NCBI RefSeq assembly: GCF_000026545.1
Contig: NC_011601.1
DNA from: Escherichia coli O127:H6 str. E2348/69
GTDB lineage: Bacteria; Pseudomonadota; Gammaproteobacteria; Enterobacterales; Enterobacteriaceae
Strand: one strand, 5' to 3'
DNA: 64,000 bases
In this document: in pieces, positions 1-64,000 of the stretch
Position numbering within the stretch: position 1 is the first letter of the stretch
How the letters are laid out: every line of letters starts with the position of its first letter
Translations under genes and position numbers: made by a program
Notes under the pieces: generated by a model
What the model saw: the letters and a program-made list of their open reading frames with translations, nothing else
Database searches by the model: none
Told to the model about the DNA's origin: nothing

Positions 1-1170
<1,170 letters not shown>

Positions 1171-1190
<20 letters not shown>

Positions 1191-2220
1191 AATCACCTGT
1201 TGTGTTGATAAGTTCCCTGACAACGCTGGTTGCAAAACTTCCCGCCGGAAGCCAGAAACGGATTTCTACGGTGACATCATCCCACCAGTTCCAGCTTAAT
1301 TGTTGCGGATACAGCAGCATCGCTCTGCGCGCGGCTTCAACTTTTTCGCGCACCAGTAAGGTTTGTAATTCAGTTTCTTCGGCGACAGCTGCTTGTTCGA
1401 ATGCCAGCGCTTCACGCTGAGTTCCCCACTCGCCACTGCCCGGCAATGCGGCGGTTATCATCAGCTCTTTATCGTTGACGCGACGCTGTAATTCCGCCAG
1501 TTCTTCGGTGGTTGCGACAAACCAGCTACCACGTCCGGCTAATTGTAGCGCATCGCCGTCAACAACTTGATTAACGTCTGCTTTTTTGAGGCGCTCAGCA
1601 ACAATCTGATTAAAAAACGCACTGCGGGCTGCCGACAACCAAAAACTCCGTTTATTGCGATCGCGCACCGGAGTATTGGTTTGCGCCCAGCGCAGCGCAC
1701 CCTGCAAGTTGCTACCGCCAATCCCAAAACGTTGGGCACCGAAGTAGTTCGGTACACCTTTTACGCAAATATCGATCAGACGTTGTTCAACGTCATCGCG
1801 ATTGCTCACTTCGCGTAGTACCAGGGTAAAGGCGTTACCTTTCAGCGCCCCTAAACGCAGCTTGCGCTTGTGCCGCGCATACTGCAGCACCTGGCAGCCT
1901 TCCAGTTGAAAGGCGCTCAGATCGGGCATCTCTTTGCCCGGCACGCGAGCGCATAACCACTGTTCCGTAACAGCATGTTTATCTTTTTGCCCAGCGAAGC
2001 TGACTTCACGGGTATGAATTTTCAGGAATTTCGCCAGTGCATCCGCCACAAAACGGGTATTGCAGCCGTTTTTGAGGATTCTAACCAGAATATGCTCACC
2101 TTCACCATCAGGCTCAAAGCCCAAATCTTCCACCACCACAAAGTCTTCCGGATTGGCTTTCAGCAGCCCGGTGCCTTGCGGTTTACCGTGGAGGTAAGTG
2201 AGATTATCAAACTCAATCAT
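1171..2220 (-). CDS. truD: tRNA pseudouridine(13) synthase TruD
   Basis: 349-aa ORF starting [29 protein letters not shown]. Same length and position as K-12 TruD. Overlaps the surE start. Confidence 0.95.
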
Positions 2221-2696
2221 TTTGTTGCCTTAATGAGTAGCGCCACCGCTTCACAGGCAATCCCTTCCCCACGTCCGGTAAATCCCAGTTTTTCCGTAGT
2301 AGTGGCTTTCACGTTAACATCATCCATATGGCAGCCGAGATCTTCGGCAATAAACACGCGCATTTGTGGAATGTGCGGCAACATCTTCGGTGCCTGAGCG
2401 ATGATAGTGACATCGACGTTGCCGAGGGCATAACCTTTCGCCTGAATACGACGCCAGGCTTCGCGCAACAGCTCGCGGCTGTCGGCACCTTTAAATGCCG
2501 GATCGGTATCCGGGAACAGCTTGCCGATATCTCCCTGCGCCGCCGCGCCAAGCAATGCATCGGTCAACGCATGGAGCGCCACGTCGCCATCAGAATGCGC
2601 CAGCAATCCTTTTTCGTAAGGAATGCGTACGCCACCAATGATAATTGGGCCTTCACCGCCAAAGGCGTGTACGTCAAAACCGTGTCCAATTCGCAT
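2217..2696 (-). CDS. ispF: 2-C-methyl-D-erythritol 2,4-cyclodiphosphate synthase
   Basis: 159-aa ORF starting [14 protein letters not shown]...[10 protein letters not shown], the IspF signature. ATGA overlap with truD. Confidence 0.96.
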
Positions 2697-3406
2697 TATG
2701 TATTCTCCTGATGGATGGTTCGGGTGAGGTAAAATTCGGCCAGCGCCAAATCCTCCGGGCGCGTTACCTTGATGTTATCCGCGCGGCCTTCAACAAGTTG
2801 CGGATGAAAACCGCAATATTCCAGCGCCGAGGCCTCATCGGTAATGGTAGCGCCTTCATTTAGAGCGCGCGTCAGGCAGTCATGTAACAGCTCACGAGGG
2901 AAAAATTGCGGCGTCAGTGCGTGCCATAAGCCATTGCGATCAACGGTGTGAGCAATGGCATTTTTACCCGTCTCGGCGCGTTTCATCGTATCGCGCACCG
3001 GCGCAGCGAGGATCCCTCCCGTGCGGCTGGTTTCGCTCAACGCCAACAGGCGCGCGAGGTCATCCTGATGCAGACAAGGACGAGCGGCGTCATGCACCAA
3101 TACCCACTGCGCGTCGCCAGCGGCTTTCAGACCTGCCAGCACGGAATCGGCACGCTCTTCACCACCATCAACAACCGTGATTTGTGGATGATTCGCCAGA
3201 GGAAGTTGTGCAAAGCGGCTATCGCCAGGACTTATGGCAATGACGACACGTTTCACCCTGGGATGCGCCAGCAGCGCATGCACCGAGTGTTCAAGAATGG
3301 TTTGATTACCGATTGAGAGATATTGCTTAGGACATTCCGTTTGCATTCGGCGGCCAAATCCGGCCGCCGGAACCACGGCGCAAACATCCAAATGAGTAGT
3401 TGCCAT
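2696..3406 (-). CDS. ispD: 2-C-methyl-D-erythritol 4-phosphate cytidylyltransferase
   Basis: 236-aa ORF containing [11 protein letters not shown], the cytidylyltransferase P-loop-like motif. Adjacent to and overlapping ispF. Confidence 0.96.
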
Positions 3407-3424
3407 GTTAATTCCCGGGCTGAT

Positions 3425-3736
3425 TTATCGATTGTTTTGCCCCGCAGACTGTGCGCGCTTTGACGCGTCAGGCACCAGACGATAAAACGTTTCGCCCGGC
3501 CTGGTCATGCTGAGTTCATTACGCGCACGCTCTTCGAGCGCCTCCTGGCCGCCATTGAGATCGTCAATTTCGGCAAAAAGCTGATCGTTTCGCGCTTTAA
3601 GTTTCGCGTTTGTAGCTTGCTGTGCCGCCACATCATTATTGACGCGAGTATAGTCATGTATACCGTTCTTACCGAACCACAGCGAATACTGTAGCCAGAC
3701 CAGAATAGCCAGCAACAGCAGCGTTAGTTTACCCAT
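3425..3736 (-). CDS. ftsB: cell division protein FtsB
   Basis: 103-aa ORF with an N-terminal TM segment ([18 protein letters not shown]) followed by a coiled coil. Lies upstream of ispD as in K-12. Confidence 0.94.
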
Positions 3737-3928
3737 CCTGCCCCCTGAAAAACGGCATCTTCATCCCATGCATCCGAAGACGACTCTACATCCTCTGTTG
3801 GGGATACCGCGACAACGCGGGCAAATGTACCACATTTGTCCATTGTTACGTATACCCAGGGCGTGCAGAACATAATCTCATTATTAGTTACGGATTGAAT
3901 TATGAACAGAATAGAGAGGAAAGAACAA

Positions 3929-4252
3929 TTAACCCAGTAGCCACATAAACAGCGCACCAAACATAATGCCAACCGTCGCCAGAGTGAAAACAATACTGTA
4001 GCGTAGCTTTCCGTCCATCAATGAATGCAGTGCAATCCCCACCACCACTGCGACGGGCATCAGCGCCAGAAAGAAAGGCCAGGTGTAGATAAAAAAGAGC
4101 AGCGTGTTAGAGCCATAAATCAACATCGGAATTGCCAACGCGCACAGCCACGATAAAAAACCAACCACAGCGCCTGGCAGCGACCATGTGGTGTCTTCAA
4201 CCTCAGTAAGGCTGTCGTTATTTGTTAATGTAATGTTGTGGCTGTTACGCAT
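3929..4252 (-). CDS. ygbE: small inner-membrane protein YgbE (DUF3561)
   Basis: 107-aa ORF with three hydrophobic segments. Position between cysC and ftsB. Confidence 0.85.
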   Translation of the reverse strand: MRNSHNITLTNNDSLTEVEDTTWSLPGAVVGFLSWLCALAIPMLIYGSNTLLFFIYTWPFFLALMPVAVVVGIALHSLMDGKLRYSIVFTLATVGIMFGALFMWLLG

Positions 4253-4301
4253 ATCTGATCCTGTTACTTTGACGAACCGGGCATGAAAACCCGGTGGTGT
4301 C

Positions 4302-4907
4302 TCAGGATCTGATAATATCGTTCTGTCTCAACAGATCTAATAATTGCTGTACCAAATTTGTTACTAATTGTTCACCATTGAGATGAATTTCTGCCGATTC
4401 AGGCGCTTCGTAAACGGAATCTATTCCCGTAAAGTTGCGCAGTTCACCGGCACGCGCTTTCTTATATAAACCTTTTGGATCGCGGGCTTCGCAAATCGCC
4501 AGCGGCGTATCGACAAACACTTCGATAAAGCGCCCTTCTCCTACGCGTTCGCGAACCATCTGGCGTTCGGCGCGGTGTGGCGAGATAAATGCGGTCAGCA
4601 CCACCAGTCCGGCTTCAACCATCAAATTCGCCACTTCACCGACGCGACGGATATTCTCTTTACGGTCGGCATCGCTAAAACCGAGATCGCTGCATAATCC
4701 GTGGCGAACATTGTCGCCATCCAGCAGATACGTACTGACGCCAAGTTTATGTAACGCCTCCTCCAGCGCCCCCGCGACGGTTGATTTACCGGAACCAGAG
4801 AGGCCGGTAAACCACAGCACAACACCACGATGACCGTGGTGCTGTTCGCGTTGTTGCGGAGTTACTGGGTGGCTATGCCAGACGACGTTTTCGTCATGCA
4901 GCGCCAT
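4302..4907 (-). CDS. cysC: adenylylsulfate (APS) kinase
   Basis: 201-aa ORF with P-loop GLSGSGKST. The start overlaps the cysN stop. Confidence 0.96.
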
Positions 4908-6334
4908 TATTTATCTCCTAGCAAATCGCGCGCGCCCCAGTGCGGAAAGTGGCGGCGAACCAGAGCATTCAATTCCAGTTCGAATACACTGAATTGAGAT
5001 GGCGCAGCAGTTGCCTGGCTAACTGGCTCGTGCACCATACCGGCACCTACGGTCACATTGCTCAGGCGATCGATTAAAATCAGCCCACCGGTCACCGGAT
5101 TTTGCTGATAACGATCTAACACCAGTGGCTCGTCAAAAGTGAGATCCACCAGGCCGATGCCGTTCAGCGGCAGGTTTTCAACTTCGCGTTGGGTAAGGTT
5201 ATTGATATCAACCTGATAACGAATGCCATCAACACGAGCACGCGTCTTCTTACCGGCAATTTTGATGTCATAACTCTGGCCCGGGGAAAGCGGCTGTTCC
5301 GCCATCCATACCACATCCACCGACGCGCTCTGCACAGCCGGTAACGTTTCGTCTGCCGCCAGCAGCAGATCGCCACGGCTAATGTCGATCTCATCCGTCA
5401 GCACCAGGGTGATCGCTTCTCCGGCAAAGGCTTCTTCGCGATCGCCATCAAAAGTCACGATCCGCGCGACGTTTGATTCCACACCAGAGGGCAGCACTTT
5501 GACACGTTGCCCGACTTCCACGCGACCGGATGCCAGCGTTCCGGCGTAGCCACGAAAATCGAGATTCGGACGGTTAACGTACTGCACCGGGAAGCGCATT
5601 GGCTGAGCATCCACCACTCGCTGGATCTCCACGGTTTCCAGCACTTCCAGCAGTGTCGGACCGCTGTACCACGGCATACTTTCACTTTGCGAAGCCACGT
5701 TGTCGCCTTCCAGTGCGGAGAGCGGCACAAAGCGGATATCCAGATTACCCGGCAGCAGCCCGGCAAAAGTCAGATAATCTTCACGAATACGGGTGAACGT
5801 CTCTTCACTGTAATCCACCAGATCCATTTTGTTGATCGCCACGACCAGATGTTTGATCCCCAACAGTGTGGAGATAAAACTGTGACGACGGGTTTGATCG
5901 AGCACGCCTTTACGGGCATCGATCAGTAAGATCGCCAGTTCACATGTCGATGCGCCAGTCGCCATATTGCGGGTGTACTGCTCGTGCCCTGGGGTGTCGG
6001 CGATAATAAATTTACGCTTCTCGGTAGAGAAATAGCGGTAGGCCACATCAATAGTGATGCCCTGTTCGCGCTCAGCTTGCAGGCCGTCCACCAGCAGTGC
6101 CAGATCCAGCTTTTCGCCCTGGGTGCCGTGACGCTTACTGTCGTTATGCAGCGATGAGAGCTGATCTTCGTAGATTTGGCGGGTATCGTGCAGCAGGCGA
6201 CCAATCAGGGTACTTTTGCCGTCATCGACGCTACCACAGGTCAGAAAACGCAGCAGGCTTTTATGTTGTTGCGCAATCATCCAGGCTTCGACGCCGCCTT
6301 CATTGGCGATTTGTTGTGCAAGTGCGGTGTTCAT
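4907..6334 (-). CDS. cysN: sulfate adenylyltransferase subunit 1 (GTPase)
   Basis: 475-aa ORF with GTPase motifs [14 protein letters not shown] and NKMD. Confidence 0.97.
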
Positions 6335-6335
6335 C

Positions 6336-7244
6336 TTAAAAATACCCCTGACGTTTTTTCAGCTCCATAGACCCCGCCTGGTCGCGGTCAATCACGCGGC
6401 CCTGACGTTCACTGGTGGTGGAAACCAGCATCTCTTCGATGATCTCCGGCAGTGTTTGTGCATTTGACTCCACCGCACCGGTCAGCGGCCAGCAGCCCAG
6501 CGTACGGAAACGCACCATCCGTTTTTTAATCACTTCGCCCGGTTGCAGGTCGATACGGTTGTCATCAATCATCATCAACATACCGTCGCGTTCCAGAACC
6601 GGACGTTCCGCAGCGAGATACAGCGGCACAATGTCGATATTTTCCAGCCAGATGTATTGCCAGATATCCTGCTCGGTCCAGTTAGAGAGCGGGAAGACGC
6701 GGATGCTTTCGCCTTTGTTAATTTGCCCGTTGTAGTTGTGCCACAGCTCCGGGCGCTGATTTTTCGGATCCCAGCGATGGAAGCGGTCACGGAAAGAGTA
6801 GATTCGCTCTTTAGCGCGGGATTTCTCTTCGTCACGGCGCGCGCCACCGAAGGCGGCATCAAAACCGTATTTGTTCAGCGCCTGTTTCAGGCCTTCGGTT
6901 TTCATAATATCGGTATGTTTCGCGCTGCCGTGTACGAATGGATTAATCCCCATCGCCACGCCTTCCGGGTTTTTATGCACCAGCAGCTCGCAGCCGTAGG
7001 CTTTCGCCGTACGATCGCGGAACTCATACATCTCGCGGAATTTCCAGCCGGTATCGACATGCAGCAACGGGAAAGGCAGCGTACCTGGATAAAACGCCTT
7101 GCGCGCCAGATGCAGCATGACGCTGGAATCTTTACCGATAGAGTAGAGCATCACCGGATTTGAGAATTCTGCAGCCACCTCGCGAATAATGTGGATGCTT
7201 TCCGCCTCCAGTTGCCGCAGGTGGGTAAGTCGTTTTTGATCCAT
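6336..7244 (-). CDS. cysD: sulfate adenylyltransferase subunit 2
   Basis: 302-aa ORF of the PAPS-reductase/ATP-sulfurylase small-subunit family ([12 protein letters not shown]). Lies directly upstream of cysN. Confidence 0.97.
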
Positions 7245-7495
7245 AACCGTTCCTTTGCAATACCGCTATTTTCTTGCCATCAGATGTTTCGACTATAGGG
7301 AGCGTAAGAGAACGAATGAAATTACCAATTAGAATGAGTAGTTCCTTAACGGAATAACGATTTGGCAAAGCTAATATCAAAAAGTGCTTAAGGCACCGGA
7401 TTTCGGGCGTTTAGGAAGATTTGAAATTGTTTTAGCGCAGCGGCAGTTTCATACTATGGCGGTAAAAAAATTTGCATGGTATTTAAGGACTCACT

Positions 7496-8533
7496 ATGTT
7501 TTCCGCATTGCGCCACCGTACCGCTGCCCTGGCGCTCGGCGTATGCTTTATTCTCCCCGTACACGCCTCGTCACCTAAACCTGGCGATTTTGCTAATACC
7601 CAGGCACGACATATTGCTACTTTCTTTCCGGGACGCATGACCGGAACTCCTGCAGAAATGTTATCTGCCGATTATATTCGCCAACAGTTTCAGCAAATGG
7701 GTTATCGCAGTGATATTCGGACATTTAATAGTCGGTATATTTATACCGCCCGCGATAATCGCAAGAGCTGGCATAACGTGACGGGAAGTACGGTGATTGC
7801 CGCTCATGAAGGCAAAGCGCCGCAGCAGATCATCATTATGGCGCATCTGGATACTTACGCCCCGCTGAGCGATGCTGACGCCGATGCCAATCTCGGCGGG
7901 CTAACGTTACAAGGAATGGATGATAACGCCGCAGGTTTAGGTGTCATGCTGGAACTGGCTGAACGCCTGAAAAATACGCCTACCGAGTATGGTATTCGAT
8001 TTGTGGCGACCAGCGGCGAAGAGGAAGGAAAATTAGGCGCTGAGAATTTACTCAAGCGGATGAGTGACACCGAAAAGAAAAATACGCTGCTGGTGATTAA
8101 TCTCGATAACTTAATTGTTGGCGATAAGCTGTATTTCAACAGTGGCGTAAAAACACCTGAAGCAGTAAGGAAATTAACGCGCGACCGGGCGCTGGCAATT
8201 GCCCGCAGCCATGGAATTGCCGCCACCACAAATCCAGGTTTGAATAAAAACTATCCGAAAGGCACCGGGTGTTGTAATGACGCAGAAATATTCGACAAAG
8301 CCGGTATTGCTGTACTTTCGGTGGAAGCGACTAACTGGAATCTTGGCAATAAGGATGGTTATCAGCAACGCGCAAAAACAGCCGCATTCCCTGCAGGAAA
8401 TAGCTGGCATGACGTAAGACTGGATAATCAACAGCATATTGATAAGGCACTTCCTGGAAGAATAGAACGCCGCTGCCGTGATGTTATGCGGATAATGCTA
8501 CCGCTGGTGAAGGAGCTGGCGAAGGCATCTTAA
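7496..8533 (+). CDS. iap: alkaline phosphatase isozyme conversion aminopeptidase (M28 family)
   Basis: 345-aa ORF with a signal peptide (AALALGVCFILPVHA) and M28 metal-ligand region (HLDT...DDNAAG...GEEEG). Divergent from cysD as in K-12. Confidence 0.93.
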   Translation: MFSALRHRTAALALGVCFILPVHASSPKPGDFANTQARHIATFFPGRMTGTPAEMLSADYIRQQFQQMGYRSDIRTFNSRYIYTARDNRKSWHNVTGSTVIAAHEGKAPQQIIIMAHLDTYAPLSDADADANLGGLTLQGMDDNAAGLGVMLELAERLKNTPTEYGIRFVATSGEEEGKLGAENLLKRMSDTEKKNTLLVINLDNLIVGDKLYFNSGVKTPEAVRKLTRDRALAIARSHGIAATTNPGLNKNYPKGTGCCNDAEIFDKAGIAVLSVEATNWNLGNKDGYQQRAKTAAFPAGNSWHDVRLDNQQHIDKALPGRIERRCRDVMRIMLPLVKELAKAS

Positions 8534-8593
8534 TGGGTTTGAAATGATTACTCCCTTGCCTGCAGGAAATCAATGCCACCAGAAACAGAGTAT

Positions 8594-8657
8594 AAAAAAG
8601 GGTGCAGGAGACCAAACCATCACAATTCAGTACGCGGGGTTTTACCCCGCGTGGTGG
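8594..8657 (-). other. hok mRNA 3' UTR: stem-loop plus putative fbi (fold-back) element ending in a U-run
   Basis: Minus strand after the hok stop reads CCACCACGCGGGGTAAAACCCCGCGTAC...GGTCTCCTGCACCCTTTTTT. There is a hairpin CGCGGGG/CCCCGCG (8633-8651). The 3' segment GGUCUCCUGCACCC can pair with the proposed 5' end GGGUGCUUGAGGCU at 10053-10040 (6 bp + 2-nt bulge + 6 bp, including G-U pairs). Confidence 0.55.
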
Positions 8658-8810
8658 CTACTTCTTCGATTCGTAAGCGAGAACTGCCTTAAACTCCATA
8701 CCACGTTCTCTGATACTCAACTCACACAACGAGTCGCCTACCATCAACGTGAATCCCAGTACTGTACAACACAGTACGATGATTGCCACAAGGGCATATT
8801 TTGTCAGCAT
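8658..8810 (-). CDS. Hok/Gef-family type I toxin (50 aa); coding frame intact but separated from its own SD, leader and promoter by the IS
   Basis: My own translation of the minus strand is [50 protein letters not shown]. It has an N-terminal TM helix, the conserved SLCE cysteine motif and a C-terminal AYES-K tail as in Hok of plasmid R1, and closely resembles K-12 HokE as I recall it. It falls below the 60-aa cutoff of the ORF track. Confidence 0.85.
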
Positions 8811-8813
8811 GTC

Positions 8814-9909
8814 TGTGTAAGTTCACAGAGATATTGCAATTGCCTCCGGATAAGTAAGGGGAGATTGCACTATGCAAATGCAGCATCTGATGGTTGGCTA
8901 TCCTAAGTACTACCAAACGGCCGATTATGCGTTGAGGCTTTCAGTGATGGCTGATATAGCAACAATGAGAATGAAGGCTCTGCACTTCTGGGATAAACAC
9001 GGTATTTCTGCAGCTTCTGAAGCCTTTGGCGTGTCCTGCCGCACGCTTTACTGGTGGCGTCAGTTACTGAACAAGGAAGGACCTGAGGGGCTAATCCCGC
9101 ACAGTAAGGCACCTCTGGTGCGACGAAAAAAACACTGGCATCCCGATGTGCTGAAAGAGATTCGACGCCTCAGGACAGAGCTGCCGAACCTCGGTAAAGA
9201 GCAGATTTTTGTTCGCCTGAAGCCCTGGTGCGAACAGCGCTATCTGGCCTGTCCGAGTGTTTCCACCATCGGCAGAATGATCGCTGCCGCACATGATAAA
9301 ATGCGGATGATACCTGTGCGTCTGGGATCGCGGGGGAAGGCACTGCTTGTCAAAAAGCGGTCTGCCAAACCCCGCAGGCCAAAGCACTACCGCCCGGTAA
9401 AGACAGGTGAGCTCATTGGGATGGACGCCATTGAGCTCAGAATGGGCGAACTGCGTCGCTATGTCATCACCATGATCGACGAATGCAGCAATTACGCGCT
9501 GGCGCTGGCTGTGCCGTCACTCAACAGTGATATCGTCAATCACTTCTTCAGCCGCGCAGCCCGGTTGTTCCCGGTCGGTATCAGCCAGATAATCACAGAT
9601 AACGGAAAAGAGTTCCTGGGAAACTTCGACAAAACGCTGCAGGAAGCCGCTATCAAACACCTCTGGACCTATCCCTACACGCCAAAAATGAACGCTATCT
9701 GTGAACGTTTTAACCGGACGTTAAGAGAGCAGTTTATTGAATTTAATGAGATTTTACTCTTTGAAGATCTGGCGCTATTTAACCAGAAGCTGGCGGAATA
9801 TCTGGTGCTGTATAACAGCAAAAGACCCCACAAGGCGCTCGCACTAATGACGCCCGTGGAATATATTTTAAAAGAGAATAAAAATTGCAATATGTGGTGG
9901 ACCCATACA
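8814..9909 (+). mobile_element. ~1.1 kb insertion sequence, single-ORF DDE (rve) transposase, IS481-like (IS3 superfamily)
   Basis: Imperfect terminal inverted repeats: left TGTGTAAGTTCACAGAGATATTGCAATT, and reverse complement of the right end TGTATGGGTCCACCACATATTGCAATT (TGT...ACA ends, about 20 of 28 matches, one indel). Flanked by a 5-bp direct repeat ATGTC (8809-8813 and 9910-9914). Confidence 0.8.
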
Positions 9910-10146
9910 ATGTCTTGCCTCCTTGCAAAGAAGAGACTAACATCCGAATTGCTTAGGTTCGAACGTAGGCCTCAGGTTGATAGAAATATCGCCTGGGGCT
10001 TTTGTCCATCTGGAACCTCGCGAATGCTTAACGCCAGACAGCCTCAAGCACCCAACGCCATTCTATACCTGTTAATTTTCCCTGCGATGTTCACCTTTAA
10101 ATGCCGGAATGCTGCTCGCAAAATAAAAACGCCCCATCATTTCTGA
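8872..10146 (+). CDS. IS transposase (HTH + rve/DDE integrase core); the ORF runs through the right IR, and the last ~79 codons are read-through into flanking DNA
   Basis: 424-aa ORF with SD AAGGGGAG 9 nt upstream. It has an N-terminal HTH region (GVSCRTLYWWRQ) and a DDE triad context (IGMDAIE ... ITDNGKEF ... YTPKMNAICERFNRTLREQF). No stop codon occurs before the IS end at 9909. Confidence 0.8.
   Translation: MQMQHLMVGYPKYYQTADYALRLSVMADIATMRMKALHFWDKHGISAASEAFGVSCRTLYWWRQLLNKEGPEGLIPHSKAPLVRRKKHWHPDVLKEIRRLRTELPNLGKEQIFVRLKPWCEQRYLACPSVSTIGRMIAAAHDKMRMIPVRLGSRGKALLVKKRSAKPRRPKHYRPVKTGELIGMDAIELRMGELRRYVITMIDECSNYALALAVPSLNSDIVNHFFSRAARLFPVGISQIITDNGKEFLGNFDKTLQEAAIKHLWTYPYTPKMNAICERFNRTLREQFIEFNEILLFEDLALFNQKLAEYLVLYNSKRPHKALALMTPVEYILKENKNCNMWWTHTMSCLLAKKRLTSELLRFERRPQVDRNIAWGFCPSGTSRMLNARQPQAPNAILYLLIFPAMFTFKCRNAARKIKTPHHF
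9915..10065 (-). promoter_or_regulatory. orphaned hok promoter and leader (tac 5' end, small mok-like leader ORFs, Sok target, hok SD)
   Basis: Minus strand reads TAGAAT (-10, 10065-10060), then 6 nt, then GGGTGCTTGAGGCTGTCTGG (compare the R1 hok 5' end GGCGCTTGAGGCTTTCTG as I recall it) ... CTTTGCAAGGAGGCAAGACAT. Joining across one copy of the ATGTC duplication restores AAGGAGGCAAGACATGCTGACA, that is SD plus 6 nt plus the hok ATG. Confidence 0.65.
9950..10004 (+). ncRNA. candidate Sok-like antisense RNA (~55-65 nt)
   Basis: Plus-strand promoter with -35 TTGCCT (9915-9920), 17-nt spacer and -10 TAACAT (9938-9943). Terminator hairpin GCCUCAGG/CCUGGGGC (9969-9999) followed by UUUU (10000-10003). 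The RNA is fully antisense to the hok leader. The ends are predicted, not measured. Confidence 0.5.
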
Positions 10147-10157
10147 CAGAGGCGTTT
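10127..10157 (-). terminator. intrinsic terminator downstream of cysH
   Basis: Minus strand reads AAACGCC-17 nt loop-GGCGTTT followed by TTATTTT, 18 nt after the cysH stop. Confidence 0.55.
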
Positions 10158-10174
10158 AATTTATCCGGCAATAT

Positions 10175-10909
10175 TTACCCTTCGTGTAATCCACATTCCC
10201 TTTTTAAGCCAAAGAAACGCGTTTCTTCTTCCGCCATGCCGGGTTCCCATTTACGGGTTGTATGGGTATCGCCCACCGATAAATATCCTTCATCCCATAA
10301 TGGGTGATATTTCAGGCCATGTTTTTGCAGGTACTGATAAATAGTTCGGTTATCCCAGTCGATAATCGGCAGCACTTTAAATACGCCACGCTGAATTGCC
10401 AGCACCGGTAAATTGGCGCGACTGCCGGATTGTTCACGGCGCAGGCCAGCAAACCAGGTTTGCGCATTCAGTTCTTTCAGCGCCCGGTTCATCGGTTCGA
10501 CTTTGTTGATGTCATTGTACTTTTCAATGCCTTCAACGCCCTGCTCCCACAGTTTGCCGTAGCGTGCTTCCTGCCAGGCGGCGCTTTCGGTAGCACGATA
10601 CACTTTCAGGTTGAGCTTGAGTTTGTCCGTTAACTCGTCAATAAAGCGGTAGGTTTCCGGGAACAGATAGCCGGTATCGGTGAGGATCACTGGAATATCC
10701 GGGCGAATCTGATTCACCAGATGCAGACTCACCGCCGCCTGAATGCCAAAGCTGGAAGAAAGTACATATTCACCGGGCAGATTATCCAGCGCCCAGGCTA
10801 CGCGGCCTTCAGCGTCCAGTTTTTCCAGTTGGGCGTTAGTTTCCGCCAGCGCCAGAATCCGGTCTACCTTTGGCAGTTCGTTCAGGGCGTTTAGATCGAG
10901 TTTGGACAT
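10175..10909 (-). CDS. cysH: phosphoadenosine phosphosulfate (PAPS) reductase
   Basis: Track ORF 10175..11062. The conserved start [21 protein letters not shown] is Met52 of that ORF, giving 244 aa. It has the C-terminal ECGLH motif. The upstream extension runs through a REP element and is not coding. Confidence 0.95.
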
Positions 10910-10930
10910 AAGTTCCTCACTGTTTGCCTT

Positions 10931-10966
10931 GCCTGATGCAACGCTTACACGTCTTATCAGGCCTAC
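10931..10966. repeat. REP (repetitive extragenic palindrome) between cysI and cysH
   Basis: GCCTGATGCAACGCTTACACGTCTTATCAGGCCTAC, the canonical REP consensus (GCCTGATGCG...CTTATCAGGCCTAC). Confidence 0.85.
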
Positions 10967-10982
10967 AAGACCAGGCTGATGG

Positions 10983-12695
10983 TTAATCCCACAAATCGCG
11001 CGCCGGATCGAGCACCGGGCGAATGATGCCCGCACGCACCGTAAAGTCGCCGAAGCCTTCACCCACTTCGCGCTCTTTCGCCCAGCGCCCTATCAGTTCA
11101 TCAAGCGACGCCAGGATTTCCGACTCGGTGATGTTTTCTTTATACATCCGTGGGATACGTGTCCCAATGCGGTTGCCGCCAAGATGCAGGTTGTAGCGAC
11201 CCGGCGCTTTCCCCACCAGACCCACTTCCGCCAGCATCGCGCGACCACAACCGTTCGGGCAGCCTGTTACACGCATCACGATATGCTCATCGCTGACACC
11301 ATGTTTCGCCATTAAATTATCGATGTTGTCGATAAAAGACGGCAGGAAACGCTCCGCTTCCGCCATCGCCAGCGGGCAAGTCGGGAATGACACGCAGGCC
11401 ATTGAGTTTTCACGCTGCGGCGTGACGGCATTCATTAACCCGCTCTCTTTGGCGATCTTCTCGATCTTCGCTTTCTCGCTTTCCGGCACGCCGGCGATGA
11501 TCAGATTCTGGTTCGCCGTAATGCGGAAATCACCTTTGTGGATCTTCGCGATCTCCAGCAGGCCAGTTTTCAGCGGGCGCCCCGGATAATCAAGAATTCG
11601 ACCATTTTCGATAAACAGCGTCAGGTGCCAGTTATCATCAATGCCCTTAACCCAGCCAATACGATCGCCGCGTCCGGTAAACTCATACGGGCGAATCGGC
11701 TCGAATTTGATCCCCGCGCGACGCTCAACTTCCGCTTTAAACGTCTCAACCCCCACGCGCTCCAGCGTGTATTTGGTTTTGGCATTTTTACGATCGGTTC
11801 GGTTACCCCAGTCACGCTGAGTCGTCACGACGGCTTCTGCCACCGCCAGCGTATGCTCCAGCGGCAGATAACCAAACTCACTCGCCGTGCGGGCGTAGGT
11901 TTTCTTGTTGCCGTGCTCGATGGAAAGCCCACCGCCCACCAGCAGGTTAAAGCCCACCAGCTTGCCGTTTTCGGCGATCGCCACGAAGTTCATGTCGTTG
12001 GCGTGCAGATCGATATCGTTCTGCGGCGGGATCACTACCGTGGTTTTGAACTTACGCGGCAAATAAGTCTGACCGAGGATCGGTTCTTCATCGGTGGTGG
12101 CGACTTTTTCCTGATCGAGCCAGATCTCCGCATACGCGCGGGTACGCGGCAGCAGATGTTCAGAAATTTTCTTCGCCCATTCATATGCTTCCGCATGCAG
12201 CTGCGACTCGTAAGGGTTCGAGGTGCAGAGTACGTTACGGTTCATGTCGTTGGCGGTCGCCAGCGCATCAAGACCGACCGAGTGCAGCATCTGATGCACC
12301 GGTTTGACGTTCTTTTTCAGAATGCCGTGGAACTGGAATGTCTGGCGGTTGGTCAGGCGAATGCTGCCATAGATGGTGTTTTCACCGGCAAATTTGTCGA
12401 TCGCCTGCCACTGTTTAGTGGTAATCACCCCACCCGGCAGACGACAGCGAAGCAGCATCGCGTGACGTGGTTCCAGCTTCTGTTCAGCACGTTCGGCGCG
12501 GATGTCGCGGTCATCCTGCTGATACATGCCGTGGAAGCGGATCAACAGGAAGTTATCACCCTTAAAGCCGCCGGTCAGACCGTCATTTAAATCTTCCGCA
12601 ATGGTGCCGCGCAGGTAGTTGCTTTCAAGCTTCATGCGCTCGGCGTCTGTCAGTTTTCCTTCGACCACTAAAGGTCCTGGATGTTTTTCGCTCAT
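10983..12695 (-). CDS. cysI: sulfite reductase hemoprotein beta subunit
   Basis: 570-aa ORF of the siroheme/4Fe-4S nitrite-sulfite reductase family ([16 protein letters not shown] ... TGCPNGCGR). Confidence 0.97.
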
Positions 12696-14494
12696 TAGTA
12701 GACATCTCGCTGATAACGGCGCTCTACGCGCAGCTCACTTAAAAATTCATCCGCCGCTTCGGTGTCCATGCCACCAAATTCGGCAATCACTTCCAGAAGT
12801 GCCTGCTCAACGTCTTTCGCCATGCGATTAGCGTCGCCGCAGACATAAATGTGGGCACCGTCATTGATCCAGCGCCACAGCTCTGCGCCCTGTTCGCGCA
12901 GTTTGTCTTGTACGTAAATTTTTTCTTTTTGATCGCGCGACCAGGCGAGATCGATGCGCGTCAGCACGCCTTCTTTGACGTAACGCTGCCATTCCACCTG
13001 GTAGAGGAAATCTTCCGTAAAGTGTGGGTTGCCAAAGAATAGCCAGTTTTTACCCGGCGCTTCGTCGGCAGCACGCTGCTGCATAAAGGCACGGAACGGC
13101 GCGATGCCGGTGCCAGGGCCAATCATGATCACCGGGGTTTCCGGATTGGTTGGCAGGCGGAAGTTGTCGTTATGTTCGATAAAGACGCGGACTTCACCCT
13201 CTTCTTCCACACGATCCGCGAGGAAGCTGGAGGCACCACCGGCACGGGCGCGGCCTTCCACGTCGCAACGCACCACACCAACGGTAACGTGCACTTCGTT
13301 CTCGACTTCCGCCTGCGAGGAGGCGATGGAATACAGGCGCGGGGTCAGCGGGCGCAGCAGATTAATCAGCGCTTCGGCATCCAGTTGCGCCGGAGAGAAA
13401 CGCACCATGTCGACAATCGGCGTCGTCGCGGCGTAATGCTGTAATTTCGCTTTATCGCCCACCAGCGGCAGCAGCGTTTCGCTGCGGGTAAGCGTGGCAT
13501 AGTTCTCAACAATGTTGGCGGTGTTAACGGTCAGTTCGAAGTGCCACTGTAGCGCTTCGTTCAGAGGCAACGTTTTGCCCTCGACGGTGACAGGTTCATC
13601 GCCTTTCAGCCACAGCAGTTCGACAAGTTCTTTCACCAGTGCCGGATCGTTCTGATACCAGACGCCCAGCGCGTCACCCGGCTGGTAACGCAGGCCAGAG
13701 TCACCTAAGTCAATTTCAATGTGACGAACGTCTTTTTCAGAGTTACGCCCGGTAATTTTCTGGTTAACAGAGAGGCTCGCCACCAGCGGCGCGTCTTTGC
13801 TATACGGGCTGGTGTGGATTTCATTTACCGTGCCAGTAGCGACGGATTGCGAAGGTGCCGCGACAGGCGCACGCGATTTAAGCGCATCAACCACGCGGGC
13901 GCGCCACTCGCTGGCAGCAGCCTGGTATTCAACATCGGCATCGACACGGTCGAGCAGGCGTTCACCGCCCAGTTCCGCCAGCTTACTGTCAAAATCTTTC
14001 CCGGACTGGCAGAAAAATTCATAAGAGCTATCGCCGAGGCTAAACACGGCAAACGCGGTGTTTTCCAGCTTTGACGCTTTTTTGGAGAACAGGAACTTAT
14101 GCAGCGCGACGGCTTCTTCCGGCGGTTCCCCTTCCCCTTGCGTTGACGTCACCACGATAAGCAGTTTTTCGCTGGCGATTTGTTTGAATTTATAGTCACC
14201 CGCGTTCACCAGCTTAACGTTCAGTTTTGCCGCTAATAAATCATCGCGTAATGCTTCAGCAACCCGGCGCGCATTGCCGGTTTGCGAGGCGGAGATAATA
14301 GTTATACCCGGCATTTCTGCGGCGGGCGCTGGCGTCGCTGCAAGCGCAGCAGGCTGCTGGTTGAGCACGCCCCAGAAATAGCCAGAAACCCAGGCAAGCA
14401 GGGTAGGAGTTAAATCGGTCGTGGCCGCCTGAAGGCGTGCCAGTTGCTCCGGGTTCAACGGAAGCAACGCGGAAGGTGGGACCTGTGTCGTCAT
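12695..14494 (-). CDS. cysJ: sulfite reductase flavoprotein alpha subunit
   Basis: 599-aa ORF with flavodoxin-like and FAD/NADPH (CPR-like) domains ([20 protein letters not shown]). Confidence 0.97.
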
Positions 14495-14809
14495 GCGTTG
14501 TTATGTTCCAGTAAGCAAAGCTGTTTCTGCGCCCTGTCAGCGCCCATAAAACAGAAGAGAAGGTAAGGTTAACGGGGTGAACGGTGTGGATTAAAGACGG
14601 GATAGCGATAACTAATAACCAAATCGACTAACCTGTTTTAGCAATAGTCTTTAACAACAAAATAGATTAACCAACCCAATGAAAAACAAATGAATATTGC
14701 CCATCAATAAGATAAATCAGCGATTTTGCGCAACAAAGTCGTTTTAGATAATGCGAAAAAACAGCCTTTCCGGTACTCTACGGCGGTTTTATCGTCATGT
14801 AGAGAAATT

Positions 14810-15175
14810 ATGATGTCCACCACGTTATTTAAAGATTTCACCTTCGAAGCCGCTCACCGCTTGCCGCATGTCCCACAAGGGCATAAATGTGGTCGCCTGC
14901 ACGGGCATTCCTTTATGGTGCGACTGGAAATTACCGGGGAAGTCGATCCGCATACGGGCTGGATTATCGATTTCGCTGAACTGAAAGCGGCGTTTAAACC
15001 AACTTATGAGCGCCTCGATCACCATTATCTCAATGATATTCCAGGTCTGGAAAACCCAACCAGCGAAGTTTTAGCAAAATGGATTTGGGATCAGGTTAAA
15101 CCCGTTGTGCCGCTGTTAAGTGCGGTGATGGTAAAAGAAACCTGCACCGCAGGTTGTATCTATCGCGGCGAATGA
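14810..15175 (+). CDS. queD: 6-carboxy-5,6,7,8-tetrahydropterin synthase
   Basis: Track ORF 14726..15175. The K-12-like start [22 protein letters not shown] is at Met29, giving 121 aa. It has the His/Cys catalytic pattern [11 protein letters not shown]. Confidence 0.92.
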
Positions 15176-15252
15176 TAAGAGTGTGTCGGCGGTCAATTTC
15201 CCTTAAGTAACGCTATGTTAGGGTGTTGTGTTCTGGATATCTGGGGCATGAC

Positions 15253-16524
15253 ATGGAAGACGACTGCGACATTATTATTATCGGTGCCGGAATTGCTGGC
15301 ACCGCTTGCGCGTTACGCTGCGCGCGAGCGGGTTTATCCGTTTTGTTACTGGAACGAGCGGAGATTCCCGGCAGCAAAAATCTTTCCGGCGGGCGGCTAT
15401 ACACTCATGCGCTCGCGGAACTCCTCCCGCAATTTCACCTGACCGCGCCTCTTGAACGACGCATCACTCACGAAAGTCTTTCTCTGTTAACGCAAGATGG
15501 CGCAACGACGTTTTCCAGCTTACAGCCCGGCGGTGAATCCTGGAGTGTATTACGTGCACGATTCGATCCGTGGCTGGTTGCCGAAGCCGAAAAAGAAGGT
15601 GTCGAATGCATCCCCGGTGCGACGGTAGATGCACTGTATGAAGAAAACGGCAGGGTGTGTGGTGTCATTTGTGGTGACGATATTCTTCGCGCCCGTTATG
15701 TGGTGCTGGCAGAAGGTGCCAACAGCGTCCTGGCGGAACGCCACGGGTTAGTGACTCGTCCTGCTGGCGAAGCGATGGCATTGGGGATCAAAGAAGCGCT
15801 GGCGCTGGAACCATCCGCTATTGAAGAACGTTTTCATCTGGAGAATAACGAAGGCGCAGCGTTGCTGTTCAGCGGCGGAATCTGTGATGACTTACCCGGC
15901 GGCGCATTTCTTTATACTAATCAACAAACGCTCTCGTTAGGGATTGTTTGCCCGCTCTCCTCCCTTACGCAAAGTCGTGTTCCGGCAAGCGAGCTGCTGG
16001 CTCGCTTTAAAACGCATCCGGCAGTGCGCCCGCTTATCAAAAACACGGAATCACTGGAGTATGGTGCGCATCTGGTGCCAGAAGGTGGCCTGCGCAGTAT
16101 GCCGGTGCAATACGCCGGTAACGGCTGGCTGCTGGTGGGCGATGCGTTGCGCAGTTGCGTCAATACCGGAATTTCCGTGCGCGGTATGGATATGGCGCTA
16201 ACTGGCGCGCAGGCGGCGGCACAAACGCTGATAAGCGCCTGCCAGCACCGCGAGCCGCAAAATCTGTTTCCGCTTTATCATCACAACGTAGAGCGCAGCC
16301 TGCTGTGGGATGTTCTACAGCGTTATCAGCATGTTCCGGCGCTTTTGCAACGCCCTGGCTGGTATCGGGTGTGGCCTGGGTTAATGCAGGATATTTCCCG
16401 TGATTTATGGGATCAGGGGAATACACCTGTTCCACCGCTGCGCCAGTTGCTCTGGCGTCATTTACGTCGTCACGGCCTGTGGCATCTGACGGGCGATGTT
16501 ATCAGGAGTCTGCGATGTCTGTAG
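15253..16524 (+). CDS. ygcN: FixC-like FAD-dependent oxidoreductase (ETF-quinone oxidoreductase family)
   Basis: Track ORF from 15223. The likely start is MEDDCDIIIIGAGIAGTACA (dinucleotide-binding GxGxxG). Confidence 0.88.
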   Translation: MEDDCDIIIIGAGIAGTACALRCARAGLSVLLLERAEIPGSKNLSGGRLYTHALAELLPQFHLTAPLERRITHESLSLLTQDGATTFSSLQPGGESWSVLRARFDPWLVAEAEKEGVECIPGATVDALYEENGRVCGVICGDDILRARYVVLAEGANSVLAERHGLVTRPAGEAMALGIKEALALEPSAIEERFHLENNEGAALLFSGGICDDLPGGAFLYTNQQTLSLGIVCPLSSLTQSRVPASELLARFKTHPAVRPLIKNTESLEYGAHLVPEGGLRSMPVQYAGNGWLLVGDALRSCVNTGISVRGMDMALTGAQAAAQTLISACQHREPQNLFPLYHHNVERSLLWDVLQRYQHVPALLQRPGWYRVWPGLMQDISRDLWDQGNTPVPPLRQLLWRHLRRHGLWHLTGDVIRSLRCL

Positions 16525-16775
16525 CCCGTAATCTCTGGCGCGCTGCCGATGCGCCGCACATTGTTCCGGCTGACTCCGTTGAGCGCCAGACGGCACAACG
16601 GTTGATTAACGCCTGTCCAGCAGGTCTTTTTTCGCTCACACCTGAAGGTGGCTTACGTGTTGATTATCACGGCTGCCTGGAGTGTGGCGCCTGCCGTTTG
16701 CTGTGCGACGAATCAACACTACAACAGTGGCGCTATCCGCCTTCCGGATTCGGCATCACCTACCGCTTTGGATAA
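16515..16775 (+). CDS. ygcO: FixX-like ferredoxin
   Basis: 86-aa product starting MSVARNLW (Met37 of track ORF 16407..16775). It has a Cys cluster CLECGACRLLC. It overlaps the ygcN end by 10 nt. Confidence 0.85.
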   Translation: MSVARNLWRAADAPHIVPADSVERQTAQRLINACPAGLFSLTPEGGLRVDYHGCLECGACRLLCDESTLQQWRYPPSGFGITYRFG

Positions 16776-16791
16776 ATAATAAGGATAATTT

Positions 16792-17367
16792 ATGCCCCTC
16801 TTACACCTGCTCCGCCAGAATCCGGTGATTGCTGCCGTTAAAGATAATGCCAGCCTGCAACTGGCAATCGACTCTGAATGCCAGTTTATTTCCGTGTTGT
16901 ACGGCAATATCTGCACCATTAGTAATATCGTTAAAAAGATTAAGAACGCCGGGAAATATGCTTTTATTCATGTTGATTTGCTGGAAGGCGCGTCAAATAA
17001 AGAAGTGGTGATTCAGTTTTTGAAACTGGTGACCGAGGCGGACGGAATTATCAGTACCAAAGCCTCAATGCTGAAAGCAGCAAGAGCGGAAGGTTTTTTC
17101 TGTATTCATCGACTGTTTATTGTTGATTCGATTTCGTTTCACAACATTGATAAGCAAGTTGCGCAATCGAATCCGGATTGTATTGAGATCCTGCCAGGCT
17201 GCATGCCTAAAGTGCTGGGCTGGGTGACGGACAAAATCCGCCAACCGCTGATTGCTGGCGGGCTGGTGTGCGATGAAGAAGATGCGCGTAATGCGATTAA
17301 CGCGGGTGTTGTGGCGCTTTCCACCACGAATACTGGGGTCTGGACGTTAGCGAAAAAATTGCTTTGA
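16792..17367 (+). CDS. ygcP: GlpP-family (glycerol-3-phosphate-responsive-type) transcription antiterminator homologue
   Basis: 191-aa ORF, the last gene of ygcNOP. The family assignment is from memory of the K-12 annotation. Confidence 0.8.
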   Translation: MPLLHLLRQNPVIAAVKDNASLQLAIDSECQFISVLYGNICTISNIVKKIKNAGKYAFIHVDLLEGASNKEVVIQFLKLVTEADGIISTKASMLKAARAEGFFCIHRLFIVDSISFHNIDKQVAQSNPDCIEILPGCMPKVLGWVTDKIRQPLIAGGLVCDEEDARNAINAGVVALSTTNTGVWTLAKKLL

Positions 17368-17403
17368 CGGGATAATCGTAACAAGTTGAATTTGGTGTGA
17401 TTT

Positions 17404-17470
17404 GTAGGCTGCACGCCACATCCGACATCCAGCGCCTGATGCGACGCTTGACGCGTCTTATCAGGCCTAC
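17404..17470. repeat. REP/BIME cluster between ygcP and ygcQ
   Basis: GTAGGCTGCACGCCACATCCGACATCC...GCCTGATGCGACGCTTGACGCGTCTTATCAGGCCTAC. Confidence 0.85.
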
Positions 17471-17514
17471 AAGTCCCCAGCCCAGAACCATCGGCAGGAT
17501 CATCCGGCAGCACG

Positions 17515-18375
17515 TTATTGGCAATCTGCGTGAATGTTTGTCACCAGTGCCTCCAGCACCACTTTCCAGTCATCAATCACGCCAACATCTGCCTGTGAAA
17601 ATACCGCTGCACTGGCGTCATGATTAATCGCCACCACAAACTTGCTATTGCGTACGCCCGCCATTAACGCTGCTGCGCCGGAAGCGCCAACAACAATACA
17701 CACCTCAGGTGCCAGCAGATGTCCGGAAATACCAATCACTTTTTCGGCATCAACGCCACCGTTCATCACTCGTGCCCGACTGTAGCCCACTTCGGCTCCC
17801 ATCTTTTCTGCCAGCATAGCGATTTCCTGGTTATCTGCCTCTCCGCCCTGCCCCACCACCAGCACCCGTCTGGCCTCAGCTAATGGGTCACGGGTAACAT
17901 TTTTCAGGTTTTCTATGCTGATAAGCCAGTCTGGAAGCGCGCCGGGGACAATGTTCAGTTGCTGCATCCCAGAGGGCAACGTGGCGTTTTTATCTGCTCC
18001 CGCCTGACGTGCCAGCGAAAGGCATAGCGGGCGTTTTTCTGTTTGCAGCGTCGCCGTTAGCGCATTTCCCCAGTGGGATTTGCGCACGCTTACGGTTGGA
18101 ATATCTAACGAAGTCACCTGGCAGATGCTTGCACCATGTAAACGCCAGGCCAGCCGGGTCGACAGTTCATCGCCAAACGTTCCCGGCGGAAAGAGAACAA
18201 CGTCCGCAGGCGTTCGTTGCCACTGTTCCACCAGCACATCCAGCACCTGTTCCGCAACCATCGGCTGTGGTTCTATTTGCCAATGTGCCAGGGTACAACC
18301 GCTGAAATCCTGCGCCGCCAGCCAGCTCGCTATTGCGGCATGTTCCTGATTTATTGTCACAATTGCGATATTCAT
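17515..18375 (-). CDS. ygcQ: electron transfer flavoprotein alpha subunit homologue (FixB-like)
   Basis: Track ORF 17515..18408. The start is taken at MNIAIVTINQEH (Met12), which makes an ATGA overlap with the ygcR stop. Confidence 0.88.
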   Translation of the reverse strand: MNIAIVTINQEHAAIASWLAAQDFSGCTLAHWQIEPQPMVAEQVLDVLVEQWQRTPADVVLFPPGTFGDELSTRLAWRLHGASICQVTSLDIPTVSVRKSHWGNALTATLQTEKRPLCLSLARQAGADKNATLPSGMQQLNIVPGALPDWLISIENLKNVTRDPLAEARRVLVVGQGGEADNQEIAMLAEKMGAEVGYSRARVMNGGVDAEKVIGISGHLLAPEVCIVVGASGAAALMAGVRNSKFVVAINHDASAAVFSQADVGVIDDWKVVLEALVTNIHADCQ

Positions 18376-19151
18376 GGCTGCATCCTTTGGCGTAAATAGT
18401 CCTGCCATAGCTTTTGCGCTTTTTCTGCTACCGTTTGCCCATCAATCAGCGCCGCTCTGCGTCGTTGCTCTGGCCTTGCCAGTTGCAGGCACTGTATCGC
18501 TGGCGCTTCCGCGGCAACAGTTTCGCGGGTAATCTCCGCTTTCCCCGCCGCCATTCGCTGGCGCATTCCCGGTACTGGCAAGGCCACTTCACCACACTGA
18601 CGCACGGCAATCACCGCAGGCAAGCGAACCCGGCAACAGCGTACCCCATGTTCAGTACGCTGTTCGAGGGTGATAAACGGTGCGTCGAGAGTAAAGCGCT
18701 CCACCTGGGTGAAGCAGGGCCAGACCAGCATTTCCGCCAGCAAAAATGGCGTTTGCCCATTCTGCCCTTCGCTGCTTTGGCAGCCAGTAATTATCAGATC
18801 CAGCGGATTCTGGTACTGCCATTCGGCAATATGGCGAGCGACAAATTCCGGCGCAAAGCACAGATCTGCCGCCGTCTCCAGCAATACAGCGTCCTCAAAC
18901 CCAAGAGCCATGAGATAGCGCAGCCAGTGCAACGCCCGTTCATCCCCCATGCTCAACGCGGTTAAAGACATCGGCGTACCGTTTTTTCTCTGCGCCAACA
19001 GCAGCGCGGCGGCAGCCTGTTCATCGGCACCGAGTAAACTTCGCAGAAGCGAAACATCCGGTCCGATATTACCCTGAGCCGCCGCCTGCCACTCTTTTTC
19101 CGCCAGCATTCCGGCATCCGGTTCGGCTTTAAACGCTAACAGAATGTTCAT
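18372..19151 (-). CDS. ygcR: electron transfer flavoprotein beta subunit homologue (FixA-like)
   Basis: Track ORF 18372..19157. The start is taken at MNILLAFKAEPD. Confidence 0.88.
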   Translation of the reverse strand: MNILLAFKAEPDAGMLAEKEWQAAAQGNIGPDVSLLRSLLGADEQAAAALLLAQRKNGTPMSLTALSMGDERALHWLRYLMALGFEDAVLLETAADLCFAPEFVARHIAEWQYQNPLDLIITGCQSSEGQNGQTPFLLAEMLVWPCFTQVERFTLDAPFITLEQRTEHGVRCCRVRLPAVIAVRQCGEVALPVPGMRQRMAAGKAEITRETVAAEAPAIQCLQLARPEQRRRAALIDGQTVAEKAQKLWQDYLRQRMQP

Positions 19152-20466
19152 TCGCACCTCCTACATTTCCCGCCGCCACCAGCGGGAGTGCTTTGGTTTC
19201 TGGTGCCCATAGCCAGGTCACAACAAAACCAACCAACAACACTGCCGCCAGGAGCAATAAGGTGACTTGCATTCCCCACTGCGCCAGCACCCACGGCAGC
19301 AGGCCCGTACTTACTGCCGCGCCCAACCGACTCATGGCGGTGGCAAAACCGACGCCCAGCGAGCGAATGTCAGTAGGAAAACTTTCCGCAGGCAAAATGC
19401 CCACCAGATTACTGACTGCCGAAATGGTGGTGCTGAAGAGAACAAAAAGCAGCAGCGTTAATGAACTGCCGGAAGGCAAACAGGCCATCACTACCAGCGT
19501 TGCCGCCAGCAGCAAAAAACTTCCCAGTAAAAATCTGCGATGTGCCAGCAGGTGCGTCAGAACTAATCCCAGCAGCGCGCCCACAATTAACAACGCATTA
19601 AGCATCAGGCTGGCAGTCAGCGCATCTTCCAGACCAATAGTTTGGGCGATGGTCGGCAGCCAGGTATAAATCACAAACCATGGGATTACGAGGCAGACAA
19701 AGAAGACGCTGTTAAACGCCGTGCGCCGCCAGTAGCGCGAAGAGAACAAGGTTTTGATGTGTTTATGGGTCGCCGTTGCCACTTCATCGCCCAGTAAAAC
19801 ATGCGGGCCAAAATAGCGATGAACGATAGCGTGAGCTTCTGCAAAACGCCCCTGGCGCAGTAGCCAGCGTGGCGATTCCGGCGTGCCCCAACGTAGCAGC
19901 GTAATCAGCAAAGCTGGTAACGCCGCTGATGCCAGCAGCCAGCGCCAGGCCTCCGGGCTTTCGGAAATAAAGTGATGTCCGGCAATACTTGCCAGCACAT
20001 AGCCTACGGTCCACACCACACTGAATGCGCCCAGCAAAATACCGCGATGGCGGCGCGGGGAAAATTCAGCCAGCAAGGTGTGACCGACTGAGTAATCGCC
20101 TCCCAGACCAATGCCGATCAAAATGCGCAATCCAATAAGATGCTCTGGCGTGGTGGCAAAAAATTGCAAGAACGAAGCGAGCGTAATCAGCATAAAACTG
20201 AAGGTGAAGATTTTTTGCCGCCCGATATGGTCGGAGATCCACCCCAAAACCAGGCTGCCAAGAAACAAACCAAGTAACGCCGAGCCGCCGATCATTCCCG
20301 CCATAAACGGCGTCAGTTGCATGGCGGGCGTAAGCTGAATAATGGCGTAACCAATGACGCCGAGAACATAACCGTCGGTCAGGTGTGCGCCGAAAGTGAG
20401 CGCAGCAATGCGGCAGTGAAAACGGTTAAGTGGTAAATCATCCATTCGCACCGGTGAAGTGTTCAT
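19129..20466 (-). CDS. ygcS: MFS sugar-porter-family transporter
   Basis: Track ORF 19129..20556. The K-12-like start MNTSPVRMDDLPLNRFH is at Met31, giving 445 aa. About 12 predicted TM segments and the GRQK/PESPRWL sugar-porter motifs. Confidence 0.88.
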   Translation of the reverse strand: MNTSPVRMDDLPLNRFHCRIAALTFGAHLTDGYVLGVIGYAIIQLTPAMQLTPFMAGMIGGSALLGLFLGSLVLGWISDHIGRQKIFTFSFMLITLASFLQFFATTPEHLIGLRILIGIGLGGDYSVGHTLLAEFSPRRHRGILLGAFSVVWTVGYVLASIAGHHFISESPEAWRWLLASAALPALLITLLRWGTPESPRWLLRQGRFAEAHAIVHRYFGPHVLLGDEVATATHKHIKTLFSSRYWRRTAFNSVFFVCLVIPWFVIYTWLPTIAQTIGLEDALTASLMLNALLIVGALLGLVLTHLLAHRRFLLGSFLLLAATLVVMACLPSGSSLTLLLFVLFSTTISAVSNLVGILPAESFPTDIRSLGVGFATAMSRLGAAVSTGLLPWVLAQWGMQVTLLLLAAVLLVGFVVTWLWAPETKALPLVAAGNVGGANEHSVSV

Positions 20467-20559
20467 CTTTACCCCTTCATTGTCCGGTAATAAGAACGGC
20501 TTCTCGCCTGAGAAGCCGAAAAGGCAACGCCCTGTCATCGAGGAACGCTGCCTCACACA

Positions 20560-22014
20560 TTATTTTTCAATCGGATAGATAGTACCCGTATTCATAATGC
20601 CGTTAGGATCGAACTGTTTTTTCAGACCTTCCAGCAACGTCCACGCGCTGCCGTGTTCCAGTTTGCTCCAGTGAACGCGATGTTTACCGATACCGTGGTG
20701 GTGCACCATCGAACCGCCGAGACGAATGGTTTCTTCGCAGATGATTTTGTTGAGCGGATTGTGGTACTTGTCGATTTCCTCTTCCGGCTTACAGTCAACG
20801 ACGTTGTAGTCGTAGACGAAGTACATGTTGGTGCCGTTCTGATAGCTATGAGAGGAGTGACCGCCCAGCATGGTGATGTCGTCGGCGTGCGGGAACTCGG
20901 TACGAATACGGTTAATAACGCTTTCGTAGATTTCGTGAATGCAGCTCCAGCAGCCGGACACTTCAGTGGTAAAGCCCATGTTGCCGGTTTTGAGGATCTG
21001 CACACGTTCGGCAGCCACTTTATCCGGTCCCCAGTTCAGGTTGTTAAACCAGGTTTCGATCAGCTTGCTGTCCACGCGCTGGCACTGCGGGTAGCACGCC
21101 ACGATTTCAGCAATCCCTTCACCCGTCGCCTTCGCAATGCGAGGGTTACCTTCAGCCATAAAGATCAGCACGCATTTGCCGTCGGCAAAATGGGTGAAGT
21201 GTTGGGTGCCATCTTCAGCATCATACAAACGAGCAATCGACGGACGATACCCTTCCACCATGATTTCACGCAGGATGTTGAAGCCGGTTTTCATGTCTTC
21301 CAGCACATAGCCATAGAAGAGATTGTTTTCCGGCGTAAATTTGAAGATTTTCACTGTGACTTCAGTGATATAGCACAGTGCACCTTCGTTGCCGATGATG
21401 ATATGACGAATGTCCGGGCCAGCCGCGCGACGTGGCACGTTTTTAATGCGTGTGACGGTGCCATCTGCCAGCACCGCTTCCAGACCAACGACCATATCCT
21501 CGATTGCGCCGTAGAGTGTGGAAAACTGCCCGATACTGCGGGTCGCCACCAGGCCGCCCATCTGCGCCAGCGGCTTTGACTGCGGAGAATGCCCCGTGGT
21601 GTAACCTTTTTCACGCAGCGCGTTTTCCAGCACCTCCAGCGGAACGCCACATTGCGCCGTGGCCTGCATATTCTCAATATCAATATTAATGATTTGATTC
21701 ATGGCGGAGCCGTCGAGCACCACCGAGTTTTCCACAACGGTTTCCAGCCCACCTTCGGTGGCGGAAGCACCGGTACGTGGCACACCGTTAATTTTGTGCG
21801 CATTCATAAAATTCAGCACACGGGATACTTGTTCTGTGGAACCGAGTTTTACGACCGCTGCCGGAATTGGCAAAGTATAAATGCCATGAATATCCGGAAA
21901 TTTACGAAAACGGTCAATACTGTTCTTCTTTAATACTGTTTCATCGGTAATTACGCGATCTGCACCAACAATTTCCTTTAGCTGGTCGACAATCGCTACG
22001 CGAGATAAAGACAT
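20560..22014 (-). CDS. ygcU: FAD-linked oxidase (PCMH-type FAD domain; alkyl-DHAP synthase / D-lactate dehydrogenase-like)
   Basis: 484-aa ORF. Family assigned from overall similarity remembered for YgcU. Confidence 0.88.
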   Translation of the reverse strand: MSLSRVAIVDQLKEIVGADRVITDETVLKKNSIDRFRKFPDIHGIYTLPIPAAVVKLGSTEQVSRVLNFMNAHKINGVPRTGASATEGGLETVVENSVVLDGSAMNQIINIDIENMQATAQCGVPLEVLENALREKGYTTGHSPQSKPLAQMGGLVATRSIGQFSTLYGAIEDMVVGLEAVLADGTVTRIKNVPRRAAGPDIRHIIIGNEGALCYITEVTVKIFKFTPENNLFYGYVLEDMKTGFNILREIMVEGYRPSIARLYDAEDGTQHFTHFADGKCVLIFMAEGNPRIAKATGEGIAEIVACYPQCQRVDSKLIETWFNNLNWGPDKVAAERVQILKTGNMGFTTEVSGCWSCIHEIYESVINRIRTEFPHADDITMLGGHSSHSYQNGTNMYFVYDYNVVDCKPEEEIDKYHNPLNKIICEETIRLGGSMVHHHGIGKHRVHWSKLEHGSAWTLLEGLKKQFDPNGIMNTGTIYPIEK

Positions 22015-22083
22015 AGTAATTCCTTCCTGATAATAAAAATGGAATAGTTATTAATAAGAGAAAACAGAAACCACCGTTATGAA

Positions 22084-22869
22084 TTAGCGCACTAAATAAC
22101 CGCCATCAACCACTAATAAATGTCCGTTGACATAATTCGATGCCGGACTTGCGAGGAATACGGCTGCACCCATTAAATCCTGAGTATCACCCCAACGGTT
22201 TGCCGGAATATGATCAAGAACACGCTGGTTAGTTTCTGGATTACTACGGGTCGCCAGCGTAATATCGGTTGCATAATAACCAGGAGCAATACCATTCACC
22301 TGAATATTATATTGGCCTAATTCATCGCAATAGGCTTTGGTGAATCCGGCAAGAGCATGTTTAGTGGCAGAATAAGCAGGTGACCATTGACCACCTAAGT
22401 AAGAGAACAATGAACAGATATTAATGATTTTACCGCTTTTCTGCGGGATCATAATTTTTGCCGCTTCGTAGCTTAACTCGAATGCGGCGGTCAGGTTCAC
22501 GTCAATCATCGGGTCCCAGTCGGCACGACCAAAGTCCAGCACCTTATTCAGCTTACAAATACCGGCATTGTTAACCAGAATATCTACGGTACCGAAGCGC
22601 TCACAGCAGGCAGCGATAATCTTCTGCGGCGCGCCTTCTGCGGTGATATCCACCTGCATAAAATCAACTTCGACACCCTGTTTTTCAATCATTTCCTTTG
22701 TTTCGCCGTTATCTTTGACGAAACTAGGAATAAAGACATTTGCGCCAGCTTTGGCCAACGCCATGGCAAATGCCTGGCCTAAACCGCTATTCCCGCCAGT
22801 AACAATTGCTGTTTTACCTTTCAGGGAGAAAAAATCCATTGAGAACGCATTGAGAGATTCGATTGACAT
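22084..22869 (-). CDS. ygcW: short-chain dehydrogenase/reductase (KduD/gluconate-5-dehydrogenase-like)
   Basis: Track ORF 22084..22944. The start is taken at MSIESLNAF (Met26, SD GGAG), giving 261 aa. It has TGGNSGLG and YxxxK (YSATKHA) motifs. Confidence 0.9.
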   Translation of the reverse strand: MSIESLNAFSMDFFSLKGKTAIVTGGNSGLGQAFAMALAKAGANVFIPSFVKDNGETKEMIEKQGVEVDFMQVDITAEGAPQKIIAACCERFGTVDILVNNAGICKLNKVLDFGRADWDPMIDVNLTAAFELSYEAAKIMIPQKSGKIINICSLFSYLGGQWSPAYSATKHALAGFTKAYCDELGQYNIQVNGIAPGYYATDITLATRSNPETNQRVLDHIPANRWGDTQDLMGAAVFLASPASNYVNGHLLVVDGGYLVR

Positions 22870-22893
22870 AGTTAGCTCCAATTTCCGTAAGGC

Positions 22894-22940
22894 AAAAAAA
22901 AAGAAAGGTAACTTCCCCCGCGAGAGGGAAGTTACCTTTC
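22894..22940 (-). terminator. intrinsic terminator inside the ygcW 5' leader (candidate attenuator)
   Basis: Minus strand reads GAAAGGTAACTTCCC-tctcgcgg-GGGAAGTTACCTTTC followed by nine T, a perfect 15-bp stem. It ends 24 nt upstream of the ygcW ATG. Confidence 0.75.
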
Positions 22941-22993
22941 TCATTATCTCTGGTAACTGGAGATAATTTTTAGCATAAGGACATAACTGCTAA

Positions 22994-23009
22994 TGTGATC
23001 GTAATCACA
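22994..23009. promoter_or_regulatory. consensus CRP-binding site in the ygcW / yqcE divergent control region
   Basis: TGTGATCGTAATCACA matches TGTGA-N6-TCACA with no mismatch. Confidence 0.7.
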
Positions 23010-23115
23010 GTGTGATGTTCGTATTGTCAAATAATTTAAAAAAGCAGAAGCGTGATTACTCTCACACAACACCTCTGCTTTCCATGTTATTTCTTATTGC
23101 AATTACTAGAGACCT

Positions 23116-23162
23116 GAGAAAAGTAATCCACCTGAAAGGGCGGCTTACTTTTCTCTTTTTTT
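23116..23162 (+). terminator. intrinsic terminator inside the yqcE 5' leader (candidate attenuator)
   Basis: GAGAAAAGTAA-(tCCaCCtgaaagGGcGGc)-TTACTTTTCTC followed by seven T. The stem is 11 bp, extendable through CCaCC/GGcGG. It ends 24 nt upstream of the yqcE ATG. Confidence 0.72.
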
Positions 23163-23186
23163 GTCTATTACAAATGGGAATACGAT

Positions 23187-24464
23187 ATGCAACACAACTC
23201 ATATCGCCGTTGGATAACCCTCGCGATAATTAGTTTTAGCGGCGGCGTTAGTTTCGACCTGGCTTATTTACGTTATATTTATCAAATTCCCATGGCAAAA
23301 TTTATGGGATTCAGCAATACCGAGATAGGTTTAATAATGAGTACCTTTGGTATTGCGGCCATTATTTTCTATGCCCCTAGCGGCGTTATTGCCGATAAAT
23401 TTTCACATCGCAAAATGATTACTTCCGCGATGATCATTACCGGATTACTGGGTCTGTTAATGGCAACATATCCACCGCTGTGGGTAATGCTCTGTATTCA
23501 GGTCGCCTTTGCGATAACGACGATTTTAATGCTGTGGTCGGTGTCGATTAAAGCCGCATCGTTGCTGGGCGATCATAGCGAGCAAGGGAAAATTATGGGC
23601 TGGATGGAAGGGCTGCGCGGCGTCGGTGTAATGTCGCTGGCGGTGTTTACCATGTGGGTCTTTTCTCGCTTTGCACCGGATGACAGCGCCAGCCTGAAAA
23701 CGGTCATTATTATCTATAGTGTGGTTTACATTCTGCTGGGCATTTTGTGTTGGTTTTTTGTTAGCGATAACAACAATCTGCGCAGTGCCAATAACGAAGA
23801 AAAACAGTCATTCCAGCTTAGCGACATCCTGGCCGTTTTGCGCATCAGCACCACCTGGTATTGCAGCATGGTGATTTTTGGTGTCTTCACCATCTACGCC
23901 ATTCTGAGTTACTCCACCAACTATCTGACCGAAATGTACGGCATGTCGTTGGTGGCGGCGAGCTACATGGGGATTGTGATCAACAAAATCTTCCGCGCGC
24001 TGTGCGGCCCACTTGGCGGCATTATCACCACCTACAGTAAAGTGAAATCCCCTACCCGCGTGGTCCAAATCCTTTCCATCATCGGTTTGCTGGCGTTGAC
24101 AGCCCTGCTCGTCACGAACTCTAACCCGCAATCGGTCGCGATGGGGATTGGCCTGATTTTATTACTGGGATTCACCTGTTACGCCTCACGCGGGCTGTAC
24201 TGGGCCTGCCCTGGCGAAGCGAGAACACCGTCTTACATTATGGGCACCACGGTAGGTATTTGTTCGGTGATTGGATTTCTGCCGGATGTCTTCGTTTACC
24301 CGATTATCGGCTACTGGCAAGACACCCTGCCCGCTGCAGAAGCCTACCGCAACATGTGGCTAATGGGCATGGCGGCGCTTGGCATGGTGATCATCTTTAC
24401 CTTTTTGCTGTTCCAAAAAATTCGTACTGCTGATAGCGCCCCCGCAATGGCTAGCAGCAAGTAA
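23187..24464 (+). CDS. yqcE: MFS transporter
   Basis: 425-aa ORF with multiple TM segments. Position as in K-12. Confidence 0.88.
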   Translation: MQHNSYRRWITLAIISFSGGVSFDLAYLRYIYQIPMAKFMGFSNTEIGLIMSTFGIAAIIFYAPSGVIADKFSHRKMITSAMIITGLLGLLMATYPPLWVMLCIQVAFAITTILMLWSVSIKAASLLGDHSEQGKIMGWMEGLRGVGVMSLAVFTMWVFSRFAPDDSASLKTVIIIYSVVYILLGILCWFFVSDNNNLRSANNEEKQSFQLSDILAVLRISTTWYCSMVIFGVFTIYAILSYSTNYLTEMYGMSLVAASYMGIVINKIFRALCGPLGGIITTYSKVKSPTRVVQILSIIGLLALTALLVTNSNPQSVAMGIGLILLLGFTCYASRGLYWACPGEARTPSYIMGTTVGICSVIGFLPDVFVYPIIGYWQDTLPAAEAYRNMWLMGMAALGMVIIFTFLLFQKIRTADSAPAMASSK

Positions 24465-24490
24465 GCCAGGAAAATTACAGGAGAAAAATC

Positions 24491-25969
24491 ATGTCGAAAA
24501 AATACATCATAGGGATTGATGGCGGAAGTCAGAGCACAAAAGTGGTGATGTACGATCTGGAAGGTAATGTGGTTTGCGAAGGCAAAGGCTTATTGCAGCC
24601 GATGCACACGCCAGATGCCGATACCGCAGAACATCCTGACGACGATTTATGGGCATCACTATGTTTTGCCAGTCACGATTTGATGAGCCAGTTTGCCGGA
24701 AATAAAGAAGATATTGTCGGCATTGGCCTGGGCTCAATCCGTTGCTGCCGTGCGTTATTGAAAGCCGATGGTACGCCAGCCGCGCCGTTGATTAGCTGGC
24801 AGGATGCACGCGTTACACGCCCTTACGAACACACTAATCCTGACGTGGCCTATGTCACCTCTTTTTCGGGTTATCTGACACATCGCTTAACCGGCGAGTT
24901 TAAAGACAATATCGCCAACTATTTTGGTCAGTGGCCGGTGGATTATAAGAGCTGGGCATGGAGCGAAAATGCCGCGGTAATGGAAAAGTTTAATATCCCC
25001 CGCCAGATGCTTTTTGACGTGCAAATGCCAGGCACTGTTCTTGGGCATATCACACCACAAGCTGCGCTGGCGACACATTTCCCGGCTGGGCTGCCGGTTG
25101 TTTGTACCACCAGTGATAAACCGGTAGAAGCTCTGGGAGCCGGGTTACTGGATGATGAAACGGCGGTAATTTCTCTTGGCACCTACATCGCGTTGATGAT
25201 GAACGGCAAAGCACTGCCGAAAGATCCGGTCGCGTACTGGCCGATTATGTCTTCTATTCCGCAAACATTGCTGTATGAAGGTTACGGTATTCGCAAAGGC
25301 ATGTGGACGGTGAGCTGGCTGCGCGACATGTTAGGCGAGTCGTTAATTCAGGATGCCAAAGCACAGGATCTTTCACCGGAAGATTTGCTCAACAAAAAAG
25401 CGTCTTGCGTGCCACCTGGTTGTAATGGGCTGATGACGGTGCTGGACTGGCTGACCAATCCGTGGGAACCGTACAAACGCGGAATTATGATCGGCTTTGA
25501 TTCCAGCATGGATTACGCATGGATATATCGTTCGATACTGGAAAGCGTGGCGCTGACGCTGAAGAACAATTACGACAATATGTGTAATGAAATGAATCAC
25601 TTTGCAAAGCATGTGATCATTACTGGCGGCGGTTCGAACAGCGATCTGTTTATGCAGATTTTTGCCGACGTGTTCAACCTTCCGGCACGCCGTAACGCCA
25701 TTAATGGTTGTGCAAGTCTGGGGGCAGCGATCAATACGGCGGTAGGTCTGGGGCTATACCCGGATTACGCAACGGCTGTCGACAAAATGGTTCGCGTGAA
25801 AGATATCTTTATGCCTGTTGAGAGCAACGCCAAACGCTACGACGCGATGAATAAAGGCATTTTCAAAGACCTAACCAAACACACTGATGTGATCCTGAAA
25901 AAATCGTATGAAGTGATGCATGGGGAATTGGGGAATGCGGATTCGATCCAGAGCTGGTCGAATGCGTAA
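24491..25969 (+). CDS. ygcE: FGGY-family carbohydrate kinase
   Basis: 492-aa ORF with the N-terminal IGIDGGSQSTK motif typical of FGGY kinases. Confidence 0.9.
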   Translation: MSKKYIIGIDGGSQSTKVVMYDLEGNVVCEGKGLLQPMHTPDADTAEHPDDDLWASLCFASHDLMSQFAGNKEDIVGIGLGSIRCCRALLKADGTPAAPLISWQDARVTRPYEHTNPDVAYVTSFSGYLTHRLTGEFKDNIANYFGQWPVDYKSWAWSENAAVMEKFNIPRQMLFDVQMPGTVLGHITPQAALATHFPAGLPVVCTTSDKPVEALGAGLLDDETAVISLGTYIALMMNGKALPKDPVAYWPIMSSIPQTLLYEGYGIRKGMWTVSWLRDMLGESLIQDAKAQDLSPEDLLNKKASCVPPGCNGLMTVLDWLTNPWEPYKRGIMIGFDSSMDYAWIYRSILESVALTLKNNYDNMCNEMNHFAKHVIITGGGSNSDLFMQIFADVFNLPARRNAINGCASLGAAINTAVGLGLYPDYATAVDKMVRVKDIFMPVESNAKRYDAMNKGIFKDLTKHTDVILKKSYEVMHGELGNADSIQSWSNA

Positions 25970-26088
25970 GTGAGATAAACAGTGCCGGGTAGATGATTAA
26001 TCCCGGCATATTCACGTTTCCACCACAAAATACCGGGTAACCACTGCTGAATATTGTTCTCTCCTGAGTAGCGTTTATGCTTTAATTG

Positions 26089-26102
26089 CTAAACCGATTT
26101 AA
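26089..26102. promoter_or_regulatory. ScrR-type (LacI-family) operator upstream of scrK
   Basis: CTAAACCGATTTAA. Its reverse complement differs at 1 of 14 positions from the 27105 copy. It lies 30 nt upstream of the scrK ATG. Confidence 0.6.
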
Positions 26103-26133
26103 TTAGTTTAGCAATTAGTATATTGGAGCCTTT

Positions 26134-27054
26134 ATGAGCGCAAGAGTATGGGTACTCGGTGATGCGGTTGTTGATTTATTACCCGAAAGCCAGGGGAGAC
26201 TACTACAGTGTCCTGGCGGGGCGCCTGCTAATGTTGCAGTCGGTATCGCAAGGCTGGGGGGGAAAAGTGCCTTTATTGGCAAAGTTGGCGATGATCCTTT
26301 CGGTCGCTTTATGTATCAGACACTGAGTACAGAAAATGTTGATACACGTTATATGTCTCTTGATCCTCAACAACGCACCTCAATTGTGGCTGTAGGACTT
26401 GATGAGCAAGGAGAAAGAAACTTTACCTTTATGGTACGCCCAAGTGCCGATCTTTTTTTACAACCTGATGACCTTCCTACATTTGGGCCGGGTGAATGGC
26501 TCCATCTTTGTTCCATTGCGCTCAGTGCAGAACCTTCCCGAAGTACCGCATTTCTGGCTATGGAGAAAATACGTCAGGCTGGCGGAAACATCAGTTTTGA
26601 TCCCAATATCCGCAGCGATCTCTGGCAGAGTGAAGCGCTATTAAGAAAATACCTTGATCGCGCGCTTTCGCTGGCGAATATCGCTAAATTGTCCGAAGAA
26701 GAGTTGCTATTCATCAGTGGCGAAAGCCAGGTTCAGCAAGGCGCATATTCATTAGTACAACGTTATTCGTTGACTTTATTGCTTATCACACAAGGAAAAA
26801 ATGGCGTACTTGTGTATTTTCAGGGGCAGTTTATCCACTATCCCGCCAAACCTGTTTCTGTCGTCGATACGACCGGGGCAGGAGATGCTTTTGTCGCTGG
26901 ATTACTTGCAGGTCTGGCTGATTCTGGAATACCAACAAATACCAGACAGCTTGAACGAATCATTGCACAAGCTCAGATTTGTGGTGCTCTGGCGACCACG
27001 GCTAAAGGCGCGATGACCGCCTTACCCCGACAACACGATCTCCCTTCACAATAG
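26134..27054 (+). CDS. scrK: fructokinase (PfkB family)
   Basis: 306-aa ORF with WVLGDAVVDLLPE...LLQCPGGAPANVA and DTTGAGDAF motifs. Clearly homologous to, but diverged from, the Klebsiella/pUR400 ScrK I remember. Confidence 0.9.
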   Translation: MSARVWVLGDAVVDLLPESQGRLLQCPGGAPANVAVGIARLGGKSAFIGKVGDDPFGRFMYQTLSTENVDTRYMSLDPQQRTSIVAVGLDEQGERNFTFMVRPSADLFLQPDDLPTFGPGEWLHLCSIALSAEPSRSTAFLAMEKIRQAGGNISFDPNIRSDLWQSEALLRKYLDRALSLANIAKLSEEELLFISGESQVQQGAYSLVQRYSLTLLLITQGKNGVLVYFQGQFIHYPAKPVSVVDTTGAGDAFVAGLLAGLADSGIPTNTRQLERIIAQAQICGALATTAKGAMTALPRQHDLPSQ

Positions 27055-27104
27055 TGATCCTGCTGTTGTATCTGTAACCCGATTTGTCGTGCCTGTCACA
27101 TTTA

Positions 27105-27118
27105 CTAAATCGGTTTAG
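27105..27118. promoter_or_regulatory. ScrR-type operator, distal copy upstream of scrY
   Basis: CTAAATCGGTTTAG, a near-perfect 14-bp palindrome. Confidence 0.6.
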
Positions 27119-27163
27119 CGAAAATAATTGCTCTGGCTAAAAAGTCAGCTTTATTATCAACAC

Positions 27164-27177
27164 CTAAACCGGTTTAG
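27164..27177. promoter_or_regulatory. ScrR-type operator overlapping the scrY promoter
   Basis: CTAAACCGGTTTAG, a perfect 14-bp palindrome. A perfect TATAAT hexamer lies at 27193-27198. Confidence 0.65.
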
Positions 27178-27197
27178 CATTTTAGCAATTTTTATAA

Positions 27198-28739
<1,542 letters not shown>

Positions 28740-28799
28740 TACCAGACAGCCTCACGGATGTGAGGCTTTTACTGAAATAACAATGAATTAGAGGGTTAT

Positions 28800-30170
28800 A
28801 TGGATTTCGATAAAATCGCCCAATCGTTGCTTCCTTTATTAGGTGGTAAGGAGAACATCGCCAGTGCAGCACATTGCGCCACTCGCCTACGGCTGGTACT
28901 GGTTGACGACACACTTGCCGATCAACATGCCATTGGCCAGATTGATGGAGTGAAAGGTTGTTTTCGTAATTCAGGGCAAATGCAAATCATCTTTGGCACC
29001 GGCGTGGTTAATAAAGTCTATGCTGCCTTTATTCAGGTTGCAGGTATTAGCGAATCCAGTAAAGCAGATACCGCTCGACTCGCCGCTCAAAAACTCAATC
29101 CTTTTCAGCGAATAGCACGGCTACTTTCTAATATTTTTGTCCCCATCATTCCAGCCATTGTTGCTTCTGGTTTATTAATGGGGCTCCTGGGAATGGTGAA
29201 AACATATGGCTGGGTGAATGCCGATAATGCGATTTATATCCTGCTGGATATGTGCAGTTCAGCCGCATTTATTATTCTCCCCATCCTTATTGGCTTTACT
29301 GCTGCTCGTGAATTTGGTGGAAATCCTTATCTTGGCGCGACATTAGGAGGGATTCTGACTCACCCGGCACTCACAAATGCCTGGGGCGTTGCTGCGGGAT
29401 TTCAGACAATGAACTTCTTCGGTTTTGAAATCGCCATGATTGGCTATCAGGGAACGGTTTTCCCCGTGCTTCTGGCAGTATGGTTTATGAGCATAGTGGA
29501 AAAACAGTTACGCAGGTTTATCCCTGATGCTCTGGATCTCATTCTGACGCCATTTCTGACTGTCGTCATTTCTGGCTTTATCGCTCTTTTGATTATTGGT
29601 CCGGCAGGACGAGCGTTAGGTGACGGTATCTCTTTCGTTCTCAGCACGCTGATTGCACACGCAGGCTGGTTAGCAGGGTTGTTATTCGGCGGGCTATATT
29701 CAGCGATTGTTATTACGGGTATTCATCATAGCTTCCACGCAATTGAAGCAGGACTTTTAGGTAACCCTGCAATCGGTGTTAATTTCCTGCTGCCTATTTG
29801 GGCAATGGCAAACGTTGCGCAAGGAGGTGCATGTCTGGCGGTATGGTTTAAAACCAAAGATACAAAAATTAAAGCAATCACCCTACCCTCGGCCTTTTCC
29901 GCAATGTTAGGGATTACTGAAGCCGCTATTTTTGGTATCAACCTTCGTTTTGTTAAACCTTTTATTGCGGCCTTAATTGGTGGCGCTGCCGGCGGTGCCT
30001 GGGTTGTCTCTGTTCACGTTTATATGACTGCCGTTGGTCTGACCGCAATACCCGGCATGGCAATCGTTCAGCCAACATCGTTGGTTAATTATATTATTGG
30101 AATGGTGATTGCTTTCGCTGTCGCTTTTAGCCTCTCTTTATTACTCAAATACAAAACGGACGAGGAGTAA
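28800..30170 (+). CDS. scrA: PTS sucrose-specific EIIBC component
   Basis: 456-aa ORF with EIIB active-site context AAHCATRLRL, followed by a polytopic EIIC domain. Confidence 0.92.
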   Translation: MDFDKIAQSLLPLLGGKENIASAAHCATRLRLVLVDDTLADQHAIGQIDGVKGCFRNSGQMQIIFGTGVVNKVYAAFIQVAGISESSKADTARLAAQKLNPFQRIARLLSNIFVPIIPAIVASGLLMGLLGMVKTYGWVNADNAIYILLDMCSSAAFIILPILIGFTAAREFGGNPYLGATLGGILTHPALTNAWGVAAGFQTMNFFGFEIAMIGYQGTVFPVLLAVWFMSIVEKQLRRFIPDALDLILTPFLTVVISGFIALLIIGPAGRALGDGISFVLSTLIAHAGWLAGLLFGGLYSAIVITGIHHSFHAIEAGLLGNPAIGVNFLLPIWAMANVAQGGACLAVWFKTKDTKIKAITLPSAFSAMLGITEAAIFGINLRFVKPFIAALIGGAAGGAWVVSVHVYMTAVGLTAIPGMAIVQPTSLVNYIIGMVIAFAVAFSLSLLLKYKTDEE

Positions 30171-31579
30171 TGTCGATGCCTTCACAAATGCCCGCGATTT
30201 TACAGGCAGTGATGAAAGGTCAGTCCAAAGCACTGGCAGATGCCCACTATCCTTGTTGGCATCTCGCTCCAGTCACCGGACTAATGAACGATCCAAATGG
30301 CTTTTGTTGGTCTGGAGGCCGCTATCATCTGTTTTATCAATGGAATCCACTGGCTTGTGATCATAAGTACAAATGTTGGGGGCACTGGAGTTCGACGGAT
30401 TTATTGCACTGGCAGCATGAACCATTAGCGCTAATGCCCGATAAAGAGTACGACCGTAATGGTTGTTACTCAGGAAGCGCGGTTAATAATCAGGGCGTTC
30501 TCACACTTTGCTATACCGGTAATGTTAAGTTTGATGATGGCAGCAGAACGGCATGGCAATGCCTGGCCACCGAAAATAACCAGGGCGGGTTTGATAAACT
30601 AGGCCCTGTCATACCGTTACCTGATGGTTACACCGGACATGTTCGTGATCCAAAAGTCTGGAAGCACAACAGCCAATGGTACATGGTGCTTGGCGCGCAA
30701 GATAAAGAGAAACGGGGGAAAGTGCTGCTGTATTCCTCTGTCGATCTCTATACCTGGTCTTTTCATGGAGAAATTGCTGGTAACGGTCTGAATGAAATAG
30801 ATAACGCAGGATACATGTGGGAATGTCCTGATCTTTTCGCCCTTGATGGTGAATACATTCTCCTCTGTTGCCCCCAGGGAATGGTGCGCGAACATGAGCG
30901 CTATCTGAATACTTATCCCTGCGCCTGGCTACATGGACAGTTTGATTACGAGACAGGCAAATTTACGCATGGCGCTTTCTCAGAGCTGGATGCGGGATTT
31001 GAATTCTATGCACCACAGACGATGGAAGCCCCGGACGGGCGACGATTGCTGGTCGGCTGGATGGGGGTTCCTGATGGCGAAGAGATGTTGCAGCCAACCA
31101 GAAAGCATCATTGGCAGCATCAAATGACCTGTTTTCGCGAACTCTCATTCCAGAAGGGAAAATTGTTTCAGATGCCAATCAGGGAACTCGCGCAACTGCG
31201 TGAAGCTGAACACTTCTGGCAAGGAAAAGCGGATCATGCGCCGCATGTCGAAATTGAACGCCTGGAAATGGACATCATTCCGTCGGGTGAGCTGTATCTG
31301 AATTTTGGCAATGCGCTGGCACTGCATCTTAATGACGATGGTATTCAACTACAGAGGAGAAGCCTTGCAGGGCAAGAGAAACTAACTCGTTACTGGCGAG
31401 GAAGCGTAACGTCACTGAAGATTCTCTGTGACAGTTCCAGCGTAGAGATATTCATCAATAATGGTGAAGGTGTAATGAGTAATCGTTATTTTCCCCATCA
31501 TCCAGCTTCGCTGATATTACAGGGTGAGTCTGACGTCACGTTACGCTACTGGTCGCTACGCGCCTGCATGGTAGAATGA
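30170..31579 (+). CDS. scrB: sucrose-6-phosphate hydrolase (GH32)
   Basis: 469-aa ORF with GH32 catalytic motifs MNDPNG, RDPKV and WECPD. The ATG overlaps the scrA stop. Confidence 0.92.
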
Positions 31580-31604
31580 GGGTTTTGAATTACGGATCCT
31601 CGTC

Positions 31605-32612
31605 GTGAGAAAAACCAAACGCGTTACTATTAAAGACATTGCTGAACTGGCGGGAGTGTCGAAAGCAACCGCCAGTCTGGTTCTCAATGGTCGTGGCAAA
31701 GAGTTACGTGTTGCGCAGGAAACGCGTGAGCGTGTGCTGAGTATTGCCCAACAGCAGCATTATCAGCCCAGCATTCATGCCCGCTCATTACGGGACAACC
31801 GCAGTCATACCATTGGTCTCGTCGTTCCTGAAATCACTAACTACGGATTTGCAGTATTTTCCCATGAACTGGAAACATTGTGTCGGGAAGCGGGCGTCCA
31901 GCTCCTCATATCCTGTACTGATGAAAATCCTTCACAGGAAACAATGGTGGTGAACAATATGATTGCCCGCCAGGTTGATGGGTTAATCGTCGCATCCAGT
32001 ATGCTGCATGATAATGACTATCAAAAACTTAGCGAGCAATTACCTGTTGTGTTGTTCGATCGCCACATGAACGGCAGTACATTGCCATTGGTCATTACTG
32101 ACTCTGTTTCTCCCACCGCCGCTCTGGTGGCAGATATTGCACGGAGTCACCCGGATGAATTCTATTTTCTGGGCGGACAACCCCGTTTGTCACCGACTCG
32201 CGATCGACTGGAAGGATTTACACAAGGCTTGCAGCAAGCCGGAGTAACGCTACAACCTGAATGGATTATTCACGGTAATTATCATCCGAGCTCAGGCTAT
32301 GAAATGTTTGCCGCGCTATGCGCTCGTTTAGGACGTCCCCCTAAAGCCTTATTCACTGCCGCTTGTGGATTACTGGAAGGCGTTCTGCGCTATATGAGCC
32401 AATATAATTTACTCGACAGTAAAATACACCTGGCGAGTTTTGATGATCATTACTTGTATGATTCACTTTCGGTAAGAATCGACACAATACAACAGGATAA
32501 TCGCCAACTTGCTTTTCACTGCTTTGAACTTATTTCGCAACTGATTGAAGGTGAAACGCCATCCCCATTACAGCGTTATCTTCCTGCCAGTCTACAAAAA
32601 CGCTACCGATAA
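31605..32612 (+). CDS. scrR: LacI-family sucrose operon repressor
   Basis: 335-aa ORF with a GTG start and N-terminal [26 protein letters not shown]. Confidence 0.9.
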
Positions 32613-32629
32613 TCCCGTCACTATCTTGC

Positions 32630-32659
32630 ATCGCCCCTGTAAAACGGGGCGATTATTTT
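32630..32659 (+). terminator. intrinsic terminator after scrR
   Basis: ATCGCCCC-tgtaaaac-GGGGCGAT followed by TATTTT. Confidence 0.65.
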
Positions 32660-32696
32660 CATCCTGAACGTTAAATATTAATGATGAATAATCAAA

Positions 32697-33368
32697 TCAG
32701 GCAATATTCAAATATTTATGTGTCTGCATCGACAAACGCCAGTTGCGCGCAATGCAGGTATCGATACATAAACGCGTAGCATCTTCCTTCTGGCTAATTG
32801 GCTGAAGTGCAATGACTCGCGGTTTATCATCGGTCAGCGTCGCAAGCAATTCATCCAGTGCTTCGATATCACGTACGCGTCCAACTGGGTGTTTGATTTC
32901 GTTAGCTCGCTCCAGGGCTTGCGACAATACTTCATAGCCGCCGCGCATGTTCAGCTTTGGCGATACGGTAACCCAGGTATTCGGTGTGCAGCGTACCTCA
33001 TGAGTACCACTGGTTTCGATCTGGCAGCTAAAACCGTTCTTTTCGAGCAGGTCAGTCAGTGGCAGCAAATCATGAATGCAAGGCTCACCACCCGTAATCA
33101 CCACGTGACGCGCGGTGTATCCCTGACGGCCAATGACAGCCAGCAAATCTTCACTGCTCGCCGCCCCCCACTTATCACTCTCTTTGGTCTTCGCCAGAAT
33201 GCTGAAAAGGGAGACTTCCCGATCCTCAAGCTTTTCCCAGGTGTGTTTGGTGTCGCACCAGGCACAGCCAACCGGACATCCCTGTAAACGAATAAAAATG
33301 GCGGGGACGCCGGTAAAGTAACCCTCACCTTGCAGGGTCTGGAACATCTCGTTAATCGGGTACTGCAT
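32697..33368 (-). CDS. queE: 7-carboxy-7-deazaguanine synthase (radical SAM)
   Basis: 223-aa ORF with a radical-SAM cluster-binding motif CPVGCAWCDT. Confidence 0.94.
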   Translation of the reverse strand: MQYPINEMFQTLQGEGYFTGVPAIFIRLQGCPVGCAWCDTKHTWEKLEDREVSLFSILAKTKESDKWGAASSEDLLAVIGRQGYTARHVVITGGEPCIHDLLPLTDLLEKNGFSCQIETSGTHEVRCTPNTWVTVSPKLNMRGGYEVLSQALERANEIKHPVGRVRDIEALDELLATLTDDKPRVIALQPISQKEDATRLCIDTCIARNWRLSMQTHKYLNIA

Positions 33369-33661
33369 AGCATTCTCTGTGAAGTGGATAATTGTTAATT
33401 ATTGCAGATCTCGCCGCAATATTCATGCTTTATTAACATTCTGTTACAGGCAGGTTTAAAGAAAAAAGCGAAACATATCGTTAATAATAAAAGGGAGTGA
33501 CATATTATGTCAGAAAGAAATAAAGTAAAGGGATTTTATCATGTCAAAAACATTCACCATAATTATATTTATCTTTTCTGTATTCATTTTTAATTATAAC
33601 GAATCTCAAATTACCGATACCGCCGTCAATTTATTTATCCAGCTTTAATAGGACATTTATA

Positions 33662-34534
33662 ATGCGCTATTTCATACTAATATTCACACTCGTGTGTTCC
33701 TTTGTTGCAGCCCAACCAACTATTGTCCCACAATTACAGCAACAAGTTACGGATCTTACGAGTAGCTTAAACTCACAAGAAAAGAAAGAACTGACGCACA
33801 AGTTAGAATCTATTTTCAATAATACCCAAGTACAAATTGCTGTATTAATTATTCCCACAACCAAAGACGAGACAATTGAACAATATGCTGCAAGGGTTTT
33901 TGACAATTGGCGTTTAGGAGATGCCAAACGCAATGATGGGATACTGATCATTGTTGCCTGGTCGGATCGCACTGTCCGCATCCAGGTAGGTTATGGGCTG
34001 GAAGAAAAGGTAACCGATGCTCTGGCTGGCAATATCATCCGTAGCATCATGATACCCGCATTTAAACAACAAAAATTAGCTAAGGGATTAGAGTTAGCTA
34101 TAATCGCTTTGAATAACCAACTCACTTCACAACACCAATATTCGTCTAATCCTTCAGAAAGTGAATCAGCGTCTTCCAGTGATCATTACTACTTTGCTAT
34201 TTTTTGGGTATTTGCAGTGATGTTCTTCCCTTTCTGGTTTTTTCATCAAGGCAATAATTTTTGTCGGGCATTTAAAAGCAGTGTTTGTATTTCAACAGTC
34301 TATCTTATAGATTTATTCCTGTTCTCCGATCAAACTTTTTCCATTGCTGTATTTTCCTTCTTTTTTGCTTTCACCACCATTATGGTCTTTACCTGTTTAT
34401 GTGTACTTCAGAAAAAAGCATCTGGTAGAAGTTATCATTCAGACAACAGCGGTTCCGGTGGTGGCTCAAGTGGCGGCGGATTTAGCGGCGGGGGCGGTTC
34501 TTCTGGCGGTGGCGGCGCGTCCGGTCGCTGGTAA
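33662..34534 (+). CDS. ygcG: TPM-domain membrane protein with glycine-rich C-terminus
   Basis: 290-aa ORF with a signal peptide, a TPM/phosphatase-like domain, TM segments and a [27 protein letters not shown] tail. Confidence 0.88.
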
Positions 34535-34543
34535 CTCAACCAT

Positions 34544-34574
34544 AAAAAATGCCAGCCCGAAGGCTGGCATTTTT
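34544..34574. terminator. bidirectional terminator between convergent ygcG and eno
   Basis: AAAAA-ATGCCAGCC-cgaa-GGCTGGCAT-TTTT. Confidence 0.8.
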
Positions 34575-34593
34575 AAATCAGATAAAGTCAGAC

Positions 34594-35907
<1,314 letters not shown>

Positions 35908-35937
35908 TCACTAGTTAAACTGAAACTCCAGACAAAC

Positions 35938-35960
35938 AACGCGTACCCAGGGTACGCGTT
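35938..35960 (-). terminator. palindromic hairpin between pyrG and eno (partial terminator or processing site)
   Basis: AACGCGTACCC-A-GGGTACGCGTT, an 11-bp perfect stem 20 nt after the pyrG stop with only a weak U tract. Confidence 0.45.
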
Positions 35961-35979
35961 GCCGTTCTAACTTTTTTAC

Positions 35980-37632
<1,653 letters not shown>

Positions 37633-37844
37633 TTAGGTTGAAAAGACGATGGAATAACCAGGACGGGAAAGCAGTATACCCGAACATGACCTGTGCCACA
37701 AACTTTCATTATCCCTCCTCTTCGCCAGCGCACTATTGAAATCAGGAGTGAGAAAATAGCCCCTTTGGGGTAAATGTTTTTGACGCAAATCAAGCGCTTG
37801 TCATTTAAAAAATGACACAAATCGCGCTTGACCGCGTAATTCCC

Positions 37845-38636
37845 TTAGAGATCAATTTCCTGCCGTTTTACCTGTTGCCAGACTTCTTCCATTGTTTCGA
37901 GGTCAACACCTGTCATTTCCAGTCCACGCGCGGCAACAATACGCTCCACTTCGCGAAAACGACGCTCGAATTTTTCGTTCGCTTTTTGCAATGCGATTTC
38001 CGCTTTTGTCCCTAAATGACGAGCCAGATTGACCGTGGCAAACAGCAGGTCACCCATTTCCTCCTCCAGTTTAGCCTGGTCGACAACAGCCTGCCGCGCC
38101 TCGTACATCACCTCGTCGATCTCTTCGTAGACTTTATCGACTACCGGACCAAGCGTCGTCCAGTCGAAACCAACGTTGGCGCAACGTTTCTGGATTTTTT
38201 GCGCACGCATTAAAGCCGGTAAACTACGAGGAATATCGTCCAGCGCCGAATGCTGCGCTTTCTGCGCGCGCTCTTCGGTTTTGATTTGCTCCCAACGGGC
38301 AAGCACTTCACTACTATTTTCGGCAGAACTGTCAGCAAAAACATGCGGATGGCGACGCTCTAATTTATCGCTAATAGCAGCGCAAATATCATTAAAGTCA
38401 AAGCGCCCTTCTTCCTGAGCCATTTGTGCGTAAAACACCACCTGGAACAGCAGATCGCCCAGTTCACCGCGCAGATCGTCAAAATCTTCACGGGCGATGG
38501 CGTCCAGCACCTCGTAGGTTTCTTCAAGGGTGTAAGGCGCAATGGTGGCAAATGTCTGCTCTTTATCCCACGGGCAGCCGTTTTCCGGGTCGCGCAGGCG
38601 CTGCATGATGGTGAGCAAACGGTCGATTTGATTCAT
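37845..38636 (-). CDS. mazG: nucleoside triphosphate pyrophosphohydrolase MazG
   Basis: 263-aa ORF with tandem MazG domains. Directly downstream of mazF. Confidence 0.95.
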   Translation of the reverse strand: MNQIDRLLTIMQRLRDPENGCPWDKEQTFATIAPYTLEETYEVLDAIAREDFDDLRGELGDLLFQVVFYAQMAQEEGRFDFNDICAAISDKLERRHPHVFADSSAENSSEVLARWEQIKTEERAQKAQHSALDDIPRSLPALMRAQKIQKRCANVGFDWTTLGPVVDKVYEEIDEVMYEARQAVVDQAKLEEEMGDLLFATVNLARHLGTKAEIALQKANEKFERRFREVERIVAARGLEMTGVDLETMEEVWQQVKRQEIDL

Positions 38637-38707
38637 TGAATTATCCTGAAAATTGCGGGTCCGTCAGGTGGAAACCTGTGACCAGAATAGAAGTGAGTTA
38701 GTAACAC

Positions 38708-39043
38708 CTACCCAATCAGCACGTTAATTTTGGCTTTAATGAGTTGTAATTCCTCTGGAGCAACTGTTCCTTTCTTCGTTGCTCCTCTTGCCCGCCAGGC
38801 GATACTTTTTACCTGATCAGCTAACGCTACGCCATCACGTTCCTGACCGGATAGAACAACTTCGAACGGATATCCTTTTGATTGCGTTGTACAAGGAACA
38901 CACAGACACATACCTGTTTTGTTGTTGTACATGAACGGACTCAGGACAACAGCCGGACGATGTCCGGCTTGCTCGCTACCTTTTGTCGGGTCAAAATCAA
39001 CCCAAATCAGATCGCCCGTATCGGGTACGTATCGGCTTACCAT
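38708..39043 (-). CDS. mazF: type II toxin MazF (ACA-specific endoribonuclease)
   Basis: 111-aa ORF starting [19 protein letters not shown]-like N-terminus (here ...PDTGDLIWVDFDPTKGSEQAGHRPAVVLS). Confidence 0.96.
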   Translation of the reverse strand: MVSRYVPDTGDLIWVDFDPTKGSEQAGHRPAVVLSPFMYNNKTGMCLCVPCTTQSKGYPFEVVLSGQERDGVALADQVKSIAWRARGATKKGTVAPEELQLIKAKINVLIG

Positions 39044-39291
39044 TACCAGACTTCCTTATCTTTCGGCTCCCCCCAGTCGATATTCTCGTGGAGGTTTTCC
39101 GGCGTGATGTCGTTGACCAGTTCAGCAAGCGTAAATACGGGCTCTTTACGCACTGGCTCAATAATTAATTTGCCATCCACCAGGTCAATCTTCACTTCAT
39201 CATCAATATTCAGATTGAGCGCCTGCATTAACGTAGCCGGGATCCGCACCGCCGGTGAATTTCCCCAACGCTTTACGCTACTGTGGATCAT
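39043..39291 (-). CDS. mazE: type II antitoxin MazE
   Basis: 82-aa ORF starting [27 protein letters not shown] (AbrB/SpoVT fold). Its stop overlaps the mazF start. Confidence 0.96.
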
Positions 39292-39316
39292 AACCCTTTC
39301 CTCAAACCGCTATCAT

Positions 39317-39354
39317 ATGTAGATACAGTATATATCAATCTACATTGTAGATAC
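39317..39354. promoter_or_regulatory. mazEF promoter 'alternating palindrome' operator
   Basis: GTAGATAC occurs at 39319 and 39347, with the inverted ATCTAC at 39338, giving overlapping alternative palindromes directly upstream of mazE. This matches the published description of the mazEF P2 region as I recall it. Confidence 0.6.
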
Positions 39355-39368
39355 GAACAAGTTTCGGC

Positions 39369-41603
39369 CTAACTCCCGTGCAACCGACGCGCGTCGATAA
39401 CATCCGGCACCTGGTTGAGTTTACCCAGCACGCGACCCAGCACTTGCAGGTTGTAAATCTCAATGGTCATGTCGATGGTCGCCAGTTGCTGTTTGGTGTC
39501 GCTACGGCTGGCAACGCCAAGTACGTTCACCTTCTCGTTGGCGAGAATGGTCGTGATATCACGTAACAACCCACTACGATCATTAGCCACCACGCGGACC
39601 ACCAGCGAATATCCGGCGGAGTAGCTCTCACCCCATACCGCGTCAACAATGCGTTCTGGCGCATGGGAGCGCAGTTCCGCCAATTGTTCGCAATCGGCGC
39701 GGTGTACTGAAATACCGCGCCCCTGGGTAATGAAGCCGACAATCTCATCTCCAGGAATCGGCTGGCAGCAGCGCGCGATGTGGTGCATCAGGTTACCAAC
39801 ACCTTCTACCACCACACGACCGTTATCTTTACTGCGGTTTTGCGGCGTATAGCTTTTTTGCTGAAGTTGCTTCAGCGCGGCGGCATCCTGCTCTTCGGCA
39901 CTCGGCTTATTAAATTGCGATTGCAGGAAGTTCACCATCTGATTGAGACGGATATCCCCGCCACCAATTGCCGCCAGCAACTCGTCGACATCATTGAAGT
40001 TGTAACGCGGCAGCAGATGTTTTTCTGCTTCTTTCAGGCTGATCCCCAGATGTTCCAGCTCGTCGTCAAGGATTTGCCGCCCAGCCAGAATGTTTTTGTC
40101 ACGGTCCTGTTTACGGAACCAGGCGTGAATTTTCGAACGCCCACGGCTGGTTGTGACGTAACCGAGGTTTGGGTTTAACCAGTCACGGCTGGGGTTCGGC
40201 TGTTTCTGGGTGATAATTTCAATCTGGTCGCCCATCTGCAGCTGGTAGGTGAACGGCACAATGCGCCCGCCAATTTTTGCCCCGATGCAGCGGTGTCCGA
40301 CATCACTGTGGATGTGGTAAGCGAAGTCCAGCGGTGTTGATCCCGCAGGCAAATCAACGACATCACCTTTCGGCGTAAAGACGTACACCCGGTCGTCAAA
40401 GACCTGGCTACGTACTTCGTCGAGCATTTCGCCGGAATCAGCCATCTCTTCCTGCCACGCAATCAGTTTACGCAGCCAGGCAATCCGGTCTTCATGTCCC
40501 GAACGTGCGCCGCCAGCTGCCGCGCCCTCTTTATATTTCCAGTGTGCAGCAACACCCAACTCTGCATCTTCATGCATCTGTTTGGTGCGGATTTGGATCT
40601 CAACGGTTTTGCCACCCGGCCCCAGAACCACGGTATGAATAGACTGATAACCGTTTGGTTTCGGGTTAGCGACGTAATCGTCAAACTCATCCGGCAGGTG
40701 GCGATAGTGAGTGTGCACTATCCCCAGTGCGGCATAACAATCCTGTAAACGCTCGGCGACAATACGTACCGCACGCACATCAAACAGCTCATCGAAGGCG
40801 AGGTTCTTTTTCTGCATTTTGCGCCAGATGCTGTAGATGTGTTTCGGACGACCATACACTTCAGCTTTAACGCCTTCAGCTTTCATCTCAGCGCGCAGAT
40901 GGCCGACAAACTCTTCGATATAGTGTTCGCGGTCAAGACGGCGTTCATGCAGCAGTTTTGCGATGCGTTTGTATTCGGTCGGGTGCAGATAACGGAAGCA
41001 GTAATCTTCCAGCTCCCATTTCAGTTGCCCAATCCCAAGACGGTTCGCCAACGGCGCGTAGATATTGGTGCACTCTTTTGCCGCCAGTACGCGTTCATCT
41101 TCCGGCGCATCTTTTACTTCGCGCAGGTGAGCAATACGCTCCGCCAGTTTGATGACCACGCAGCGAAAATCATCGACCATCGCCAATAACATCCGGCGAA
41201 CGTTATCGACCTGTTCGGAGGAAACAGAATCGGTATGCGTCGCTTTCAGCTGGCGGATCGCCGCCATATCACGCACGCCGTGAATAAGGTTAACGACCGA
41301 CTTACCGACGCTCTCACGCAGCACATCTTCGCTGACTACGTTGGCATCGGCCAGAGGGAACAGCAGCGCCGCCCGCAGCGTGTCAATGTCCATACTTAAT
41401 GTCGAGAGGATCTCCACCATCTCAACACCACGCCACAATAACAGACTGGCATCCGGATGCCCCTGCGTCTGTTGCAGACAATACGCCCAGGTTTCGGCTA
41501 AGCACTCACACGACTTCTGGCTGGTAATACCCAGACTTGCGATCCATTTTTCCGGATCAAATTCACCAGCCTTATTGATATGTGCACTTCTTACCGCAAC
41601 CAT
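39369..41603 (-). CDS. relA: GTP pyrophosphokinase ((p)ppGpp synthetase I)
   Basis: 744-aa ORF with RelA/SpoT synthetase, TGS and ACT regions. Confidence 0.98.
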   Translation of the reverse strand: MVAVRSAHINKAGEFDPEKWIASLGITSQKSCECLAETWAYCLQQTQGHPDASLLLWRGVEMVEILSTLSMDIDTLRAALLFPLADANVVSEDVLRESVGKSVVNLIHGVRDMAAIRQLKATHTDSVSSEQVDNVRRMLLAMVDDFRCVVIKLAERIAHLREVKDAPEDERVLAAKECTNIYAPLANRLGIGQLKWELEDYCFRYLHPTEYKRIAKLLHERRLDREHYIEEFVGHLRAEMKAEGVKAEVYGRPKHIYSIWRKMQKKNLAFDELFDVRAVRIVAERLQDCYAALGIVHTHYRHLPDEFDDYVANPKPNGYQSIHTVVLGPGGKTVEIQIRTKQMHEDAELGVAAHWKYKEGAAAGGARSGHEDRIAWLRKLIAWQEEMADSGEMLDEVRSQVFDDRVYVFTPKGDVVDLPAGSTPLDFAYHIHSDVGHRCIGAKIGGRIVPFTYQLQMGDQIEIITQKQPNPSRDWLNPNLGYVTTSRGRSKIHAWFRKQDRDKNILAGRQILDDELEHLGISLKEAEKHLLPRYNFNDVDELLAAIGGGDIRLNQMVNFLQSQFNKPSAEEQDAAALKQLQQKSYTPQNRSKDNGRVVVEGVGNLMHHIARCCQPIPGDEIVGFITQGRGISVHRADCEQLAELRSHAPERIVDAVWGESYSAGYSLVVRVVANDRSGLLRDITTILANEKVNVLGVASRSDTKQQLATIDMTIEIYNLQVLGRVLGKLNQVPDVIDARRLHGS

Positions 41604-41650
41604 CGTCCTCTCCTTTAGGGACCAGACCTGCCGAAATCGGCAAATCGTAA

Positions 41651-42952
41651 CTATTTAACGCGCGAGAAAAGTACCATCGATTCCAGATGTCCCGTGTGTG
41701 GGAACATATCCAGCATCGCCAGTCGCGCAATGGTATATCCTGCTTTTAATAACGCTTCGCTATCCCGAGCCAGCGTTGCAGGGTTACAGGATACATAAAC
41801 TATACGAATAGGTTCCAGTTTTATAATTTGCTGCATAACACCTGCGGCACCTGCTCGCGCCGGGTCCAGCAACACTTTATCGAAGCCGTTTTTCGCCCAC
41901 GGCTGCTTTGTGACATCTTCTTCAAGATTTTCGTGATAAAACGTCACATTCTGTAAGCCATTAAGACGCGCATTCTGCTGGCCTTTTTCCACCAGCGCCG
42001 GAACACCTTCTACACCGACCACACTGGCAGCTTGTGTCGCCAATGGCAGTGTAAAGTTGCCCATACCGCAGAACAGATCCAGTACGCGATCTTCAGGTTG
42101 TACATCCAGCCATTCCAACGCACGCGCTACCATTTTTTGGTTCACACCCGCATTGACCTGAATAAAATCGCGCGGGCTAAAAGTTAAGCGCAACCCGTTT
42201 GAGTCATACCAGGGCATCTCACCAGAGACGGTTTCGAGTATCTCACTATCGGGGGCGAGATACAGATCCAGGCCTTCAGAATGCGAAAAGCGTTCCAGTT
42301 TTTCGCGATCAGCCGAACTTAGCGGTGCGGTATGGCGCAAAATCATCAGCGTGCCGCTGGTTGCCTGTACCAGTTCAACATGACCAAGATGGCGCATAGC
42401 TTGTAAGCTGCCCAGGCATGCCCTGACTTTGGGCAGCAATGCTTCAAGTTGGGGCACTAAAATGGGACATTGTTTAACGTCGACAATGTCACTGGAGCCC
42501 GCTTTGCGAAACCCCATCTGAAGTTGCTGTGTTTTCGGTAAGTAGTTCAGACTTAAACGCGCGCGACGGCGATAGCCCCAGGGAACATCGGCGATCACTT
42601 CAGAGACTTCGTGTTTCATTAATCGGGCGAGTGCCGCACTTTTGCTTCGCTGCTGTAAATCCACGCTGGCGTGTTGTTGCTGACAGCCGCCGCATACGCC
42701 AAAATGAGGACAGCGTGGCGTTTCGCGTTCCGGGCTATCGCTTAACCGGCGCACGACTTTAGCGCGGGCGTATTGTTTTTTATCTTCAGTAACAGTAACT
42801 TCCGCGTTTTCCTGTGGCAATAATCCAGGAATAAATAACGCTTTGCCGTTATGTCGTGCCACGCCCTGACCAAAAGAGTCGAGGTCGTTGACTGAAACAG
42901 TTATGATCTGACGCGTCGTCGTGCGTCGTTTTGCAGAGTAGAATTGCGCCAT
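41651..42952 (-). CDS. rlmD: 23S rRNA (uracil1939-C5)-methyltransferase
   Basis: 433-aa ORF with a TRAM domain, 4Fe-4S Cys motif ([11 protein letters not shown]) and a SAM methyltransferase fold. Confidence 0.96.
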
Positions 42953-43008
42953 TGGCGAGACTTTCTCAATTTAACAGTGTGACCTTAATTGTCCCATAAC
43001 GGAACTCC

Positions 43009-45765
43009 ATGACCAACTACAGCCTGCGCGCACGCATGATGATTCTGATCCTGGCACCGACCGTCCTTATTGGTTTATTGCTGAGTATCTTTTTCGTTGT
43101 GCATCGCTATAACGACTTGCAGCGTCAACTGGAAGATGCCGGAGCCAGCATTATTGAGCCGCTTGCAGTTTCTACTGAATATGGCATGAGCCTGCAAAAC
43201 CGCGAATCTATCGGTCAGTTAATAAGCGTACTGCATCGTCGCCATTCCGATATTGTTCGCGCGATTTCGGTTTATGATGAAAATAACCGACTCTTTGTCA
43301 CCTCCAATTTTCATCTTGATCCCTCATCAATGCAGCTCGGCAGCAACGTGCCGTTTCCTCGCCAGCTCACTGTCACCCGTGACGGCGATATTATGATCCT
43401 CCGCACGCCGATTATTTCTGAGAGTTACTCCCCCGACGAATCGCCCAGTAGCGATGCCAAAAATAGTCAAAATATGCTGGGATATATTGCGCTGGAGCTG
43501 GATCTTAAATCGGTTCGCTTGCAGCAATATAAAGAGATCTTTATTTCCAGCGTGATGATGCTGTTTTGTATCGGTATTGCGCTTATTTTTGGCTGGCGCT
43601 TAATGCGCGATGTAACCGGTCCGATTCGCAATATGGTGAATACCGTCGACCGCATCCGTCGCGGGCAACTCGACAGCCGTGTGGAAGGATTTATGCTCGG
43701 CGAGCTGGATATGCTGAAAAACGGTATCAACTCGATGGCAATGTCGCTGGCTGCTTATCACGAAGAGATGCAGCACAATATCGACCAGGCGACGTCCGAT
43801 CTGCGTGAAACGCTGGAGCAGATGGAAATTCAGAACGTTGAGTTGGATCTGGCGAAAAAGCGCGCCCAGGAAGCGGCGCGTATTAAATCCGAGTTTCTTG
43901 CAAATATGTCACACGAGCTGCGTACACCACTGAATGGTGTTATTGGCTTTACCCGCCTGACGCTGAAAACAGAATTAACACCAACGCAGCGCGATCACCT
44001 GAATACGATTGAACGTTCGGCAAATAATTTGCTGGCAATTATTAATGATGTTCTCGACTTCTCGAAACTGGAAGCCGGTAAGCTGATTCTGGAAAGTATT
44101 CCATTCCCACTACGCAGCACGCTGGATGAAGTCGTTACCCTGCTGGCACATTCTTCTCACGATAAAGGGCTGGAACTGACGCTCAATATTAAAAGCGACG
44201 TGCCTGATAACGTTATCGGCGACCCACTACGATTACAGCAAATCATCACTAACCTGGTGGGGAATGCAATTAAATTCACCGAGAATGGCAACATTGATAT
44301 TCTGGTAGAAAAACGTGCGCTGAGTAATACCAAAGTGCAGATTGAAGTGCAGATTCGGGATACCGGCATTGGTATTCCTGAACGCGATCAATCGCGCTTA
44401 TTCCAGGCCTTCCGACAGGCTGATGCCAGTATTTCCCGCCGTCATGGTGGCACCGGGCTGGGGCTGGTGATTACACAAAAACTGGTTAATGAAATGGGCG
44501 GCGATATTTCGTTTCATAGCCAGCCGAATCGCGGTTCAACTTTCTGGTTCCACATTAATCTCGATCTGAATCCGAACATTATTATTGAAGGGCCATCCAC
44601 CCAGTGCCTCGCCGGTAAACGCCTGGCCTATGTCGAACCAAACTCCGCAGCAGCGCAATGCACGCTGGATATTTTAAGTGAAACGCCGCTGGAGGTGGTT
44701 TATAGCCCAACGTTCTCCGCGCTGCCTCCCGCGCATTACGACATGATGTTGTTAGGCATCGCGGTGACCTTCCGCGAGCCGCTAACAATGCAACATGAGC
44801 GATTAGCGAAAGCGGTATCGATGACCGATTTCCTGATGCTGGCACTTCCTTGCCATGCACAAGTCAATGCTGAAAAACTCAAGCAAGATGGTATCGGCGC
44901 GTGTCTGCTGAAACCATTAACACCTACGCGCCTGTTGCCTGCCCTGACGGAATTTTGTCATCACAAACAAAACACGCTTTTGCCTGTAACCGATGAAAGT
45001 AAGCTGGCAATGACAGTCATGGCGGTTGATGACAACCCCGCTAACCTGAAACTTATCGGCGCATTGCTGGAAGATATGGTGCAACATGTGGAACTTTGCG
45101 ATAGCGGGCATCAGGCGGTTGAACGGGCGAAACAGATGCCGTTCGATTTGATCTTAATGGATATTCAAATGCCGGACATGGACGGCATTCGGGCCTGCGA
45201 ACTCATCCACCAGCTCCCCCATCAGCAACAAACGCCGGTTATCGCGGTAACGGCGCATGCAATGGCCGGGCAAAAAGAGAAGCTGCTTGGCGCAGGGATG
45301 AGCGATTATCTGGCGAAACCGATTGAAGAAGAGCGATTGCATAATTTGTTGTTGCGCTACAAGCCTGGCAGCGGTATTTCCTCTCGCGTCGTGACGCCCG
45401 AAGTCAACGAAATTGTGGTGAACCCGAATGCGACCCTCGACTGGCAACTGGCACTACGCCAGGCAGCAGGAAAAACCGATTTAGCGCGCGATATGCTGCA
45501 AATGTTACTCGATTTCCTGCCTGAAGTTCGCAACAAAGTTGAGGAACAGCTGGTTGGAGAAAACCCGGAAGGCCTGGTTGATTTGATTCATAAACTGCAT
45601 GGCAGTTGCGGCTATAGCGGTGTGCCGCGTATGAAGAATATCTGCCAACTGATCGAACAACAGCTACGTAGCGGTACTAAAGAAGAAGATTTAGAGCCGG
45701 AGCTGCTGGAACTGTTGGACGAGATGGATAATGTAGCGCGCGAAGCCAGCAAAATTCTCGGGTAA
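43009..45765 (+). CDS. barA: tripartite hybrid sensor kinase BarA (HAMP-HisKA-HATPase-REC-HPt)
   Basis: 918-aa ORF with H-box SHELRTPLN, receiver [14 protein letters not shown] and C-terminal HPt [11 protein letters not shown]. Confidence 0.98.
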
Positions 45766-45836
45766 TGGACGTCTTGTCGAGTAGCAACCGGATTTTTATG
45801 ACGCTGGTTTCAGATTGGTGAAAAGTGCCTGTGTTT

Positions 45837-45872
45837 ATGCCGGATGCGGCGTTAACGCCTTATCCGGCCTGC
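45837..45872. repeat. REP element downstream of barA
   Basis: ATGCCGGATGCGGCGTTAACGCCTTATCCGGCCTGC. Confidence 0.8.
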
Positions 45873-45957
45873 AAAACCAATTAAGTTCAATGAATTAAAA
45901 AATGATGTAACCCTGATACGTAGCGCAACAGGCAATTTTGCGTTTGGCATCAGTCTC

Positions 45958-45990
45958 AAACCGGCTCCAGATAGAGCCGGTTTTGGTTTT
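45958..45990. terminator. terminator between convergent barA and gudD
   Basis: AAACCGGCTC-cagata-GAGCCGGTTT followed by TGGTTTT. Confidence 0.7.
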
Positions 45991-45995
45991 CTGTC

Positions 45996-47336
45996 TTAAC
46001 GCACCATGCACGGACGCTTGTTATCGAACGTCCAGCCGGGGATCAGGTACTGCATTCCCATCGCATCGTCACGCGCGCCAAGCCCGTGTTTCTGATACAG
46101 CTCGTGCGCTTTCATCACTTGATCCATATCGATTTCTACACCCAGCCCCGGTTTTTCTGGCACCTGAACCAGACCGCCTTTGATCTCTAACGGTTCTTTG
46201 GTCAGACGCTGATTGCCTTCCTGCCAGATCCAGTGCGTATCAATAGCAGTAATTTTACCCGGTGCAGCAGCGGCTACATGGGTAAACATCGCCAGGGAAA
46301 TATCGAAGTGGTTGTTAGAGTGTGAACCCCAGGTCAGGCCAAATTCATGGCACATTTGCGCCACACGTACCGAACCTTGCATCGTCCAGAAATGCGGATC
46401 CGCCAGCGGGATATCAACGGATTGTAACGAGAGCGTATGGCCCATCTGCCGCCAGTCGGTGGCGATCATATTGGTTGCGGTCGGCAGGCCAGTCGCGCGA
46501 CGGAACTCTGCCATCACTTCACGCCCGGAGAAACCTTGCTCCGCACCACACGGATCTTCTGCATAAGCCAGCGAACCTTTCAGGTATTTACCAATTTTAA
46601 TCGCTTCGTTCAGCGACCAGGCACCGTTAGGATCGAGGGTAATACGCGCCTGTGGGAAGCGTTGCGCCAGTGCCACAATAGATTCTGCTTCTTCTTCCCC
46701 GGCCAGTACACCACCCTTCAGTTTGAAATCGTTGAAGCCATATTTTTCATATGCCGCTTCCGCCAGGCGCACCACCGCATCCGGCGTCATCGCTTCTTCG
46801 TGACGCAGGCGATACCAGTCACATTTATCATCCGGCTGGCTTTGATACGGCAGCGGTGTGGCTTTGCGATTACCGACGAAGAACAGATAACCGAGCATTT
46901 CGACTTCGCTACGCTGTTGACCATCGCCCAGCAGCGATGCCACGTTAACCCCCAGATGCTGCCCCAGCAGATCCAGCATTGCCGCTTCTATCCCGGTAAC
47001 TACATGAATAGTGGTCCGCAAATCAAATGTCTGCAAACCGCGCCCGCCGGCATCACGATCGGCAAATGTATTACGCACCAGCGTCAGAACGTTTTTGTAT
47101 TCACCCAGCGTTTTACCCACCACCAGCGGAATCGCATCTTCCAGCGTTTTACGGATTTTCTCGCCGCCGGGAATTTCCCCTACCCCAGTGTGACCAGAAT
47201 TATCTTTGATAATCACAATATTACGCGTGAAGAACGGTGCGTGTGCACCACTCAGATTCATCAGCATACTGTCATGGCCCGCCACCGGGATGACCTGCAT
47301 TTCAGTAACAACAGGCGTCGTAAATTGAGAACTCAT
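45996..47336 (-). CDS. gudD: D-glucarate dehydratase
   Basis: Track ORF 45996..47360. The start is taken at [23 protein letters not shown] (Met9), giving 446 aa. Enolase superfamily. Confidence 0.95.
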
Positions 47337-47356
47337 ATTTATGTCCTTTTTCAAAA

Positions 47357-48697
47357 TCAATGACGGCCGAAAACGGGACGTTTACGGTCAAAGGTCCAGC
47401 CGGGGATCAGGTACTGCATCGGGCCCGCGTCGTTACGCGCACCGCCAGGCAGACGTTTATAGGCCTCATGCGCCTTTTGTACCTGCTCCCAGTCCAGTTC
47501 CACGCCCAGACCGGGCGCATCAGGAACGGCAATTTTTCCGTTTTTAATCTCCAGCGGATTTTGGGTCAGGCGACAATCGCCCTCCTGCCAAATCCAGTGG
47601 GTATCGATAGCGGTAGGATTACCCGGTGCCGCCGCACCCACATGGGTAAACATCGCCAGAGAGATATCAAAGTGGTTATTGGAATGGCAGCCCCAGGTCA
47701 GCCCCCAGTCGTCGCAAAGCTGCGCTACGCGGACTGCACCGGAAAGCGTCCAGAAGTGCGGATCGGCAAGTGGAATATCTACCGCATTGAGCATCACCGC
47801 ATGACCCATTTCGCGCCAGTTGGTGGCGATCATGTTGGTCGCGACGGGCAAGCCGGTCGCCCGTCGAAACTCCGCCATCACTTCACGACCGGAGAAACCC
47901 TGCTCAGCGCCGCACGGGTCTTCCGCATAGGTAAGAACATCATTCAGCCCTTTGCACAGAGAAATGGCTTCATCAAGCAGCCAGGCACCATTGGGATCAA
48001 CGGTAATCCGCGCATCAGGGAAGCGTTTCTTCAATGCACGAACAGTGTCGATTTCTTGCTCGCCAGGTAACACGCCACCCTTAAGTTTGAAATCTTTAAA
48101 GCCATAGCGATCCTGTGAGGCTTCCGCCAGACGCACAACGGCTTCGCTGTTCATCGCTTTCTGATGCCGCAACTGATACCACTCATGGTTGCCCGGCGTA
48201 TTTTCCAGATAAGGAAGATCGGTTTTGGTCCGATCACCGATATAAAACAGATAACCGAGAACGGTAATAGCATCACGTTGCTTGCCTGGCCCTAACAGTT
48301 CGCAGACCGGAACATTCAGCGCCTGACCTAACAGGTCAAGCAAGGCGGCTTCCAGCGCCGCCACGGCATTAACGCGCAATTCAAAAGTCCAGGCACCTTT
48401 GCCGAAGGCATCAAAATCGGCTGCCTGATTACCTTTATGCACCTGCTGAACCACTTTATTCAGGCGCGCAACTTCCTGGCCCAGCACCATCGGAATAGCC
48501 TCGACCAGTGTTTGATAAATCACCTCTCCGCCCGGCGCTTCACCAATGCCGGTATGCCCGGCATTATCGGTGAGTACCACAATATTGCGGGTGAAATATG
48601 CGTTATGTGCACCACCAATATTAAGCAACATGCTGTCATGTCCGGCGACCGGAATGACTTTCATATCAGTAATAACAGGACTGGATTGTGTCGTCAT
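47357..48697 (-). CDS. gudX: glucarate dehydratase-related protein
   Basis: 446-aa paralogue of gudD ([22 protein letters not shown]). Confidence 0.94.
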
Positions 48698-48698
48698 C

Positions 48699-50051
48699 TT
48701 ATTGCCCCGCGACAGGTTTCAGCTCAATACGCTTGATATCGCCCACCAGCACCAGGTAGCTGAGTACCGCGATTAAGGCATGAACACCAACATAAATCAG
48801 CGCCCCATTAAAGGAGCCAGTCGTGCCAACGATATAACCAATTGCGATTGGCGTGACGATGCCAGAAATGTTACCAAACATGTTAAACAGGCCACCGGAA
48901 AGACCGCTGATCTCTTTTGGCGCAGTATCAGCCATTACAGCCCAACCCAGCGCACCGATCCCCTTACCGAAGAAGGCCAGCGCCATAAAGCCGATGATCA
49001 TCCACTCAACGTTGACGTAGTTGCAGAACACCATCACCATCGACAACAACATGCCCATCACGATCGGTGTTTTACGCGCAATGTTCAGTGAACCCGTGCG
49101 ACGCATCAGCCAGTCGGAAATAATCCCACCCAGCACACCGCCGATAAAACCGCAAACCGCCGGAACGGAAGCCACAAAGCCCGCTTTCAGAATCGACATC
49201 CCGCGCGCCTGCACCAGATAAACCGGGAACCAGGTAATGAAAAAGTAAGTCAGGGCGTTGATACAGTACTGACCGATATAAACGCCGATCATCATCCGTG
49301 ACCCGAGCAGCTGTTTGATCTGCCCCCACTTCACGCTAAACGGCACTTTAACTTTGGTGTTTTGCTGATCCATATTGATCAGCGCGCCACCCGCGGCGAT
49401 GTACTCCAGCTCTTTCTGATTTACGACCGGATGTTGATTTGGCTCGTGGATGACTTTCAACCAGATAAAGCTGATGACAATGCCCAGACCGCCCATAAAG
49501 AAAAAGACGTGTGACCAGCCCACTTCATGCGTCAGCCAGCCCATAATCGGCGCGAAGATAACCGTTGCGAAGTATTGAGCGGAGTTAAAAATCGACACCG
49601 CCGTTCCCCTTTCCTGCGCCGGAAACCAGGCCGCAACAATGCGACTGTTGCCGGGGAAAGAGGGCGCTTCAGCAAGCCCGACCAGGAAGCGCAGCGTAAA
49701 CAGGGCAACGATAATGCCGAATCCACTAAAGATATCGACGAAGCCTTGCAGCAAGGTAAACATCGACCAGATAAAGATCGACCAGAAGTAGACGCGTTTT
49801 GAACCAAAACGATCCAGCAACCAGCCACCAGGGATCTGCCCGATAACATACGCCCATGAGAAGGCAGAGAACACATAGCCCATTCCCACGGGATCAAGGC
49901 CGATATCTTTGGCCATTTCCGAACCGGCAATAGAAAGCGTAGCGCGGTCGCCGTAGTTGAAGGATGTGACGATAAACAACATCACCACTATCCAGTAACG
50001 AGCATTCGTGCGTTTTTCCACACTGCTCGCAGCCTGACTTAAAGAACTCAT
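48699..50051 (-). CDS. gudP: MFS galactarate/glucarate/glycerate transporter
   Basis: 450-aa ORF of the anion:cation symporter family. First gene of gudPXD. Confidence 0.94.
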
Positions 50052-50375
50052 TGTTGCACTCCTGAAAATTCGCGTTAGCCACGCTCACTCTGGACTGCGA
50101 CATCGCCAGGAAATCAGAGGTGACGTAGGGTGTTTTTGCCGTTTTTATAGGTCGTTCGCCGAATACGGCGCGTGTTTATATCTGGCAATAGCAGTATAAA
50201 AAGCGCGCCATAGCGGCTCACCGTGCAACAACACAACATTAATGCGTTCAATGAGGCCCGATTTTGGCATTAGCCCTGGACGGTGGAATCCACTTCACGG
50301 AAATGAAAACAAGAACAAGAAAGGAAGGATTAAAACGAAGAAATAAAGAAGAGTATGAAATGGATCGCTTGACTC

Positions 50376-50432
50376 CAGGCAAACGCCAGTAAAAATCCGC
50401 GCTATGAAGCAGTTTTTACTGGCATTTGCCTG
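50376..50432. repeat. long inverted repeat (20-bp arms, one mismatch, 17-nt spacer) downstream of yqcA
   Basis: CAGGCAAACGCCAGTAAAAA ... TTTTTACTGGCATTTGCCTG. No U-tract follows on either strand. Confidence 0.6.
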
Positions 50433-50484
50433 AAAAGATTCGATTCAGCACCGCTAAAACGGCATTTACCGCTCGCTGAACATA

Positions 50485-50934
50485 TCAGGACAACATCGTG
50501 CCCCAATGTTCAACCCACGGATTTGATTCCGTTTCCGGTTCCGGGTTCTCACTGGCGTCAATCAACAGCATTTCTCCCACCCGCTGAGCGCTCTGTTCCT
50601 GCAACAAGGCATCGAACTGTTTGCCGCCATTGCAGAAATTCACATAACTACTGTCGCCGAGCGCAATCACGCCATAACGCAGATTCGGCTGGAAGCCCAG
50701 ACTATCTTTGATTCCCTGAAAGAGTGGCACAATGCTATCAGGAAGGTCGCCCTGCCCGGTCGTGGACGTAACCACCAGAACATACTTATCCTGATAGGGC
50801 AGCCAGTCGCTTAATTCAGGCTCTTCAAATACCGTTGCTTTGTGGCCCTGCGCGGTCAGAATCGCTTCCGCTTCTTCGGCCACTAACAGTGAATTCCCGT
50901 ACATGGTGCCGACAAAAATACCAATTTCCGCCAT
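50485..50934 (-). CDS. yqcA: flavodoxin YqcA
   Basis: 149-aa ORF starting [16 protein letters not shown]...[10 protein letters not shown] (flavodoxin FMN loop). Confidence 0.92.
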
Positions 50935-50951
50935 ACCGTTTTCTCCCTGGA

Positions 50952-51734
50952 TTAGGAACTTATCTCTCCATCCTGACCCGATGGCGCACTGAACTCAACC
51001 CTTTCATTTTCAGGAAGCAGACCGCGCCAGCCAAATTGTGATAACGCCTGCATCCAGGTGTCGTCCAGGCCCGCGTGAATAGTCAGCGGCTCGCCAGTAA
51101 AAGGATGCGTCAATGACAACTGACTGGCATGCAGCATTAACCGCTGAAGGCCAAAATGCTCAGCACCGCTGCGATTCTGGCGTAAATCACCATGTTTGCT
51201 GTCGCCAATAATCGGGTGCCGCAAATGGGCAAGATGGCGACGAAGCTGGTGCTTGCGTCCAGTTTTCGGCTCCAGTTCCACCAGGCCGTAGCGCGTGGTC
51301 GGGTAACGTCCGGTCGCTACCGGCATTTCTACGGTCGCCAGACCGCGATAATGCGTCACTGCTGGCTGCGGGCCTTTATCTTCGCGGGCAAATTTATCAG
51401 CGATTTTGTCCAGTTCTTCCACCAGTGGATAATCCAGCACCGCTTCTTCCATCAACCAGCCACGCACAATCGCATGGTAACGTTTCTGGATTTGGTGCTG
51501 TTCAAACTGTTGTGCCAGCAGCCGTCCGGCTTCGCTGGATAATCCCATCAACAACACACCAGAAGTTGGTCGGTCCAGACGATGAGCAGTAAAAACATGC
51601 TGGCCTATCTGGTCACGCACGGTTTGCATGACCACTACTTTCTCGTCGCGATCCAGCCAGCTGCGGTGAACCAACCAGCCGGAGGGTTTATTTACCGCAA
51701 CCAGCCATTCATCCTGATAGAGTATTTCCAGCAT
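50952..51734 (-). CDS. truC: tRNA pseudouridine(65) synthase TruC
   Basis: 260-aa ORF with the RluA-family motif HRLDRPTSG. Confidence 0.94.
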
Positions 51735-52063
51735 TAGCTCGCATCATCCGCAAAAAGAGCATCCAGTTTTTCCAGCTCTGCCAGAATAAGCGCGCGTTGC
51801 GGGTGGTCCGTCGCCAGCGCCATTTCATAATAAGGCGCAACAGCAAAAGCGCCCGGTAACGGCTGGTTGTTATCTAACAAATCGTGCATTCGCGGGATCA
51901 GCACCCACTGCAACCACTCCAGTGGTTCCATGGTGTCCATAAAGAACGGTTGAGTACTGTTAAATTGATGCGGCAGGGGTTCATCGTTTCGCCAGTGCTG
52001 ATGTTCACGCAGTAACGCTTCAAGCGCCTGCAACTGGAGACGAACGCGGTCATGAGTGGTCAT
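51734..52063 (-). CDS. yqcC: DUF446 protein YqcC
   Basis: 109-aa ORF. Its stop overlaps the truC start. Confidence 0.88.
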   Translation of the reverse strand: MTTHDRVRLQLQALEALLREHQHWRNDEPLPHQFNSTQPFFMDTMEPLEWLQWVLIPRMHDLLDNNQPLPGAFAVAPYYEMALATDHPQRALILAELEKLDALFADDAS

Positions 52064-52107
52064 AAAGCAACCTCAATAAGAAAAACTGCCGCGAAGAATA
52101 GCAGGAA

Positions 52108-52465
52108 TAAAAAAAGGGAGCACTGTATTCACAGTGCTCCCGGTTCGTTTCGCAGCATTCCGGCTACTTTTATTGCTCCCTGCTCATCCTTGACAACTTT
52201 TCCTCTGGCCTTACGGCCAATCGTTCATCCTGAACTATTGCTTCCTGCTCACACCACCCCGATGTGATACTTCATCCTGAAGTGTTCCTGGCCTTCCTGA
52301 CCCACCGAATCATCCTGACCGGTTCTCATTCTCCATCCTGGAGGTGTCCTTTAACGCGTCCTGCGTCATCCTCTTCGCTTCATCCAGAAGCCTTTCCCTG
52401 AAACACCATCCTGGTGTGTCCTTCAGAAGTGTCATCATCCTGATGTTCACTTCGTTGTCTGACTC
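52108..52465 (-). ncRNA. csrB: CsrB, CsrA-sequestering small RNA
   Basis: The minus strand begins GAGTCAGACAACGAAGTGAACATCAGGATGATGACAC and ends with the terminator GGGAGCACTG...CAGTGCTCCC followed by seven T. I count about 18-19 GGA motifs, many as CAGGATG. It matches my memory of K-12 csrB; the ends are approximate. Confidence 0.92.
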
Positions 52466-52647
52466 CCTGTCGACGAAGATAGAATCGTCTTTTTCTCGAA
52501 GTCTTACAAGGCGCTTACAGACAATGCCTTAAGGAAAATTTCATATGAAAGTTAAGAATTAACAAGCAACATGTTGTTTTTAAATGAGAATAACGATTCT
52601 TATCTTTTTAAGTATTCGCTTATTTCCTGGCGATCTCCTACAGAGTC

Positions 52648-52665
52648 TGTAAGAGATCTCTCACA
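52648..52665. promoter_or_regulatory. UvrY (SirA/GacA-type) binding palindrome upstream of csrB
   Basis: TGTAAGAGATCTCTCACA, an 18-bp near-perfect palindrome (TGTGAGAGATCTCTTACA on the other strand), about 185 bp upstream of the csrB 5' end. Confidence 0.75.
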
Positions 52666-52684
52666 ACCAGATGGGGTATTTGGA

Positions 52685-53230
52685 TTACAGAAGAGGCTTA
52701 AGTTGATTAAGGAATTCCGCAAGATTTGAGGCTAAATGCGTCCGTTTACGTGTTCCCAGCGTCTCTTTGCACACTTCACCGGAGAGATTACACACCGAGA
52801 TGACCTCTAACTCTTCTTCCAGCGTCGCGATAAATAGCGTGGGCGGCAGTTTTAGCCTTTTCTGAGTCACCAGATGACCAATCAGATTTTCCTGCACCCG
52901 ACGGAAGTCGTCTTCACTCCAGGTTTGCAGCAATGTCAGTTTGATATCGCCAAACTGCGCGTGCATATCCCCGGCAAACTGAGTCGTATAAAAGGTATGA
53001 ATCGTGGGTTGTATCACAATATCAAAAGCGCGTTCAACCGCGTTTACATTTTGTTCCCCGGTAAACGGCTGGGGTTGCCAGTATACGGCATCTTCGGTAG
53101 TTGAAATAATGCACGGTGAAGGAACGCCGTACAGTTCCTCACTTAACGGCCAGCTTTTATGCTCTTCATGCCACGCATCGCAGTAGCGTGCAGTAAAATC
53201 TTTCAGGGCTTGTGCGGTCAAATCGTCCAC
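52685..53230 (-). CDS. syd: SecY-interacting protein Syd
   Basis: 181-aa ORF starting [22 protein letters not shown]. Confidence 0.93.
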
Positions 53231-53297
53231 TAATTTCTCTCTTCACTTAAACCAGATACACTTGTCGTTTAGTTTATCTGGTTTATGACGGTGAAAC

Positions 53298-54146
53298 ATG
53301 TCTTCTTATGCAAACCATCAGGCACTTGCGGGCCTGACACTTGGAAAATCAACCGATTATCGGGATACCTATGACGCCAGCCTACTGCAAGGCGTACCAC
53401 GCAGCCTGAATCGCGACCCGCTGGGTCTGAAAGCGGATAACCTGCCTTTTCACGGTACGGATATCTGGACGCTGTATGAACTTTCCTGGCTGAATGCGAA
53501 AGGTTTGCCGCAGGTCGCTGTCGGTCATGTTGAACTTGATTACACCAGCGTAAATCTGATTGAGTCGAAGAGTTTTAAGCTCTATCTCAACAGTTTTAAC
53601 CAGACGCGTTTTAATAACTGGGATGAGGTGCGCCAGACGCTGGAGCGCGACTTAAGCACTTGCGCCCAGGGTAAGGTTAGCGTGGCGTTATATCGTCTTG
53701 ATGAACTGGAAGGCCAGCCGATAGGTCATTTCAATGGCACCTGCATTGATGACCAGGATATCACTATCGATAACGATGAATTCACTACTGACTATCTGGA
53801 GAATGCCACCAGTGGTGAAAAAGTAGTGGAAGAGACGCTTGTCAGCCACCTGCTGAAATCAAACTGCCTGATCACCCATCAACCAGATTGGGGTTCGATC
53901 CAAATTCAGTATCGTGGACGCCAAATTGACAGAGAAAAACTGCTGCGTTACCTGGTCTCTTTCCGTCATCACAACGAGTTCCACGAACAGTGCGTGGAAC
54001 GCATCTTTAATGACCTGTTACGCTTCTGCCAGCCAGAAAAATTGAGCGTTTACGCACGTTATACCCGTCGTGGCGGTCTGGACATTAACCCGTGGCGCAG
54101 TAATAACGATTTTGTCCCATCGACCACAAGACTGGTTCGGCAATAA
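53298..54146 (+). CDS. queF: NADPH-dependent 7-cyano-7-deazaguanine (preQ0) reductase
   Basis: 282-aa ORF of the type II QueF family, with the QueF motif region E(S/L)K(S/A)hK(L/Y)(Y/F/W) (ESKSFKLYL). Confidence 0.94.
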
Positions 54147-54257
54147 ATTTTTTCTCAATTTTGCGTGCTGGATTCACGCAGAAGGTTGTGAAAGGTCAGC
54201 AGGCAGGGCTATTGTAATCAAAGGGAATGACGATATTCGTCCCATAAGGAGTTTTTC

Positions 54258-55622
54258 TTGATTACACATATTAGCCCGCTTGGCTCCATGGATATGTTGT
54301 CGCAGCTGGAAGTGGATATGCTTAAACGCACCGCCAGCAGCGACCTCTATCAACTGTTTCGCAACTGTTCACTTGCCGTACTGAACTCCGGTAGTTTGAC
54401 CGATAACAGCAAAGAATTGCTGTCTCGTTTTGAAAATTTCGATATTAACGTCCTGCGCCGTGAACGCGGCGTAAAGCTGGAACTGATAAATCCCCCGGAA
54501 GAGGCTTTTGTCGATGGGCGAATTATTCGCGCTTTGCAGGCCAACTTGTTCGCGGTTCTGCGTGACATTCTCTTCGTTTATGGGCAAATTCATAACACCG
54601 TTCGTTTTCCCAACCTGAATCTCGACAACTCCGTCCACATCACTAACCTGGTCTTTTCCATCTTGCGTAACGCTCGCGCGCTGCATGTCGGTGAAGCGCC
54701 AAATATGGTGGTCTGCTGGGGCGGTCACTCAATTAACGAAAACGAGTATTTGTATGCCCGTCGCGTCGGGAACCAGCTGGGCCTGCGTGAGCTGAATATC
54801 TGCACCGGCTGTGGTCCGGGAGCGATGGAAGCGCCGATGAAAGGTGCTGCGGTCGGACACGCGCAGCAGCGTTACAAAGACAGTCGCTTTATTGGTATGA
54901 CAGAGCCGTCGATTATCGCCGCTGAACCGCCTAACCCGCTGGTCAACGAATTGATCATCATGCCAGATATCGAAAAACGTCTGGAAGCGTTTGTCCGTAT
55001 CGCTCACGGTATCATTATCTTCCCTGGCGGTGTGGGTACAGCAGAAGAGTTGCTGTATTTGCTGGGAATTTTAATGAACCCGGCCAACAAAGATCAGGTT
55101 TTACCATTGATCCTCACCGGCCCGAAAGAGAGCGCCGACTACTTCCGCGTACTGGACGAGTTTGTCGTGCATACGCTGGGTGAAAACGCGCGCCGCCATT
55201 ACCGCATCATCATTGATGACGCCGCTGAAGTCGCTCGTCAGATGAAAAAATCGATGCCGCTGGTGAAAGAAAATCGCCGCGACACTGGTGACGCTTACAG
55301 CTTTAACTGGTCAATGCGCATTGCGCCAGATTTGCAAATGCCGTTTGAGCCGTCTCACGAGAATATGGCTAATCTGAAGCTTTACCCGGATCAACCCGTT
55401 GAAGTGCTGGCTGCCGACCTGCGCCGTGCGTTCTCCGGTATTGTGGCGGGTAATGTAAAAGAAGTCGGTATTCGCGCCATTGAAGAGTTTGGTCCTTACA
55501 AAATCAACGGCGATAAAGAAATTATGCGTCGTATGGACGACCTGCTACAGGGTTTTGTTGCCCAGCATCGTATGAAGTTGCCAGGCTCAGCCTACATCCC
55601 TTGCTACGAAATCTGCACGTAA
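54258..55622 (+). CDS. ppnN: pyrimidine/purine nucleotide 5'-monophosphate nucleosidase (LOG family)
   Basis: 454-aa ORF with a TTG start and LOG-family PGGxGTxEE motif ([11 protein letters not shown]). Confidence 0.92.
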
Positions 55623-55630
55623 GCTCCCCT

Positions 55631-55668
55631 CCCCCGGTGACGTTTGTTGCCGGGTTTTCTCGTTTTTG
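55631..55668 (+). terminator. probable ppnN terminator
   Basis: CCCGG-12 nt-CCGGG followed by TTTTCTCGTTTTT. The stem is short. Confidence 0.45.
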
Positions 55669-56178
55669 GTCACTTACTCATCAACTCATTTCATTTGTTA
55701 TATGAATGTTTCTTACCATCCTCACGCGATAAATATCACCACAGTTAATATGTCATACAATTTATGTTGAAACGCAAACGTTTCCCTATTTTCATAAACC
55801 ACATTTTATCGCCATAAAAAAGAAATTATCGCCATGATTAACTAAAAGTATTGATTTTTTCAGTTCAACCTACATATATTGCGCGCCCCGGAAGAAGTCA
55901 GATGTCGTTTAATGGGCAAATATTGCCCTTAAATTCTCTTTTACTTTTGATTTACAGAGTAAAGCGTTGGGATTATCTATCTTCCAAGTAGATTATTGTA
56001 TTTGGGATCAAGATCACTGATAGATACATAACTTGTGTGTATCTTTCCGCCCTCAAATTATTACGGTGGAAAATGATTAAGCCATCGCCGATAGACAGAT
56101 TTCATTTTTACGGTCAGGCACCTTCCCGGGCTGAACTGGCTAAAAGCTGAATTATTTGCATTCCTCCAGGAGAAATAG

Positions 56179-57468
56179 ATGGAAACGACTCAAACCAGCA
56201 CGATTGCGTCGAAAGACTCTCGTAGTGCCTGGCGCAAGACAGACACCATGTGGATGCTGGGCCTTTACGGCACGGCAATCGGCGCGGGCGTGCTGTTCCT
56301 GCCAATCAACGCTGGTGTTGGCGGTATGATCCCGCTGATCATCATGGCTATCCTTGCGTTCCCGATGACGTTTTTTGCTCACCGCGGCCTGACTCGCTTC
56401 GTACTGTCTGGTAAAAACCCGGGCGAAGACATCACCGAGGTTGTAGAAGAACACTTTGGTATTGGCGCAGGTAAACTGATTACCCTGCTCTACTTCTTCG
56501 CTATCTACCCGATCCTGCTGGTTTATAGCGTGGCAATCACCAATACAGTTGAAAGCTTCATGTCTCACCAGCTGGGTATGACGCCACCGCCGCGTGCGAT
56601 TCTGTCGCTGATCCTGATCGTGGGTATGATGACCATCGTTCGCTTCGGTGAGCAAATGATCGTTAAGGCGATGAGTATTCTGGTATTCCCGTTTGTTGGC
56701 GTACTGATGCTGCTGGCTCTGTACTTGATCCCGCAGTGGAACGGCGCAGCACTGGAAACGCTGTCTCTGGACACTGCATCTGCAACCGGAAACGGTCTGT
56801 GGATGACCCTGTGGCTGGCAATTCCGGTAATGGTGTTCTCGTTCAACCACTCTCCGATCATCTCTTCTTTCGCCGTTGCGAAGCGTGAAGAGTACGGCGA
56901 TATGGCAGAACAGAAATGCTCTAAGATCCTGGCATTCGCACACATCATGATGGTGCTGACCGTAATGTTCTTCGTCTTCAGCTGCGTACTGAGCCTGACT
57001 CCGGCAGACCTGGCTGCGGCTAAAGAGCAGAACATCTCGATTCTGTCTTACCTGGCTAACCACTTTAACGCGCCGATTATCGCGTGGATGGCTCCGATTA
57101 TCGCGATTATCGCTATCACCAAATCCTTCCTCGGCCACTACCTGGGCGCACGTGAAGGCTTCAACGGTATGGTGATTAAATCTCTGCGTGGTAAAGGTAA
57201 GTCTATCGAAATCAACAAGCTGAACCGTATCACTGCGCTGTTCATGCTGGTAACGACTTGGATTGTTGCCACCCTGAACCCGAGCATCCTGGGTATGATT
57301 GAAACCCTGGGCGGCCCAATCATCGCGATGATCCTGTTCCTGATGCCGATGTACGCAATTCAGAAAGTACCGGCAATGCGTAAGTACAGCGGTCACATCA
57401 GCAACGTATTCGTTGTCGTGATGGGTCTGATTGCAATCTCCGCAATCTTCTACTCTCTGTTCAGCTAA
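56179..57468 (+). CDS. sdaC: serine:H+ symporter SdaC
   Basis: 429-aa ORF of the HAAAP family, polytopic. Confidence 0.96.
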
Positions 57469-57484
57469 GTCCTTTCGCGCCGCT

Positions 57485-57516
57485 TTCGGGCGGCGCTTCC
57501 TCCGTTTTAACGCGAT
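57485..57516 (+). terminator. hairpin between sdaC and sdaB (partial terminator or attenuator)
   Basis: GCGCCGC-tttcgg-GCGGCGC followed by TTCCTCCGTTTT. Confidence 0.5.
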
Positions 57517-57525
57517 GTATTTCCT

Positions 57526-59759
<2,234 letters not shown>

Positions 59760-59764
59760 CGGCG

Positions 59765-59796
59765 TGCCGGATACGGCGCAAACGTCGCATCCGGCA
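59765..59796. repeat. REP-like palindrome between xni and fucO
   Basis: TGCCGGATACGGCGCAAACGTCGCATCCGGCA. Confidence 0.7.
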
Positions 59797-59813
59797 TTAT
59801 CACATCAGCGCAT

Positions 59814-60965
59814 TTACCAGGCGGTATGGTAAAGCTCTACAATATCCTCAAGCGTTGCTTCACGCGGGTTGCCACCGGTACAAACATCATCCAGTGCCGC
59901 CTGCGCCAGTGTCGGAATATCTTCCTTACGTACACCAACATCACGTAAATGTGGCGGAATACCGACATCACGGTTGAGAGCAAACACCGCTTCAACAGCG
60001 GCATTACGCGCCTCTTCCAGGCTCATACCTTCCACTTTCACGCCCATAACGCGTGCGATATCGCGGTACTTCTCACCGGTAAAGTCAGCGTTATAACGCA
60101 TAACATGCGGTAACAGGATGGCGTTCGCAACACCGTGTGGCGTGTTGTAAAACGCGCCCAGTGGATGCGCCATACCATGCACCAACCCTAACCCAACATT
60201 CGAGAATCCCATACCCGCAACATACTGCCCGAGCGCCATTTCTTCTCCGGCATCCTTATCACCAGCAACCGATCCTCGCAGCGCCCCAGCAATGATTTCA
60301 ATCGCTTTAATGTGCAGCGCATCGGTTAGCGCCCACGCGCCACGGGTAATATACCCCTCAATAGCATGAGTGAGCGCATCGACACCCGTCGCGGCTTTCA
60401 GCGCTGGAGGCATACCATCCATCATGTCAGCGTCAATAAACGCCACCTGCGGGATATCATGCGGATCAACGCAAACAAACTTGCGCCGTTTTTCTTCGTC
60501 AGTGATCACGTAGTTAATGGTCACTTCTGCCGCAGTACCTGCTGTGGTGGGGATTGCCAGAATCGGTACACTGGGTTTATTGGTCGGGGAAAGCCCTTCC
60601 AGGCTACGCACATCGGCAAACTCCGGGTTGTTGCTGATAATGCCAATCGCTTTACAAGTATCCTGTGGAGAACCGCCACCAATAGCGATCAGGTAATCCG
60701 CGCCGCTATTCTGGAATACACCGAGCCCTTCTTTGACGACAGTAATTGTTGGGTTCGGCACTACGCCGTCGTAAATCGCCCATGCCAGCCCTGCAGCATC
60801 CATCTTATCGGTCACTTTTGCCACCACGCCGCATTGCACCAGCGTTTTATCGGTGACGATCAGCGCCTTCTGATAACCACGGCGTTTCACCTCATCGGTT
60901 AAAGCTCCAACAGCCCCCCGACCAAACCATGCCGTTTCGTTCAGAATCATTCTGTTAGCCATCAT
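59814..60965 (-). CDS. fucO: L-1,2-propanediol oxidoreductase (iron-dependent ADH)
   Basis: 383-aa ORF starting MMANRMILNETAWFGRGAVG. The true start may be the second Met (60962). Confidence 0.96.
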   Translation of the reverse strand: MMANRMILNETAWFGRGAVGALTDEVKRRGYQKALIVTDKTLVQCGVVAKVTDKMDAAGLAWAIYDGVVPNPTITVVKEGLGVFQNSGADYLIAIGGGSPQDTCKAIGIISNNPEFADVRSLEGLSPTNKPSVPILAIPTTAGTAAEVTINYVITDEEKRRKFVCVDPHDIPQVAFIDADMMDGMPPALKAATGVDALTHAIEGYITRGAWALTDALHIKAIEIIAGALRGSVAGDKDAGEEMALGQYVAGMGFSNVGLGLVHGMAHPLGAFYNTPHGVANAILLPHVMRYNADFTGEKYRDIARVMGVKVEGMSLEEARNAAVEAVFALNRDVGIPPHLRDVGVRKEDIPTLAQAALDDVCTGGNPREATLEDIVELYHTAW

Positions 60966-60989
60966 CCTTCTCCTTGTTGCTTTACGAAA

Positions 60990-61637
60990 TTACTCTTCAA
61001 TCCGTAACCCGTAGGTTTTGAATTTCTCCAGCACTACGGCAATCTCTTCATCGCTCAGCACTGGCACCGGGTCCGTAATCGCCAGGGTCGTCAGGTAAAG
61101 TTGCGCCAGCACTTCAACTTCATGCGCCAGCCATAACGCTTTCTCCAGATTCACCTCACAAGCGATAAGCCCATGATGTTGTAACAAAGTTGCCTTACGA
61201 TTTTTGAGAGCCAGCGCAACATGTTCAGAAAGTTCGCGTGTTCCAAAGGTCGCATAAGGCGCGCAAGGAATAGAATTACCGCCAGCCGCCGCAATCATGT
61301 AGTGAATCGCGGGGATCGGTCGGTTAAGAATGGAAACTGCCGTACAATGAACGGCATGATTGTGAACAACCGCGTTGGCATCCGGTCTGCTTTGATAGGC
61401 CGCCATATGGAAACGCCACTCGCTTGAGGGGAGCTTTCCTTCCTCATGTTTGCCGTTGCCATCAATAAAGACAATATGCGACTCCGTCAGTTTTTCATAT
61501 GGAATGCCTGTAGGCGTAATCAGCATCCCATCCTGATAACGTACACTGACGTTACCCGCTGTCCCCTGGTTCAGTCCCAGGCGGGTCATTTCCAGGCAAG
61601 TGTCAATAATCTGACGAGCAAGTTTATTTCGTTCCAT
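60990..61637 (-). CDS. fucA: L-fuculose-1-phosphate aldolase
   Basis: 215-aa ORF, class II aldolase (GNVSVR, HNHAVHCTA). Confidence 0.97.
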   Translation of the reverse strand: MERNKLARQIIDTCLEMTRLGLNQGTAGNVSVRYQDGMLITPTGIPYEKLTESHIVFIDGNGKHEEGKLPSSEWRFHMAAYQSRPDANAVVHNHAVHCTAVSILNRPIPAIHYMIAAAGGNSIPCAPYATFGTRELSEHVALALKNRKATLLQHHGLIACEVNLEKALWLAHEVEVLAQLYLTTLAITDPVPVLSDEEIAVVLEKFKTYGLRIEE

Positions 61638-61824
61638 TAGCTACCTCTCTCTGATTCAAAACAGGGCAATAATGTTGTTCCTTTCACACTATTGAATTAG
61701 CCGTTTAATTACCCACCATCTTCTTCCTGATTAACCAGAAAGAAATTCACAAGCTTATATTTTGTGACCTGGTTCAACTAATCACAGTAAATAACTGCAA
61801 GTTCTCTTTTTATAACCCTATTAA

Positions 61825-61962
61825 AAATGACCGCTCTTAAAAATATTTATCAAAACGGTCATTTTTCCATTCCCCCTCGCCAGAAATGCCCGTTTTCGGC
61901 ACAAACAATTAATACGGTCATCGGGTTTGTGTTTTTTATGATTTATTTTCTGAAACGGGCAT
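61825..61962. promoter_or_regulatory. fucAO / fucPIK divergent control region with repeated ATG(A/C)CCG / CGG(T/G)CAT half-sites
   Basis: AAATGACCG (61825) pairs with CGGTCATTT (61856). AAATGCCCGTTT (61884) pairs with AAACGGGCAT (61953). A further ACGGTCAT lies at 61914. These are candidate FucR (DeoR-family) sites; the function is inferred. Confidence 0.4.
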
Positions 61963-62183
61963 GAAATTTCGATTATTAAAGTGATGGTAGTCACATAAAG
62001 TCACCTCCCAACTAATAAGTGTGACCGCCGTCATATTACAGAGCGTTTTTTATTTGAAAATGAATCCATGAGTTCATTTCTGACAGGCAAATATTCACTG
62101 ATATGAAGCCCGAACTCGCTGGTTTTGCACTTTTGAAAACATAACCGATTACGTGCTTAAGCTTCTGAACCTAAGAGGATGCT

Positions 62184-63500
62184 ATGGGAAACACATCAAT
62201 ACAAACGCAGAGTTACCGTGCGGTAGATAAAGATGCAGGGCAAAGCAGAAGTTACATTATTCCATTCGCGCTGCTGTGCTCACTGTTTTTTCTTTGGGCG
62301 GTAGCCAATAACCTTAACGACATTTTATTACCTCAATTCCAGCAGGCTTTTACGCTGACAAATTTCCAGGCTGGCCTGATCCAATCGGCCTTTTACTTTG
62401 GTTATTTCATTATCCCAATCCCTGCTGGGATATTGATGAAAAAACTCAGTTATAAAGCAGGGATTATTACCGGATTATTTTTATATGCCTTGGGCGCTGC
62501 ATTATTCTGGCCCGCTGCAGAAATAATGAACTACACCTTATTTTTAGTTGGCCTATTTATTATTGCAGCTGGATTAGGTTGTCTGGAAACTGCCGCAAAC
62601 CCTTTTGTTACGGTATTAGGGCCGGAAAGCAGTGGTCACTTCCGCTTAAATCTTGCGCAAACATTTAACTCGTTTGGCGCAATTATCGCGGTTGTCTTTG
62701 GACAAAGTCTTATTTTGTCTAACGTGCCACATCAATCGCAAGACGTTCTCGATAAAATGTCTCCAGAGCAATTGAGTGCGTATAAACACAGCCTGGTATT
62801 ATCGGTACAGACACCTTATATGATCATCGTGGCTATCGTGTTACTGGTCGCCCTGCTGATCATGCTGACGAAATTCCCGGCATTGCAGAGTGATAATCAC
62901 AGTGACGCCAAACAAGGATCGTTCTCCGCATCGCTTTCTCGTCTGGCGCGTATTCGTCACTGGCGCTGGGCGGTATTAGCGCAATTCTGCTATGTCGGCG
63001 CGCAAACGGCCTGCTGGAGCTATTTGATTCGCTACGCTGTGGAAGAAATTCCAGGTATGACCGCAGGCTTTGCCGCTAACTATTTAACCGGAACCATGGT
63101 GTGCTTCTTTATTGGTCGTTTCACCGGTACCTGGCTCATCAGTCGCTTCGCACCACACAAAGTCCTGGCAGCCTACGCATTAATCGCTATGGCACTGTGC
63201 CTGATCTCAGCCTTCGCTGGCGGTCATGTGGGCTTAATAGCCCTGACATTATGCAGTGCCTTTATGTCGATTCAGTACCCAACAATCTTCTCGCTGGGCA
63301 TTAAGAATCTCGGCCAGGACACCAAATACGGTTCGTCCTTCATCGTTATGACCATTATTGGCGGCGGTATTGTCACTCCGGTCATGGGTTTTGTCAGTGA
63401 CGCGGCGGGCAACATCCCCACTGCTGAACTGATCCCCGCACTCTGCTTCGCGGTCATCTTTATCTTTGCCCGTTTCCGTTCTCAAACGGCAACTAACTGA
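62184..63500 (+). CDS. fucP: L-fucose:H+ symporter
   Basis: 438-aa MFS ORF starting MGNTSIQTQSYRAVDKDAGQSRSY. Confidence 0.97.
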   Translation: MGNTSIQTQSYRAVDKDAGQSRSYIIPFALLCSLFFLWAVANNLNDILLPQFQQAFTLTNFQAGLIQSAFYFGYFIIPIPAGILMKKLSYKAGIITGLFLYALGAALFWPAAEIMNYTLFLVGLFIIAAGLGCLETAANPFVTVLGPESSGHFRLNLAQTFNSFGAIIAVVFGQSLILSNVPHQSQDVLDKMSPEQLSAYKHSLVLSVQTPYMIIVAIVLLVALLIMLTKFPALQSDNHSDAKQGSFSASLSRLARIRHWRWAVLAQFCYVGAQTACWSYLIRYAVEEIPGMTAGFAANYLTGTMVCFFIGRFTGTWLISRFAPHKVLAAYALIAMALCLISAFAGGHVGLIALTLCSAFMSIQYPTIFSLGIKNLGQDTKYGSSFIVMTIIGGGIVTPVMGFVSDAAGNIPTAELIPALCFAVIFIFARFRSQTATN

Positions 63501-63532
63501 ACATATTTTCCGAATAAAGTGAGGAATCTGTA

Positions 63533-64000
63533 ATGAAAAAAATCAGCTTACCGAAAATTGGTATCCGCCCGGTTATTGACGGTCGTCGCATGGGTGTTCG
63601 TGAGTCGCTTGAAGAACAAACAATGAATATGGCGAAAGCCACGGCTGCACTGCTGACCGAGAAACTGCGCCATGCCTGTGGAGCTGCCGTCGAGTGTGTC
63701 ATTTCCGATACCTGTATCGCGGGTATGGCTGAAGCCGCTGCTTGCGAAGAAAAATTCAGCAGTCAGAATGTAGGCCTCACCATTACGGTAACGCCTTGCT
63801 GGTGCTATGGCAGTGAAACCATCGACATGGATCCAACCCGCCCGAAAGCCATTTGGGGCTTTAACGGCACTGAACGTCCCGGCGCTGTTTACCTGGCTGC
63901 GGCTTTGGCAGCTCACAGCCAGAAAGGCATCCCGGCATTCTCCATTTACGGTCATGACGTTCAGGATGCCGATGACACATCGATTCCTGCTGATGTTGAA
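63533..64000 (+). CDS. fucI: L-fucose isomerase, N-terminal 156 codons (runs off the window)
   Basis: My translation from the ATG at 63533 is [35 protein letters not shown]... The frame stays open to 64000, with SD GAGGAA upstream. It is not in the ORF track because there is no stop in the window. Confidence 0.93.

Follow-up and report, generated by a model that had tools for sequence, protein, structure and literature searches.

At the CRISPR-I locus of Escherichia coli, between iap and cysH, Almendros et al. 2014 (mBio 5:e00767-13, PMC3903273), in work building on Diez-Villasenor et al. 2010, described an arrangement B, which has no cas genes and keeps hok/sok, and an arrangement C, which is B plus an uncharacterised insertion sequence, "ISu", located where the conserved cysH-proximal intergenic segment ends on the side away from cysH. 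In the same study, hok/sok was found in all strains except those with cas-E2, the K-12-type arrangement was inferred to be derived, and an ISu hot spot was described; hok/sokX has also been reported from the iap-cysH region of uropathogenic strains (PMC12736100). Here we analysed a 64,000-nucleotide stretch of DNA (hereafter the window), which over this locus is 100% identical to enteropathogenic E. coli E2348/69, a strain that we take to belong to phylogroup B2. By matching to the published description, we assign the locus to arrangement C, with no structural difference: as in B and C, iap and cysH flank a short interval that contains neither cas-E genes nor an array and retains hok/sok. This analysis adds base-level coordinates (Table 1), the 6-bp target-site duplication, the identification of ISu as an ISKpn28-like element of the IS481 family, and a 48-bp filler sequence.

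Two further groups of described elements are relevant to this locus. The hok/sok system of plasmid R1 and the chromosomal hok loci of K-12 are type I toxin-antitoxin systems, reportedly characterised by the Gerdes laboratory (by Pedersen and Gerdes in 1999, among others), and K-12 hokA, hokC and hokE carry IS150 or IS186 inserted just downstream of their reading frames. The locus in the window resembles these systems in encoding a Hok/Gef toxin of about 50 amino acids behind a long folded leader, with an antisense Sok whose constitutive promoter overlaps the point where hok translation starts and with a predicted 5'-3' fold-back, and it resembles the K-12 chromosomal copies in being inactivated by an IS. 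The element responsible resembles ISKpn28, an IS481-family element of Klebsiella pneumoniae, which is likewise about 1.1 kb long, has identical termini, the same internal repeats and an rve-type DDE transposase, and also adjoins a Hok/Gef gene; the E. coli element is, however, a distinct variant.

Table 1. Features of the iap-cysH interval and of the ygcE-queE site, in window coordinates.
Feature	Coordinates	Strand	Remarks
iap	7496..8533	+	345-aa ORF, Pfam Peptidase_M28; annotated in E2348/69 as iap (alkaline phosphatase isozyme conversion aminopeptidase)
11 nt after iap stop	8534..8544	.	Common to K-12 and O157 by alignment; blastn against the O157 interval aligns 8474-8544
48-bp filler	8545..8592	.	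Specific to the cas-less arrangement
hok mRNA 3' UTR	8593..8657	-	Conserved hairpin 8633-8651; 3'-terminal fold-back element ...CUCCUGCACCC, then U-run
hok toxin ORF	8658..8810	-	50 aa, intact, start codon kept; Pfam HOK_GEF PF01848, 39.1 bits (cut-off 22)
Target-site duplication, left copy	8809..8814	.	ATGTCT; holds A and T of hok ATG, on the other strand
IS481-family element, ISKpn28-like (ISu)	8815..9909	+	1,095 bp; ends GTGTAAG...CCCATACA (termini also given as GTGTAAG...CATACA)
Transposase ORF	8872..10146	+	No stop inside the IS; runs 78 codons into sok/hok-leader DNA; rve/rve_3/HTH
Target-site duplication, right copy	9910..9915	.	ATGTCT
Sok promoter, intact	9915..9943	+	-35 TTGCCT 9915-9920, 17-nt spacer, -10 TAACAT 9938-9943
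hok mRNA 5' leader	9916..10053	-	5' fold-back partner, Sok target, Shine-Dalgarno GGAGG; separated from the hok ORF by the IS
Sok antisense RNA	9951..10009	+	K-12 sokX equivalent; the 59-nt sokX of NC_000913.3 aligns with 4 mismatches
cysH intrinsic terminator	10132..10151	-	cysJIH operon
cysH (PAPS reductase)	10175..10909	-	Pfam PAPS_reduct; annotation in matching genomes
scrK-scrY-scrA-scrB-scrR	25975..32694	+	Sucrose regulon, fills the ygcE-queE interval; K-12 has CRISPR-II arrays there

The interval between the ends of iap (8533) and cysH (10175) is 1,641 bp, in agreement with the 1.64 kb of the initial annotation, and contains the hok toxin ORF, the 1,095-bp IS481-family element and the hok leader/Sok region. 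A weak Rfam match to ctRNA_p42d at 10118-10159 was rejected, being really the cysH terminator. The initial annotation had reported that no type I-E repeat is present at positions 8534-10174, and more sensitive comparisons confirm this. The 29-nt I-E repeat consensus (CGGTTTATCCCCGCTGGCGCGGGGAACAC type) had no match with up to three mismatches in the whole 64-kb window, in which no CRISPR-like spaced repeats were found either, and Smith-Waterman alignments of the junction, the hok part, the sok part and the IS to typical and degenerate terminal repeats scored no higher than shuffled sequences. The lowest shuffle count in the latter test (26/500) came from the hairpin at 8633-8651, which had been noted before as a single hairpin in the hok 3' UTR; it is indeed real, folds 7 nt past the hok stop codon and is kept in cas-bearing strains. 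Searching for cas remnants by tblastn with nine Cas proteins (the K-12 Cas proteins and both cas3 variants, including O157 Cas3) returned only matches with E >= 0.16, and the sole blastn match (word size 7) of the whole K-12 cysH-iap interval joined K-12 positions 1-272, on the sokX side, to window positions 10174-9905. The window thus contains no I-E repeat array (repeats of ~29 nt, spacers of ~32 nt), and the iap-cysH interval no genes or fragments of cas3, cse1, cse2, cas7, cas5, cas6e, cas1 or cas2.

At the second site, K-12 homology breaks off 5 bp past ygcE and is picked up again about 2 bp short of the queE stop codon, and no CRISPR array is present between the two genes, as had been noted; the interval is occupied by scrKYABR, whose products match NCBIfam models for fructokinase, sucrose PTS IIBC, sucrose-6-P hydrolase, fructose/sucrose repressor and porin. 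Both K-12 I-E sites within the window are therefore without CRISPR and cas; the I-F site at clpA-infA is located outside the window. The presence of scr genes at this site has been published (PMC11251922, PMC12736100), and the absence of the cas operon, which was rightly suspected not to be novel, is described by Almendros et al. 2014 (PMC3903273).

The initial annotation had further taken the toxin-antitoxin locus to be a replacement for CRISPR-Cas, that is, a module of a different kind inserted in place of the cassette, with one defence or selfish module exchanged for another in the same hot spot. Seen from the window alone, where hok/sok is the only non-IS content between iap and cysH, or from K-12, the usual reference, which has no hok gene there, such a replacement might seem natural. 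It is refuted, however, by the arrangement cas3-hok-cysH, which is present in O157:H7 EC4115 and O103:H2 with an identical Hok protein (WP_000956458.1), hok/sok being found alongside cas3 in these and ~3,000 other complete genomes. The hok segment is present in 4,214 of 5,426 complete genomes, in contrast to the cas-less junction, which is present in only 1,120. Moreover, the Hok protein of the window is 100% identical to those of O157, MS 16-3 (an uninterrupted iap-hok-cysH locus) and GDSC2227PM, its ORF differs from that of O157 by six synonymous and no non-synonymous substitutions, and the flanking homology with cas-bearing O157 begins exactly at 8593 and is continuous over 8593-8814 and 9910-10235, broken by the IS alone. 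K-12 (cas-E2) has itself lost the hok ORF and 3' end and retains only sokX, the sok half of the same locus; its arrangement is derived according to PMC3903273, so that taking K-12 for the ancestral state, as had been implied, is not supported, and the published presence of hok/sok in every strain outside the cas-E2 group likewise speaks against replacement, which we consider extremely improbable. Because hok/sok coexists with cas-E1 genes, it is a remainder beside a missing cassette rather than an incomer in its place. The interval is thus very probably the published CRISPR-I arrangement C of E2348/69, in which the cas cassette is absent, hok/sok is a resident and hok has been severed by an IS.

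The junction downstream of iap bears on how the cassette came to be absent. Homology to CRISPR-bearing strains stops at 8544, 11 nt after the iap stop codon, in agreement with the few bases given for K-12 in the initial annotation. The adjacent 48-bp filler matches nothing in the O157 and K-12 intervals (word size 7) and occurs as a single copy in 1,127 of 5,426 genomes, with no second copy in any E. coli genome; the full cas-less junction, found in 1,120 of the 5,426 complete genomes, is uniform, and the one divergent (90.7%) filler that we examined also lies in an iap-hok-cysH layout. A 22-mer from the filler was absent among 185,579 species-representative genomes. The possibility that the junction is a degenerate I-E repeat remnant was rejected, given that it aligned with typical and terminal repeats no better than shuffled sequences did. 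Since nothing corresponding to the filler was found in the cas-bearing strains examined, deletion alone, starting from arrangement A as it exists today, does not fully account for the junction. The cas-less order iap-48 bp-hok/sok-cysH could instead be ancestral, with the I-E cassette having been inserted between iap and hok in other lineages and displacing the 48 bp; the restriction of the 48 bp to cas-less genomes, with nothing corresponding in cas-E1 or cas-E2 intervals, the lack of a repeat remnant and the uniformity of the junction across 1,120 genomes would all fit this order of events. We nevertheless consider it unlikely. I-E CRISPR-Cas adjoins iap in Salmonella and other Escherichia species, which suggests that the cassette predates E. 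coli, and the filler may descend from a variant of the array that is now extinct, as a former spacer or a piece of its leader. Furthermore, deletion from arrangement A is the most parsimonious course according to Almendros 2014 (PMC3903273). In the reading that we prefer, a cassette of ~9 kb, comprising the CRISPR2.1 array and cas2...cas3 and located between iap and hok/sok in cas-E1 strains, is absent here, a unique stretch of 48 bp connects iap with the 3' end of the hok transcription unit, and hok/sok (hokX/sokX) is a resident type I toxin-antitoxin neighbour of cysH and not a CRISPR substitute.

Three parts of a type I toxin-antitoxin locus are recognisable, namely an ORF for a small membrane toxin of the Hok/Gef family, a structured leader, and a Sok RNA with its own promoter. 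The NCBIfam HokA and Hok models match the toxin below their own cut-offs, and RefSeq annotates it as Hok/Gef. The leader/Sok region (9904-10053) matches Rfam RF01794 with 104.6 bits (cut-off 59), the model lying in hok sense and ending at the hok AUG, and a probable -10 element of the hok leader, TAGAAT, can be read at 10060-10065 on the minus strand. The Sok promoter, which starts 5 bp from the IS end, was assigned on the basis of the annotated 5' end of K-12 sokX, which maps to 9951, 7 nt past the -10; by our own count it agrees with the consensus at 8 of 12 positions, and was hence not called by a consensus scanner with a threshold of 9/12. In the minimum-free-energy fold of a reconstructed 361-nt hok mRNA, nucleotides 1-14 are predicted to pair with nucleotides 340-353 in a duplex of -23.7 kcal/mol, that is, in the 5'-3' fold-back (tac/fbi) whose partners are separated by the IS in the window. 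The leader of the reconstructed mRNA contains only two short ORFs, of 18 and 12 codons, the second of which ends overlapping the hok AUG; unlike in the R1 and K-12 systems, a mok-type leader ORF could not be clearly identified. When uninterrupted, hok/sok looks functional from its sequence, to judge by the Pfam and Rfam matches above cut-off, the substitutions relative to O157 (six synonymous, no non-synonymous), the predicted fold-back and the position of the sokX start. The substitution pattern also lends indirect support to a Hok that would kill cells on loss of Sok.

In the window, the IS is inserted between the hok Shine-Dalgarno sequence and ATG, unlike in K-12 hokA, hokC and hokE, where the elements lie downstream of the frames. 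The hok ORF is thereby placed 1.1 kb from its promoter, leader, ribosome-binding site and 5' fold-back partner, and no ribosome-binding site can be read within 5-13 nt of the hok ATG in the interrupted locus; the Sok promoter, the Sok RNA and the hok leader are all unbroken. An IS knock-out of hok, as initially proposed, thus stands, with an intact ORF severed from its leader. We infer that Hok is not translated and that what is left of the locus is an orphan antitoxin RNA resembling K-12 sokX, with Sok probably still made in E2348/69, although transcripts leaving the left end of the IS could reach hok. Precise excision of the IS would be expected to restore the hok/sok locus.

The IS name derives from a protein search, in which the transposase was 80% identical to proteins of the ISKpn28 family, and the internal repeats ATATTGCAATT/AATTGCAATAT are the same as those published for ISKpn28. 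The transposase matches Pfam rve and rve_3 and scores 221-222 bits with the NCBIfam IS481 model NF033577 (cut-off 224), the next family being IS3 with 98; in RefSeq the E. coli element has only the generic names "integrase core domain-containing protein" and "IS481 family transposase", the latter being the label of identical copies. The ~1-kb size, the terminal inverted repeats (TGT...ACA), the short duplications and the occurrence at multiple sites are those of IS481 elements. The left copy of the duplication was set by comparison with the right copy and an uninterrupted locus (L003). The element is mobile, as identical copies occur in other genomes with differing flanks and 6-bp duplications; perfect 6-bp duplications were found at 19 distinct sites, and a single genome can carry the element at up to 38 places; roughly 1,200 E. 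coli genomes have it. In other copies, the transposase ORF is closed 6 nt beyond the IS, by the TGA within a TTGA -35 hexamer.

Insertions of this element into hok recur. At the same nucleotide, it is present in 12 genomes of the cas-less form and 21 of the cas-bearing form. The IS is identical at 1095/1095 positions while the flanks are 92.9-98.2% identical; these insertions are, on the sequence evidence, recurrent and independent. The same IS group was also found in plasmid hok, prophage hok, hokB and Klebsiella hok. Hok ORFs were flagged with a small HMM built for this purpose only, from the window Hok and manually entered Hok seeds (strong matches, with E values of 1e-8 to 1e-30). The right IS end lies exactly 5 bp upstream of a sigma-70-type -35 element at 19 of 23 hok sites and at 12 of 50 others, against a background of 0.034% (P ~3e-31); the duplication ends on the first T of TTGNNN-16..18-TANNNT, and the orientation is fixed. 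In total, the motif stands at offset 5 from the right end in 31 of 73 distinct sites and in none of the left flanks, and all seven non-hok sites with a verified duplication fit the motif. Among these sites, promoter activity is documented only for Sok, through the sokX annotation. About 40 of the 73 right flanks have no motif, and such sites, including those named below, were kept in the denominators. Several motif-less sites without a matching duplication resemble secondary rearrangements, such as the common plasmid copy L185 and a copy upstream of yegH with a decayed duplication.

We tentatively propose that IS481 elements of the ISKpn28 group, including ISu, may be promoter-homing, inserting in a single orientation such that 5 bp separate the right end from a downstream sigma-70 -35 hexamer, taking the transposase stop codon from the TTGA of the -35 when present, and having Sok promoters as their commonest natural target. 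At the locus in the window, the 1,095-bp element transposed into AGACAT (hok sense), the 6-bp link between the Shine-Dalgarno sequence and the ATG. On the opposite strand, this point precedes the -35 hexamer of the Sok promoter by 5 bp. The element would have landed there because its group homes to the upstream edge of sigma-70-type promoters and favours Sok promoters, as the 73 sites suggest. Insertion 5 bp upstream of the -35 would explain the recurrence of the IS at Sok promoters, and with these as the commonest target, hok toxin genes would be severed repeatedly from their leaders on chromosomes, plasmids and prophages. The same accumulation in hok could also arise by chance and selection without any target choice, if insertions that silence the toxin are tolerated or favoured; the one safe way of breaking such a locus is to silence hok and spare sok, and other IS types (IS421, IS150) occur in or near it as well. 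This explanation appears improbable to us, given the base-pair placement at TTGNNN-16..18-TANNNT in a fixed orientation, the excess over background at hok and non-hok sites alike, the complete agreement of the verified non-hok sites and the lack of any fitting left flank, and selection on hok would not explain non-hok sites such as that upstream of sthA.

Insertion upstream of sigma-A promoters has been described for TnGBS, ISLre2 and ISKra4 elements, which have Mutator-like DDE transposases (Guerillot et al. 2014, PMC3942029). The transposase in the window is of the retroviral-integrase-like rve/IS481 type, an unrelated superfamily, and does not have the Mutator-like DDE transposase with a promoter-targeting signature; ISu would therefore behave like these elements without being a member of them. 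The two also differ in distance to the promoter (5 bp here, 15-17 bp there), in hosts (Enterobacteria here, mainly Firmicutes there) and in the stop codon that the ISu transposase ORF borrows from its target. In the open-access literature searched, we found no paper stating the promoter-homing rule and nothing relevant on IS481 in connection with hok, the sok promoter, target specificity or E2348/69 IS lists; the papers found on ISKpn28 report mgrB disruption and co-location with FlmC, with no target rule.

To conclude, published work already covers the missing I-E system in strains of this kind, the survival of hok/sok, the variant with the IS and the scr genes found between ygcE and queE, and the insertion rule is the one lead that may be new. 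K-12 is a poor reference for the iap-cysH locus, and hok/sok is not to be read as a CRISPR substitute. Promoter homing, if true, would account for three observations: that an ISu hot spot recurs next to the cas-E genes in E. coli, that K-12 homology breaks at the same base, and that ISKpn28 has been reported on plasmids together with FlmC and anti-CRISPR genes. If confirmed, the rule would represent a second, unrelated transposase lineage homing to promoters, a recurring natural route to disarm type I toxin genes, and a mechanistic reason why this IS sits at the breakpoints where cas modules were lost or exchanged in E. coli.

The iap-cysH locus is 100% identical to that of E2348/69, an O127:H6 enteropathogenic E. 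coli strain that we take to belong to phylogroup B2. Between iap and cysH, it holds a hok/sok toxin–antitoxin locus interrupted by an ISKpn28-like insertion sequence (IS), as laid out in the table.

Features of the window, with coordinates and supporting evidence
Feature	Position	Strand	Evidence or remark
iap	7496-8533	+	ORF, Pfam
48-bp filler	8545-8592		no relative in the O157 interval
hairpin	8633-8651		7 nt past the hok stop codon
Hok/Gef ORF, 50 aa	8658-8810	-	Pfam
6-bp duplication ATGTCT, two copies	8809-8814, 9910-9915		flanks the IS
insertion sequence, 1,095 bp	8815-9909
transposase ORF	8872-10146		no stop codon within the IS
Sok -35 element TTGCCT	9915-9920
hok mRNA leader	9916-10053	-	Rfam RF01794, 104.6 bits
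K-12 sokX RNA, mapped	9951-10009	+
cysH terminator	10132-10151
cysH	10175-10909	-	ORF, Pfam
scrK, scrY, scrA, scrB, scrR	25975-32694		ygcE-queE interval
CsrB small RNA, full length	52106-52465	-	Rfam, 382 bits; expected in such a chromosomal region

The absence of type I-E CRISPR-Cas from this interval, which the initial annotation had read by eye, was upheld by every search. Across the entire window, no match to the I-E repeat was detected with up to three mismatches allowed, and no spaced direct repeats were found. When the parts of the interval were aligned locally, one by one, with typical and with degenerate terminal I-E repeats, none scored above shuffled sequences, and blastn (word size 7) of the complete K-12 cysH-iap interval against the window returned a sole match, namely its first 272 bp at 10174-9905. 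For remnants of cas genes, tblastn with the K-12 Cas proteins and O157 Cas3 gave a best E value of 0.16. The hairpin that had been singled out as the only repeat-like element is real and is also conserved in cas-bearing strains. The second K-12 site, between ygcE and queE, is array-free as well: K-12 homology ends 5 bp after ygcE and returns approximately 2 bp before the queE stop codon, and the 6.7 kb between these breakpoints consist of the scrKYABR sucrose regulon, located where K-12 has the CRISPR-II arrays, without an IS. The same feature is known from scr-positive B2 and F strains, and the presence of scr genes beside queE, in the position of CRISPR2.2, has already been published (PMC11251922).

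The CRISPR-less iap-cysH arrangement is already known, as had been supposed. Almendros et al. (2014, PMC3903273) described arrangement A (cas-E1 plus hok/sok, which they infer to be the oldest), arrangement B (the whole cassette absent), and arrangement C (B with an uncharacterised "ISu"), and proposed that the cas-E2 arrangement of K-12 arose by way of intermediates carrying an IS. Furthermore, in a 2025 survey of uropathogenic strains, hok and sokX adjoin cysH in 90% (PMC12736100).

The initial annotation had further proposed that the toxin–antitoxin locus replaced CRISPR-Cas, with K-12 as the ancestral reference, and here the comparisons point the other way. In the cas-bearing strain O157:H7 EC4115, the gene order is casA-cas3-hok-cysH, the arrangement in O103:H2 is the same, and the Hok accession of EC4115 is shared with MS 16-3, a cas-less strain with an uninterrupted iap-hok-cysH locus. 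Among 5,426 complete genomes, the hok segment is present in 4,214 and the cas-less iap-hok junction in 1,120; the same IS occupies the same site in 12 genomes of the cas-less form and in 21 where it adjoins cas3. This distribution, together with the cas3-hok-cysH order, shows hok/sok to be resident beside cysH, in most cases together with CRISPR-Cas, which it did not replace. K-12 retains the sok half alone, with homology stopping at the hok ATG and sokX annotated there, and is a poor ancestral reference for the interval. Overall, the initial observation stands in full, whereas the replacement reading and the K-12 ancestry do not.

Three blocks of the window can be aligned with the O157 interval: 8474-8544, covering the end of iap and 11 nt beyond it; 8593-8814, from the hok 3' end up to the ATG; and 9910-10235. 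Relative to the O157 arrangement, approximately 9 kb are gone, comprising the array, the genes from cas2 to cas3, and the accompanying spacer DNA, with the unrelated 48-bp filler in that position. In the published view, the cas-less arrangement arose by deletion; alternatively, it may be the ancestral state. Of the 1,127 E. coli genomes that carry the filler, all inspected examples are cas-less, and no relative of the filler was detectable in the O157 or K-12 intervals or in other genomes.

The Rfam alignment of the leader runs in the hok-sense direction and terminates at the hok AUG. Upon removal of the IS and one duplication copy, the reconstructed hok mRNA is 361 nt long and almost identical to its counterpart in MS 16-3, where the locus is uninterrupted, and in its predicted fold nt 1-14 pair with nt 340-353, as in the classic fold-back. 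A Sok -10 element, TAACAT, lies 7 nt upstream of the mapped sokX start. The Hok protein is 100% identical in E2348/69, O157:H7, and a divergent cas-less strain, even though hok differs between E2348/69 and O157 by six synonymous and no non-synonymous substitutions, which suggests that the toxin is under purifying selection in the species. The placement of the duplication on the hok strand (GGAGGCA-AGACAT-G) indicates that the IS splits the Shine-Dalgarno sequence from the hok ATG. The ORF is intact, start codon included, and now lies 1.1 kb from the promoter, leader, ribosome-binding site, and 5' fold-back partner, so that, in agreement with the proposed IS knock-out, Hok would presumably not be produced. 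The Sok promoter and RNA sequence are unbroken, and the locus is probably equivalent in function to an orphan Sok, like that of K-12.

The transposase contains HTH and rve domains, scores 221-222 bits against the NCBIfam IS481 model (cut-off 224), and is 80% identical to ISKpn28-family transposases; the IS also shares its termini and internal repeats with ISKpn28. It is present in 1,222 E. coli genomes, in up to 38 places per genome. At other sites, the transposase ORF stops at a TGA 6 nt past the IS, which at 18 of 73 sites belongs to a TTGA -35 hexamer; because the -35 element here is TTGCCT, the window copy extends 78 codons into the sok region. This overrun probably accounts for the RefSeq label "integrase core domain-containing protein" in place of transposase. 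More distant relatives in other Gammaproteobacteria are approximately 66-76% identical over the aligned 3' part, with the same 24-nt right terminus; these compared loci (L016-L018, L021, L022) derive from Candidatus Spongiihabitans and other gammaproteobacterial MAGs. Promoter-like motifs adjoin L016-L018 and L021; counted from the IS end, the offset is 4 or 5 for L016, L017, and L021. Distant relatives beside such motifs show approximately 66-68% identity over the aligned 3' part. This suggests a broader clade in which the end is conserved and the target rule may be shared as well. In a Streptomyces malaysiensis assembly, one contig of 566 bp matches the 3' half of the IS at 79% identity and has the exact 24-nt terminus; it could be a contaminant or a relative acquired by transfer.

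Members of this IS group are found just upstream of five different hok genes, 0-8 nt from the start codon and always in a single orientation: one is the cysH-linked hok (in cas-less and cas-bearing strains alike), another lies amid P2-like phage genes (ogr, com), a third is on a plasmid near repA, and the others are hokB and a Klebsiella hok. The IS copies of E2348/69 and O103:H2 are identical (1095/1095) while their flanks are 92.9-98.2% identical, which indicates independent recent insertions at one nucleotide. From publicly available genomes, metagenomes, and viral contigs, we collected 173 IS right ends, representing 73 distinct flanks, and scored them for a sigma-70-like motif (TTGNNN, 16-18 nt, TANNNT; background frequency 0.034%). 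At 31 of the 73 sites, the right end lies exactly 5 bp upstream of the -35 hexamer in a fixed orientation, with the last duplicated base being the first T of the motif (19/23 hok and 12/50 non-hok sites) and the motifs pointing away from the IS. The non-hok set departs from background with a binomial P of ~3e-31, each of the seven non-hok sites whose duplication was verified fits, and no motif was found on the left flanks. Judged by these flanks, the most frequent targets are Sok promoters, drawn from many different hok loci, and promoter-homing transposition of ISKpn28-like elements is a moderately promising proposal. The nearest parallel on record is provided by TnGBS/ISLre2/ISKra4 elements, which are unrelated and whose insertions fall 15-17 bp upstream of sigma-A promoters (PMC3942029), in contrast to the 5 bp from the -35 hexamer seen here. 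In a limited literature search, we found no paper stating an insertion rule for ISKpn28-like elements.

Such a rule would explain the ISu hot spot of Almendros et al. and the break in K-12 homology at the very base of IS insertion (9905-9916). On the K-12 side, ATACAC precedes ATGTCT and resembles the IS terminus CATACA, a weak 5-nt match that may be the footprint of the IS-bearing intermediate postulated by these authors. The rule would also explain the reported co-location of ISKpn28 and FlmC on plasmids: plasmid AcrIE9 anti-CRISPR genes often have FlmC and an ISKpn28 transposase in their vicinity, and the authors of that preprint suggest that ISKpn28 mobilises these genes (PMC12248084). Targeting of the flm locus, which is of the hok/sok type, by the IS would be a simpler explanation for this association than mobilisation.

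Follow-up and report, generated by a model that had tools for sequence, protein, structure and literature searches.

An IS481-family element very likely disrupts the chromosomal hokX/sokX type I toxin-antitoxin locus of Escherichia coli E2348/69

Introduction

Does the gap between iap and cysH in the chromosome of Escherichia coli O127:H6 str. E2348/69 hold a type I toxin-antitoxin locus and, if so, is that locus still whole? The question was raised by an initial annotation of a 64,000-nucleotide stretch of this chromosome (hereafter “the window”), made from the letters of the DNA alone, which proposed that a complete hok/sok-type locus, invisible to the open-reading-frame (ORF) track, occupies the gap. 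We conclude here that the region very likely corresponds to the chromosomal E. coli locus hokX/sokX, which is closely paralogous to hokE/sokE, and that an insertion sequence (IS) of the IS481 family has disrupted this allele. The assignment to the hok/sok type was right; Pfam and Rfam models, the match to K-12 sokX and a conserved pairing of the 5' and 3' ends bear it out, and every sequence feature that had been described is present in its place.

The locus can hardly be called invisible. Far from being new or unannotated, it is a known locus that already has a name and an annotation, and E. coli genomes commonly carry it. An earlier study placed hokX in the cysH-iap gap (PMC7232551), and in uropathogenic strains hok and sokX adjoin cysH in 90% (PMC12736100). 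The RefSeq entry for the 50-aa ORF reads “Hok/Gef family protein” (WP_000956458.1), and K-12 has an annotated sokX gene (b4701) at the equivalent place beside cysH. E2348/69, whose sequence the window matches at 100% identity, lacks the type I-E CRISPR-Cas genes, and hokX therefore abuts iap.

Results

The hokX peptide

The toxin ORF, hokX, lies at 8810..8658 on the minus strand; it is intact, encodes 50 aa and has no ribosome-binding site of its own. As the initial annotation anticipated, the peptide matches the Hok/Gef profile PF01848; it covers profile positions 1-42 of 42 and clears the cut-off of 22 bits with a score of 39.1 (E = 5.7e-10). The hydrophobic N-terminal helix and the SLCE cysteine that had been read by eye are found at residues 6-24 and at C29 within DSLCEL, respectively. 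The closest K-12 relative, HokE, aligns without gaps at 78% identity. The NCBIfam equivalog scores fall below their thresholds (HokA, 53 vs 89; Hok subfamily, 39.5 vs 73); judged by its sequence, the peptide is a member of the Hok/Gef family and not a named HokA or Hok-subfamily equivalog. Its protein accession is identical to that in uninterrupted alleles.

Promoter and leader of the hok mRNA

Upstream, the signals of a hok mRNA can be read on the minus strand. The putative promoter has a -10 box, TAGAAT, at 10065..10060, followed after a 6-nt spacer by the predicted 5' end, GGGTGCTTGAGG, from 10053. This position coincides exactly with the start of the Rfam model RF01794, and homologous loci have AGAAT 6-7 nt upstream of GGGTGC. 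No convincing -35 element was found upstream of TAGAAT. The 5' leader (10053..9915) comprises the tac 5' end GGGUGCUUGAGGCU, the Sok target region and the AAGGAGG of the hok ribosome-binding site (9925..9919). A covariance-model scan with RF01794 gave 104.6 bits (gathering threshold, 59) at 10053..9904, covering model positions 1-157, with an E-value of 4.7e-24 for the region scanned and of 1.1e-22 for the whole window, in which it is the sole such match. An intact allele from another genome scores 112 bits. When 8814..9909 and one copy of GACAT are deleted, AAGGAGG stands 6 nt before the ATG, which is the Shine-Dalgarno spacing that had been claimed.

A simple promoter and terminator scan of 8500-10200 returned neither the hok nor the sok promoter, but only the cysH terminator and a weak match within the ORF; it therefore lends these promoters no independent support. 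Two other Rfam matches were set aside as below threshold. One, to ctRNA_p42d at 10118-10159, is the cysH terminator hairpin; the other, to the archaeal snoRNA sR19, lies inside the IS.

Fold of the reconstructed mRNA

The predicted mRNA would end in an fbi element (GGUCUC-CU-GCACCC) and a U run at 8613..8594 on the minus strand, the letters being GGTCTCCTGCACCC at 8613..8600 and TTTTTT at 8599..8594. Freed of the IS, it is 359 nt long and folds with a minimum free energy (MFE) of -133.2 kcal/mol (z = -4.99); none of its shuffles folded equally well. Twelve base pairs close the 5' end onto the 3' end: nt 1-6 pair with 348-353 and nt 9-14 with 340-345, the tac/fbi arrangement of 6 bp, a 2-nt bulge and 6 bp that the initial annotation had proposed. 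A G+C-rich hairpin of the 3' untranslated region, ACGCGGGG-TAAAA-CCCCGCGT (8652..8632, minus strand), appears in both the MFE and the centroid folds and is kept in homologues. When 30-45 nt are trimmed from the 3' end, nt 1-10 refold in the computed structure onto nt 23-32.

The closure is conserved across a set of 73 homologues drawn from many genera of enterobacteria, and MFE structures show it in 72/73. The terminal 6 bp of tac and fbi are paired in 100% of these loci, as against 37-52% with a slid partner, and the second helix is paired in 78.5%. The energy of the 5'/3' duplex averages -23.2 kcal/mol, compared to -14.3 for shuffled 3' ends. Covariation in the tac/fbi helices of the 73 loci is slight: just two pairs have changed on both sides, and the score is barely above that of shuffles. 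The structural support thus consists of conservation and energy, not of compensatory change.

The antisense gene and the leader ORFs

On the opposite (plus) strand, 9951..10009 holds the antitoxin gene, sokX, whose predicted RNA is 59 nt long and forms a hairpin followed by UUUUG, in keeping with the proposal that the antisense gene has a terminator of its own. It is identical to the annotated K-12 ncRNA at 55/59 positions and complementary to nt 45-103 of the hok mRNA. Its promoter, TTGCCT-17 nt-TAACAT, spans 9915..9943 (-35, 9915-9920; -10, 9938-9943), and the -35 overlaps the complement of the hok ribosome-binding site. The hexamers are where the initial annotation had put them and are identical to those preceding sokX in K-12. 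To call this a good sigma70 promoter was generous, given that 8/12 consensus positions are matched and that the simple scan missed it.

Both short leader ORFs that had been suggested to act like mok are present on the minus strand. The one of 18 codons (10009..9953), with GAGG upstream, is not conserved across the family. The other begins at 9943 with an ATG complementary to the sok -10 box; in the IS-free sequence it has 12 codons and passes across the hok ribosome-binding site to a TGA that overlaps hok codons 2-3. This frame is kept in 36/73 homologues, and others have different leader frames. No mok-type frame is clearly identifiable across the 73 homologues.

The IS481-family element

Comparison with intact alleles places the boundaries of the IS at 8814..9909 (1096 bp, plus orientation). 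It is flanked by a 5-bp target-site duplication, of which the leader-side copy lies at 9910..9914 (ATGTC on the plus strand, GACAT on the minus strand) and the ORF-side copy, which includes the A and T of the hok ATG, at 8809..8813. Intact alleles have a single GACAT. The element shares about 75% nucleotide identity with ISKpn28 of the IS481 family and has imperfect terminal inverted repeats, TGTGTAAGTTCACA... and TGTATGGGTCCACC..., with ATATTGCAAT within each. Copies that are 100% identical exist elsewhere, one of them annotated “IS481 family transposase”; no ISfinder name was found for the E. coli element. Together, the 5426 complete E. coli genomes and PLSDB contain this IS at about 4500 places. 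In K-12, TGTAT after GACATG might be taken for a remnant of an IS, but a 5-nt match is too short for such a claim.

The transposase frame (8872..10146, plus strand; 424 aa) runs for 346 codons in the IS without a stop and then for 78 codons across sokX and the hok promoter. RefSeq lists it as “incomplete; missing C-terminus”. The rve, rve_3 and HTH domains are matched; the score against NF033577 is slightly below the cut-off (221.6 vs 224 bits) because the frame was cut at the end of the IS. ISKpn28, described from Klebsiella pneumoniae, resembles the E. coli element in its length of about 1.1 kb, in the terminal 26 nt of the right end, in the presence of ATATTGCAAT in both ends, in its 5-bp duplications and in a transposase frame that extends past the end of the element, the ISKpn28 CDS ending 42 nt beyond it.

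Effect of the insertion

The locus had been described as complete. All of its parts are there, but promoter, leader, ribosome-binding site and ORF are not contiguous: the 1096-bp IS and the 5-bp duplication part AAGGAGG from the ATG. This leaves the hok ORF without a ribosome-binding site and 1.1 kb from its promoter and leader, and the toxin is very probably not made. Most likely, then, E2348/69 carries a member locus in an IS-inactivated form. The promoter, body and terminator of sokX are all retained, and its transcription probably continues, as it does in K-12 with sokX alone remaining.

Might the pair nevertheless still work in E2348/69? Some hok transcript could arise by read-through from the hok promoter across the IS, where no terminator-like site is predicted on the minus strand, or from an unnoticed outward promoter at the left end of the IS; it would be translated at a low level, and SokX or the long antisense overlap would restrain it. 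The ORF is intact and encodes the same protein as uninterrupted alleles, and tac and fbi are both retained and could pair across the insertion. Against this stand several observations. The 14 nt preceding the ATG are now GAACTTACACAGAC, which has no Shine-Dalgarno sequence, and the nearest GGAGG is 27 nt upstream. In R1, hok is translated only when ribosomes read an upstream frame as far as the hok ribosome-binding site (PMC9841398), and in E2348/69 the upstream frame runs into the IS (a 54-aa ORF, 9943..9779). The scan found no outward promoter at the IS end, and the leader with which Sok pairs is 1.1 kb away from the ORF. We therefore regard a working pair as very improbable and retain the reading of an inactivated allele.

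Alleles and distribution

Among 5426 complete E. coli genomes, hokX/sokX is uninterrupted in 4147, and the IS-carrying allele occurs in 32. FDAARGOS_536 is one strain with an intact allele. K-12-type strains have lost the ORF, and sokX alone remains. Beyond E. coli, homologues with the full architecture and an intact ORF are found in at least a dozen genera, including Escherichia, Citrobacter, Klebsiella, Kluyvera, Enterobacter, Raoultella, Scandinavium, Phytobacter, Kosakonia and Trabulsiella.

These distributions bear on whether hokX is a decayed remnant that would be functionless even when uninterrupted, its alleles being neutral relics and its conservation a matter of recent common ancestry. 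The loss of the ORF in K-12-type strains suits that idea, and the leader identity of 93-99% among E. coli alleles is too close to reveal selection. In addition, a recent survey (bioRxiv 10.1101/2025.08.07.668861), in a passage citing others, has it that tested chromosomal hok loci gave no post-segregational killing, and none after rifampicin; even an intact hokX may therefore be weakly active or inactive. The retention of an intact ORF in at least a dozen genera and the invariable pairing of the terminal 5'/3' helix argue the other way, as does the finding of the same survey that 42/45 Hok homologues, HokE among them, are toxic. On balance, we consider it improbable that hokX is a relic, and favor a conserved type I locus that is disrupted in E2348/69.

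Target preference of the IS

Exactly 5 bp separate the IS from the sokX -35 hexamer downstream of it, and this placement recurs at other promoters. Elements of this group are repeatedly found at this exact distance upstream of sigma70-type -35 hexamers and in a single orientation; the sites include sok promoters belonging to many different hok loci. In Klebsiella IncF plasmids, ISKpn28 also occupies a hok/sok locus, where it has entered the hok ribosome-binding site 5 bp ahead of the sok -35 (PMC6101004). All hok-associated junctions that we found obey the same spacing and orientation except at one locus, where the IS is deeper within the sok promoter. The target duplications vary between hok loci (GACAT, AGTTT, GGAGG, GGAGA and CACTG).

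In quantitative terms, TTG occurs at the expected place in 25/50 junctions (binomial p = 3e-29), and the phasing holds at non-hok sites too. A -10-like TAnnnT follows at a spacing of 16-18 nt at 9/15 sites, compared to 3/99 controls (Fisher p = 1.4e-7). That the TTG belongs to the end of the IS was considered and rejected: intact alleles carry a single-copy ATGTC-TTGCCT, and TTG was seen at 0/15 left-end junctions. For the identification of hok loci beside the IS, a hokX/hokE leader HMM matched 7/51 flanking sequences and was replaced by Rfam scans; its low yield reflects the excessive divergence of other hok subfamilies and the presence of a second IS within some leaders.

An alternative account is that the IS entered hok loci by chance, or is found there only because toxin-killing insertions are tolerated, and that it has no preference for sok promoters. 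Any insertion that silences a toxin would be harmless or beneficial, K-12 hokA, hokC and hokE are associated with other ISs (PMC7232551), with IS186 beside hokE, and TTG is missing from its expected position in about half of the junctions sampled. Yet insertions in the promoter, leader or ORF would all silence hok, whereas the junctions cluster 5 bp upstream of the sok -35. The TTG phasing at non-hok sites, the spacing of the -10-like TAnnnT and the absence of TTG from the left-end junctions also speak against this account. We judge chance or tolerance unlikely.

These facts raise the possibility that ISKpn28-like elements are promoter-homing ISs, which insert 5 bp upstream of sigma70 -35 hexamers with the 3' end of the transposase gene facing the promoter, and for which strong small-RNA promoters (such as those of Sok and STnc100) are hot spots. 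We advance this proposal, with its corollary that Hok would be recurrently disarmed and the antitoxin spared, tentatively, being nearly evenly divided about it ourselves. The corollary follows from the architecture: the sok -35 overlaps the hok ribosome-binding site in every hok/sok locus, so such a preference would cut Hok off from its translation signals and leave the antitoxin untouched. No description of a target preference of IS481 elements for promoters was found in the literature that we searched (on hokX/sokX, on ISKpn28 with hok and on IS481 specificity).

Discussion

The hokX/sokX locus of other E. coli strains is the closest known system to that of E2348/69, with the same place beside cysH, a leader that is 93-99% identical, a SokX that in K-12 is identical at 55/59 positions and, in uninterrupted alleles, the same protein accession. 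What sets the E2348/69 allele apart is the IS481-family element that parts the ATG from the ribosome-binding site, a feature of 32/5426 genomes; K-12 differs in lacking the ORF. The nearest paralogue is K-12 hokE/sokE, to which leader and ORF align throughout. That locus is also IS-disrupted, but it is situated between ybdK and entD, and there IS186, just downstream of the hokE ORF, removes the 3' fbi region.

Plasmid R1 hok/sok (parB) provides the mechanistic model. The two systems have in common an approximately 50-aa Hok of PF01848, a leader of RF01794, the tac-fbi closure with refolding after 3' trimming (mechanism in PMC9841398) and a Sok promoter that overlaps the hok translation initiation region. 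hokX is chromosomal, however, and it offers no clear equivalent of the 70-codon R1 mok; the 12-codon frame comes closest. Post-segregational killing by a chromosomal hokX copy is not expected.

By homology with R1 and from the computed folds, we suggest how an intact hokX/sokX might operate. The promoter with the -10 box TAGAAT would yield an mRNA of about 359 nt, in which the tac 5' end and the fbi 3' end would pair and hold the molecule closed and untranslated. Slow trimming of the 3' end would let the 5' end refold to a local hairpin, opening the leader both to translation and to antisense RNA. The 59-nt SokX, transcribed from a promoter whose -35 lies over the hok ribosome-binding site, would pair with leader nt 45-103 and thereby block expression or lead to decay. 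Where Hok is made, it would enter the inner membrane and kill or arrest the cell. An IS that lands 5 bp upstream of the sokX -35 would, by the same layout, separate the hok ATG from its ribosome-binding site.

The result for hokX/sokX itself changes little, since the E2348/69 copy is most likely inactivated. It does illustrate that careful reading of raw sequence can reveal a type I toxin-antitoxin locus, and that 60-aa ORF filters hide such genes. The allele also serves as an example of how chromosomal hok loci get disarmed.

The proposed preference of the IS, if true, would have wider implications. ISKpn28-like elements would be rare among insertion sequences in recognising promoters, and their preference would explain why this IS is so frequently found at the same spot in the plasmid and chromosomal hok/sok loci of Klebsiella and E. 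coli. They could serve as natural reporters of promoter positions, and their precise insertions might affect plasmid stability systems and the expression of neighboring genes. For the hok/sok family, promoter homing would mean that the disarming of type I toxin-antitoxin loci, on chromosomes and plasmids alike, is recurrent and mechanistically determined.

Identity and setting of the locus

The gap between iap and cysH holds a type I toxin-antitoxin locus that is already known, under the name hokX/sokX. Its assignment to the hok/sok family in the initial annotation is borne out by two models. The peptide of the minus-strand toxin ORF (8810..8658) scores 39.1 bits against the Pfam Hok/Gef model (cut-off, 22) and is 78% identical to K-12 HokE; the leader scores 104.6 bits against Rfam RF01794 (gathering threshold, 59), the single match to that covariance model in the window. 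The ORF, the hok -10 box TAGAAT (10065..10060, minus strand), both mRNA ends, the short leader ORFs and the sokX promoter hexamers all lie where that annotation had placed them. Its description of the locus as complete and as new is wrong.

The 1801 bases around the locus match the E. coli O127:H6 E2348/69 chromosome at 100%. RefSeq gives the gene order there as iap, “Hok/Gef family protein” (WP_000956458.1), an “integrase core domain-containing protein” pseudogene, and cysH. In E. coli O103:H2 the order hok gene-IS-cysH is identical, but it follows the type I-E cas3 rather than iap, and K-12 has the sRNA gene sokX (b4701) between cas3 and cysH. Given this annotation and these comparisons, the place is well mapped. 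The type I-E CRISPR-Cas system that lies between iap and hokX/sokX in K-12 and O103:H2 is wholly missing from the window. Only 60 bp (8534-8593) separate the iap stop from the hok mRNA 3' end, and no CRISPR repeat remnant was seen in them by eye. The sole other RNA family match in the window is the CsrB sRNA (RF00018, 382 bits; 52106-52465, minus strand), as expected for that part of the E. coli chromosome.

Among uropathogenic strains, 90% have hok and sokX adjoining cysH, and the remainder, like K-12, have sokX alone (PMC12736100). Our own counts agree with this picture. When the 442-bp locus, restored by removing the IS and one GACAT, was used as query, it was covered to at least 80% in 4147 of 5426 complete genomes; in the K-12-like form the match is confined to the stretch running from the ATG into the leader, and the IS-carrying form occurs in 32 genomes. 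The locus is therefore a known one, of which the E2348/69 copy is a minority, disrupted allele.

The toxin mRNA and its antitoxin

The hok mRNA is predicted to begin on the minus strand at 10053 with GGGTGCTTGAGG and to end with GGTCTCCTGCACCC and a T6 run (8613..8594); RF01794 begins at exactly the G that had been proposed as the 5' end. The restored 359-nt transcript (10053 to 8594) has a predicted minimum free energy (MFE) of -133.2 kcal/mol (z = -4.99), and all 100 shuffles gave weaker folds. As had been anticipated, the fold closes 5' to 3': nt 1-6 pair with 348-353, and nt 9-14 with 340-345. Once the 3' end is shortened by 30-45 nt, nt 1-10 are predicted to refold onto nt 23-32, the same behavior as that described for the tac element of the plasmid R1 hok mRNA (PMC9841398).

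We collected 79 related loci, one genome per species, and aligned the 73 full-length homologues, which come from many enterobacterial genera. Pairing of the terminal 6-bp helix holds in 100% of cells, versus 37-52% when the 3' partner is slid; for the second helix the figure is 78.5%. Closure is found in 72 of the 73 individual MFE structures, and the 5'/3' duplex has a mean energy of -23.2 kcal/mol, whereas shuffled 3' ends average -14.3. The two ends hardly vary, with only two pairs changed on both sides; the evidence is thus conserved complementarity, not compensatory change.

The proposed Sok-like antisense gene has an annotated counterpart: 9951-10009 on the plus strand is identical at 55 of 59 positions to annotated K-12 sokX, which has the same promoter hexamers upstream. 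The predicted RNA forms a long hairpin with UUUUG after it, and nt 45-103 of the hok mRNA are its complement. Its promoter, TTGCCT-17-TAACAT, had been called good; it matches the consensus at 8 of 12 positions and was missed by a simple promoter scan.

In R1, hok translation requires that an upstream frame be translated up to the hok ribosome-binding site (PMC9841398). Both minus-strand leader ORFs suggested for this mok-like role are present as candidates. The 18-codon ORF from 10009 is not conserved among the 73 homologues. With the IS removed, the only frame through the ribosome-binding site runs 12 codons from the ATG at 9943 to a TGA that overlaps hok codons 2-3. This ATG doubles as the complement of the sok -10 box. 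Of the 73 homologues, 36 keep the frame; others have different frames.

Disruption of hok

Comparison with the uninterrupted allele of strain FDAARGOS_536 and with K-12 bounds the IS at 1096 bp (8814..9909), between duplicated copies of GACAT. Its transposase is of the IS481 type, its nearest named relative is ISKpn28 (~75% nucleotide identity), and identical copies occur elsewhere on E. coli chromosomes and plasmids. Removing the IS and one GACAT restores AAGGAGG-CAAGAC-ATG; the element therefore lies between the hok ribosome-binding site and start codon. As the genome stands, the 14 nt before the ATG, which are IS and duplication sequence, hold no Shine-Dalgarno motif. The ORF itself is unbroken and does not differ from the one in uninterrupted alleles. 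Because it is parted from its ribosome-binding site, upstream frame, leader and promoter, the toxin is most likely silent in E2348/69. Judged from its sequence, sokX retains everything it needs, with the IS end now 5 bp away.

Several features of the disrupted locus deserve mention. The transposase frame (8872-10146, plus strand) has no stop inside the IS; it reaches the element's last base and extends 78 codons further, over sokX and the promoter of hok. In ISKpn28 the coding sequence likewise ends outside the element, by 42 nt, so the transposase C-terminus is set by the insertion site. Read-through transposase transcripts would carry Sok-sense sequence. In K-12-type strains, hokX homology ends at GACATG (L003 3221-3420, the K-12 cas3-cysH gap), 1-3 nt from the E2348/69 insertion point (window 8808-8813), and the bases that follow (TGTAT...) match the IS tip over 5 nt; loss of the K-12 ORF may have begun with an insertion at the same site.

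Within the ORF, 8661-8684 is nearly invariant in nucleotides across the 73 homologues, synonymous positions included. It contains codon 46 (8673-8675; TAC, Tyr), in the context GCUUACGAA and in the predicted loop of a small hairpin. A recent preprint reports A-to-I editing of this codon to Cys in the hokC, hokD and hokE mRNAs; hokX may thus be a TadA substrate as well.

Proposed target preference of the insertion element

The same IS (99.7% identical) interrupts a different hok-type gene on plasmid pAA of strain IAL7255, where the duplication AGTTT directly precedes the ATG. On Klebsiella IncF plasmids, ISKpn28 lies in the hok gene of R1/F type, its duplication, GGAG(G), being the hok ribosome-binding site. 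The orientation is the same in all three. The flank in the window, ATGTC-TTGCCT-17 nt-TAACAT, places the IS 5 bp upstream of the sokX -35. The pattern of this placement, with a single orientation, comes from the window (8814-9914) and comparison sequences L005 (2501-3598), L087/L088 (1201-2296) and L089-L208. We then searched metagenome contigs with the 26-nt right end common to the IS and ISKpn28.

Among 50 distinct right-end junctions, 25 have TTG at flank positions 6-8, against a background of ~2% at other offsets (binomial p = 3e-29); none of 15 left-end junctions has it. In the position logo, T, A and T stand out as well, at 29, 30 and 34, corresponding to TAnnnT 17 nt after a TTGnnn hexamer. 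Away from hok, 9 of 15 TTG junctions have TAnnnT at 16-18 nt spacing, versus 3 of 99 control TTGs (Fisher p = 1.4e-7). The Rfam hok leader adjoins nine junctions, and three more begin with the same CTCC-TTG motif, the leader being truncated or undetected. The STnc100 sRNA (RF02076) adjoins another three (L119 102-330, L191 and L172), beginning 11 nt past the IS right end; here too the IS sits just upstream of the -35 of a small-RNA promoter.

Several caveats attach to the pattern. About half of the 50 junctions lack the TTG, and in many contigs that carry both IS ends no matching duplication is present, suggesting rearrangements or chimeric assemblies. Common ancestry may link some junctions, the three STnc100 sites perhaps being one event, and part of the pattern could come from a tolerance of insertions at sites upstream of promoters. 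An IS variant of ~93% identity, found between iss and iroB on ColV-type plasmids (L006 2501-3585; 19 metagenome contigs), is marked as frameshifted by RefSeq; its junction has neither TTG nor evident target duplication, which suggests a rearranged or degenerate copy. On many plasmid-like contigs (L099, L100, L090 and relatives; groups of 18, 3 and 2), the sok gene beside ISKpn28 is cut ~70 nt from the IS by a second element, beginning TGTACTGACCCCAAAAAGTTGGAC, and these hok/sok loci thus bear two insertions.

The literature that we searched, with incomplete coverage, yielded no link of IS481 or ISKpn28 to hok or to promoters. Read most simply, the junction sequences point to a preference of this IS group for the DNA immediately upstream of -35 hexamers of the sigma70 type. 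Its targets include sok promoters from many different hok loci, and such loci would be struck repeatedly through the overlap of the sok -35 with the hok ribosome-binding site. The locus itself is of low interest; the target pattern of the IS is the part worth pursuing.

Follow-up and report, generated by a model that had tools for sequence, protein, structure and literature searches.

The hokX/sokX locus, a type I toxin-antitoxin locus in the iap-cysH interval of the EPEC E2348/69 chromosome, is interrupted by an insertion sequence (IS) of the IS481 family. The best explanation of its present state, to which we give a probability of roughly 0.8, is that the IS splits hokX and spares sokX, and that the site was set by insertion upstream of a promoter. 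All coordinates refer to the window, the 64,000-nucleotide stretch of E. coli O127:H6 str. E2348/69 that was analysed; the E2348/69 match to it was 100% over 1,901 nt. The element is delimited by the following features.

8809..8813, unstranded: left target duplication ATGTC, which shares two bases (AT) with the hok start codon on the opposite strand
8814..9909, plus strand: IS481-family insertion sequence, ISKpn28-like, 1,096 bp, with ends TGT...ACA
8814..8841, plus strand: left inverted repeat; a TTGCAA box lies 19 nt in from its tip
9882..9909, plus strand: right inverted repeat, encoding ...NCNMWWTHT; a TTGCAA box lies 19 nt in from its tip
9910..9914, unstranded: right target duplication ATGTC

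The IS (8814-9909) reads TGTGTAAGTTCAC...GTGGACCCATACA, and a perfect 11-nt core, ATATTGCAATT, is common to both inverted repeats (8831-8841 and 9883-9893). The first-pass annotation had described imperfect inverted repeats of about 28 bp flanked by ATGTC. In the alignment, about 20 of the first 28 columns match, with one gap, and the sequence places the element ends and the duplications (8809-8813 and 9910-9914) exactly where they had been drawn. The boundaries can also be fixed without reference to the duplication: in numerous chromosomes and plasmids of E. coli with unrelated flanks, the full 1,096 bp match from end to end at 100% identity. The copies in O103:H2 hokX and in the IncFII plasmid hok locus show 0 mismatches to the IS, and identity to ISKpn28 is about 75% at the nucleotide level and about 80% at the amino acid level. 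A count of copies in the E2348/69 chromosome gave four places that match the IS, and the 5,426 E. coli genomes contain roughly 1,900. Every verified site carries a 5-bp duplication (ATGTC, AAACT, TCTCC, CCTCC, GCTGT, TTCGC, CGCTT, and others). The presence of 100% identical copies across sites and lineages indirectly suggests that the element was recently active. At hokX it entered by simple transposition, with duplication of ATGTC. A search of species-representative genomes with a 25-nt pattern from the right end gave only two matches, which were of no help for target statistics: a remnant in E. ruysiae and, in a Streptomyces assembly, a contig of 566 bp. An identification of the element as ISEcB1 of E. 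coli B was rejected; ISEcB1 is termed an IS3-family element, and hokX of E. coli B holds IS150.

The side of the IS that faces cysH adjoins the antitoxin gene and the ribosome binding site of the toxin.

9915..9943, plus strand: sokX promoter, with -35 TTGCCT (9915-9920), a 17-nt spacer, and -10 TAACAT (9938-9943)
9951..10009, plus strand: SokX antisense RNA gene, with a promoter and terminator of its own, by homology to the K-12 ncRNA sokX (b4701; NC_000913.3, 2887353-2887411)
9923-9919, minus strand: hok Shine-Dalgarno (SD) sequence GGAGG, within the severed hok leader

An intact Sok promoter had been proposed immediately after the duplication, and it does lie directly upstream of the K-12-annotated sokX 5' end, which aligns to 9951. 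The promoter matches the consensus at 8/12 positions, and for this reason a strict promoter scan missed it; the promoter call therefore depends on the K-12 annotation. With the placement taken from that annotation, the sokX promoter and gene are unbroken and begin directly after the duplication. SokX is probably still made in E2348/69, because K-12, in which foreign DNA extends up to the same point, keeps an annotated sokX RNA. The idea that the K-12 sequence to the left of sokX is a decayed IS end was dropped; its 134 nt have no similarity except ...ATACA.

Several other hok loci have an identical or related copy of the IS, inserted in the same orientation at the homologous nucleotide. In the cas3-hokX-cysH region of O103:H2, an IS that is 100% identical is flanked by the duplication ATGTC, and the flanks track lineage. 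The IncFII plasmid hok locus of E. coli and Salmonella has AAACT followed by TTGACC, a lambdoid-prophage hok locus has TCTCC followed by TTGCCT, and a hok locus near psiA in a plasmid leading region has CCTCC followed by TTGCAA. Klebsiella hok carries ISKpn28 at the same site and in the same orientation. Metagenome and viral scans added more hok loci with the IS at the homologous position. The flank of one distant element (L015) only looks hok-like, and its local leader profile was below significance.

The pattern extends beyond hok. At a second IS copy in E2348/69, which has the same orientation relative to its target, GCTGT is followed by TTGAAT-17-TATAAT, and the Rfam match to an AgrB-like antitoxin RNA starts 42 nt past the IS end; the distance from IS end to RNA start is the same 42 nt for sokX. 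Other promoter-like targets are a site that adjoins an Rfam ryfA match and has TTGACA, one immediately upstream of STnc100, and the TTGCAA box of the IS26 terminal repeat. A Pfam scan of the small ORFs beside the second E2348/69 copy and beside ryfA found nothing. A DinQ label came from precomputed matches only, and we therefore relied on the Rfam AgrB and ryfA matches.

Across 60 distinct right flanks, in which clusters from homologous loci are partly dependent on one another, TTG occupies positions +6 to +8 in 27, and it does so in 10 of the 11 clusters with a verified duplication. A -10-like hexamer follows at 16-18 nt in 20 of the 27 TTG clusters, as against 4.4% of 5,527 background TTG[AC] sites (binomial, 4e-22); with the hok loci excluded, the fraction is 12/16 (7e-14). 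Counted by site, 22 of 31 TTG-led sites have the hexamer 16-18 nt past the TTG hexamer, with spacers of 17 nt (n = 15), 18 nt (n = 5), and 16 nt (n = 2); other lengths between 8 and 29 nt occur 0-2 times each. The -10-like hexamer has the form TAnnnT; its sixth base is T in most sites, and 9 of the 16 non-hok sites have a G two bases before that. Only a few of the target promoters (sokX and AgrB) have an independently annotated transcript start. TTG is absent from 33 of the 60 flank clusters, many of which have no duplication or left end. These may be rearranged copies, and some may be real non-promoter insertions; one (L183) is within an NRPS/PKS gene, and another (L189) has TTAATT.

In the copies with this pattern, the right end of this ISKpn28-like clade lies 5 bp upstream of a sigma-70-type -35 hexamer, at about -42 relative to the start of transcription, and the transposase gene is co-directional with the promoter. 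A mechanism that selects such sites is probable, and the exact landing at hokX would be due to this habit of the family and not to luck. The target in the hok loci is Psok, whose -35 is the reverse complement of an AGGCAA box within or adjoining the hok SD. Because the Psok -35 overlaps the hok SD on the opposite strand, such an insertion amputates the toxin and spares the antitoxin promoter. Classical IS481 generates a 6 bp duplication with the consensus NCTAGN. The E2348/69 clade resembles ISKpn28 and the IS481 family in its single-ORF DDE transposase (rve), its length of about 1.1 kb, its TGT...ACA ends, and its short duplication; it differs from classical IS481 in that its duplication is 5 bp of any sequence, with TTG[AC] next to it and, at 17 nt, a -10.

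The target could instead be a mimic of the end of the IS itself (TTGCAA-N17-CA), with the transposase binding TTG[AC]AA and the promoter being incidental. Both inverted repeats bear TTGCAA 19 nt from the tip, and the consensus of the non-hok target hexamers, TTG[AC]AA, is equally near TTGCAA and TTGACA. The targeting of end-like sequences is also known for IS30 and IS911. However, the IS end has just CA where the targets have a full TAnnnT hexamer, and the annotated RNA 5' ends in two targets are at the position predicted from the promoter. In known end-targeting, moreover, the IS abuts the mimic at its tip and does not lie on the inner side. We consider the end-mimic reading doubtful.

Near-random insertion, with the recurrence at hok reflecting selection for toxin loss (adaptive disruption), appears less likely again. 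It draws on the hotspots near hok/sok homologues that Durrant et al. (bioRxiv 10.1101/527788), in the accessible part of that preprint, read as adaptive, and on other ISs in hok loci, namely IS150 in E. coli B hokX and IS150/IS186 in K-12 (PMC7232551). Loss of the toxin would nevertheless tolerate any position and either orientation, and across several hok paralogues the copies have a single orientation and occupy the same nucleotide with respect to the Sok -35. Non-toxin sites (STnc100, the IS26 end, and others) follow the same rule, and the IS150 of E. coli B sits elsewhere, within sok. Natural collections have already been selected, and insertion preference and survival are not fully separable in them.

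The pattern of promoter-upstream insertion also bears on the transposase gene, which has no stop codon of its own.

8872..10146, plus strand: transposase ORF, 424 aa, with no stop inside the IS, reading 79 codons into the hok leader

The gene is a single continuous ORF from 8872, without a frameshift, and encodes a DDE-type enzyme with Pfam matches to rve_3 (4.5e-14), rve (7.1e-11), HTH_32, HTH_28, and, weakly, LZ_Tnp_IS481. Database copies identical to the IS carry the label "IS481 family transposase", and PGAP annotates the gene at hokX as a pseudogene with a missing C-terminus. At other sites, the tail beyond MWWTHT varies with the flank. The roughly 105 distinct C-terminal tails include 26 of exactly 2 aa and about 24 in which tail position 3 is Cys (TGC/TGT). 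A -35 that starts with TTGA gives the transposase an in-frame TGA two codons past the IS end, and a target-supplied TGA was confirmed in the DNA at four sites. The hokX -35 is TTGCCT, and the ORF therefore reads on. We lean, by a little, towards a broader proposal: the ISKpn28-like branch of IS481 would be promoter-homing, reading sigma-70 architecture (-35 TTG.., 17-nt spacer, -10 TAnnnT) or bound RNA polymerase and inserting at about -42 in the orientation of the promoter, with a -35 TTGA completing the transposase and with the promoters of type I antitoxin RNAs (Sok, AgrB, and the ryfA partner), which are strong and constitutive, apparently favoured.

The consequences for the toxin follow from the features on both sides of the IS.

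8592..8657, minus strand: hok mRNA 3' region, a sequence reading with a stem-loop (8633-8651), an fbi-like box, and then a T-run
8600-8613, minus strand: fbi-like box GGTCTCCTGCACCC (hok strand), in the hok mRNA 3' region
8658..8810, minus strand: hokX coding sequence, 50 aa, intact; Pfam HOK_GEF PF01848, E 5.7e-10
9915..10053, minus strand: hok mRNA leader severed from hok, with its 5' end at about 10053; Rfam sok/hok-leader RF01794
9943-9941, minus strand: start ATG of a mok-like upstream ORF, within the severed leader
10060..10065, minus strand: probable hok mRNA promoter -10 TAGAAT, a sequence reading placed 6 nt upstream of where the Rfam model begins

The hokX ORF scored 39.1 bits against PF01848 (cut-off 22), and its product, WP_000956458.1, is identical to the protein of the uninterrupted Nissle allele. 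The first-pass annotation had put the IS exactly between the hok SD and ATG. Its description of the outcome holds, but the cut itself is staggered over -3 to +2 of the ATG, and the duplicated GACAT (hok strand) takes in the A and T of the start codon. As that annotation had also proposed, the sequence in front of the ATG is now the IS end, ...ACTTACACAGAC; the 30 nt before the ATG contain no SD, and the leader and upstream promoter region have moved beyond the IS, where the RF01794 match scores 104.6 bits. The same model gives 112 bits in the empty Nissle allele. The match in E2348/69 fades at the IS junction; the leader is structured and conserved and overlaps the sok gene.

The hok mRNA is split. 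The cysH side keeps the probable promoter, the 5' tac-like end, the Sok target, the mok-like ORF, and the SD, and the iap side keeps the ATG, the coding sequence, and the 3' fbi-like box. This box aligns with the leader 5' end, GGGUGCUUGAGGC, with 11 of 13 positions pairing, and the two are putatively termed fbi-like and tac-like after tac/fbi of R1 hok. The mok-like ORF of the empty allele, derived by hand from the junction sequence, is MLVSSLQGGKTC followed by a stop that overlaps the hok ATG. Its 12 codons are below the 20 aa floor of the ORF listing, and R1 mok is far longer. In E2348/69, this ORF continues into the IS (ORF 9779-9943).

Our best inference is that the insertion is a hok knock-out: Hok is presumably not made because the promoter and the SD are lost and the coding sequence is uncoupled from the upstream ORF. 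There is a slim chance that hok is still weakly translated, either from antisense transcription that runs from the hok promoter through the IS or from a start in the left end of the IS. The minus strand between 10053 and 8810 yielded no terminator-like site, the hok coding sequence is intact and the same as in uninterrupted alleles, and the inner TTGCAA of the left repeat points outward. Nevertheless, in addition to the lack of a nearby SD, the mok-like ORF now terminates within the IS, and the tac-like 5' end and the fbi-like 3' end are separated by 1.1 kb more. The outward TTGCAA has no -10 partner at the hokX junction (ACAGAC), and a strict promoter scan, which is a crude test, listed none that points outward from the left end of the IS.

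The uninterrupted arrangement was reconstructed by removing the element and one ATGTC. This 800-nt sequence is covered at a threshold of at least 80% in 1,106 of 5,426 E. coli genomes, with identity up to 99.1% and with iap, Hok/Gef, and cysH annotated. The predicted SD-ATG junction with a single ATGTC is present in Nissle 1917, which reads ...TTTTGTCAGCATGTCTTGCCTCC.... The IS-sokX junction is carried by 36 of the 5,426 genomes. That the IS-bearing allele is ancestral and the uninterrupted ones arose by precise excision is hardly credible, given 1,106 uninterrupted against 36 interrupted genomes, an IS that is 100% identical across lineages with differing flanks, and a target duplication that flanks it.

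Several mobile elements have defined targets: IS1397 and ISKpn1 insert in BIME/REP, IS110-family elements in REP, Tn7 at attTn7, and Ty3 at Pol III starts. These elements, yeast Ty3 among them, share with the ISKpn28-like clade an insertion at a fixed distance and in a specific orientation, with low harm to the host and maybe a safe haven. The signal of this clade differs from theirs in being the general sigma-70 promoter architecture, not a repeat or a single gene.

An IS inside a hok locus is already known. In the accessible part of PMC7232551, which cites Pedersen and Gerdes 1999, hokA, hokC, and hokE of K-12 are described as inactivated by insertion sequences, in agreement with the parallel drawn by the first reading of this locus; the same hokX locus is named there in the cysH-iap region. 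The K-12 and E. coli B loci are likewise chromosomal Hok-family loci that are IS-interrupted with the toxin frame intact. The IS150 of E. coli B hokX interrupts the sok/leader region at a distance of about 60 nt from the ATG, whereas in E2348/69 an IS481-family element abuts the Sok -35 and sok is whole. Durrant et al. (bioRxiv 10.1101/527788) reported hotspots of MGE insertion near hok/sok in E. coli and K. pneumoniae, and the ISKpn28 transposase is often near FlmC (PMC12248084). The accessible parts of both sources describe the same statistical link between mobile elements and hok loci in E. coli and Klebsiella. They do not assign it to a single IS family, an exact nucleotide, or a promoter, and they read it as adaptive disruption or as a means to mobilise neighbour genes. 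A promoter-upstream insertion rule for the IS481/ISKpn28-like family was not found in the open-access literature, and it appears to be undescribed.

The locus is a further case of an IS-disarmed chromosomal Hok toxin, here in a reference pathogen strain whose annotation shows just a pseudogene. The landing rule is simple and testable, and it concerns a common enterobacterial IS family, one of whose members, ISKpn28, is often present on plasmids for resistance and virulence. The rule would account for the reported hok/sok hotspots without selection, and from it one can predict the promoters and small-RNA genes at risk. The transposase gene is completed by the target that the element prefers, and the rule would be a bacterial counterpart of promoter-directed retroelement integration. 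If promoter-homing is true, it would account for hok loci as IS magnets in E. coli and Klebsiella.

Over 1,901 nt, the window is 100% identical to NZ_CP059840.2, LT827011, and LT903847, which assigns it to EPEC O127:H6 E2348/69. The interrupted locus lies between iap and cysH in the window, and hokX is the literature name for the hok locus of this region (PMC7232551). Its parts are arranged as follows.

cysD, (-) strand, first gene in the local order, before iap
7496-8533, (+) strand, iap
8658-8810, (-) strand, hokX ORF of 50 aa, Hok/Gef toxin (PF01848, E 5.7e-10)
Left-hand piece of the hok locus: GAC-ATG, intact hok coding sequence, 3' stem-loop, and a box complementary to the mRNA 5' end
8809-8813 and 9910-9914, ATGTC duplication flanking both element ends
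8814-9909, IS element of 1,096 bp, left end TGTGTAAGTTCAC, right end GTGGACCCATACA
9915-10053, (-) strand, right-hand piece, hok leader: mRNA 5' end (GGGUGCUUGAGGC...), Sok-complementary region, mok-like ORF, and Shine-Dalgarno sequence (SD, AAGGAGG)
9915-9920, (+) strand, sokX -35 TTGCCT, first base directly after the duplication
9938-9943, (+) strand, sokX -10 TAACAT, 17 nt from the -35 and 7 nt upstream of the aligned RNA start
Spacer of 260 nt between the element and cysH
cysH, cysI, and cysJ, (-) strand, beyond the spacer

A domain search found integrase-core and HTH domains in the large ORF starting at 8872, and identical copies of the element elsewhere are annotated by PGAP as an IS481-family transposase. 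On alignment, the inverted repeats at the two ends are imperfect and have one gap; they share a perfect core of 11 nt, ATATTGCAATT. The element boundaries are fixed by three independent lines. The complete 1,096 bp recur at 100% identity in many chromosomes and plasmids of E. coli, where the flanks are unrelated. Of 5,426 genomes, 1,106 contain an uninterrupted match to an 800-nt reconstruction from which the element and one ATGTC were removed, and the annotation there reads iap / Hok-Gef / cysH. The empty allele of Nissle 1917 reads ...GTCAGCATGTCTTGCCTCC..., with one ATGTC. The IS with a 5-bp duplication described in the first-pass annotation is thereby confirmed. No CRISPR array or cas genes are present between iap and cysH (7496-10175), and hokX/sokX is the sole occupant of the interval; this arrangement is common to the 1,106 genomes. 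The corresponding interval holds cas genes or CRISPR remnants in O103:H2, K-12, and E. coli B.

The hok mRNA is severed by the insertion. The hok-leader/sok model of Rfam (RF01794) scores 112 bits against the uninterrupted allele, over the ~140 nt that lead up to the hok ATG; its score against E2348/69 is 104.6 bits, and there the alignment breaks down at the IS end. The mok-like upstream ORF has 12 codons in intact alleles, with a stop overlapping the hok ATG at the reconstructed junction, and continues into the IS in E2348/69 to a total of 54 aa. The 3' box of the left-hand piece pairs with the mRNA 5' end at 11/13 positions and may be read as an analogue of the fbi/tac pairing. The element had been placed exactly between the SD and the ATG; the two are indeed parted, but the duplicated GACAT (hok strand) takes in bases 1 and 2 of the start codon. 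As had also been claimed, the hok ATG is now preceded by IS end sequence (...GTGAACTTACACAGAC) without an SD, and the only GGAGG is 33 nt away, inside the IS. When the IS left end was scanned for consensus promoters, none facing outward was found. The Hok protein (WP_000956458.1) is identical in E2348/69 and the uninterrupted alleles; the interrupted gene shows no decay.

K-12 lacks the hokX coding sequence, yet carries the annotated small RNA sokX (b4701, 2887353-2887411). Aligned to the window, its 5' end falls at 9951 and its 3' end at 10009, which bears out the proposal that the Sok promoter lies on the far side of the IS, beginning right after the duplication. Homology between K-12 and hokX strains ends just past the hok start codon, 1 nt away from the IS site, and unrelated DNA extends up to the same point. 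Therefore, the promoter is apparently independent of upstream sequence. That Sok is left intact and orphaned in E2348/69 is well supported at the level of sequence. The K-12 homology (NC_000913.3 2887220-2887352 against window 9905-9920) ends at ...ACA|CATGTCTTGCC, and no similarity to the IS is seen in the 134 nt on the cas3 side; the break may lie there by coincidence or because of an earlier IS-mediated rearrangement.

The same insertion recurs at other hok loci. The O103:H2 copy, in a hokX flanked by cas3 and cysH, has 0 mismatches in 1,096 nt and occupies the same nucleotide with the same ATGTC. The flanks are of the K-12 type in O103:H2 and of the Nissle type in E2348/69; with an identical IS, the two insertions are read as separate and recent. 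The IS-sokX junction is present in 36 of the 5,426 genomes. A 100% identical element lies in the hok locus next to repA of an IncFII plasmid, and a 98% copy occupies the same place in a Salmonella Poona plasmid hok; their duplication is AAACT rather than ATGTC, so these are independent events. Because the transposase ORF overruns the element, its C-terminal tail reports the flank. Further hok sites were predicted from the tails of database homologues and looked up, which confirmed a lambdoid-prophage hok in E. coli, a Klebsiella hok with ISKpn28 itself (a protein cluster of 2,770 sequences), and a plasmid leading-region hok near psiA. At all these sites, the IS left end faces the hok coding sequence, and the right end is followed by the 5 duplicated bases and then TTGCCT, TTGACC, or TTGCAA. 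In E. coli B, in contrast, the hokX locus (REL606 2772561-2776813) carries IS150 at another position, inside sok/leader, with a 3-bp duplication, GGT. An IS421 (IS4-like) copy and a CRISPR remnant lie on the opposite side of that locus. A 566-bp contig of a Streptomyces malaysiensis assembly (NZ_BAAAHF010000206.1), in which the right end of the IS, an enterobacterial element, is followed by a hok-leader-like flank, is most likely contamination.

Scanning the 18-nt right end over metagenome and viral contigs gave 161 further loci and, with the earlier loci, 60 distinct right flanks. TTG occurs at +6 to +8 in 27 of the 60 flank clusters (~1 of 60 expected by chance) and in 10 of the 11 with both ends and a verifiable 5-bp duplication; the hexamer that it opens is TTG[AC]NN. 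A -10-like hexamer (>=4/6 matches to TATAAT, A2 and T6 required, 16-18 nt past the TTG hexamer) is present in 20 of these 27, compared with 4.4% of 5,527 other TTG[AC] sites on the same contigs (binomial 4e-22), and in 12 of 16 after removal of hok-related clusters (7e-14). As a base-composition control, each exact spacer from 8 to 29 nt was scored over 31 sites: 17 nt gave 15 hits, 18 nt 5, 16 nt 2, and all others 0-2. The target geometry is that of a sigma-70 promoter. The TTG is absent from about half of the flank clusters, many of which also lack a duplication or left end and may be rearranged. Two exceptions, L183 (inside an NRPS/PKS gene) and L189 (TTAATT), make the rule a preference and not an absolute. 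Statistically, the rule is strong.

Promoter-like targets are also found outside hok. At both targets with independently annotated RNA 5' ends, sokX and an AgrB-like RNA (RF02891), the RNA starts 42 nt past the IS end. The latter is the target of the second copy in E2348/69 (LT903847.1 4303079-4307125), between an FtsX-domain gene and selU; this copy adjoins a dinQ-type small toxin gene, with the antisense RNA downstream, and its target is GCTGT|TTGAAT-17-TATAAT. Another copy (locus L184, 796-1143), flanked by sseB and a rhodanese gene, is 42 nt away from the ryfA RNA 5' end (RF00126, 320 bits) and faces a perfect TTGACA on the opposite strand, which may belong to the antisense partner of a ryfA-type toxin locus. 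A recurrent site in 22 loci (L032 5211-5418, L136 5295-5498, and 20 similar) is 12 nt upstream of the STnc100 small-RNA model (RF02076), with the target GAG[CT]A|TTGAAA-17-TAAATT; these loci belong to tRNA-adjacent islands and IMG/VR contigs. At L006 (2502-3640), ISKpn28 has duplicated ACTAT and abuts TTGCAA in what remains of an IS26 terminal repeat; aac(3)-IVa follows 41 nt downstream. In a 93%-identical variant between iss and iroB on ColV-type IncF plasmids (L005 and 20 metagenome loci, cluster c2), the left end is damaged and the duplication is absent. This variant resembles a single old insertion passed on by inheritance, and it probably explains most of the 1,118 E. coli records with 90-95% identity to the IS.

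The transposase gene is finished by its target. At the right-repeat tip, the frame reads ...ATG TGG TGG ACC CAT ACA, with no stop inside the IS. The duplication and a -35 starting TTGA supply NNN NNT TGA, giving a 348-aa protein with two site-specific residues. Among ~105 distinct tails (proteins P0001-P0229), 26 have exactly two residues and ~24 have Cys (TGC/TGT) at the third position; at four sites, the DNA itself shows the TGA. In databases, proteins of this family are 348 to >570 aa long, according to insertion site. The -35 at hokX is TTGCCT, so the ORF (8872-10146) reads on for 79 codons, hence the PGAP flag "incomplete". A transcript that stopped at the Sok terminator would likewise be without a stop codon.

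The evidence best supports a target-directed insertion, one that would silence hokX and leaves sokX intact; the earlier interpretation is supported, with the hok knock-out as its probable consequence. The splitting of the hok SD and ATG is an apparent by-product. Within the hok SD, or adjacent to it, is an AGGCAA box, and the Sok -35 is its reverse complement. RNA polymerase or the open complex could serve as the landmark for insertion, or the DNA might be recognized directly. A serious rival is that the target mimics the element's own end, since TTGCAA occurs in both inverted repeats, 19 nt from the tip; however, the end has only CA at the place of the full TAnnnT in targets. Selection for toxin loss, an adaptive reading proposed by Durrant et al. 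(bioRxiv 10.1101/527788) for hok/sok hotspots, may contribute to the persistence of interrupted hok alleles, but it does not account for an insertion that keeps to one nucleotide and one orientation and obeys the same rule at promoters unrelated to toxins.

Chromosomal hok loci interrupted by an IS are textbook cases (Pedersen and Gerdes 1999, summarised in PMC7232551), and public records already cover the hokX locus, its allele in E. coli B, and the genome of E2348/69. Therefore, the E2348/69 case adds one documented example. A 2026 preprint on Hok diversity reads the many IS proteins near hok as transfer vehicles; an ISKpn28 transposase near FlmC is noted in another preprint (PMC12248084), and Durrant et al. 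describe mobile element hotspots at hok/sok. In open-access text, we found no paper that ties the hok-IS association to one IS family, a nucleotide-exact position, or promoters. What is added to the first-pass annotation is the target rule, which is easily testable.

Follow-up and report, generated by a model that had tools for sequence, protein, structure and literature searches.

A stop-less ISKpn28-like transposase frame at the hok/sokX locus of Escherichia coli O127:H6, and an apparent link of its subgroup to the upstream edge of −35 hexamers

An insertion sequence whose transposase frame passes through the end of the element without meeting a stop codon raises the questions of where the enzyme ends and whether the flanking DNA that completes the frame contributes anything to it. 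Such a frame is found in the window analysed here, a stretch of 64,000 nucleotides from Escherichia coli O127:H6 str. E2348/69, in which the element and the DNA on both sides of it match the E2348/69 record NZ_CP059840.2 at 100% identity. An initial annotation of the window had described a transposase frame of 424 amino acids without an internal stop that runs past the right end of the element, placed at 9909; the frame (8872–10146, plus strand) is exactly as described, and the right end was recovered from independent junctions and empty sites. The same annotation attributed about 79 codons to the host, a figure that, like its coordinates, is right when the stop is counted, whereas the sense codons number 78 (9910–10143) and are followed by TGA. 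Codon 346 (ACA) ends exactly at 9909, such that the frame leaves the element on a codon boundary, and since this last element codon coincides with the CA that closes the right inverted repeat, host DNA is always where translation ends.

The locus is hok/sokX beside cysH, an arrangement described in uropathogenic strains, with only sokX left in K-12 (PMC12736100). Downstream of iap (7496–8533, plus strand) lies an intact hok ORF of 50 amino acids on the minus strand (8658–8810; Hok/Gef, Pfam PF01848, E 5.7e-10), the product of which, WP_000956458.1, is the same as in uninterrupted loci. The left copy of the target-site duplication ATGTC (8809–8813), identified by empty-site comparison and from the junction listing, includes the A and T of the hok start codon, which is read on the opposite strand (ATG at 8808–8810). 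It is followed by the ISKpn28-like insertion sequence of the IS481 family (8814–9909, plus strand, 1096 bp, with ends defined from independent insertion sites), which carries a transposase frame of 346 codons (8872–9909, plus strand) with HTH and rve (DDE) domains, ending ...CNMWWTHT without a stop, and then by the right copy of ATGTC (9910–9914), likewise placed from empty sites and junctions.

To the right of the element, the plus strand carries the Sok promoter (9915–9943), with −35 TTGCCT at 9915–9920, a 17-bp spacer and −10 TAACAT at 9938–9943, a homologue of the SokX antisense RNA (9951–10009), identified by alignment to K-12 sokX (b4701), the annotated 5' end of which maps 7 nt downstream of TAACAT, and the Sok intrinsic terminator (9967–10009), a hairpin at 9967–10003 followed by CUUUUGU (−27.1 kcal/mol, z −4.3). 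On the minus strand, the hok mRNA leader extends from its 5' end, GGGUGCUUGAGG..., to the Shine-Dalgarno sequence GGAGG (9910–10053; Rfam RF01794, 104.6 bits, E 3.6e-24, aligned in the hok-mRNA sense, with the last 6 aligned nucleotides falling spuriously inside the element), and TAGAAT at 10060–10065, read from the sequence 6 nt upstream of the leader 5' end, is the probable −10 hexamer of the hok promoter. The cysH intrinsic terminator (10122–10160, minus strand), placed by a terminator scan, its fold and the cysH annotation, and cysH itself (10175–10909, minus strand) follow. The host-encoded extension of the transposase frame (9910–10146, plus strand, from the ORF call) therefore passes, in agreement with the initial annotation, through the Sok promoter, the Sok RNA and the complement of the hok leader and of the hok −10 hexamer, reading in the same direction as Sok and antisense to both hok leader and hok promoter, and its TGA (10144–10146) falls within the loop of the cysH terminator. 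Weak matches to the Rfam families ctRNA_p42d and sR19, both below the gathering score, were rejected, the ctRNA_p42d match being the cysH terminator itself.

The limits of the element were drawn from copies at hokD prophage loci, on a plasmid, at galF-yegH and at iss-iroB, and from copies of ISKpn28. The element begins with TGTGTAAG and ends with CCCATACA, and at no fewer than five independent insertion sites the sequences diverge directly after CCCATACA. Empty sites read GTCAGCATGTCTTGCC; among 5426 complete E. coli genomes, the empty allele GTCAGCATGTCTTGCCTCC, with a single ATGTC, is present in 4146, and the exact junction between the element and hok in only 36. The imperfect terminal inverted repeats of the TGT...ACA type, accompanied by the 5-bp duplication ATGTC, are those of an IS481 element, and the core of the repeats, ATATTGCAATT, located at 8831–8841 and 9883–9893, is identical to that reported for ISKpn28 (PMC6101004). 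A single frame covers all domains, with no programmed frameshift, and the Pfam rve and rve_3 models pass their cut-offs with matches that end by residue 331. The score against NCBIfam NF033577 (transpos_IS481) is 220.8 bits, 3 bits short of the cut-off of 224; the IS3 model trails far behind, with 97 bits where 160 are required, and relatives at 78–80% identity carry the name ‘IS481-like element ISKpn28 family transposase’. By these comparisons, the element very probably belongs to the IS481 family, with ISKpn28 as its nearest relative.

ISKpn28 itself, from Klebsiella pneumoniae, resembles the element in its length of about 1.1 kb, its ATATTGCAATT core, its 5-bp duplication and its stop-less frame ending CNMWWTHT, and it is also present at the edge of the Sok −35, in plasmid hok loci. 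The two proteins are about 79% identical and the complete elements about 75% identical in nucleotide sequence; by the usual nucleotide-identity criterion they are distinct elements, and PGAP withholds the ISKpn28 name from the E. coli element. When species-representative genomes were scanned with the transposase, the only matches were in fragmented contigs of E. albertii and in remote relatives, which gave no usable flanks. Three short fragments of the element found elsewhere in E. coli, cut by other insertion sequences and unrelated to hok, were set aside.

Relatives of the transposase were collected in two ways: 5.8 billion proteins were searched through a word index, and 1.84 billion cluster representatives were searched exhaustively with HMMER. 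All of them, down to about 31% identity, end in a sequence resembling ...C/S-x-M-W-W-T-H-T and diverge thereafter; relatives also share the start MQMQH... and end ...WWTHT. Their predicted lengths range from 347 to 662 amino acids, the long ones being fusions to the next gene, a further copy of the element nested there among them. No stop was found upstream of the terminal threonine codon (...ACA) in any of the more than 150 relatives examined. As judged from this comparison of C-termini, the entire IS481 subgroup has the stop-less frame, which is ancestral to it.

The DNA that follows the terminal threonine codon has a pattern of its own in the relatives outside the enterobacterial clade, where the tail lengths are not geometrically distributed. 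Of the 113 distinct tails collected from distant relatives, 53 have a stop as their third codon, against 4.3% expected, which leaves a tail of 2 residues, and 26 more have Cys as the third residue, such that one or the other occupies this position in 70% of the distinct tails; the second residue fits an NNT codon in 110 of 112. This codon pattern implies T-T-G/A at positions +6 to +8 after the element. With the frame ...ACA NNN NNT TGA, the TGA inside a TTGAca −35 hexamer ends the transposase after a 2-residue tail. Among the distant-relative sites for which DNA is available, TTGA is found at +6 to +9 in 9 of 12: Acidithiobacillus caldus reads ...CATACA/GAGCC/TTGAAC, with GAGCC duplicated at the left end, and four further relatives with 2-residue tails read N5 followed by TTGA. 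A stop made by the target at a fixed position thus holds for the subgroup, and the window copy has TTGC instead. The fourth base of the Sok −35 being C, the third codon of the window tail is TGC (Cys), not TGA; no stop is formed there, and the frame therefore continues for 78 codons. An open tail of at least this length arose in 2.1% of shuffles of the flank (shuffle median, 14 codons), and since many copies occupy many sites, the 78-codon tail is a mild outlier that calls for no special explanation.

The hexamer that supplies the stop belongs to a longer promoter-like register. At all 12 distant-relative sites, the end of the element is followed by 5 nt, a TTGACA-like hexamer (TTGAnn, TTGCnn or TGGACT), 16–18 nt and a TATAAT-like hexamer. 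The combinations include TTGACA-17-TATAAT, TTGACG-16-TATAAT, TTGACA-18-CATAAT, TTGATA-17-TATGAT, TTGACT-17-TATTCT, TTGAAC-17-TAATCT, TTGCTT-17-TATAAA and TGGACT-17-CAGACT, as well as TTGCAA-16-TATAAT, which lies just upstream of a tRNA-like sequence. When matches to TTGACA were added to the best match to TATAAT at spacers of 16–18 nt, the mean promoter score was 9.17 at offset 5, compared with values around 4 (3.3–6.0) at the other offsets from 0 to 13 and about 3.5 in mirrored left flanks, used as a control; scores of at least 9 and at least 8 were reached by 0.15% and 0.8% of background offsets, respectively. Five of the 12 sites had been picked for their 2-residue tails, which preselects T-R-R at +7 to +9; the four sites found regardless of tail length scored 9, 11, 10 and 12, and the three picked for tails other than 2 residues scored 8, 8 and 7. 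The flanks are otherwise mutually unrelated, and the promoter therefore belongs to the target and not to the element. Wherever both ends lie on one reliable contig, the 5-bp duplication falls outside the promoter-like stretch, as verified at six sites; some metagenome copies were without matching duplications. A symmetric (palindromic) target was considered and rejected, as the left flanks do not carry the complement of TTG and their promoter scores are flat. The 15-mer at the right end was also used to scan metagenomes: of 120 stretches recovered, 8 were true ends of the element, which provided a small sample, and the others were chance matches, which provided a negative control.

Within the enterobacterial clade, which comprises the element and ISKpn28, the register is weaker, with 6 of 17 distinct sites scoring at least 8. 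Sites that are not promoter-like in this clade include galF-yegH, iss-iroB and mgrB +91, the last of these an insertion obtained under colistin selection (PMC6101004). The promoter preference of the enterobacterial clade is a bias, far from absolute. For the subgroup as a whole, the elements sit flush upstream of sigma-70-type −35 boxes, co-oriented with them, and usually end their frame on the TGA of TTGAca; on balance, we lean towards promoter-targeted integration as the meaning of this arrangement. The −10 hexamers in the register could reflect survival beside real promoters in intergenic DNA and are no proof that a whole promoter is recognised; for the −35 edge, we infer recognition by the transposase or its complex, as opposed to survivorship.

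At the window locus, the Sok −35 TTGCCT begins directly after the ATGTC duplication, that is, in the register of the family, and the position of the insertion beside it follows from the target preference of the element and is not an accident. The hokD-type prophage loci read TCTCC/TTGCCT-17-TAACCT, and ISKpn28 has inserted in a plasmid hok locus reading TCTCC/TTGCCT-17-TATCCT and in another, next to psiA, reading CCTCC/TTGCAA-17-CATACT; at the hokD-type loci and both plasmid loci, Rfam hok-leader matches lie flush against the right end. Since the ribosome-binding site and start codon of hok are located directly upstream of the Sok −35 on the other strand, this choice of target severs hok and spares Sok. 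In the window, the Shine-Dalgarno sequence GGAGG (the complement of 9919–9923) is split from the hok ATG by 1096 bp, and no Shine-Dalgarno-like sequence was found upstream of that ATG at the left end of the element. The toxin ORF and the structured leader with its overlapping Sok are both present, and the contiguity of leader and ORF is lost; cut from its Shine-Dalgarno sequence, leader and promoter, the hok ORF of the window is, to judge by this arrangement, silent. The choice of the Sok −35 as a target accounts for the recurrent insertion into, and silencing of, hok loci by these elements and for the finding of ISKpn28 together with flmC/hok in the leading regions of plasmids, which appeared as an unexplained association with FlmC in an anti-CRISPR survey (PMC12248084). 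The end-point of the hok deletion in K-12 was considered as a scar of the element and rejected, the alignment of the K-12 spacer being no better than shuffles; the deletion breakpoint, with ATACA in front of it, does match to within 1 nt.

From these comparisons, we regard it as very probable that ISKpn28-like transposases have a stop-less frame the end of which is normally set by a TTGAca landing site, that the TTGCCT of Sok gives no stop in the window and leaves a non-functional tail, and that the same choice of target severs hok. It is unlikely that the recurrence at hok loci and promoters stems purely from selection, with toxin loss favoured, intergenic insertion tolerated and no recognition of the target. 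Only persisting insertions are sampled, and the enterobacterial clade does insert elsewhere too. Moreover, other elements also disrupt hok: Pedersen and Gerdes are said to have described, in 1999, the K-12 loci hokA, hokC and hokE as disrupted by IS150 or IS186. As in the window, the hok ORF of these loci is intact but silenced by a nearby insertion sequence, and the Sok gene is kept. Other element families are involved there, however, whereas the position in the window is set to the nucleotide by the Sok promoter, and two element species have taken up this position, in several hok families. Selection cannot set a register of a single nucleotide, with its sharp peak at offset 5 and flat scores elsewhere, nor does it explain an orientation that is always co-directional or a third codon that is so often a stop or Cys. 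Furthermore, insertion anywhere in about 400 bp could inactivate hok, yet none of the four hok-family sites is more than 8 bp from the edge of the Sok −35.

The initial annotation had proposed that the C-termini of other copies be compared after the codon at 9909, differences being taken to mean a fortuitous extension, and differ they do. A second chromosomal copy in E2348/69, at hokD, is identical to the window copy at 1096 of 1096 nucleotides and is flanked by the duplication TCTCC; its frame has 362 amino acids, with a 16-codon tail, SPCLPARKRLTYMCLA, that is unrelated to the window tail except for the first few residues, which derive from the hok leader. The element occupies two remaining places in E2348/69 besides those described here, and E. 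coli IAL7255 (NZ_CM130730.1) carries it at 38. Among other copies, the tails have 11, 13, 16, 23, 25, 132 and more than 500 codons, the longest arising where the frame runs into yegH in phase. The 132-codon tail belongs to the sister strain FEX669, in which the element occupies the same hokX site, and results from a single-nucleotide difference in the run of C residues within the cysH terminator. Each of the six nucleotide differences between FEX669 and the window tail alters or shifts the peptide. Compared in this way, the tail is a fortuitous and unconstrained extension.

A use for the tail is nevertheless conceivable in two forms, with variable C-termini tuning the transposase, or with read-out RNA acting on hok/sok through occlusion of the Sok promoter or as additional antisense RNA to the hok leader, as the initial annotation had envisaged. 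In B. pertussis, 101 cases of IS481 transposase transcripts running out of the element are on record (PMC6161684), which makes read-out transcription real for IS481, the variable flank-encoded C-termini of IS1239 are expressed (PMC13630536), and the geometry of the window permits both occlusion and extra antisense RNA. Even so, either form is quite improbable here. The tail changes from 78 to 132 codons between strains that share the insertion, and every substitution alters the peptide. The strong intrinsic terminator of Sok lies inside the tail, between the element and the stop codon, and should halt most read-out RNA, so read-out transcripts probably lack the stop codon: most would end near 10005, about 95 nt past the element and about 140 nt before the stop, ribosomes would reach the end of such an mRNA without a stop, and their product would pass to the rescue and degradation pathway. 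The window copy would thus be expected to yield little full-length protein of 424 amino acids and to have little effect on Sok, and the long tail may lower or abolish its activity. Hok is already disabled by the loss of its leader, which leaves nothing to regulate, and Sok promoters are strong, which makes an effect of a weak upstream transcript unlikely. The 78-codon tail is non-functional read-through and no part of the enzyme.

PGAP annotates the transposase CDS of the window as a pseudogene ‘missing C-terminus’ and the identical copy at hokD as an intact ‘IS481 family transposase’. The first of these labels would suit a window copy that had lost its stop by mutation, with intact elements stopping before or within the right inverted repeat, but such a loss is highly improbable: none of the more than 150 relatives has a stop before the terminal ...ACA, the identical copy in the same genome is called intact at 362 amino acids although its last 16 residues are host-encoded, and the label only marks where homology to the PGAP reference ends. 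That the element instead extends past 9909, with the 78 codons forming a genuine element-borne C-terminal domain, can for practical purposes be discounted, since, although 98% of shuffled flanks give a shorter tail, the segment 9915–10146 is contiguous with hok in thousands of genomes that do not have the element and is the site of SokX, of the hok leader and of the cysH terminator, the tails of other copies are unrelated, and no Pfam match was found in the host-encoded extension or anywhere beyond residue 331. The initial annotation had named a conserved stop before the repeat and a shared tail as the findings that would speak against it; no copy or relative has such a stop, and the 78-residue tail is shared by no other copy and corresponds to the host DNA of the empty sites.

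Transposase frames that leave their element are known already, and the 78-codon tail alone is ordinary, if inconsistently annotated. Stops supplied by the flank have been reported for IS870, ISMt1, IS1547, IS1110 and IS1239 (PMC13630536). IS870 and ISMt1 resemble the subgroup in that they have no internal stop and a preferred target, CTAG in their case, supplies one at a fixed distance (PMC13630536, which cites Fournier et al. 1993). Their stop lies in the palindromic CTAG, whereas the subgroup finds its stop past the duplication, as the TGA within a −35-like TTGAca hexamer; the target of the subgroup, unlike theirs, is asymmetric and fixes the orientation, and its TTGC variant in the window gives no stop. 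IS1239 of Streptococcus pyogenes is also like the element, its copies ending at the first host stop in situ and having polymorphic tails (PMC13630536), but it reached this state through a lineage-specific 1-bp deletion, whereas the state of the subgroup is ancestral and usually compensated by the choice of target.

The new part is the asymmetric, orientation-fixing link to the upstream edge of −35 hexamers and to the TGA within TTGACA. A literature search, itself incomplete, found no description of −35 targeting or of a stop-less frame in IS481-type elements, and an earlier description may exist. Weighing the sequence comparisons as a whole, we think it somewhat probable that a widespread ISKpn28-like subgroup, with relatives in Acidithiobacillus and in diverse uncultured metagenome bacteria, integrates 5 bp upstream of sigma-70-type −35 hexamers, always co-oriented with them, leaves the core promoter intact and has dispensed with a stop of its own thanks to the TGA of TTGACA. 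If true, this would be a bacterial counterpart of the promoter-directed integration of Ty3, which integrates at Pol III promoters, and it would provide a mechanistic reason for the repeated hits at Sok promoters in chromosomes, prophages and plasmid leading regions. Real recognition of the target would amount to a low-cost ‘safe haven’ strategy and would offer a tool or model for promoter-directed integration in bacteria. For annotation, the rule is that the enzyme of the subgroup ends ...WWTHT plus whatever follows, which makes calls of ‘missing C-terminus’ and of 400–660-amino-acid ‘fusions’ artefacts.

IS481 of Bordetella pertussis is like the element in its DDE/rve transposase, its TGT...ACA ends and its transcripts running out of the element (PMC6161684). 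Its target site is of another kind from that of the subgroup, in which a 5-bp duplication adjoins a −35-like hexamer. IS481 proper reportedly duplicates 6 bp at NCTAGN, a finding attributed to Stibitz in 1998. ISLxc2, an IS481 relative, is cited beside this 6-bp NCTAGN duplication.

A single C in the cysH terminator stem (window 10125–10146) decides where the transposase frame of the ISKpn28-like element, which has no stop codon of its own, comes to its stop. The stem carries four Cs in E2348/69 (ACGCCCCATC) versus five in other strains (ACGCCCCCATC; compared stretches L002, L022, and L023), and the four-C version makes a slightly weaker terminator stem.

In E. coli w264, a 94%-identical copy lies between galF and yegH, upstream of yegH (stretch L005, 1501–4097), and its stop-less frame stays open for over 500 further codons, entering yegH, a TerC-family gene, in the reading frame of that gene. 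This copy belongs to the 90–95% identity band, the commonest among copies of the element in E. coli (1118 records). Among the Klebsiella relatives recovered by sequence search (P0001–P0003 and P0010), some ISKpn28 frames pass straight into another ISKpn28 copy, nested or in tandem, and therefore appear as ‘duplicated transposase’ predictions of 400–560 aa.

A second copy in the E2348/69 chromosome, identical to that in the window, was found within 2879377–2883276 (stretch L239), at the hok locus hokD, adjoining rem. Because both of these identical copies are at hok loci, at least two of the element's four sites in this strain are at Sok promoters. Insertions at hok/sok loci take more than one form, given that one ISKpn28-like copy lies within the spacer of a Sok promoter, not at the −35 edge, and another adjoins a hok/sok fragment truncated after Sok (stretches L111, 1–200, and L051). 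At hok/sokX in the window, the Rfam family named ‘sok’ (RF01794) matches 9904–10053 on the minus strand, with the last six aligned bases falling spuriously inside the element; the model of this family follows the hok mRNA leader in sense orientation, between the leader 5′ end and the hok AUG, and its matches thus mark the hok strand.

In K-12-like genomes (stretches L021, 1490–1510, and L238), where the cas3 side stands in place of the hok ORF, homology to hok/sokX starts at CATGTCTTGCC, immediately after ATACA, the counterpart being window 9905–9915. By sequence comparison, this start is at most 1 nt from the insertion point in the window, and the five bases preceding it are the same as the terminal five of the element. 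The 92-nt K-12-type spacer bears no significant similarity to the element, so the match may be either a coincidence or an old scar.

On ColV-type plasmids (stretches L006, L056, and L135), a decayed copy, damaged by frameshifts, an internal stop, and an altered left end, is located between iss and iroB. This copy is fixed in many virulence plasmids of avian and porcine E. coli; the remnant of a phage lysis gene and a match to the STnc490 RNA flank it.

Follow-up and report, generated by a model that had tools for sequence, protein, structure and literature searches.

The region described here lies within a stretch of 64,000 nucleotides from Escherichia coli O127:H6 str. E2348/69 (the window) and separates two divergent transcription units of the ygc cluster. 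The coding features on which the analysis draws are the following.

16792..17367, plus strand: ygcP, encoding a GlpP-family protein (PF04309), a presumed RNA-binding antiterminator
22084..22869, minus strand: ygcW, encoding an SDR (NCBIfam KduD-like match, 7.7e-105), first gene of the leftward unit ygcW-U-S-R-Q
23187..25969, plus strand: yqcE (MFS transporter) and ygcE (FGGY kinase), the rightward unit (MG1655 annotation)

The divergent pair ygcW-ygcU / yqcE-ygcE is the constant companion of ygcP in Enterobacterales loci, in which the other genes may be rearranged. An extended ygcW reading frame of 286 aa, starting at 22944, is regarded as an artefact because it would have to be translated through a terminator and its U-run, while the ATG at 22869 is preceded by a GGAG Shine-Dalgarno sequence.

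Each of the two units is headed by a strong intrinsic terminator, and the two structures are located on opposite strands.

22894..22942, minus strand: ygcW leader intrinsic terminator, a 19-bp stem followed by U9
22903-22917 / 22927-22941, minus strand: core stem of the ygcW terminator, GAAAGGTAACTTCCC / GGGAAGTTACCTTTC, as read in the sequence
23116..23162, plus strand: yqcE leader intrinsic terminator, with an 11-bp lower stem, a CCaCC/GGcGG upper stem and U7
23116-23126 / 23145-23155, plus strand: lower stem of the yqcE terminator, GAGAAAAGTAA / TTACTTTTCTC, as read in the sequence

The ygcW stem comprises 19 pairs when extended (22942..22901) and runs into nine U (22902..22894), which leaves a gap of 24 nt to the ATG at 22869. 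The yqcE terminator ends in seven U (23156-23162), again with a gap of 24 nt to the start codon, at 23187. Strong terminators at this distance upstream of ygcW (minus strand) and yqcE (plus strand) had been proposed in the original prediction, and the stems, U-runs and coordinates all proved to be as claimed. The ygcW hairpin is the top-ranked terminator-like site of 12 kb, and both leaders have a much more stable fold than their shuffled versions (z = -6.8 for ygcW and -4.2 for yqcE), with none of 200 shuffles reaching an equal value. A pairing that sequesters the Shine-Dalgarno sequence also appears in the minimum-energy fold of ygcW; it was discarded, its 5' partner being mostly upstream of the start site.

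The segment between the two terminators contains the elements listed below, of which the last two have been observed as RNAs.

22994..23009, no strand assigned: CRP site 1, TGTGATCGTAATCACA, centre at 23001.5, about -41.5 from the ygcW leader start
23051..23066, no strand assigned: CRP site 2, CGTGATTACTCTCACA, 9/10 matches, centre at 23058.5, about -41.5 from the yqcE leader start
22967..22975, minus strand: predicted extended -10 of the ygcW leader promoter, TGcTAAAAA, from the sequence and its constant spacing to the RNA motif across species
23085..23093, plus strand: predicted extended -10 of the yqcE leader promoter, TGtTATTTC, from the sequence, with the same spacing conserved
22889..22962, minus strand: ygcW leader RNA, ecr2774, 73 nt (PMC4681348 Table S5, mapped via the MG1655 annotation)
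23101..23163, plus strand: yqcE leader RNA, ecr2775, 63 nt (PMC4681348 Fig. 7, Table S5)

A single CRP box between the leaders had been expected. The box itself, TGTGATCGTAATCACA at 22994-23009, is confirmed, but analysis of the region reveals two sites, one for each promoter. Both are centred near -41.5 from the respective leader start, which is the class II position, and the published binding concerns site 1; this site has been predicted earlier (PMC1794230), is bound in ChIP experiments in ETEC (PMC4287617) and shows an in vitro Kd of 1.7 nM (PMC12871828). The genes yqcE-ygcE are also present among the CRP-activated genes listed in PMC8085971. In almost all species a CRP-like site with 8-10/10 matches is found ahead of ygcW, and 43.5-45.5 nt separate its centre from the G of GUUAC, which lies downstream. 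In almost all yqcE leaders the corresponding site is centred 42.5-44.5 nt ahead of the position at which the NUUAC box begins. The spacing of the CRP-like site together with (A/G)TGnTA is fixed in nearly all of 140 leaders. Judged by these sequence features, a promoter is probably present in front of each leader.

The starts predicted from this arrangement (22960 for ygcW and 23100 for yqcE) can be compared with the RNA 5' ends reported for E. coli MG1655, which map at ~22962 and ~23101. The distance between the reported 5' ends is 139 nt (prediction, 140 nt), and the 3' ends are located at the two terminators. The mapping of ecr2774 and ecr2775 onto our coordinates uses an offset between U00096.2 and U00096.3 that we take to be 1978. 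The match in spacing and length between these RNAs and the leaders is independent of this offset. By strand, length and position, ecr2774 and ecr2775 are the same two RNAs as the terminated leaders, and because they span the predicted starts to the terminator ends, termination is the default state. It had been foreseen that start sites mapping downstream of the hairpins would speak against the proposal; the published 5' ends are upstream of the hairpins and the 3' ends at the U-runs (PMC4681348 Table S5). In the study concerned, RNA-seq revealed ecr2774 and ecr2775 as short, abundant RNAs of MG1655 described as 'potential novel sRNAs' (Romero et al. 2014, PMC4681348), and ecr2775 was verified on a northern blot and found to be medium-dependent. 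No link of either RNA to attenuation, YgcP or the downstream operons was made there. The system is thus not altogether new to the literature: its terminated leaders had appeared there as candidate sRNAs, and its CRP site had been both predicted and bound. RefSeq genomes carry no annotated feature at the position of ecr2774/ecr2775, and our search of the literature on ygcP, the remaining ygc genes and the two RNAs yielded no account of a function or mechanism.

Comparison of the two leaders reveals a common motif, (C)AGUUACY-AGAGAYnnUGAGAAA-RGUAAC, which is followed by the terminator. Within this motif GUUACY pairs with RGUAAC, located inside the 5' arm of the terminator, and thereby forms an antiterminator helix.

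22952..22957, minus strand: 5' strand of the ygcW antiterminator, GUUACC, with GGUAAC at 22936..22931 as its partner
22937..22951, minus strand: purine-rich loop AGAGAUAAUGAGAAA, the presumed protein contact, in which AGAG and GAGAAA are invariant or nearly so in alignments
23102..23127, plus strand: yqcE antiterminator hairpin, consisting of AUUACU, loop AGAGACCUGAGAAA and AGUAAU, the minimum-energy structure of the nascent RNA

For the nascent ygcW RNA the minimum-energy structure is likewise the AGUUACC/GGUAACU hairpin, in a 7-bp form of -6.7 kcal/mol. The 3' half of its loop AGAGAUAAUGAGAAA doubles as the beginning of the terminator 5' arm. The yqcE antiterminator has an A-U pair where ygcW-type leaders have G-C (pair 6-36). 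The complementarity of AGUUACC and GGUAACU, noticed in the original prediction, is therefore a conserved and covarying helix. A further small hairpin (22943-22967), thought to present AGUUACC, does exist in this sequence, but its 5' arm varies freely between close relatives. As this arm is not conserved and is placed at or upstream of the RNA 5' end at ~22962, the hairpin was rejected; GUUACY pairs directly with the terminator arm, without a presenting hairpin.

Conservation was followed in 80 Enterobacterales loci retrieved by means of a profile of YgcP. The motif and the two terminators occur in 70/72 and 71/72 intergenic regions (~70 Enterobacterales species), so that the hairpins are kept wherever the cluster is kept, as the proposal demanded. 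A covariance model of the motif (R1) finds exactly two strong matches (58-83 bits) per intergenic region in 44/44 regions and none elsewhere in 1.04 Mb, the 64-kb window and the 20-kb loci included. At the locus itself the matches are 22894-22962 for the ygcW leader (79.3 bits) and 23097-23162 for the yqcE leader (71.8 bits). A scan of the region against Rfam 15 gave nothing at the gathering score; even the best matches were well short of it, the SurA sRNA for instance reaching 23.4 bits against a cut-off of 100.

Covariation within the leaders across species, which had been suggested as a check, is found for the terminator and the antiterminator helices alike. The terminator lower stem is 97.6% paired over 46 leaders, with many U-G/U-A alternations and three pairs with double changes. 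Read on the opposite strand, these alternations are mismatches. In Enterobacterales the antiterminator helix is 93.5% paired, and pairs change on both sides (pair 6-36 is GC in 33 and AU in 12 leaders; pair 11-31 is UA in 36 and CG in 7). With distant homologues included, pairing rises to 96.4% and both-side changes are seen at 4/6 pairs, a number reached in 3/500 shuffles, although these compensatory changes probably represent few independent events, perhaps in four or five lineages. Sliding the helix by one to three columns reduces pairing to 19-62%.

The protein most likely to act on this helix is encoded by ygcP. YgcP matches the Pfam family G3P_antiterm (PF04309) over the full-length profile with 209.8 bits (E 2.4e-62), its sole Pfam match, which bears out the homology to GlpP noted earlier. 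Proteins of PF04309 adopt a TIM-barrel-like fold, and to our knowledge RNA binding has been demonstrated in this family for B. subtilis GlpP alone. YgcP also matches PDB 3kts (2e-27), annotated as a glycerol uptake operon antiterminator. Its identity to the glp-type GlpP of Priestia is 31%, against 55-63% to Firmicute YgcP-type proteins; the Bacillaceae protein among these is 59% identical to YgcP and 29% identical to GlpP. The gene neighbours of YgcP are SDR, kinase, oxidase and ETF genes, with no glpF, glpK or glpD among them. Sequence comparison thus places YgcP in an orthologous subfamily separate from glp-type GlpP. No other antiterminator-family match was obtained when the products of the ygc cluster were scanned against NCBIfam. 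Gene neighbourhood and family annotation therefore point to YgcP as the putative antiterminator of both leaders, and by analogy with GlpP its binding would depend on a ligand, for which a candidate is named below.

Taken together, we consider it likely that the ygcW-yqcE region consists of two back-to-back copies of one CRP-driven, terminator-gated module, with YgcP as the proposed antiterminator. Each copy would comprise, in order, a CRP site, an extended -10, the start, ~30 nt of RNA motif, the intrinsic terminator, ~24 nt and the start codon. Bound at about -41.5, the class II position, cAMP-CRP would activate both promoters, and transcripts would start within a few nt of (C)AGUUAC and end by default 63-73 nt further on, at the leader terminator, so that the ygc operons would be silent. 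The nascent RNA may first form a weak hairpin in which GUUACY/RGUAAC closes the loop AGAGAYnnUGAGAAA. This hairpin and the terminator are mutually exclusive because the hairpin takes the first ~12 nt of the terminator 5' arm. The calculated energies are -1.4 to -6.7 kcal/mol for the antiterminator hairpin versus -21 to -34 kcal/mol for the terminators, and the hairpin alone would be far too weak to compete. We propose that YgcP charged with its inducer binds and stabilises the hairpin, and that RNA polymerase then enters ygcW-U-S-R-Q and yqcE-ygcE. If the relation of GlpK, glycerol-3-phosphate and GlpP is taken as a guide, the most likely inducer is the phosphorylated product of the FGGY kinase YgcE. 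The core of the original prediction, namely two leader terminators gated by antitermination, with YgcP as the likely factor and under CRP control, is supported by this analysis.

It is conceivable that antitermination is brought about by a factor other than YgcP, such as another RNA-binding protein or a processive system of the Rho/NusG type, and that YgcP is a metabolic enzyme. The association of YgcP with the leaders is one of neighbourhood, and the SDR, kinase and oxidase genes co-occur with the motif just as strictly. However, among the products of the conserved core YgcP alone comes from a family in which an RNA-binding antiterminator has been demonstrated, no further regulator gene is conserved in the loci examined, and the leader appears to resemble GlpP targets in layout. 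We therefore regard another factor as improbable.

A second possibility is that the leaders are protein-independent riboswitches, with a metabolite that binds the GUUACY-loop-RGUAAC hairpin directly and keeps the terminator from forming; YgcP would in that case have an enzymatic or some unrelated regulatory role. Riboswitches, too, are recognised by a pair of covarying structures that exclude each other and by strong conservation of a loop. However, a leader of 63-73 nt consists of the 27-34 nt hairpin and the terminator and nothing else, so that there is no room for a typical aptamer. Its conserved part is a single-stranded purine tract, as is typical of protein sites, and no Rfam family matches the leaders. 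Moreover, in complete loci the motif never occurs without an adjoining PF04309 gene, and its layout appears to be common to known GlpP-controlled leaders. This reading is in our view quite improbable.

Detection of ecr2774 and ecr2775 as discrete, abundant RNAs, one of them on a northern blot (PMC4681348), is what would be expected if they were stand-alone, trans-acting sRNAs; the hairpins would then be no more than sRNA terminators, and transcription of the operons would begin at other sites or be negligible. We consider this very improbable, as only ~24 nt separate the terminator from a conserved operon on the same strand and the motif-terminator-gene arrangement is constant across genomes. 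Because the ~24-nt gap holds no promoter-like element, the ygcW and yqcE units depend on read-through, and the placement of the RNAs so close to the operons speaks for a role in cis. The leaders may nevertheless have a trans-acting role beside attenuation. That the inverted repeats are DNA operators of a dimeric transcription factor, an idea to which the long conserved DNA palindrome GAGAAAAGTAAC..GTTACTTTTCTC near each promoter lends some appeal, is rejected as next to negligible because the G-U pairs are strand-specific (U-G pairs occur in half of the leaders, pair 33-63 being UG in 24 and UA in 21, and would be C-A mismatches on the other strand or in DNA). Besides, a U-run is invariably found only towards the gene, both the length and the sequence of the repeat centre are free to vary, transcripts that end at the repeats have been observed, and the loci share no conserved transcription-factor gene.

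The distribution of the motif extends the proposed YgcP-gated module beyond Enterobacterales. The motif is found solely ahead of ygcW-type and yqcE-type genes and always beside a YgcP orthologue. Vibrio, Photobacterium, Clostridium, Thalassobacillus and Fodinisporobacter have the same motif ahead of genes for an SDR, an FGGY kinase or a FAD oxidase, and in all of these loci, those of Bacillales included, a YgcP orthologue adjoins it. The order motif-terminator-gene is kept in every genome, Firmicutes included, despite changes in gene order. In a reverse test, all metagenome matches (6/6) to GTTACTAGAGN{3,6}GAGAAAAGTAAC fell in ygc-type loci. Serratia microhaemolytica encodes a YgcP homologue with neither ygc genes nor the motif nearby, and covariance model R1 did not find the motif upstream of ygcN/ygcP or of ygcS. 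When the yqcE leader was compared with E. coli genomes by blastn ('distant'), the locus itself was the only match; the sensitivity of this comparison is too low for it to define a regulon. The ygc pathway has transporters of the BCCT/OpuA osmolyte type outside Enterobacterales. One might go further and view the motif and YgcP as a self-contained cassette, horizontally mobile between Firmicutes and Gammaproteobacteria, that senses an unknown phosphorylated metabolite and whose leaders also titrate YgcP or act in trans, but we consider this extension rather doubtful. If it were true, with a second life of ecr2774/ecr2775, the module would combine an attenuator and an sRNA.

E. coli is the best-studied bacterium, and the YgcP-gated leaders, if true, would be the first GlpP-like switch described in it. 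The ten-gene ygc cluster, which is without known function, inducer or regulation, gains a concrete and testable regulatory model, and an RNA element of ~65 nt with two alternative structures is defined. The published 'orphan sRNAs' ecr2774/ecr2775 would be reinterpreted as attenuated leaders. Control of the GlpP type, studied for the B. subtilis glp genes only, would be extended to a distinct subfamily and motif ranging from Clostridia to Enterobacterales. A fusion of leader and reporter would also provide a direct screen for the unknown inducer and thereby lead to the substrate of the pathway.

The closest known system is antitermination by GlpP at the glpD, glpFK and glpTQ leaders of B. subtilis (Holmberg & Rutberg 1992; Glatz et al. 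1996, 1998; Darbon et al. 2002, per PMC9604022). Reading by eye five glp leader sequences from B. subtilis (taken from PMC9604022 Table S4), Priestia and Lysinibacillus, we find a helix of 4-6 bp that closes a GAGA..GAGA purine loop. The 3' strand of this helix is the beginning of the terminator arm, and a AAGUUAAUA box is located near the 5' end. The ygc leaders share with this system a PF04309 protein and a default intrinsic terminator in the 5' leader. By this reading they also appear to share with the glp leaders a short helix around a purine GAGA..GAGA loop that overlaps the base of the terminator 5' arm, as well as an AGUUA box near the RNA 5' end. In both systems an FGGY kinase of the regulon could make the inducer, and catabolite control is superimposed. 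From a comparison of the two motif types, the feature that GlpP-family proteins recognise may be a GAGA..GAGA loop with a short closing helix. However, the ygc motif differs in sequence, and its 5' box is itself the antiterminator strand; on canonical glp leaders covariance model R1 scores 9.6-16.6 bits, no better than on ordinary terminators, so that the likeness is confined to layout and escapes the model. The targets also differ, being genes for an SDR, a FAD oxidase, ETF and transporters in place of glp genes. Catabolite control would be exerted through class II activation by CRP and not through CcpA, and the ligand is probably not glycerol-3-phosphate.

At the promoter level the module resembles class II CRP promoters such as galP1 and melR: a consensus or near-consensus CRP site centred ~41.5 bp upstream of the start takes the place of the -35 element, and an extended -10 is also present. 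Unlike galP1 and melR, two such promoters would be placed back to back, with ~57 bp between the centres of their CRP sites, and each would feed an attenuator. Protein-mediated catabolic antitermination is known in E. coli from bgl, where the RAT hairpin overlaps the leader terminator. As with BglG, SacY and LicT, a protein-stabilised hairpin would overlap the 5' arm of a leader terminator ahead of sugar-catabolic genes. However, YgcP has neither CAT nor PRD domains, the ygc motif is unrelated to RAT, and no PTS-dependent phosphorylation is implied. YgcP would probably represent, next to BglG, a second class of catabolic antiterminators in E. coli.

The window is E. coli DNA, and sequence matching this stretch of it at 97-100% identity is found in 5045 of 5426 complete genomes. 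Direct reading of the sequence places the two leader hairpins and their U-runs exactly where the original prediction had them, with the same sequences. The gene units and control elements are as follows.

15253-17367, plus strand: ygcN-O-P
17515-22869, minus strand: ygcQ-R-S-U-W
22942..22901, minus strand: ygcW leader hairpin GAGAAAGGUAACUUCCC..GGGAAGUUACCUUUCUU, then U9 to 22894; 24 nt before the ygcW ATG
22975..22967, minus strand: predicted extended -10 TGcTAAAAA of the ygcW leader; predicted start ~22960
22994-23009: CRP1, perfect TGTGA-N6-TCACA, serving the ygcW leader
23051-23066: CRP2, CGTGATTACTCTCACA, serving the yqcE leader
23085-23093, plus strand: predicted extended -10 TGtTATTTC of the yqcE leader; predicted start ~23100
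23116-23155, plus strand: yqcE leader hairpin GAGAAAAGUAA-CCaCC..GGcGG-UUACUUUUCUC, then U7 to 23162; 24 nt before the yqcE ATG
23187-25969, plus strand: yqcE-ygcE

The ygcW hairpin is the top-ranked terminator-like site within 12 kb, and each leader forms a much more stable fold than its shuffled versions do (z = -6.8 for ygcW and -4.2 for yqcE). A 286-aa ‘ygcW’ reading frame from an in-frame leader ATG (AAUGAGAAAGG; 22084-22944, minus strand) was rejected because it would need translation through the terminator and U9; the actual start lies at 22869, with a GGAG Shine-Dalgarno sequence. Directly 3' of ygcE (26134-31579) are four scr-type sucrose regulon genes (PfkB fructokinase, LamB-family porin, PTS EIIBC and GH32 hydrolase), which are absent from the ygcE-queE interval of MG1655.

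Each leader is preceded by a separate CRP-like site that matches at 8-10 of 10 positions, with its centre 43.5-44.5 nt 5' of the NUUAC box (counted to the first base), and by an (A/G)TGnTA extended -10 at constant spacing. The leaders therefore form two complete back-to-back modules, and with the predicted starts both CRP sites would be centred near -41.5, as in class II promoters. The box at 22994-23009 is a perfect consensus, as had been claimed, but it is not the sole box between the leaders, CRP2 being the second. The A/T-rich stretch of ~40 bp between the two sites (23010-23050; GTGTGATGTTCGTATTGTCAAATAATTTAAAAAAGCAGAAG) holds an additional TGTGA half-site abutting CRP1. CRP1 was predicted in 2007 (PMC1794230), is bound in ETEC ChIP-seq (PMC4287617) and binds CRP in vitro with a Kd of 1.7 nM (PMC12871828); yqcE-ygcE is included in a list of CRP-activated genes (PMC8085971).

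Romero et al. (2014) reported two ‘potential novel sRNAs, simple stem-loop’ in the MG1655 ygcW-yqcE spacer: ecr2774 (minus strand, 2898315-2898388, 73 nt) and ecr2775 (plus strand, 2898527-2898590, 63 nt), the latter detected by northern blot with an abundance that varies with medium (PMC4681348, Table S5, Fig. 7). Independently of any coordinate offset, the distance between their 5' ends is 139 nt (140 nt predicted) and that between their outer ends 276 nt, where the U-run ends in the window are separated by 269 nt (inclusive). ecr2774 and ecr2775 are therefore the terminated ygcW and yqcE leaders. With the MG1655 annotation and a U00096.2-to-.3 offset taken as 1978 from rpoS coordinates, ecr2774 falls on 22962..22889 and ecr2775 on 23101..23163. 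The published ends thus bear out the expectation that transcripts initiate 5' of the hairpins and end at them, both in LB and in M9-glucose (PMC4681348). A purely trans-acting sRNA role for the two transcripts is less well supported than antitermination. Their discoverers connected them neither to attenuation nor to YgcP; our literature search found no report on YgcP or on ygc cluster function, RefSeq annotates no feature under either leader, and Rfam has no family matching them. The proposed regulatory link to YgcP is undescribed in the literature covered, in keeping with the original prediction, but the leader RNAs and the CRP site were already in the literature.

A YgcP profile search gave 80 loci from 80 Enterobacterales species. 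The divergent pair ygcW-ygcU / yqcE-ygcE accompanies ygcP in every sufficiently long locus; ETF, ygcN/O and ygcS genes are relocated or missing among them. The ygcW-yqcE spacer measures 313-471 nt with one exception, and both leader terminators, on which the original prediction was built, are kept throughout. Both leaders share (C)A[G/A]UUAC[C/U] - AGAGA(Y)N2-4(U)GAGAAA - [A/G]GUAA[C/U], continuing into the terminator; judged by sequence, they are copies of one element. R1, a covariance model of this element, finds two matches of 58-83 bits per spacer in 44 of 44 intergenic regions. Across the 1.04 Mb searched, which took in the remainder of the 64-kb window, R1 gave no match beyond these pairs and found no element upstream of ygcNOP; the local regulon is therefore the ygcW and yqcE transcription units.

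Some loci depart from this layout. In Limnobaculum eriocheiris (L052, 13853-13988) the spacer is just 136 nt, a single perfect palindromic terminator between A9 and T9; here the leaders seem to have merged, with apparent loss of both promoters and both CRP sites. Between the yqcE leader terminator and start codon, Klebsiella spallanzanii (L014) and Citrobacter youngae (L015) carry ~130 nt extra, and the Serratia fonticola group (L053, L056, L057, L058, L066) a stable 80-100 nt hairpin; these inserts are candidates for a REP-like element or second regulatory structure. Records titled Advenella kashmirensis MAG, Chryseobacterium sp. and Pseudomonas lundensis (L032, L035, L068) hold ygc loci with Enterobacterales gene order and proteins 73-95% identical to E. 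coli, and are likely contamination or mis-binning.

YgcP gives a full-length match to PF04309, confirming its assignment to the GlpP family. Its orthologues in Vibrio, Photobacterium, Clostridium, Thalassobacillus and Fodinisporobacter share 55-63% identity; in the loci examined they always adjoin SDR, FGGY kinase and FAD-linked oxidase genes, often also ETF genes and a BCCT, OpuA-type or MFS transporter. R1 matches of 35-68 bits lie directly 5' of these genes in each distant locus, and the divergent motif pair recurs in Fodinisporobacter and Vibrio. In the reverse test, all six metagenome matches to GTTACTAGAGN{3,6}GAGAAAAGTAAC fall in ygc-type loci, with a ygcP homologue in 4 of the 4 extending far enough. 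The sole exception, and only orphan among the 80 loci, is a 70% identical ygcP of Serratia microhaemolytica (L074, 7431-7988), with no other ygc genes and no R1 match within 7-10 kb. Control of the leaders by an antitermination factor other than YgcP is less well supported. Outside Enterobacterales, BCCT or OpuA-type (glycine-betaine/choline family) transporters (L082, L084, L085, L087, L088) add to or replace the YqcE/YgcS-like MFS transporter and could be a clue to the kind of substrate that the ygc pathway handles.

Two alternative RNA structures are apparent. GUUACY is complementary to RGUAAC within the terminator 5' arm, giving a 6-bp helix that closes a loop with invariant AGAG and GAGAAA. 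In Enterobacterales, pairing in this helix amounts to 93.5%, with G-C/A-U and U-A/C-G exchanges; it is 96.4% once distant homologues are included, against 19-62% for control registers slid by 1-3 columns. In this larger set four of its six pairs vary on both sides, which shuffles reach in 3 of 500, and few independent substitution events underlie this covariation; the clearest independent case is Fodinisporobacter (GUUGCU/AGCGAAC and GCGCU/AGCG). Enterobacterales leaders were gathered by a regular expression fixing UUAC and part of GUAAC, leaving the covarying columns free; R1 recovered the same set and supplied the distant examples. The small hairpin at 22943-22967, originally proposed to present the antiterminator sequence, has to be abandoned: other species do not conserve its 5' arm, which is located at the start site or upstream of it.

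For the nascent RNA of both E. coli leaders, the lowest-energy structure is the GUUACY/RGUAAC hairpin, at only -6.7 and -1.4 kcal/mol; the complete leaders reach -34 and -21 kcal/mol. In these modelled folds, the pairing of a weak hairpin with a strong terminator is consistent with default termination and an antiterminator stabilised by protein; a protein-free riboswitch is less well supported. Across 46 diverse leaders the lower stem of the terminator shows 97.6% pairing; pair 33-63 occurs as U-G in 24 leaders and as U-A in 21, and pair 31-65 alternates between A-U and G-C. The less well supported DNA operator is opposed by these wobble pairs, which are present only on the gene-ward transcribed strand and therefore indicate selection on RNA rather than on a DNA palindrome.

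The core of the original prediction, two antitermination-gated leader terminators with YgcP as likely factor and CRP control, is thus supported. Quite probably, CRP would activate class II promoters whose transcripts enter the two attenuators, and YgcP, charged with the YgcE kinase product or a related metabolite, would stabilise the GUUACY/RGUAAC hairpin and block termination.

For comparison with GlpP proper we used the B. subtilis glpD leader (PMC9604022, Table S4) and the glpF and glpD leaders of Priestia and Lysinibacillus. These carry AAGUUAAUA - N6-9 - (G/U)GAGAAUnGGAGAGACC, continuing into the terminator; a GAGA..GAGA loop is closed by a 4-6 bp helix (e.g. GGUC/GACC) whose 3' strand starts the terminator arm. 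Read by eye, the ygc element has the same layout, with an AGUUA box near the 5' end in both, and this analogy makes the strongest case at hand that the ygc leaders would be read by a protein of the GlpP family. The likeness is architectural only; glp leaders score no higher than background with R1. YgcP shares 31% identity with glp-type GlpP; for a Bacillaceae YgcP-type protein the values are 59% with E. coli YgcP and 29% with GlpP. YgcP therefore belongs to a distinct subfamily that has an RNA motif and target genes of its own. The ygc leaders involve no new principle beyond GlpP-type antitermination; if true, the system would be the first of this type in Proteobacteria, with a clearly defined, phylum-spanning RNA motif.
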